A stretch of 20,838 nt of DNA from positions 1 through 20,838 of the forward strand of contig JAVBWN010000024.1 of the NCBI GenBank assembly GCA_036677365.1, given 5' to 3'. The notes under the pieces were generated by a model. That model had not been told where the DNA came from, made no database searches, and saw only the letters and a list, made by a program, of their open reading frames with translations. The translations under genes were made by a program, and so were the position numbers. This DNA comes from Acholeplasma sp. GTDB lineage: Bacteria > Bacillota_I > Bacilli_A > Acholeplasmatales > UBA5453. This document shows, in pieces, positions 1 through 20,838 of this stretch. How positions within the stretch are numbered: the first letter of the stretch is position 1; each line of letters begins with the position of its first letter.

Positions 1-65
1 ATAACGCAGCGATCAATATCAACAAAGAAGGGTTTAGAAAGTATAAGTTAGCTTTTCAGTTATAA
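1..65 (+). CDS. tnpB: C-terminal end of TnpB (IS200/IS605-family RNA-guided nuclease), truncated by window edge
   Basis: Frame from nt 3 reads NAAINI-NKEGFRKYKLAFQL-stop (TAA 63-65). NAAINI matches the tail of the TnpB RuvC-III motif DRDxNAAxNI, and a typical IS605 right end follows. Confidence 0.85.
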   Translation, partial: NAAININKEGFRKYKLAFQL

Positions 66-169
66 ACAATCAAGAACCGTAGGGACTACGGGGATAGCCT
101 ATTGAGTCACTGGCGGGTACGCTGGTATGGATAGGAAGCCCCCACTTCTGTAAGTGGTGGGTAGTTCAC
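1..169 (+). mobile_element. Right end of an IS200/IS605 (IS1341-like) element
   Basis: tnpB tail, then subterminal hairpin CCCCCACTT-CTGT-AAGTGGTGGG (139-161) and terminal GTAGTTCAC ending in TCAC at 169, after which host coding sequence resumes. Confidence 0.85.
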
Positions 170-186
170 CCAATCTAAATCTCAAG
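66..186 (+). ncRNA. TnpB omega-RNA scaffold (right-end derived) plus flanking guide (about 170-186)
   Basis: Hairpins CCGTAG-GGA-CTACGG (77-91), ACTGGCG-GGTA-CGCTGGT (109-126) and 139-161. TnpB omega-RNAs derive from the right end with a 3' guide from flanking DNA. The 5' boundary is uncertain and may overlap tnpB. Confidence 0.7.
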
Positions 187-1815
187 TTTTTAGACAGTGA
201 TGGAACCAACTATTATCGTGGTTATTTTATTCATGAATATATCTATCACAACAAGTTAATGTCTTATTATTTGAATCAAAAAGCCAATAAACCCTACTAT
301 ACGCCTACTTGGGAATCATTATCACGATACGAGTCTAGCTATCATATCCATCATACCTCAGAAATCACACGTTTCGCTAAAGAATTGAGAAAACGCGGAT
401 TATTCCGAACGGAAGATCGATTTCATATCATTTTAAATAGCATACTATCCTTCAATTTAATGAACTACCAAATGGACAAAATCGTGGATGTCCTCAAAGA
501 TGCCTTTTTATCGGAAGAATCATTCAAAGTCATTGTCCCCTTGATGTTTGAAGCACTAAACAGTCAAAAACTGTGGGTCAACAATGGGTATTCACCTAAC
601 GAATTAAAACAAATCAAACCACCTTATAAGACACCTTTAGATGTTGAAATGATCAATCCTTTTGAAGTTACAACTGAATTGGCAGAAAATTTTAAAAGTA
701 AAGTCCGTCATTACTACCCTAGGCTACCTTTAGAAGTTCAGAGTTTGAGTTTGCCAGGTTATGATGATTTGATGAATTACTTGATTGATACATACCCAGA
801 ACAGGTAGTGGATTTAGAACCAAATGTGTTTTTAGCCGCTGTCATTGGAAATACTTACTATAAACATAATAAAAAATTTTCATACAACAGAAGAGATAAC
901 GTCTTTAGAGCACTAGGTGTATTAGGAAAACAGGAAGAAACTGACCTTAAAATTAGGCATTTGATGGTATTATTGGAAGATTACAAGACAGATCAGCTCG
1001 AAGTCATGTTACAAACATATTATCAACAATTATCGTATATTCCGATTCAAAATCCTAACAAGGAACACATCAGACAAATGTTAGTAAAACAGAAGAGTGC
1101 TTCTGTGGATGAAAAAAAGCGAAAACAAGTCGAGAACATGGCTGAAGGCGTATTAAACCACAATGAAGCATATAAACACCTTTATAATTTAGTTAGTTTA
1201 TACCCGTTGTCGGTTAAAAATCTAAATGAACTGATTAGAGTGTGTCCAAAAGACCAACAAGAAACGGTGCTTAAAGCCATCATATACGCATTTGAAAAGT
1301 CAGACTATGCGTATATCGAGCAACCCAATCAATATAAACCAAATCATGCCAATTTCAAAACATATTTATTATCATTAAGTACACTGGGCTTTTTCTATAA
1401 ACAAAGACAAGAATACAGTGAGGCCATAAAGGTCTATGAAAAGTGTCTACATTGTGACTACAAGGACCATAACAAGGTCAAAGAGTCCATTTTGGCTTGT
1501 TATTTTTATACCAAAAAGTATGATCAATTTATGGATTTATTGGAAACTATGAGTAATGAAGGAATTCATCGGATTTTCATGGACTTTTACCACCAAGTGT
1601 TGGATCAAATTTCGATTCAACAAACGTACGAAATCATCCAAAACAAATATCCGAAAATATTGGCCGAATTATTATCGAATAGACCAAACTTGGACGTAAC
1701 TTCTGTATTTGAAGAACAGGAGTTCTTAAATGATTTCCATCCCATTTTTCTTGCCAACAAAAGCGCTATTCAAACCGCAATCCAATCGTTACAGTCCAAC
1801 AAGTTGATTAATTAA
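170..1815 (+). pseudogene. 3' part of an IS-interrupted gene encoding a TPR-containing protein (WxNNGYSPNEL motif seen in SEC-C-associated proteins)
   Basis: The track GTG start (154) lies inside the IS right-end hairpin. The frame is open from the IS junction to TAA 1815. TPR-like segment LGFFYKQRQEYSEAIKVYEKCL. Confidence 0.65.
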
Positions 1816-1839
1816 GGATGACACCACGTCATCCTTTTT
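1814..1839 (+). terminator. Intrinsic terminator overlapping the next promoter
   Basis: AAGGATGAC-ACCAC-GTCATCCTT followed by T run. Confidence 0.8.
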
Positions 1840-1846
1840 GTATAAT
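1818..1846 (+). promoter_or_regulatory. Sigma-A promoter for the inositol monophosphatase gene
   Basis: ATGACA (1818-1823), 17 bp spacer, TATAAT (1841-1846). Confidence 0.65.
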
Positions 1847-1864
1847 ATAGGGGAGGTATCCTAT

Positions 1865-2635
1865 ATGAAATATCAACAAGAACTCAATCTACTCAAAACA
1901 CATGTACCAAGAATATATAAAGAGATTGACAGCAGTCTAAAAGAGGTCTCATTCAAATCCGGTGATGAGATTGTGACGACAACCGATTTATATATCGAAT
2001 CTGAACTCATCAAAGCAATCAAACACGTTTTTCCTAATGATACTTTCTTAAGTGAAGAGTTTCATAAGGATGGCCATTTGGTCAATCGAGCATGGCTCAT
2101 TGACCCGATTGATGGGACATCCAACTACGCTGTGAACTTTGATGCTTATGTGGTTCAAATCGCTTTATATGATGAAGACGATTTGGCACTATCGTTCATT
2201 TATGTTCCAAGCAATGAAAAGATTTATTACGCCATCAAAGGTGAAGGTGCTTATTTAAACGATAAACGAATCCATGTGTTAGACAATAAAAAACCATCCA
2301 ATATGATGATGTCCATGGTTGGTTATACGAATAAAAATAGCGACAAAACATATTATGAAAAACTATTGAAGTTTGCTTTAAAAAACCAAGTCAAACTCCG
2401 AATGCTCGGTAGCATTGGCTTAGAACTCGCCATTACATCCGAAGGCATATTCACCATGTTTTATACATCCGTTAAGAATCTTTGGGATTTAGGACCAGGG
2501 GTATTACTCTGTAAAGAAGCCGGTGCCATCTTATTCAATGAAACAGGTAAATCCTATCAATTAGGGGACACACATTTGTTTGTTGTCAAATCTGAAGAAC
2601 ACAAAGAAAACTTATTAAAAGCAATCCAACACTAA
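1865..2635 (+). CDS. Inositol monophosphatase family protein (SuhB-like)
   Basis: Motifs VTTTD, LSEE, WLIDPIDGTSNY, WDLGPG. GGGGAGGT RBS precedes ATG 1865. Confidence 0.92.
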   Translation: MKYQQELNLLKTHVPRIYKEIDSSLKEVSFKSGDEIVTTTDLYIESELIKAIKHVFPNDTFLSEEFHKDGHLVNRAWLIDPIDGTSNYAVNFDAYVVQIALYDEDDLALSFIYVPSNEKIYYAIKGEGAYLNDKRIHVLDNKKPSNMMMSMVGYTNKNSDKTYYEKLLKFALKNQVKLRMLGSIGLELAITSEGIFTMFYTSVKNLWDLGPGVLLCKEAGAILFNETGKSYQLGDTHLFVVKSEEHKENLLKAIQH

Positions 2636-2663
2636 CACGCCAATCTCGGCGTGTTTTATTTTT
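2634..2663 (+). terminator. Intrinsic terminator
   Basis: AACACGCC-AATCTC-GGCGTGTT then TTATTTTT. Confidence 0.85.
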
Positions 2664-2706
2664 AAACTACTGGTTTATTGTTTCGATTAAAAAACCCTTC
2701 TATAAT
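2663..2706 (+). promoter_or_regulatory. Sigma-A promoter with an adjacent palindromic operator candidate
   Basis: TAAACTA-C-TGGTTTA imperfect palindrome (2663-2677) abuts TTGTTT (2678-2683), 17 bp spacer, TATAAT (2701-2706). Confidence 0.7.
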
Positions 2707-2713
2707 GAAACTG

Positions 2714-2820
2714 TAAAGACACATGCAGCCAACATTACTATTAAAATTATAGAGATCAAGGTTCAACCAACAACAGTCGTGTCTTGTCGTTTGAGGATAC
2801 CAGTCATGGTGTCCTCAAAC
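2714..2820 (+). ncRNA. Candidate structured leader/small RNA upstream of the DUF2828 gene
   Basis: Closing stem AAGACAC (2716-2722)/GTGTCTT (2779-2785) begins near the predicted TSS. A 14-bp hairpin (2789-2820) without a U-tract follows. Confidence 0.55.
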
Positions 2821-2841
2821 ACCCCTTATACGGAGGTCTAT

Positions 2842-4275
2842 ATGGATGCTTTAACGTATTTCACAGATCAATTGAATATCACAGAAACCATTAATGGGGA
2901 CAAAGCTTTCTATAGCTCAGGTTCACATTGTTTGGATTTGTATGCGTTGATTGGTGGGATGAGATACCATGTAGACCAACTATATGCTATGTTCTTGAAA
3001 GCCTACTACGAAGATCGTCATATCGCATTAAAAATTTTATTATATGCGAGAGACATCAAAGGTGGTTTGGGTGAAAGAAGGATTTTCCGTATCCTGCTCA
3101 ATGGTTTGGGGAATTTCTACCCAGAAGTGGCCAGAAAACTACTACCAACCATTGAGAGGTATGGTCGATATGATGATTATTTCGCATTCATTGGAACCCC
3201 GGTTGAATCCGATGTTATGACGCATATCGAAAAACAACTAAAGGCAGATTTAGCCAATAAAGAAGCTGGCCAACCTATTTCATTATTGGCTAAATGGATG
3301 CCCTCCATTAATACAAGTAATTCAGAGACAAGAAGGCTCGCAAATGAGTTATGTGAGGCTTTGAAATTATCAAAAGCTGAATACCGAAAACAATTATCGT
3401 ATCTGCGTGATGGTCTAATTGTGGAAAACAATTTGAGAACCAAAACCCGAGTTGAAGACTATCAAACCACACCAACGAAAGCTTTATTCAAATACAAGAA
3501 AGCATTCATTCGCAGCGATGCCGATCGATTCAATGCTTTTATCCAAAATAAAGCGCCTAAAAACATGAGTACCTTGTATCCTTATGAAATTGTAAGAGAT
3601 GCCATTGAACAAGATGAAGTCGATGAAACCACCAAAGCTCTCTATCAAAAATTGTGGGACAACTACCCAAGAGCAGATTTAGATTCGCAAACCATAGTGG
3701 TTCGAGATGGGTCTGGTTCGATGTATGATGAAGGCGCGATTTACGTAGCCACATCACTTGCGATTCTCGCATCTGAGATGCTTACCGGACCATTTAAAAA
3801 TAAATTTATCACTTTCAGTTCTAGACCGCAGCTGGTTACACTAGACAAAGGCGATATTTATGATAAAATAATGACAGCCATGCATTATGGAGACTGTTCA
3901 AATACCAACATTAAGAAGGTATTTCAATTGATTTTGGATATGGCTAAGCAAAAAGATGTGAAAAGAGAAGATATGCCAAAGCGAATCTTAATCATCTCCG
4001 ATATGGAGTTTGATGGCGATGTTCATGGTATTTCGTCCTATGAGTTCTTTAAAACTGAATATGCTAAAAGTGGATACGAGTTGCCCGTTGTCGTATTCTG
4101 GAATGTTTGCGCAAGACATGTTCAACTACCTGCCTTAGAACAAGACCACGTGATTTTAGTCAGTGGTGCATCACCGCACGTATTTGATAGTATTGCAAAA
4201 AATAAATCGATCGATCCTTATGCATTTATGTTGGAAACACTGAAGAAGTATGAGGTGATTGATCAACTAATTTAA
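2842..4275 (+). CDS. DUF2828-family protein (TROVE/Ro60-like helical domain plus C-terminal vWA domain)
   Basis: Family motifs TENG-like TINGD, ARDIKGGLGER, YGRYDD, LLAKWMPS. vWA MIDAS DGSGSM, FITFS, NTN, ISDMEFD, VFWNV. GGAGG RBS before ATG 2842; the track start at 2779 lies in the leader. Confidence 0.88.
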   Translation: MDALTYFTDQLNITETINGDKAFYSSGSHCLDLYALIGGMRYHVDQLYAMFLKAYYEDRHIALKILLYARDIKGGLGERRIFRILLNGLGNFYPEVARKLLPTIERYGRYDDYFAFIGTPVESDVMTHIEKQLKADLANKEAGQPISLLAKWMPSINTSNSETRRLANELCEALKLSKAEYRKQLSYLRDGLIVENNLRTKTRVEDYQTTPTKALFKYKKAFIRSDADRFNAFIQNKAPKNMSTLYPYEIVRDAIEQDEVDETTKALYQKLWDNYPRADLDSQTIVVRDGSGSMYDEGAIYVATSLAILASEMLTGPFKNKFITFSSRPQLVTLDKGDIYDKIMTAMHYGDCSNTNIKKVFQLILDMAKQKDVKREDMPKRILIISDMEFDGDVHGISSYEFFKTEYAKSGYELPVVVFWNVCARHVQLPALEQDHVILVSGASPHVFDSIAKNKSIDPYAFMLETLKKYEVIDQLI

Positions 4276-4294
4276 AAAGGAAAGGTGAACACAA

Positions 4295-4525
4295 TTGTCA
4301 AAAACATTCCCTAGTATCAACATGAAGGCAACCGGCAAAAACATTGAATCGCTACGCAAACAAAAGAACCTATCGGTCAAAGAAATCCAAGAGGTATTCG
4401 GTTTTGAGTCCCCACAAGCCATCTATAAATGGCAATGGGGAGATTCACTACCGTCGATTGACAATTTGGTTGTGTTAGCGACCGTATTTGAAGTATCCAT
4501 TATGAACATCCTAGTCATCGATTAG
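4295..4525 (+). CDS. XRE-family helix-turn-helix transcriptional regulator
   Basis: LSVKEIQEVFGFESPQAIYKWQWGDSLPSIDNL HTH_3 pattern. TTG start with AAAGGAAAGGTG RBS, 19 nt after the DUF2828 stop. Confidence 0.9.
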   Translation: MSKTFPSINMKATGKNIESLRKQKNLSVKEIQEVFGFESPQAIYKWQWGDSLPSIDNLVVLATVFEVSIMNILVID

Positions 4526-4539
4526 GATGTTTTATTTTT
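4505..4539 (+). terminator. Intrinsic terminator closing the DUF2828-HTH operon
   Basis: AACATCCTAG-TCATCGA-TTAGGATGTT plus T-rich tail, overlapping the HTH stop codon. Confidence 0.75.
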
Positions 4540-4605
4540 ATCACCCAAACCATAAATAAAAGGATTACAATATAAATAGATAGACTATTCAATGGGAGGT
4601 TTCAC

Positions 4606-5715
4606 ATGGAAAGACCTTATATGACTTGGGCAGAAGCCACATCTTTTATGATGGCTGCGTTTATGAAAGTAGGTGTCCCTAAGAAAGACGCTGAAATCTG
4701 TGTTGATGTATTATTAGAAAGCGACAGAAGAGGGATTGAATCCCATGGTATCAACCGTTTTAAACCGTTTTATATTGATAGAATCCTTAAAAAGATTCAA
4801 GAACCTAAAACCAAAATTGAAATATTAAAAGATACACCTACCACGGCTGTCATTGATGGCCACAATGGGATGGGTATGGTGATTGGATACCAAGCGATGA
4901 ACATGGCCATCACCAAAGCGAAGCAATTAGGCCTAGGCATGGTTGTGGTCAGAAACAGTACCCACTTTGGTATTGCAGGTTACTACGCCACCATGGCGAC
5001 GAAACATGGGTTAATTGGTATGACAGGCACGAATGCCAGACCAGCCATCGCACCTACCTTTGGTGTAGAGAATATGCTCGGGACCAACCCGCTCACATTC
5101 GCTGTACCAACCGATGAAGAATTTCCATTCATTTTGGATGCTGCCACATCGATTACACAACGTGGTCGAATCGAATATTATGCTAGAAATCAACAACCAA
5201 CCCCGGAAGGTTTGGTCATTGGACACGATGGTAAACCTCAAACCGATAGTAAACAAATATTAAACGATTTAGTCAGTGGAAAAGCAGCCCTTTCACCACT
5301 AGGTGGTATTGGGGAAGAACTCGCGGGGTATAAAGGGTATGGATACGCGACTTTGGTAGAGATTTTTTCAAGTGCTTTACAAGCGGGTTCGTTCCTACAC
5401 ATGCTTTCTGGTGTCGCCGAAGATGGCACAGCGAAGCCAATTCCTGTGGGTCACTTCTTTCTCGCAATAAACCCAGATTTCTTCATGGGTTTAGAAAACT
5501 TCAAACACACCACAGGTGAAATTTTAAGACAACTGAGGGCTTCCAAAAAGGCCCCGAACCATGATCGAATCTACACCGCTGGGGAAAAAGAGTACCTCAC
5601 CTGGTTAGAACGTAAAGATTTGGGGGTACCGATTGGTGAAGACCTCCAAAATGAGTTCAAACAAGTCAGAAATATGCTCGATTTAGATTTCACATTCTCA
5701 TTTGAAAAGGCGTAG
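4606..5715 (+). CDS. Ldh_2 family oxidoreductase (malate/L-lactate/ureidoglycolate dehydrogenase type)
   Basis: GIESHG, RNSTHFGIAGYY, GTNP, LDAATS, GYKGYG motifs. GGGAGG RBS. Confidence 0.92.
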   Translation: MERPYMTWAEATSFMMAAFMKVGVPKKDAEICVDVLLESDRRGIESHGINRFKPFYIDRILKKIQEPKTKIEILKDTPTTAVIDGHNGMGMVIGYQAMNMAITKAKQLGLGMVVVRNSTHFGIAGYYATMATKHGLIGMTGTNARPAIAPTFGVENMLGTNPLTFAVPTDEEFPFILDAATSITQRGRIEYYARNQQPTPEGLVIGHDGKPQTDSKQILNDLVSGKAALSPLGGIGEELAGYKGYGYATLVEIFSSALQAGSFLHMLSGVAEDGTAKPIPVGHFFLAINPDFFMGLENFKHTTGEILRQLRASKKAPNHDRIYTAGEKEYLTWLERKDLGVPIGEDLQNEFKQVRNMLDLDFTFSFEKA

Positions 5716-5778
5716 TTTTTCACATAGGTTTGGATATCAAAATATGGTATGATATTCATACAAGAGAGGTAATAATAT

Positions 5779-6771
5779 ATGCGTATTTTAGTCTCTGGTG
5801 GTTTAGGATTTATTGGGTCCCATACCGTCGTTGAATTATTGAACCACCAACATGAAGTCGTCATCATCGATAATCTATACAACAGTCAAATCAGTACATT
5901 ACACAAAATTGAACGCATCGCGGGTAAGAGACCAGCCTTTTATGAAATGGACGCGACCAGTTTTGAAGCGTTAGAAGATGTCTTCCAACGCTATGATTTT
6001 GATGGAATCATTCACTTCGCTGGATATAAAGCTGTCGGTGAATCGGTCAGAAAACCACTTGAATATTATTATAATAATTTGGTGTCTACAATCAATCTAG
6101 CGAAACTAGCCATCATCAACAAAGTCCCTAAATTTATTTTCAGTTCATCGGCCACGGTGTATGGCGATGGTGTATCTCCATTCAATGAAAAGATGAAATT
6201 GTTAGATCGAACAAATCCTTACGGTGAAACCAAAGCGATGAGTGAACGCATCTTAATCGATACCGTCAAAGCGAACTTGGGATTCAATGTGGTCTTACTG
6301 AGATACTTTAACCCAATTGGTGCACACCCATCAGGATTGATCGGTGAAGTACCAAACGGTATCCCAAATAACCTCATGCCTTATGTCACACAGGTTGCTA
6401 AAGGGTTAAGAGAAAAACTCAATGTCTTTGGCAATGATTACGATACTGTTGATGGTACTGGTGTCAGAGATTACATCCATGTGGTAGACTTAGCTCAAGG
6501 CCATGTCGCTGCGTTAGAGGCGAAAATTGAAGGCGTTGAAGCGATTAATCTAGGTACAGGCAAAGGCACTTCAGTTTTAGAAATCATTCAGGCATTTGAA
6601 AAAGCCAACGGTATCAAAATACCTTATGAAGTGGTAGCTAGACGTGCCGGTGATATCGCTGTATCCTACGCGGATACCACTAAAGCGAAAAACCTATTAA
6701 AATGGGAAGCAAAACTCAACATCACAGATATGGTGAGAGACGCTTGGAATTTTGAAAAGAATTTTAAATAA
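5779..6771 (+). CDS. galE: UDP-glucose 4-epimerase
   Basis: GGLGFIGSH, HFAGYKAVGES, FSSSATVYG, YGETK (YxxxK), LRYFNPIGAH, RDYIHVVDLA. Confidence 0.96.
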   Translation: MRILVSGGLGFIGSHTVVELLNHQHEVVIIDNLYNSQISTLHKIERIAGKRPAFYEMDATSFEALEDVFQRYDFDGIIHFAGYKAVGESVRKPLEYYYNNLVSTINLAKLAIINKVPKFIFSSSATVYGDGVSPFNEKMKLLDRTNPYGETKAMSERILIDTVKANLGFNVVLLRYFNPIGAHPSGLIGEVPNGIPNNLMPYVTQVAKGLREKLNVFGNDYDTVDGTGVRDYIHVVDLAQGHVAALEAKIEGVEAINLGTGKGTSVLEIIQAFEKANGIKIPYEVVARRAGDIAVSYADTTKAKNLLKWEAKLNITDMVRDAWNFEKNFK

Positions 6772-6775
6772 GAAT

Positions 6776-6799
6776 AAAAGGCACGCGCTCGTGCCTTTT
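6776..6799 (+). terminator. Intrinsic terminator after galE
   Basis: AAAAGGCACG-CGCT-CGTGCCTTTT. Confidence 0.85.
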
Positions 6800-6835
6800 G
6801 TCTCATTTATTCATATAAGAATTGAGGTGTAAACA

Positions 6836-7290
6836 TTGAATCGTAGAACCATCTTAATGATTTTGGTTTTTTATGGACGCTTTTTATATTCGCTCAATCG
6901 TTACTTCCAGGTGAAGTATCTTCAAATCAAAGTGGCTTTATTGTAGATGCCCTTTATCCATTAATTCAACGACTTGGAATCAACATGGGTGTCGATACAT
7001 TCAGTTTCTGGATTCGAAAACTAGCTCACTTCACAGAATATTTCATTTTGGGTGTTTTGTTGTTTATGACCTACCAACATAGATTTCAAACAAAAATGCT
7101 TTTAGTGATTATTTTTTTACAAGGGCTAATTACAGCGAGTATCGATGAAACCATTCAGTTATTCACCCCTAATCGAAGTGGTGAAATCAGGGACGTTTTG
7201 ATTGATGTTTCTGGCGTTATGATGGCTACAATAGTCTTACTGATAATTACGTTCTCATATAAAAGAAAAGCCAAAATCATATCAAGCTGA
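6836..7290 (+). pseudogene. VanZ-family membrane protein with a frameshift in a T6 run (6867-6872)
   Basis: GAGGTG RBS and TTG 6836 give MNRRTILMILVF. The other frame continues LWTLFIFAQSLLPGEVSSNQSG...RKLAHFTEY...DETIQLFTPNRSGEIRDVLID (VanZ motifs). One added T joins the two. Confidence 0.8.
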
Positions 7291-7303
7291 TATTTTGGCT
7301 TTT
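7266..7303. terminator. Bidirectional terminator between convergent genes
   Basis: AAAAGCCAAAAT...ATTTTGGCTTTT inverted repeat. Confidence 0.7.
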
Positions 7304-7797
7304 TATATATGTTTAAGTTTGATATTTTTATAAGACTTGAATATCTCAATCATCTCTTCAAAAGAGCCTTCAATATATTCACCTGAAGCCACGAAAAAAA
7401 GTGACGATCCAGACAAAATTACCAAGCTTTTATCACTGTAGATGACTTTATTGACCACAGAAAGCGCACGGCGGTGAATGCTTTCACCCATTGGATAAGC
7501 ATAACTAATCTCGAATTGATTAGAGTCCATTGAAAATGTATTTTTAGTGATGATCGAAAAATATTGACGATGTGCTTTACGATAGTTCATTGATACGCGC
7601 CATAAATGATACATGTAATATAAAACGCCAGCGAATGCTAGAGTTTGAACGAAATGACCACTTTTATCTGTGGTTAATAGGGCTAATAGTATCATCAACA
7701 CGAGATATAAGACCTGTTTGAGAATTGGAAAAATGAATATGTATCTTAGCAGTTTTCTAATGGTTGCTTTTTCCGGCAAGTAGTTTATTTTGACCAT
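7303..7797 (-). CDS. Two-TM membrane protein, possibly YcxB-like C-terminal domain
   Basis: Two hydrophobic helices then a beta-rich C-terminus. AAGGAGTG RBS before ATG. Confidence 0.7.
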   Translation of the reverse strand: MVKINYLPEKATIRKLLRYIFIFPILKQVLYLVLMILLALLTTDKSGHFVQTLAFAGVLYYMYHLWRVSMNYRKAHRQYFSIITKNTFSMDSNQFEISYAYPMGESIHRRALSVVNKVIYSDKSLVILSGSSLFFVASGEYIEGSFEEMIEIFKSYKNIKLKHI

Positions 7798-7919
7798 AAT
7801 GTTTCACTCCTTTATACTAATTATAATCGTACATACTCAATTTTTGATGTATTATTTACGATAATTTTCAATATGTCATTTTATTTAGTATAATTGAATT
7901 ATCTCGGTAGGTGATATGT

Positions 7920-9098
7920 ATGACAATCAAAGAAAGACAAGAGATCATTAAAAAACAACTATTAGGTTTGACCATTACCCCACAAGAACTGATGGGGTTT
8001 TTAATCTTAAGTGAAACACAACTCAGATTATATGCTTCAGGCAAACCTTATTTCGAAGATGAACGGTATTTGGATTTCATCGAGTTTATCGGTATCAACA
8101 AATATACCATTGGGTATATCGATCCTAAAACAGAACGACCACTCAACACGCCCATCAGTTTATTGTTTCCACCCAAGCCCATCAAGAATCAGCCAATGCG
8201 GGCACTTAGACATGTCCTAGCCAATCTATTTACAAGACCTAATAAATACTATCGAACAGAATTACTTAAAAAACATTTATTTGAAAAAAACTTTGGGTAT
8301 ACCGAACCATTTATCTATAAACAAGTACTGATTTGGATTCTCATTGTTTTAGGCTTAAGCTATGTACTGGCTGACTTAACCGTGATGCAAACGGTGATGT
8401 TGGGTCTATCCATACCATTACCCCTACTCTTATTGGTATATGAATTTGATAAACATGATCAGTTAAATTTAAAAGATGTTCTGTACTTGTTTGTCATTGG
8501 TGGGATAGTTTCGATGGGGATAACCTATGTGATTCGTTCACTCACAGGTTACCCAGATGGCTTGTTTGGTGATATTATGACTGGGTTAGTGGAAGAAACC
8601 GCAAAACTCATCACAGCGATTGTATTCATCCGTAAACTCAAGTTTAGAAACGTCTATACTGCCTTTGTACTTGGCTTCGCTATCGGTGCTGGGTTCGATG
8701 CTTTTGAGACCATGGAGTATGGTTTAAACACCATCTTAGCCACAGGTAGTTATTTTGAAGGTACCCTCACCCTAGTTGTAAGAAGTCTATTATCGTTTGG
8801 TATTGGACACCACTACTGGACAGCCATCATTTTCGCAACCCTTGTGGGTCTATCCAAGACTTTACATGTCGATTTCCACAAATTATATCACCCAACATTC
8901 ATTTTGGTCTATGGGTTCATCGTGATGTTTCACGCGATGTTCAATTATTCCAATTTCATCATTCAAATCGGTATGGCCATCTTTGGCGTCATCGTATTCC
9001 CTTATGTAGGCTATCAATTATACCTCAAACGTTTCACTGAAAAAGTGGTTGAAACAGAAACGGTTTCAACCCAAGAAAACATCACCTATGTGAGTTAA
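7920..9098 (+). CDS. PrsW-family glutamic-type intramembrane protease with an N-terminal soluble extension
   Basis: VEETAK (EExxK), GFDAFE (FxxxE), GHHYWT, MFHAMFN (HxxxN), multiple TM segments. AGGTGA RBS before ATG 7920. Confidence 0.88.
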   Translation: MTIKERQEIIKKQLLGLTITPQELMGFLILSETQLRLYASGKPYFEDERYLDFIEFIGINKYTIGYIDPKTERPLNTPISLLFPPKPIKNQPMRALRHVLANLFTRPNKYYRTELLKKHLFEKNFGYTEPFIYKQVLIWILIVLGLSYVLADLTVMQTVMLGLSIPLPLLLLVYEFDKHDQLNLKDVLYLFVIGGIVSMGITYVIRSLTGYPDGLFGDIMTGLVEETAKLITAIVFIRKLKFRNVYTAFVLGFAIGAGFDAFETMEYGLNTILATGSYFEGTLTLVVRSLLSFGIGHHYWTAIIFATLVGLSKTLHVDFHKLYHPTFILVYGFIVMFHAMFNYSNFIIQIGMAIFGVIVFPYVGYQLYLKRFTEKVVETETVSTQENITYVS

Positions 9099-9148
9099 TA
9101 AAAGAATTTATTGGTCAATCACACAACTTTACATATTGTTAATTTTGC

Positions 9149-9176
9149 TTGAAAAATATTTATATAATGTTATACT
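9149..9176 (+). promoter_or_regulatory. Sigma-A promoter with extended -10
   Basis: TTGAAA (9149-9154), 16 bp spacer, TGt-TATACT (9168-9176). Confidence 0.55.
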
Positions 9177-9220
9177 CTTCAATGTAAAACTAATTCAAAT
9201 AATTAAGTGAGGTGAAAGGA

Positions 9221-9565
9221 TTGAAACTGAATCGAAAGGTTTTCTATCTCATCGGTGTTGGTATACTTATTCTAAGTTTAATGTTAGTAGAATTTATATG
9301 GATGGATTGGTCATTATTCTTGTATGCTTTGATCGCTGTTTCGTTATCGGCATTCATCGCCTTTATGGCTGTATACATTCAAAAGACCAGCAAACCACAC
9401 TGTAAAAAATGTGGACACAAACTTAAACTTCAAAACAAACAGTTAATCAACCAAGAAGAAGAAATTCGCTACGGCCAATTTGTCTTCATATATAAATATC
9501 AATACGATTTTGAATGTCCTCATTGTAATGAAGTCGTTCACATCAATAAAACAGTTAAAAAATAA
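9221..9565 (+). CDS. Small two-TM protein with a C-terminal zinc ribbon
   Basis: Two hydrophobic segments, then CKKC...CPHC. GAGGTG RBS fits TTG 9221 (GTG 9212 is the alternative). Confidence 0.75.
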   Translation: MKLNRKVFYLIGVGILILSLMLVEFIWMDWSLFLYALIAVSLSAFIAFMAVYIQKTSKPHCKKCGHKLKLQNKQLINQEEEIRYGQFVFIYKYQYDFECPHCNEVVHINKTVKK

Positions 9566-9599
9566 GGCCAAGGGGTACACATTAAACCCTTTGGCCTTT
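9564..9599. terminator. Bidirectional terminator
   Basis: AAGGCCAAGGGG...CCCTTTGGCCTT between convergent stops. Confidence 0.75.
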
Positions 9600-9605
9600 A
9601 CTTTA

Positions 9606-10379
9606 TTATGCGCTACGACTTTGATTTTCAGCATATACCATAGAAAATAGTAAACCCAACCCAAACAAAACGATTAAATCATACATCGTATCTTCAAGGA
9701 CGTGAACGACTGCGGCACCACCCGCGAGGAAATCCGTGACGAACTCTTCAATTTCGACTTTACCAATGCGTTCTTTTTGTTGGTCCAAATTCAAGCGAGA
9801 TATATAAAAGGTTTGACCCTCTTGATCCAGTATGAAGTCATTGACTATTTTCTTCTTAAAACGATATTTCTTACCCCAATGGGACATTGAAAACTTCATG
9901 ATCAAATCTTCACGATACAGCAACTCCACAGCACTAAATAAAGTTTTTATTTTGTAGTCGCCGTTATGGATGAAAAAGTATCTACCTGACTTTTTAATAT
10001 CAAAGTTCTTGCCTTCAAAAGTGGATATAAATTGGAAGTTGGTATAAGGGAATAACCCTTTTGAAAAAGCATTCGTAATGACGACTTTTTCATAAGGCGT
10101 CGTGTTGGTAAAAGAATTGTTAATGATTCCAATGTCTAAAGATTGATATATTTGCATGAGGGCAGGGTTACTGAATAATTTTTCAATTCGTCTTTGACGA
10201 TTTTTAAGGTATCGATACTCTTTGATGAGAATACCAATATCGTGGATTGTTTGACCATTTGGCAACAATTCATACACCAATTTTTTTACAATTTCCGGAT
10301 AGTATCGATCAGGATAGGGGTAATCAATTGATGATAGAAATGACTTCAATTTTTTCATAAAACGTTGTGTAATAAACAT
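9606..10379 (-). CDS. Hypothetical protein (beta-rich C-half ending in a hydrophobic helix)
   Basis: 257-aa ORF with AGGTGA RBS, ending at a terminator. No family confidently recognised. Confidence 0.7.
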   Translation of the reverse strand: MFITQRFMKKLKSFLSSIDYPYPDRYYPEIVKKLVYELLPNGQTIHDIGILIKEYRYLKNRQRRIEKLFSNPALMQIYQSLDIGIINNSFTNTTPYEKVVITNAFSKGLFPYTNFQFISTFEGKNFDIKKSGRYFFIHNGDYKIKTLFSAVELLYREDLIMKFSMSHWGKKYRFKKKIVNDFILDQEGQTFYISRLNLDQQKERIGKVEIEEFVTDFLAGGAAVVHVLEDTMYDLIVLFGLGLLFSMVYAENQSRSA

Positions 10380-10505
10380 ACGATATCACCTAAGATATAT
10401 CATAGCACATAATCAAAATAACATTTTCTAATTTTTGTTAAAGAATACTTGATTACCTAATAATATTTGATAAAATATAAGCAGTAGGTTACAGAGAGGA
10501 GAATC

Positions 10506-10979
10506 ATGGAAGCTACAAACTACGAAAAGGAATTAAAAGAAAAATTAACAAAATTGGAATTATTAATGGGAAAAGTAATTTCAAAGAAACATTTTGAATT
10601 ATTTTCACGAGTTATCATCACCGACAACTCGTCTGAATATTTCAATAATCACAAACTAAATGAAGTAGATCATTTGCATGAGTTGGATGGACTCGAAACT
10701 TATGGAGACGCTGTACTTGATTTATTCGTTTGTGAAAATCTCTTTAAACGAAGAACCAGAAAAAAACACATGACCATCGAAAGAAGCAAAATAGTTTGTA
10801 ATGATAGATTACAGAGTATCGGAGAATCTTTGCTCCAAGGCATGCTCATTGAAGTTAATGCATCTAATGATGATAAAATCAGTTATGCTAAAGCCTTAGA
10901 AAGATTGATAGGGGCTATTTATGAAGCCTATAGCACAAGATTTACCAGAAAATTTTTAAGAGCACACAATATAATATAA
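10506..10979 (+). CDS. Stand-alone ribonuclease III catalytic-domain protein (no dsRBD)
   Basis: LETYGDAVLDL (cf. LEFLGDAVL), RSKIVCN, AKALERLIGAIY (cf. ADxFEAxIGAIY). Ends at 157 aa. GAGAGGAG RBS. Confidence 0.85.
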   Translation: MEATNYEKELKEKLTKLELLMGKVISKKHFELFSRVIITDNSSEYFNNHKLNEVDHLHELDGLETYGDAVLDLFVCENLFKRRTRKKHMTIERSKIVCNDRLQSIGESLLQGMLIEVNASNDDKISYAKALERLIGAIYEAYSTRFTRKFLRAHNII

Positions 10980-10985
10980 AAAAAC

Positions 10986-11028
10986 AACACCACTCAGCCG
11001 TAACCTACCATTTGCTGAGTGGTGTTTT
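10986..11028. terminator. Bidirectional terminator
   Basis: 13-bp stem AACACCACTCAGC / GCTGAGTGGTGTT between convergent genes. Confidence 0.8.
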
Positions 11029-11029
11029 A

Positions 11030-11722
11030 TTATGCTTGTTGTCGTTTATACAAAAATGGCACATAGATTAATTGGAATAATAGTGCAATCGAAACCATGA
11101 ATCCAATAACCCAAAAATCACCTAAAAATCCGTATAAAGGCGCAACCTCATGAGGAATTTCTCTTAAGAATAGATGATTGCTACCAAGTAAGAAATTAAG
11201 CGGATAAATGACGATGGCGTAGATGAGCAAAATCAAGCTCGACTTCAATAAATCCTTGTAAGTGAATTTGAATTTAGCCACCAACAATAAATAGATATTT
11301 CCAAGTAAGAACAAGCCATGGTTGCCAAAGTAGTGAATAAATCTGAAATGCGGGAAATTATACCCCAAATCAGCGATGATTAACGATAATAAAGCCCCTT
11401 AAATGGCCCATGGGAAAATGATTTTGAATGTCTTTTCGTTCTTAGTCCACAAGGTATATGCAGTCACATACATGCTGATGGCACACACACCCAGTGGTAA
11501 TAAAGAAGTTTGAAATCCACCTCGAGATAAACTCCATGTATAAAAAGTCCACTCCAAAACAATCATAATAATAGCAACGCTACGTCGGATGTATAAATCG
11601 GTTTTATCAGAGATTTTATTTTTGAACAAAACAATACATACGATACTGATGACAATCCAAAGAATCGCCAAAAGATGAGACAAACCAAACCAAGTAAACC
11701 CTTGAAATGCTTCATTGAACAT
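11030..11722 (-). pseudogene. YwaF / TIGR02206-like integral membrane protein with a premature in-frame TAA at 11399-11401
   Basis: The two track ORFs are in the same frame: ...IFPWAI*GALLSLIIADLGYNFPHFRFIHYFGNH... Motifs LPLGVC and NFLLGSNHLFL. AGGTGA RBS before ATG 11722. Confidence 0.8.
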
Positions 11723-11739
11723 CACAGTCACCTACTTTA

Positions 11740-12690
11740 TTAGTGTTTATACGATTGTGTCTTTTCAGGGTATAGAAACGCCCCGATGGTCGATATCGCT
11801 GTGGCAGCTTCACCTAGACCTGTGGAAATCATTTTCTTTTTACCCAAATACGTGACGCTGTTACCCACAGCGAAAATACCTTTACGGGTCGTTTCCATCG
11901 TGGAAGCGACTTTGATTAATCCTTTATCGTCGAGCTCAAAGCCCCATTCGGATAGATTGTGTTTAGAAGGGCTTGAACCGTAAAAAACAAACAGTGCATC
12001 GCATTTAATATCCATGATGGATTGGTCTTCCGCGTTTTCTATCGTCAAATAGTCAACACGATCATACCCAATGAAGGCTTTAGGCACATAAGGGGTTAAG
12101 ACTTGACCGATGTGTTTGATTTTATCGACACTGTATTCATGGGCTCTAAAATCATTTCTACGATGAATTAATGTGACTTTTTTCGCAACTTCAGCCAGTG
12201 TCAAACTCCAGTCAACAGCAGAGTCACCACCGCCTAGGACAATGAGTTCTTGACCTTTAAAGTCATGTACATCTTTCACATTATAATAAATATTGGATTT
12301 AGACTCAGTCCCAGGGACATCGAGTAATCTGGGTTCAAAAGTACCCCCACCATTGGCAAGCAAGATGGTTTTCGTTTCAAATGTGCCCTGATTGGTTTCT
12401 AATACATAGTGATCATCCATATAATCGATCGAGATGGCTTTGGTGTTTAATCTTAGCGGGACATCCTCTTCATATTCACTGTACTGATCATATAGTGTAG
12501 CAATCAAGTCACCGGCATTGATTTTTCGGTATCCAGGCATATCATAAACCATTTTTTGTTTATATAGATTGAGTGTTCCCCCATATTCGAAAGAAGACTC
12601 CAACAGACAAGCTTTGAGTTTGTGCATCCCAGCTAAGGTTGCGGCATATAAACCCGCTGGACCAGCCCCTATAATAATCGTATCATACAT
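11740..12690 (-). CDS. Ferredoxin/flavodoxin-NADP+ reductase, TrxB-like (YumC type)
   Basis: GAGPAG FAD motif, YDMPG, GGGDSAVDW, HRRNDFRAHE. Lacks the thioredoxin reductase CxxC. GAGGT RBS before ATG 12690. Confidence 0.88.
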   Translation of the reverse strand: MYDTIIIGAGPAGLYAATLAGMHKLKACLLESSFEYGGTLNLYKQKMVYDMPGYRKINAGDLIATLYDQYSEYEEDVPLRLNTKAISIDYMDDHYVLETNQGTFETKTILLANGGGTFEPRLLDVPGTESKSNIYYNVKDVHDFKGQELIVLGGGDSAVDWSLTLAEVAKKVTLIHRRNDFRAHEYSVDKIKHIGQVLTPYVPKAFIGYDRVDYLTIENAEDQSIMDIKCDALFVFYGSSPSKHNLSEWGFELDDKGLIKVASTMETTRKGIFAVGNSVTYLGKKKMISTGLGEAATAISTIGAFLYPEKTQSYKH

Positions 12691-12849
12691 AAAAATAACC
12701 TCACATATCTCAAAGTATAGCACTAATCAGCAAAGAATAAAACAACCAAATGCATTGAATATCAAAGTATTATGTTGTAAGATGAATATACCATCAATAT
12801 ATGGCGAAATTTTTGACCTTATTTATATATTTTTTCATCTGCAAAATGG

Positions 12850-12894
12850 TGATAACGTTATCATAACAAAGCCATTTTGTGAAAAACGTTTTCA
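12850..12894. promoter_or_regulatory. Two cre/LacI-family-like operators in the divergent reductase/pflB intergenic region
   Basis: Perfect palindrome TGATAACGTTATCA (12850-12863) and GAAAAACGTTTTCA (12881-12894). Confidence 0.65.
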
Positions 12895-12989
12895 TTATAG
12901 AATCGAATGCATTTCATTTGAATAATCGATATAATGGGCTTGTCGATTACCGATTACAACAATGAAATAATATATAGGAGGATTCTCTC

Positions 12990-15248
12990 ATGAAAAAATG
13001 GGAAGGTTTTAAACTCGGCAACTGGGCAAACGCAGTCAATGTCAGAGACTTTATCGTAGAAAACTACGAGGAATACTTAGGGGATGAGTCATTTTTAGTA
13101 GGACCTACAGACGCATCCACTCAACTGAACAATATGTTCATCGATTTACTCAGACAAGAAAAAGAAAATGGTGGTGTCTTAGAATGTGACACTGAAGTTG
13201 TTACATCCATCACATCTCACGGTCCGGGATACATCGATCAAAAATTGGAAAAAATCGTTGGTTTACAAACCGATAAACCACTCAAACGTGCATTTTTCCC
13301 GTATGGTGGGATTCAAGTCGCTGTTAAAGCAGCAGAATCTTATGGTTACCATGTCAACCCTGAACTCGTACACATTTTTAATGAATATCGTAAGACCCAT
13401 AACCAAGGCGTTTTCGACGTTTATAACGACGAAATCAGAGCGGTGCGTTCTTCGGGTGTCGTTACCGGTTTACCAGATGCTTATGGCAGAGGTAGAATCA
13501 TCGGCGATTACAGAAGAGTCGCTTTATATGGGGTAGACTTCTTAATCGAAGAAAAACAAAAAGAAAAAAATACGTGGGTTTATCCAATGACCGAACAAAC
13601 CATCCGTGCCATTGAAGAAACCACTGAACAAATCAACGCGTTACATCGCCTTAAAAAGTTGGGTGAAATTTACGGATTCGACTTATCTCGTCCAGCAGAA
13701 ACCGCTCAAGAAGCGATCCAATGGTTATACTTTGCTTACCTAGGTGCAGTCAAAGAACAAAACGGCGCTGCGATGTCTTTAGGTAGAACAGCAACCTTCT
13801 TAGATGTTTATATTGAAAGAGATATCAAAAATGGTTTAATCACTGAAGTTGAAGCACAAGAATTGGTTGACCACTTCATCCTTAAACTACGCATGGTGCG
13901 TTTCGCCAGAACCCCAGAATACAATGAATTATTCACTGGTGACCCAACCTGGGTTACTGAAGTACTCGCTGGTATGTGCGATGATGGTAGAAGTTTCGTC
14001 ACCAAAACCACATTCAGATACTTACAAACTTTATACAACCTAGGCACATCGGCTGAACCGAACTTAACGGTTTTATGGTCGGATAGACTCCCTGAAAACT
14101 TTAAAAAATTCGCAGCGAAAGTATCGATTGATACCTCATCGATTCAATATGAAAACGATGAAATCATGCGTCCAGAACACACCGATGATTACGCCATTGC
14201 GTGCTGTGTATCCCCAATGGCAATCGGTAAAGAAATGCAATTCTTTGGTGCGAGAGCAAACGTTGCGAAAGCATTACTATACGCTTTAAATGGCGGTAAA
14301 GATGAAATTACTGGCAAACAAGTCGCCCCTAAAGGACCTGTTTATCAAGGCGAATACTTAGAATACGATAAAGTCAAAGTGATGTATGAAGATACTTTAG
14401 ACTGGTTAGCTCAAGTCTATGTCAATACCCTAAACATCATCCATTACATGCACGACAAATATGCTTATGAATCGTTTGAAATGGCATTACACGACAGAGA
14501 TGTTGTGCGCAATTTCGCCACCGGTATGGCGGGATTATCTGTGGTTGCTGACTCGCTATCCGCGATTAAATACGCTAAAGTCAAACCGATTTATGATGAA
14601 AACACAGGACTCATTGTCGACTTTGAAATCGATGGTGACTTCCCAATGTATGGCAATAACGACGACAGAGTCGATGACATCGCTGTAGAACTTGTCAACA
14701 GTTTCATGGCGAAGATTAGAAAGCACCCAACCTATCGAAACAGTGTGGCAACCATGTCTGTATTAACCATCACTTCCAACGTCGTGTATGGTAAAAAGAC
14801 CGGGAACACACCAGATGGTAGAAGAAAAGGCACACCGTTTGCACCAGGGGCGAACCCAATGCACGGTAGAGACAAATCAGGCGCATTAAAATCCTTAATG
14901 AGTGTGGCGAAGATTCCTTGTGAATCTTGTGCGGATGGTATTTCCAATACCTTCACCATCGTCCCTCAAGCCCTCGGTAAAGAAGAATCCTATGACTTTG
15001 AAAACGTCATGAGAGCCGATATCAAGAGTGAAAACTTGGTATCCATCTTGGATGGTTACTTCTTGTCTGGCGGTTACCATTTAAATGTCAACGTCTTACT
15101 CAGAGAAAAGCTCATTGAAGCGATGAACAACCCAGCATTATACCCTAACTTAACGATTAGAGTATCGGGCTACGCTGTCAACTTCAGCTTGCTCACGAAG
15201 GAACAAAAATTGGATGTTATCGCAAGAACGTTCCATGAATCCATGTAG
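12990..15248 (+). CDS. pflB: Pyruvate formate-lyase (formate acetyltransferase)
   Basis: [33 protein letters not shown] catalytic Cys pair, RVSGYAV glycyl-radical motif. AGGAGG RBS. Confidence 0.97.
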
Positions 15249-15975
15249 TTTAAACGTTCACTCGATTGAAACCATGGGCGCATTTGATGGCCCAGGCATC
15301 CGTTACGTTTTATTCCTTCAAGGTTGCCCATTTAAATGTCAATTTTGTCACAACAGAGACACTTGGGATACCCACATCAATAAGATCAAAACGCCTGAAG
15401 AAATACTCGCCGATTTCAATCGATACAAATCGTTTTATAAGCATGGCGGTATCACCGTTTCTGGCGGTGAACCCCTCTTACAAATCGACGCGCTGATTGA
15501 ACTATTTAAACTATTTAAATCACACAATATCCACACCGCCATCGATACTGCGGGTGGGACATTCAACCCAAACAATACCGCTAAGATGGATGAATTGATG
15601 CGGTATACCGATTTAATCTTACTCGATATCAAGCATATGGATGACGCTTCGCACCAAACCTTGGTGGGTGCGTCGAATAAAAACATTTTAGCGTTTGCGA
15701 GATACTTGGATTCAATCGATAAAACCGTCTATATCAGACATGTCCTCATGCCAGGTATTACAGGGACATCCACCCAGCTCAACGCGTTAAGAAACTTTTT
15801 AGATACCTTACATAACGTTAAACAAATCGATATCTTACCATACCATACCAAAGGGATTTCTAAATGGAAGACCTTGGGTTTTGAGTATGAACTGAAAGAT
15901 TTGAAAGAACCGACCAAAGAAGAGATCTATGAAGCCCACGATATCTTGAAAACCGCGTATATTTATAAAAAATAA
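15235..15975 (+). CDS. pflA: Pyruvate formate-lyase activating enzyme (radical SAM)
   Basis: [17 protein letters not shown] (CxxxCxxC), [18 protein letters not shown]. Overlaps the pflB 3' end; start could also be 15214. Confidence 0.95.
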
Positions 15976-15980
15976 CACAC

Positions 15981-16018
15981 AAAAAGCACGATTTCTGATG
16001 AAGATTTCGTGCTTTTTT
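15981..16018. terminator. Bidirectional terminator between pflA and the convergent operon
   Basis: AAAAAGCACGA...TCGTGCTTTTTT. Confidence 0.85.
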
Positions 16019-16035
16019 CTTTCATTTAAGGGTGA

Positions 16036-17343
16036 CTATTCTACCCATTGAGTATTCAAATAATCCGCAAGTTCAGGTCGATCATAGGTATTGATGAAGA
16101 TAGCTTCTTCAACTTCTAATACGATCAAAGATAAATCGTGTGTCGGATTCAACTTTTTAAAAGTAATCGAAATGAGGGCTTGTTCACTGCTCAATCTCGA
16201 TTGTACATTCATATAATTAAAGGATATATTACCATCTGTTTCGTGATGTATGCCATCCAGATGGTATATAATTTCTTCGATTTGATATTGATTGATATCA
16301 TATAACAATGACAAATCAAGACCATTCAGTGATATATCCCCAGATAAAACAACATCCATTTGAAGTTCATCCCAGTCTTCGTTTAAAACTTTTAAGATCA
16401 ATCCATTTTTTAACGTTTGATACACAGGATATAGCGTTGTTGTTTCAACAATTGGACCATAAAACAAGGCACTATGCGCTAAAGATTGAGTCCACCCAAG
16501 GTGTTCTAAACCGAGTTTATGGTGAATGGGTAGGGACTCAATCCCTTCGCCATAATAACCAAAACCGTGTTTTGTCAATGATTCATGATACACATAATGG
16601 ATGACATAAACTTGTTGCTGGAAATTCGATAACGTGAACCACTTTTGAATGAATGAAGTAAGGTCACCGGTATGTCGATTTTTCTTGATATAAATATCGT
16701 AAAAATAGTTTGATTCATCATGAATGAAGAGACTCACAGGTAATACCATCTTTGGATTCAATTTGGTGCCTACATAAATGTTTTCAGCATCCACTTCAAA
16801 GGTTTCGCCAGTAACGTCGATCAAGTATTGCCATTCGATATCAGATGCATAACGATAGTAAAATGTTTGATTGTGATAGAACAAATCGACGTTCTTTGTG
16901 ATGGGTAAAGTAACCACTTGATAATCCATAATCCAATTTGTATAAGTGGATAATGATGAATTTTTGGATTTCATGTAATCATAAAATGGCTTTAATGTGC
17001 TGACCAGTGTATCAGAAAATAATTCAAACGTGTAGTTTAAGGTCTGCTTATTGTATTGGATTTGTATGGTATGTGAACCGGATGAAGTGAACTTGGTACG
17101 ATCGGTTTCACTCAACATATTGGATGTAACATCAATCTCTTCAATAACCCCATTTTTCCGTGTGATCTTGATGGATAAATCATCCATTGAGAACAACCCC
17201 ACAATCATTTGATTTTGTTCACTGTGGTTGATGATTTCATAGTTCACGATGGGCGATTTAGACCGACAACCAGTCATGACAACAACTGAAAATATTAGGA
17301 TCAATGAAGTAATGAGTCTAATTACAGTGTTTTTATTCATCAT
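16036..17343 (-). CDS. Lipoprotein: Ig-like domain, InlB B-repeat-like domain, C-terminal cohesin-like domain
   Basis: Signal peptide with lipobox VMTG-C26. B-repeat-like GEGIESLP..KLG.EHLGW..LYPVY. C-terminal DVVLSGDISLNGLDLSLLYD...GNISFNYMN...LISITFK resembles a cohesin. Confidence 0.7.
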   Translation of the reverse strand: MMNKNTVIRLITSLILIFSVVVMTGCRSKSPIVNYEIINHSEQNQMIVGLFSMDDLSIKITRKNGVIEEIDVTSNMLSETDRTKFTSSGSHTIQIQYNKQTLNYTFELFSDTLVSTLKPFYDYMKSKNSSLSTYTNWIMDYQVVTLPITKNVDLFYHNQTFYYRYASDIEWQYLIDVTGETFEVDAENIYVGTKLNPKMVLPVSLFIHDESNYFYDIYIKKNRHTGDLTSFIQKWFTLSNFQQQVYVIHYVYHESLTKHGFGYYGEGIESLPIHHKLGLEHLGWTQSLAHSALFYGPIVETTTLYPVYQTLKNGLILKVLNEDWDELQMDVVLSGDISLNGLDLSLLYDINQYQIEEIIYHLDGIHHETDGNISFNYMNVQSRLSSEQALISITFKKLNPTHDLSLIVLEVEEAIFINTYDRPELADYLNTQWVE

Positions 17344-17352
17344 TTAACCCCC

Positions 17353-20300
17353 CTAAAACCAGAACCAGCCGACATAGTAGTCGCCTACTTTGATGACCAC
17401 ATAAGCATCCATCTGAAAATTATTGAACTGAGTGCCATAGACATACGCTGTAACTCCGGTCGGTAATTTGGATTCAGCCCAAATCTCATCCCAAGAATTA
17501 AAAGTACCATAGTTAGCAGTGATGTATGGGATGGCGTTGATTTCATCTAAAGTTAGTGGTGCTTCGGATGCATATTTCAAAATATAATCATTATTATGAA
17601 AAACAATTGCTTCCCTAGCTGTTTTCACGAGTGTGTGGATTTGAAAAAGTTCGTAACCAGCATTGGTTTTTTTCAAAATATATAACAAGTCATGACCAGC
17701 TGTGCTCTTAACAACATAACTCTCGATTGAATTTACATTGAGTTTAGAAGCAAGGAGTCTTAAATCACCCACCATCAAAGCAGCGATACCCATCGAATCC
17801 AAAGACAACGTATCTATACCGTCATTAGATATATTAAGTTTAGCGGTGATGAGGCTCAGTGGTGTATTCCAGATTTTTTGTTCCATCCCGTCTTTCACAT
17901 ATACTTTACCATTCAAGGCAGAAACAAGGGCGTTATAGCTCCAAATCTCATAAACCATTTGACCCGAAGCATTACGATAGGCTATTGGAATATTGGCAGA
18001 GGTTGTATCAATACCAAAATCCATCGTAAAATTCGAACGATTGTCATCGGTGTAATAAGACAACAGACCTTGAGTATTTGGTACAGAACCAGAAATACCT
18101 GCAATACCTAAATCGGTATTCGCTTTTTGCATAAAATTATAATAACTGCTTGGAAAAGCGACATCCAATAAATTGATTTGGATTTTTACATAGTTGGTAG
18201 GATCAATCAACCTAGATTCGTATTGTAATTTGATTTGTTGAGCCATGGTTTGTAAAGCTTGATTACCGCTCGATGAATAGGTCAAATCCAAAGAAATCAC
18301 TGTATAATTCGATGCAGTACCGGGCTCATAATACCCCTCAGCAATCGCTTGTTTCACCGCTTGTTCAAAGAGTGATATGGCTTTGTCTGGAACGAATCCA
18401 TGGTTATTTTGACCATATTTAGCTAAGATAGCAGCCCCAGCTGGGAGTGATCTAATCGAAACACCGTGAATCACATCGATGAAGTAATTATTAGTAAATA
18501 TGGTATAAGCAGGGACATAAATTTTCGCTTGATTGACAGCGGCTTCATAACGGTCAAAACCATAATACAACGCCTGTCTCATCTCTTTATACATCAAAAT
18601 CGGTTCAGGGACAAAGTTTGGATTAATTGGAACATCTGGATGAGATTCGATGTAGGCATCTCTTCGTTCTACTGTACCAAATCCATTGATCACCAATCGA
18701 TAAGTTGTTGAGGTTGGTATGGTTTTGATTCGACTATCTAAAGCATACTCAAGGGTACGGTTTGTTGGTAGGTTAACCACATCGAGTTTTCCATCCAAAA
18801 ATGCTTGGAAAATAAGGTCGGTACCTGTCATAAACTGATAATGTAATCCTGTGTAGTGATACATTTCTTTTAGTGGATGATTCAAATTCTTTTTAAAAGT
18901 GAGTTGTTCACCTAATGTCCAACTATCCAAATAGTAAACGCCAGAAGACGGTGTGGATTCAGGCGAGGTTGCGTATACTTCAGGGGTTAGTTTTTGAAGC
19001 AGTTGTTGGTTCAAAGGGGATAGTGATGGTGAAGAAAATTGATATTTAACATCAAATGCTGTTTTATCTGTGGTGTACTCAATTTCTATGGTGTTTGAAC
19101 TGCCAGAAGAAAGTCTTAAACCGACCTCATGGATACCGATAGATCCAGCTAAAAATTCTGAGGCTCCTTTGATCTGGTTACTAACAAAATCACCACCGCC
19201 GGTACGAGCTCTAAACCATTGTTGTTGTAAAGCATAACGGTATGACCATAAGAAGTCTTCTGCATTTAAGACCTCATGACCACTTGGCAGACCGGATAAA
19301 TTCGTATTTGGATGATATTTCCAAGTCAAATTGTTTTTAACTGGGATTTGCCAAACTTTAGCATAGGTTTGACCATTGATAACGGTTGGATTGATAGGAA
19401 TAGGATCTGATTCAGCCAATGAAGGTTGAAGTTTGAACCCAGTCTTGGTGTCATCAAAGAATCTATCGTACAATGTGCCATTGAATTGTTTTATGAATTC
19501 ATCGTTATATGAGTTATCGTTCTTCCATGGATTCAGTAAATCTGGGTCTTGATTGTAAACAGACCTAAATGTGAATTCGTTTGCGTTTCCATAAGTGTTT
19601 CCGGACATAATGACATTCGAATCATCAGCATTGAGTTTCGAAAAGGGTACGCCAAAGCCTAAAACACCGTTGTATGATGGACTGAATAATTCAACCCTAC
19701 TCGAAAACATCATACGTGTCGCACCTGTGAATAAAGGTACCCCTGCGTAGACATTTTCCAATAGGTAGTTTTCCGCTGCTGCATAGATCTTCGCAATCTC
19801 GGTATAGTTTAAATCAGAGAAGTCATATAACCCATTTGCTTTTTGAAAAAATGACATCGGCACATCCATAGTAATGTCTGGACCAATGACATCCATTTTA
19901 CCAACGATATGAAGTTGAAGGATAGCTACATCCATCAAACTGATTTGACCATCTTGGTTGATGTCAGCCAGTGCAAGCACAGCAGTTGGTAACAACGTTT
20001 GACCTGCCAAATGCAGTTGAATCATTAAAGCATCTTGGATGGTGACTTTACCATCGATATTCAGGTCACCAAATACACCCACATGGACTGCGATGAAAAT
20101 ATAAGATACATCTGGAATCGTAGAGATTTGGTCACCTGGACCTAGTTTTATGATTTCATTGTTAAACGTTGGATCTATCGTAATAACGGTATGTTGACCA
20201 TAGGGGATGAAGGATTGGACCTTAAAAGACAATTTAAACAATGTATTCAACCCAGTCATCGAACTACTGGTTTGACTGAAAGCTACTGAGATCATCCCTG

Positions 20301-20598
20301 GCGTTTCAATGTTATAAATCAAGCCTGGAAATTGATTCGTATCAAAATGAAAAGCCAATAATTCAAATACAGCTGCATCATAAAGTAGTCGAATTTGATA
20401 ACCAGCAATTGCGTGAGGTGAGTCTAAGGTGACTTCAACATCAAAAGGAAGCCCATGAGACGTATATACCCCATTGGTGGATGAAACCATCGTCATCGGC
20501 GTGTCAAGAGCATCTATTTTGGTATAACCAAAGATAAAAAAGCTCCAAAGACTGATTAATGATACGATAAAAAACCGACGAATATAGCGACGTAACAT
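17353..20598 (-). CDS. Secreted cohesin-dockerin-OppA fusion (ABC family-5 substrate-binding protein)
   Basis: Signal peptide about aa 1-30 with no Cys lipobox. Cohesin-like aa ~35-172. Dockerin aa ~175-236 (GDLNIDGKVTIQD...ADINQDGQISLMD). SBP family-5 motifs DPDLLNP, PSLAES, AEDFLWS, SGVYYLDSW, RQALYYGFDR. GGAGGTGG RBS. Confidence 0.85.
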   Translation of the reverse strand: MLRRYIRRFFIVSLISLWSFFIFGYTKIDALDTPMTMVSSTNGVYTSHGLPFDVEVTLDSPHAIAGYQIRLLYDAAVFELLAFHFDTNQFPGLIYNIETPGMISVAFSQTSSSMTGLNTLFKLSFKVQSFIPYGQHTVITIDPTFNNEIIKLGPGDQISTIPDVSYIFIAVHVGVFGDLNIDGKVTIQDALMIQLHLAGQTLLPTAVLALADINQDGQISLMDVAILQLHIVGKMDVIGPDITMDVPMSFFQKANGLYDFSDLNYTEIAKIYAAAENYLLENVYAGVPLFTGATRMMFSSRVELFSPSYNGVLGFGVPFSKLNADDSNVIMSGNTYGNANEFTFRSVYNQDPDLLNPWKNDNSYNDEFIKQFNGTLYDRFFDDTKTGFKLQPSLAESDPIPINPTVINGQTYAKVWQIPVKNNLTWKYHPNTNLSGLPSGHEVLNAEDFLWSYRYALQQQWFRARTGGGDFVSNQIKGASEFLAGSIGIHEVGLRLSSGSSNTIEIEYTTDKTAFDVKYQFSSPSLSPLNQQLLQKLTPEVYATSPESTPSSGVYYLDSWTLGEQLTFKKNLNHPLKEMYHYTGLHYQFMTGTDLIFQAFLDGKLDVVNLPTNRTLEYALDSRIKTIPTSTTYRLVINGFGTVERRDAYIESHPDVPINPNFVPEPILMYKEMRQALYYGFDRYEAAVNQAKIYVPAYTIFTNNYFIDVIHGVSIRSLPAGAAILAKYGQNNHGFVPDKAISLFEQAVKQAIAEGYYEPGTASNYTVISLDLTYSSSGNQALQTMAQQIKLQYESRLIDPTNYVKIQINLLDVAFPSSYYNFMQKANTDLGIAGISGSVPNTQGLLSYYTDDNRSNFTMDFGIDTTSANIPIAYRNASGQMVYEIWSYNALVSALNGKVYVKDGMEQKIWNTPLSLITAKLNISNDGIDTLSLDSMGIAALMVGDLRLLASKLNVNSIESYVVKSTAGHDLLYILKKTNAGYELFQIHTLVKTAREAIVFHNNDYILKYASEAPLTLDEINAIPYITANYGTFNSWDEIWAESKLPTGVTAYVYGTQFNNFQMDAYVVIKVGDYYVGWFWF

Positions 20599-20707
20599 GT
20601 GTCCACCTCCAATTTGAGACTAAAGTATTCAATTTCTGTTGAATTTATAAACATTTTACATCATTCATTATAAAAAGCAATACTTATTTTGATAGTCTAG
20701 AATCAAT

Positions 20708-20738
20708 AAAGAACAAAGAGGTGAATAAATCACCCTTT
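20708..20738 (-). terminator. Possible terminator of an upstream minus-strand transcript
   Basis: Minus strand AAAGGGTGA-TTTAT-TCACCTCTTT followed by GTTCTTT. Confidence 0.45.
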
Positions 20739-20838
20739 ACAGAATGATTTGATTTCCTCTTAACGATTTAACTCGTCTTATTTAAAGCGACTACACACCA
20801 AATAGGTATGTACGCTTAGGCGTGTTCACGCCTCTAGT

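Follow-up and report, generated by a model that had tools for sequence, protein, structure and literature searches.

A covarying RNA element at the head of a DUF2828 operon in an Acholeplasma genome, linked to a protein of predicted Ro60 fold

The DNA analysed here, which we call the window, is a stretch of 20,838 nucleotides from Acholeplasma sp. (contig JAVBWN010000024.1, positions 1 to 20,838). It carries a short operon in which a DUF2828 gene is followed by a gene for a small helix-turn-helix (HTH) regulator, and at the 5′ end of which a 7-bp closing stem encloses a CAGCCA motif and a 47-nt insert. The features discussed below are as follows.

2634..2655, plus strand: hairpin resembling an intrinsic terminator, at the end of the inositol monophosphatase gene upstream (that ORF matches Pfam Inositol_P)
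2664..2677, no strand assigned: imperfect palindrome AAACT-N4-GTTTA abutting the −35 element, conserved in the lineage
2678..2706, plus strand: promoter predicted from the sequence, −35 TTGTTT at 2678-2683 and −10 TATAAT at 2701-2706
2716..2787, plus strand: RNA unit, from sequence, covariation, covariance model and fold; 5′ stem strand 2716-2722, linker 2723-2725, core CAGCCA 2726-2731, insert 2732-2778, 3′ stem strand 2779-2785, conserved unpaired G2786
2734..2756, plus strand: inner hairpin of the predicted fold, with a 7-nt loop, UAAAAUU
2760..2768, plus strand: GGTTCAACC, which is no T arm; paired with core positions 2727-2730 in the predicted fold and unconserved in the lineage
2789..2820, plus strand: 14-bp hairpin without a U tract (fold prediction, z −7.1)
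2842..4275, plus strand: DUF2828 and DUF7788/vWA protein of 477 aa (Pfam), with a predicted Ro60/TROVE ring fold
4295..4525, plus strand: HTH_3 (XRE) regulator of 76 aa (Pfam), likely co-transcribed

The RNA unit ends 55 nt upstream of the DUF2828 gene and lies on the same strand. An initial annotation of this DNA had proposed a 7-bp stem joining the two ends of a small RNA, and this stem is present: AAGACAC (2716-2722) faces GTGTCTT (2779-2785), and the predicted fold gives all seven pairs ensemble probabilities of 0.90-1.0. The enclosed loop, which had been described as largely unpaired, is predicted to be structured, 2727-2730 pairing with 2760-2763 (p 0.83-0.93) and 2738-2741 with 2749-2752; the former pairing, of GGTT with the core, is also predicted for the units of two related loci, L001 and L024. 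A T-loop-like element, and with it a tRNA-like T arm, had been read into GGTTCAACC (2760-2768). We rule this out, as no 4-5 bp stem surrounds the element and its sequence is not conserved, the counterpart being GGTTCTTC in L001 and AGCTTAACC in L184. The inner hairpin at 2734-2756 breaks the anticodon-loop rule, with no U at 33 and no purine at 37, and by the insert rules that we applied across the family the window insert has no conforming anticodon arm and no T arm either. ARAGORN found no tRNA or tmRNA in the whole window, and a search against Rfam, recommended in the initial annotation, found no family at the unit when run on the whole window and on 2690-2830. When only the 74 nt from 2714 to 2787 are folded, the result is within chance (z −1.42, with 17 of 200 shuffles equally good), and the support for the unit is therefore comparative. 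In the 1.97-Mb genome to which the window belongs (G000), a covariance model that had this unit in its training set matched only here, and a looser rule gave 13 matches of which by eye only the window unit fits the family consensus. Its core, CAGCCA, is a rare variant (2/169 units). The window unit is a single, minimal member of the family described below.

The TATAAT at 2701-2706 makes a start near G2713 plausible, a few nucleotides before the stem as had been predicted, and TATAAT also lies 10-13 nt upstream of the stem sequence AGACAC in L001, L013, L016, L025 and L026. A promoter scan omitted this promoter because its −35, TTGTTT, fits at only three of six positions. The hairpin at 2634-2655 would insulate the operon from the inositol monophosphatase gene. 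Neither the palindrome at 2664-2677 nor the 14-bp hairpin at 2789-2820 had been recorded with this unit in the initial annotation. The palindrome motif recurs in L001/L023, L024, L025, L026, L043 and L184, and one of the five AAACT-N4-GTTTA palindromes in G000 has a −10 at the matching spacing; it is a candidate regulator site, and a candidate for autoregulation with the small HTH_3 gene, a homologue of which stands directly after the DUF2828 gene in L001/L023, L024, L025, L026, L039 and L047. The hairpin at 2789-2820 keeps its structure with changed letters in L001, L024 and L184, and likely protects the 3′ end of the RNA or marks a processing or pause site; the predicted RNA is 75 nt long, or 108 nt including this hairpin. 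GGAGG (2832-2836) and ATG 2842 follow downstream. A longer ORF beginning at GTG 2779 would overlap the 3′ stem strand, and ATG 2842, with GGAGG and the agreement of homologues, was preferred as the start.

RNA libraries from three studies contain the locus. In three of six RNA runs, from two studies, assembled contigs begin at 2724, 2725 and 2735 (two of these three starts having adapter ends) and pass through the hairpin into the coding sequence; in five of the six they end at 4497-4507, and two DNA runs continue past this point. Assembled contigs of this kind cannot reveal RNA ends and are consistent with read-through, and their extents give a weak hint of one leader-DUF2828-HTH transcript; window stretches without RNA cover are no sign of silence. 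That there is one copy, placed between promoter and start codon, that a hairpin follows near the ribosome site and that contigs span both unit and coding sequence could all be taken to mean that the unit is a cis leader element only, through which the protein or some other factor tunes read-through or translation, with no RNA acting in trans. The arrays of up to six units found in relatives, the units placed after the gene or amid tRNA genes, and their tRNA-shaped inserts argue against this account, which we consider rather unlikely; leader control may instead be a second role of the window copy. Separately, an element at the end of the contig (window positions 1-170) is repeated at 12 other places in G000 with 90-97% identity and gives a weak Rfam match to Ref70; we take it to resemble the end of an IS200/IS605-type element.

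We compared the window with 21 initial homologue loci, further loci and 80 viral loci. The shared layout is a 7-bp stem, 2-4 nt, CAGCAA, an insert of 13-156 nt, the second stem strand and a G. A strict rule found at least one such unit in 36/43 bacterial and 59/80 viral loci, a tally from which five loci were dropped (duplicates, or lacking upstream DNA) and in which near-duplicates remain; by the same rule 27 bacterial loci have two to six units, relatives overall having between one and six. The repeated units beside DUF2828 genes that the initial annotation had mentioned are real. Because this rule does not allow a G before the core, the window unit and those of L024 and L043 escape it. To assess covariation, anchors were chosen by their 5′ sequence alone, not by pairing: 128/162 have their own complement plus G downstream, compared with a mean of 24.9 and a maximum of 37 in 200 permutations of the 5′ strands, and after dereplication the figures are 98/121 against 18.3. 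An alignment of 40 units, which were hand-picked as pairing and are therefore descriptive only, has changes on both sides at six of seven stem pairs, an invariant G and a common AA before it. The CAGC motif is likewise retained, so that the covariation of the closing stem and the conservation of CAGC that had been expected are both found. In the family at large, unlike the window unit, the core tends to be unpaired (median 0.72, with 24/135 below 0.5).

The element is also tied to the gene. A covariance model built from the 40 units matched in 15/121 genomes, namely in 14/18 with a DUF2828 gene, ten of these 14 being from the training set and four not, and in 1/103 without, where the lone match is antisense within an ORF; the four gene-positive genomes without a model match carry variant units. 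Matches to the exact pattern in three gene-less genomes are all antisense inside ORFs. Under the strict rule 202 units in 123 loci are on the strand of the gene and one is on the opposite strand. Many of the loci are related, and all these tallies overstate independence. What these results establish is an RNA element that is conserved, covaries, keeps to one strand and accompanies a gene for a predicted Ro60 fold; the unit is one copy of it, and we have hardly any doubt that it is real as RNA. The stem arms do form an inverted repeat and recur in tandem, which could suggest a DNA element (a repeat, recombination site or operator), but stems with G-U pairs, a one-stranded core that follows gene orientation 202 to 1 and tRNA arms within inserts make action as DNA scarcely credible.

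The family is absent from Rfam 15 and is uncatalogued and undescribed. No description of this RNA was found in the literature searched, some likely relevant reviews being beyond the reach of the search; the searched parts of the supplements of Fremin and Bhatt and of Chen et al. contain no such RNA, the former having one unrelated mention of DUF2828, and in the literature, as far as its text was available, DUF2828 is mentioned for plants and a tardigrade assembly. Two further observations concern the loci themselves. In L132 (G119:C1) the units are on a contig other than that of either DUF2828 gene, and one insert has D-, anticodon- and T-like arms. In L002, L003, L006, L012, L013, L015, L016, L018 and L019 a TCGCA(A/G)CTTTTTT motif precedes the promoter, upstream of the first unit, and is half of a palindrome in some loci. 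By eye the upstream gene at these loci had seemed to encode a WYL-type regulator, but the ORFs sent to Pfam matched no family at E 1e-8.

The protein itself matches DUF2828 and DUF7788 in Pfam, vWA weakly, and PHROG 850 with an E of 2e-102; the closest named relative among the compared loci is Paracholeplasma vituli, whose protein is 68% identical. NCBIfam and PDB sequence searches, single and profile, returned no match for it, Pfam found no nuclease domain, and a look-up in the Atlas with the L001 homologue returned DUF2828 clusters only. The TROVE profile PF05731 matched neither the protein nor anything else in G000, and as a control it matched in both D. radiodurans and B. thetaiotaomicron. 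For structural comparison the query was an AlphaFold2 model built on 19 aligned rows (pLDDT 76, pTM 0.72). The top 12 Foldseek matches were all Ro60/TROVE (best 9kop, E 1.3e-8, TM 0.56), and VIA aligned 337-401 residues of Ro60/TROVE structures at Z 13.3-14.5 and rmsd 4.8-6.4, the next-best being lone vWA domains at Z 9.4 or less. A vWA DxSxS motif occupies residues 289-293, with D289, S291 and S293 invariant in the homologue alignment, and 19/21 conserved K/R residues precede residue 280, that is, they lie in the helical domain. From this model the DUF2828 protein is predicted to have a Ro60/TROVE ring fold, with helical repeats closed by a vWA domain. The link in fold is not new, as one phage record names a homologue 'Ro-like RNA binding protein'. 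Within the genus the gene is patchy (3/10 genomes), and in G023 it has an internal stop and is split, its start and the unit being on another contig (L039 G023:C11, L043 G023:C90).

Many inserts of relatives resemble parts of tRNAs. Hairpins of anticodon type, defined by 5 bp and a 7-nt Y-U-N-N-N-R-N loop with T loops excluded, occur in 25/135 dereplicated inserts compared with 3.5 in shuffles (maximum 10 of 300), although part of this excess is generic structure since shuffling destroys any hairpin; 7-nt loops are the most enriched (52 against 21) and 4-nt loops are enriched too (44 against 23). T arms are present in 11/135 inserts, against 0.23 in shuffles. The anticodons include Lys UUU (8), Asn, Asp, Tyr, Met, Cys and Gly. 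Larger tRNA-like parts also occur: sub-threshold matches to YrlA, of 38-41 bits, fall inside units of L005, L008 and L014, and an Rfam tRNA match of 44.6 bits lies within a unit at L017:2884-2955. Another tRNA-like gene sits inside a unit of L049, some 1600 nt upstream of the DUF2828 gene, and comprises a Met (CAT) arm together with D-like and T-like elements. RtcB adjoins the gene in 13/25 bacterial loci, several of them kin, and RlaP and Thg1 do so in one each, in a neighbour scan covering 60 of the 84 listed bacterial ORFs. In the window's genome, which is 99.9% complete, RtcB has no match and PNPase is present.

The DUF2828 protein family has matches in 710 GenBank phage records. Downstream units were found in 24/80 viral loci and are exclusively downstream in 12. 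Phage MsGreen has three units after the gene (gene 54), one with what is by eye a permuted tRNA domain, and Felixounavirus TP1 has four among its tRNAs (found by script, with weak or no model score); in Vibrio phage ValKK3 the model had no match within 3 kb. The units are not annotated as RNA in the four phage records that were opened. One MsGreen unit is annotated as a hypothetical CDS of 30 aa, and the third unit (L161:4170-4233, MK878900) overlaps hypothetical gene 55, possibly a false CDS.

With its constant scaffold, its varying middle part and its frequent arrays, the family calls to mind a guide that would direct the protein to a complementary target, and the initial annotation had suggested such a role, or that of a decoy, for the loop. 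The comparison with genome, tRNAs and phages that it had advised was run, and matches were at chance level: the longest exact match of the window insert to the rest of G000 is 15 nt (12-16 in shuffles), its best match to the 38 tRNAs of that genome is equalled by 25% of shuffles, and its best match in GenBank phages has an E of 0.2. The insert is nearly identical in G009, where only 113/157 four-fold sites of the coding sequence are identical, and it drifts in G005, which indicates gradual change between species, not swapping. Inserts in general vary widely in length, fold on themselves and drift between species, and the protein has no nuclease domain that Pfam could find. A guide role for the window copy is largely refuted by these results, and we regard it as very improbable. 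The decoy idea is supported by the tRNA-shaped inserts of the family but not by the window insert, which mimics no tRNA.

In our preferred reading, which we think probable, the unit is a stem-closed element at the predicted 5′ end of its operon and a Y-RNA-like partner bound by the downstream Ro60-type ring. That the DUF2828 protein binds the unit is likely, and 'DUF2828 ligand', the term of the initial annotation, is the best reading because units are repeated, the stem covaries, CAGC is kept and the fold is predicted to be that of Ro60. The mechanism that we propose is predicted from Ro60/Y RNA biology as presented in the accessible text of four papers (PMC4201824, PMC12135203, PMC7790460, PMC7824862). 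Transcription of the operon would start at about 2713, and the leader would be freed as an RNA of 75-110 nt via processing or pausing at the 2789-2820 hairpin. The basic outer surface of the protein's helical part could then grip the closing stem and core, as Ro60 does the base of a Y RNA, with the insert serving as swappable cargo. The tRNA-shaped cargo of relatives (an anticodon arm, a T arm or a permuted tRNA domain) might divert anticodon nucleases, as a decoy, or connect to enzymes of RNA repair and decay, as an adaptor. The window copy, because it has no intact tRNA cargo and G000 no RtcB match, would keep the basic role only, gating and stabilising the ring; its RNA perhaps tethers the ring to PNPase, as in RYPER, or perhaps feeds back on its own operon.

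The same sparseness could be taken as decay, the window copy being a remnant, with little function left, of a larger Ro-like/RtcB repair module: one unit, a rare core variant, no tRNA cargo, no RtcB in the genome and a gene found in only 3/10 genomes of the genus would all fit. We hold this to be unlikely. Relatives with 68-70% identical proteins retain the stem, the core, the hairpin, the palindrome and the −10, the G009 insert is nearly identical despite the divergence at four-fold sites, and the locus is present in the RNA libraries of three studies.

Returning to the reading of a Y-RNA-like partner, a broader proposal may be ventured, tentatively and with the balance somewhat against it: DUF2828 and its CAGCAA-stem RNAs could form a second, independent Ro/Y-type RNP system of bacteria and phages, in which one protein-binding base displays interchangeable tRNA parts (anticodon arms of Lys, Asn, Asp, Tyr, Gly, Met and others, T arms and permuted tRNAs) as a programmable rack of decoys or repair adaptors in conflicts over tRNA cleavage, from which the Class I RNAs of social amoebae descend and of which the window locus is a minimal, cargo-free form. 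A large family of unknown function, spread over 710 phage records and many gut and soil bacteria, gains a candidate RNA partner and a testable role, and the design of Ro60 with a small RNA would here use another recognition motif. Inserts with anticodon arms point to a way in which phages and their hosts may absorb or repair anticodon-nuclease damage, an idea that could be tested with a mycobacteriophage on M. smegmatis. The likeness to Class I gives a starting point for understanding RNAs so far believed to be confined to social amoebae, and the window copy, a plain member, is a useful minimal substrate for binding.

Class I RNAs (RF01414) are reported in dictyostelids only in the available text of Kjellin et al. 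(2021, PMC7919456), from which the following comparison is drawn. Features in common with the present family are a short stem that joins the ends and shows compensatory changes, an invariant G preceded by AA, a variable middle, clustered genes and, beside the 5′ strand, a largely unpaired conserved motif that has C at 6 and 9 and A at 10 and 11. Their median length is about 60 nt and that of the family 65. The Class I stem has 6 bp; the family stem, counted from the G, has 5 bp plus two outer pairs. At the 3′ end Class I has CUGU, the window unit CUUGU (2783-2787) and the family C-U-U-G-U/A, a difference of one base at this end as in the stem register. The motif was compared through five positions named in that text and the rows of outgroup candidates: of T3, C6, C9, A10 and A11 the window unit has C6, C9 and A11 (3/5), and the family has A10 in 110/112, A11 in 103/112 and T3 in 33/112, the core being part of the detector. 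The known Class I partner is an RRM protein, Rnp1A, where here the proposed partner is the DUF2828 protein. RF01414 had no match at the window unit at its cut-off of 41.5 bits; in five genomes its best match was 26.9 bits, none falling at known units and the inspected stretches having no family closing stem, and in five viral loci it was absent from the matches up to an E of 2. On the text available, the unit resembles Class I RNAs and is not a member of that class.

The closest known counterpart is the Ro60 (Rsr) of bacteria and phages with its Y RNAs, for which we again draw on those parts of the cited papers that were available. Y RNAs share with the family a 5′/3′ closing stem and a short conserved 5′ motif, and an adjacent same-strand gene of Ro60 fold, often with several RNAs per locus and beside RtcB; a bacterial Y RNA is a discrete RNA of about 80-130 nt. 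In M. smegmatis a single precursor encoded upstream of rsr is cleaved to give YrlA and YrlB (Chen et al. 2014, PMC4201824); phiLo Ro60 has Yrl1/Yrl2 (PMC12135203); an rsr-yrlBA-rtcBA operon is known (PMC7790460); and an inhibitor idea was raised for YrlA by Hughes et al. Some relatives share the permuted T-acceptor-D tRNA domain of YrlA (RF02553), whereas the window unit has no tRNA domain, and the family's cargo comes in modules, among them isolated anticodon arms that the accessible text does not report for YrlA. The proposed protein partner differs as well, being DUF2828/DUF7788 and not PF05731 and only 8-17% identical to solved Ro60s, as does the motif, CAGCAA on a 7-bp stem and not the Ro-binding GNCGAA; no CGAA occurs in 2713-2822, and RF02553, with its Rfam score of 69 bits, has no match at the window unit. 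The cultured-phage proteins labelled 'RNA-binding protein' in PHROG 850, or 'Ro-like RNA binding protein', belong to the same protein family as that of the window. With a stem that joins its ends and, within 4 kb on the same strand, a gene whose model predicts a Ro60 fold, the unit shares these traits with Y RNAs; lacking GNCGAA, a PF05731 partner and a YrlA-level score, it is not a member of that class but probably works like one.
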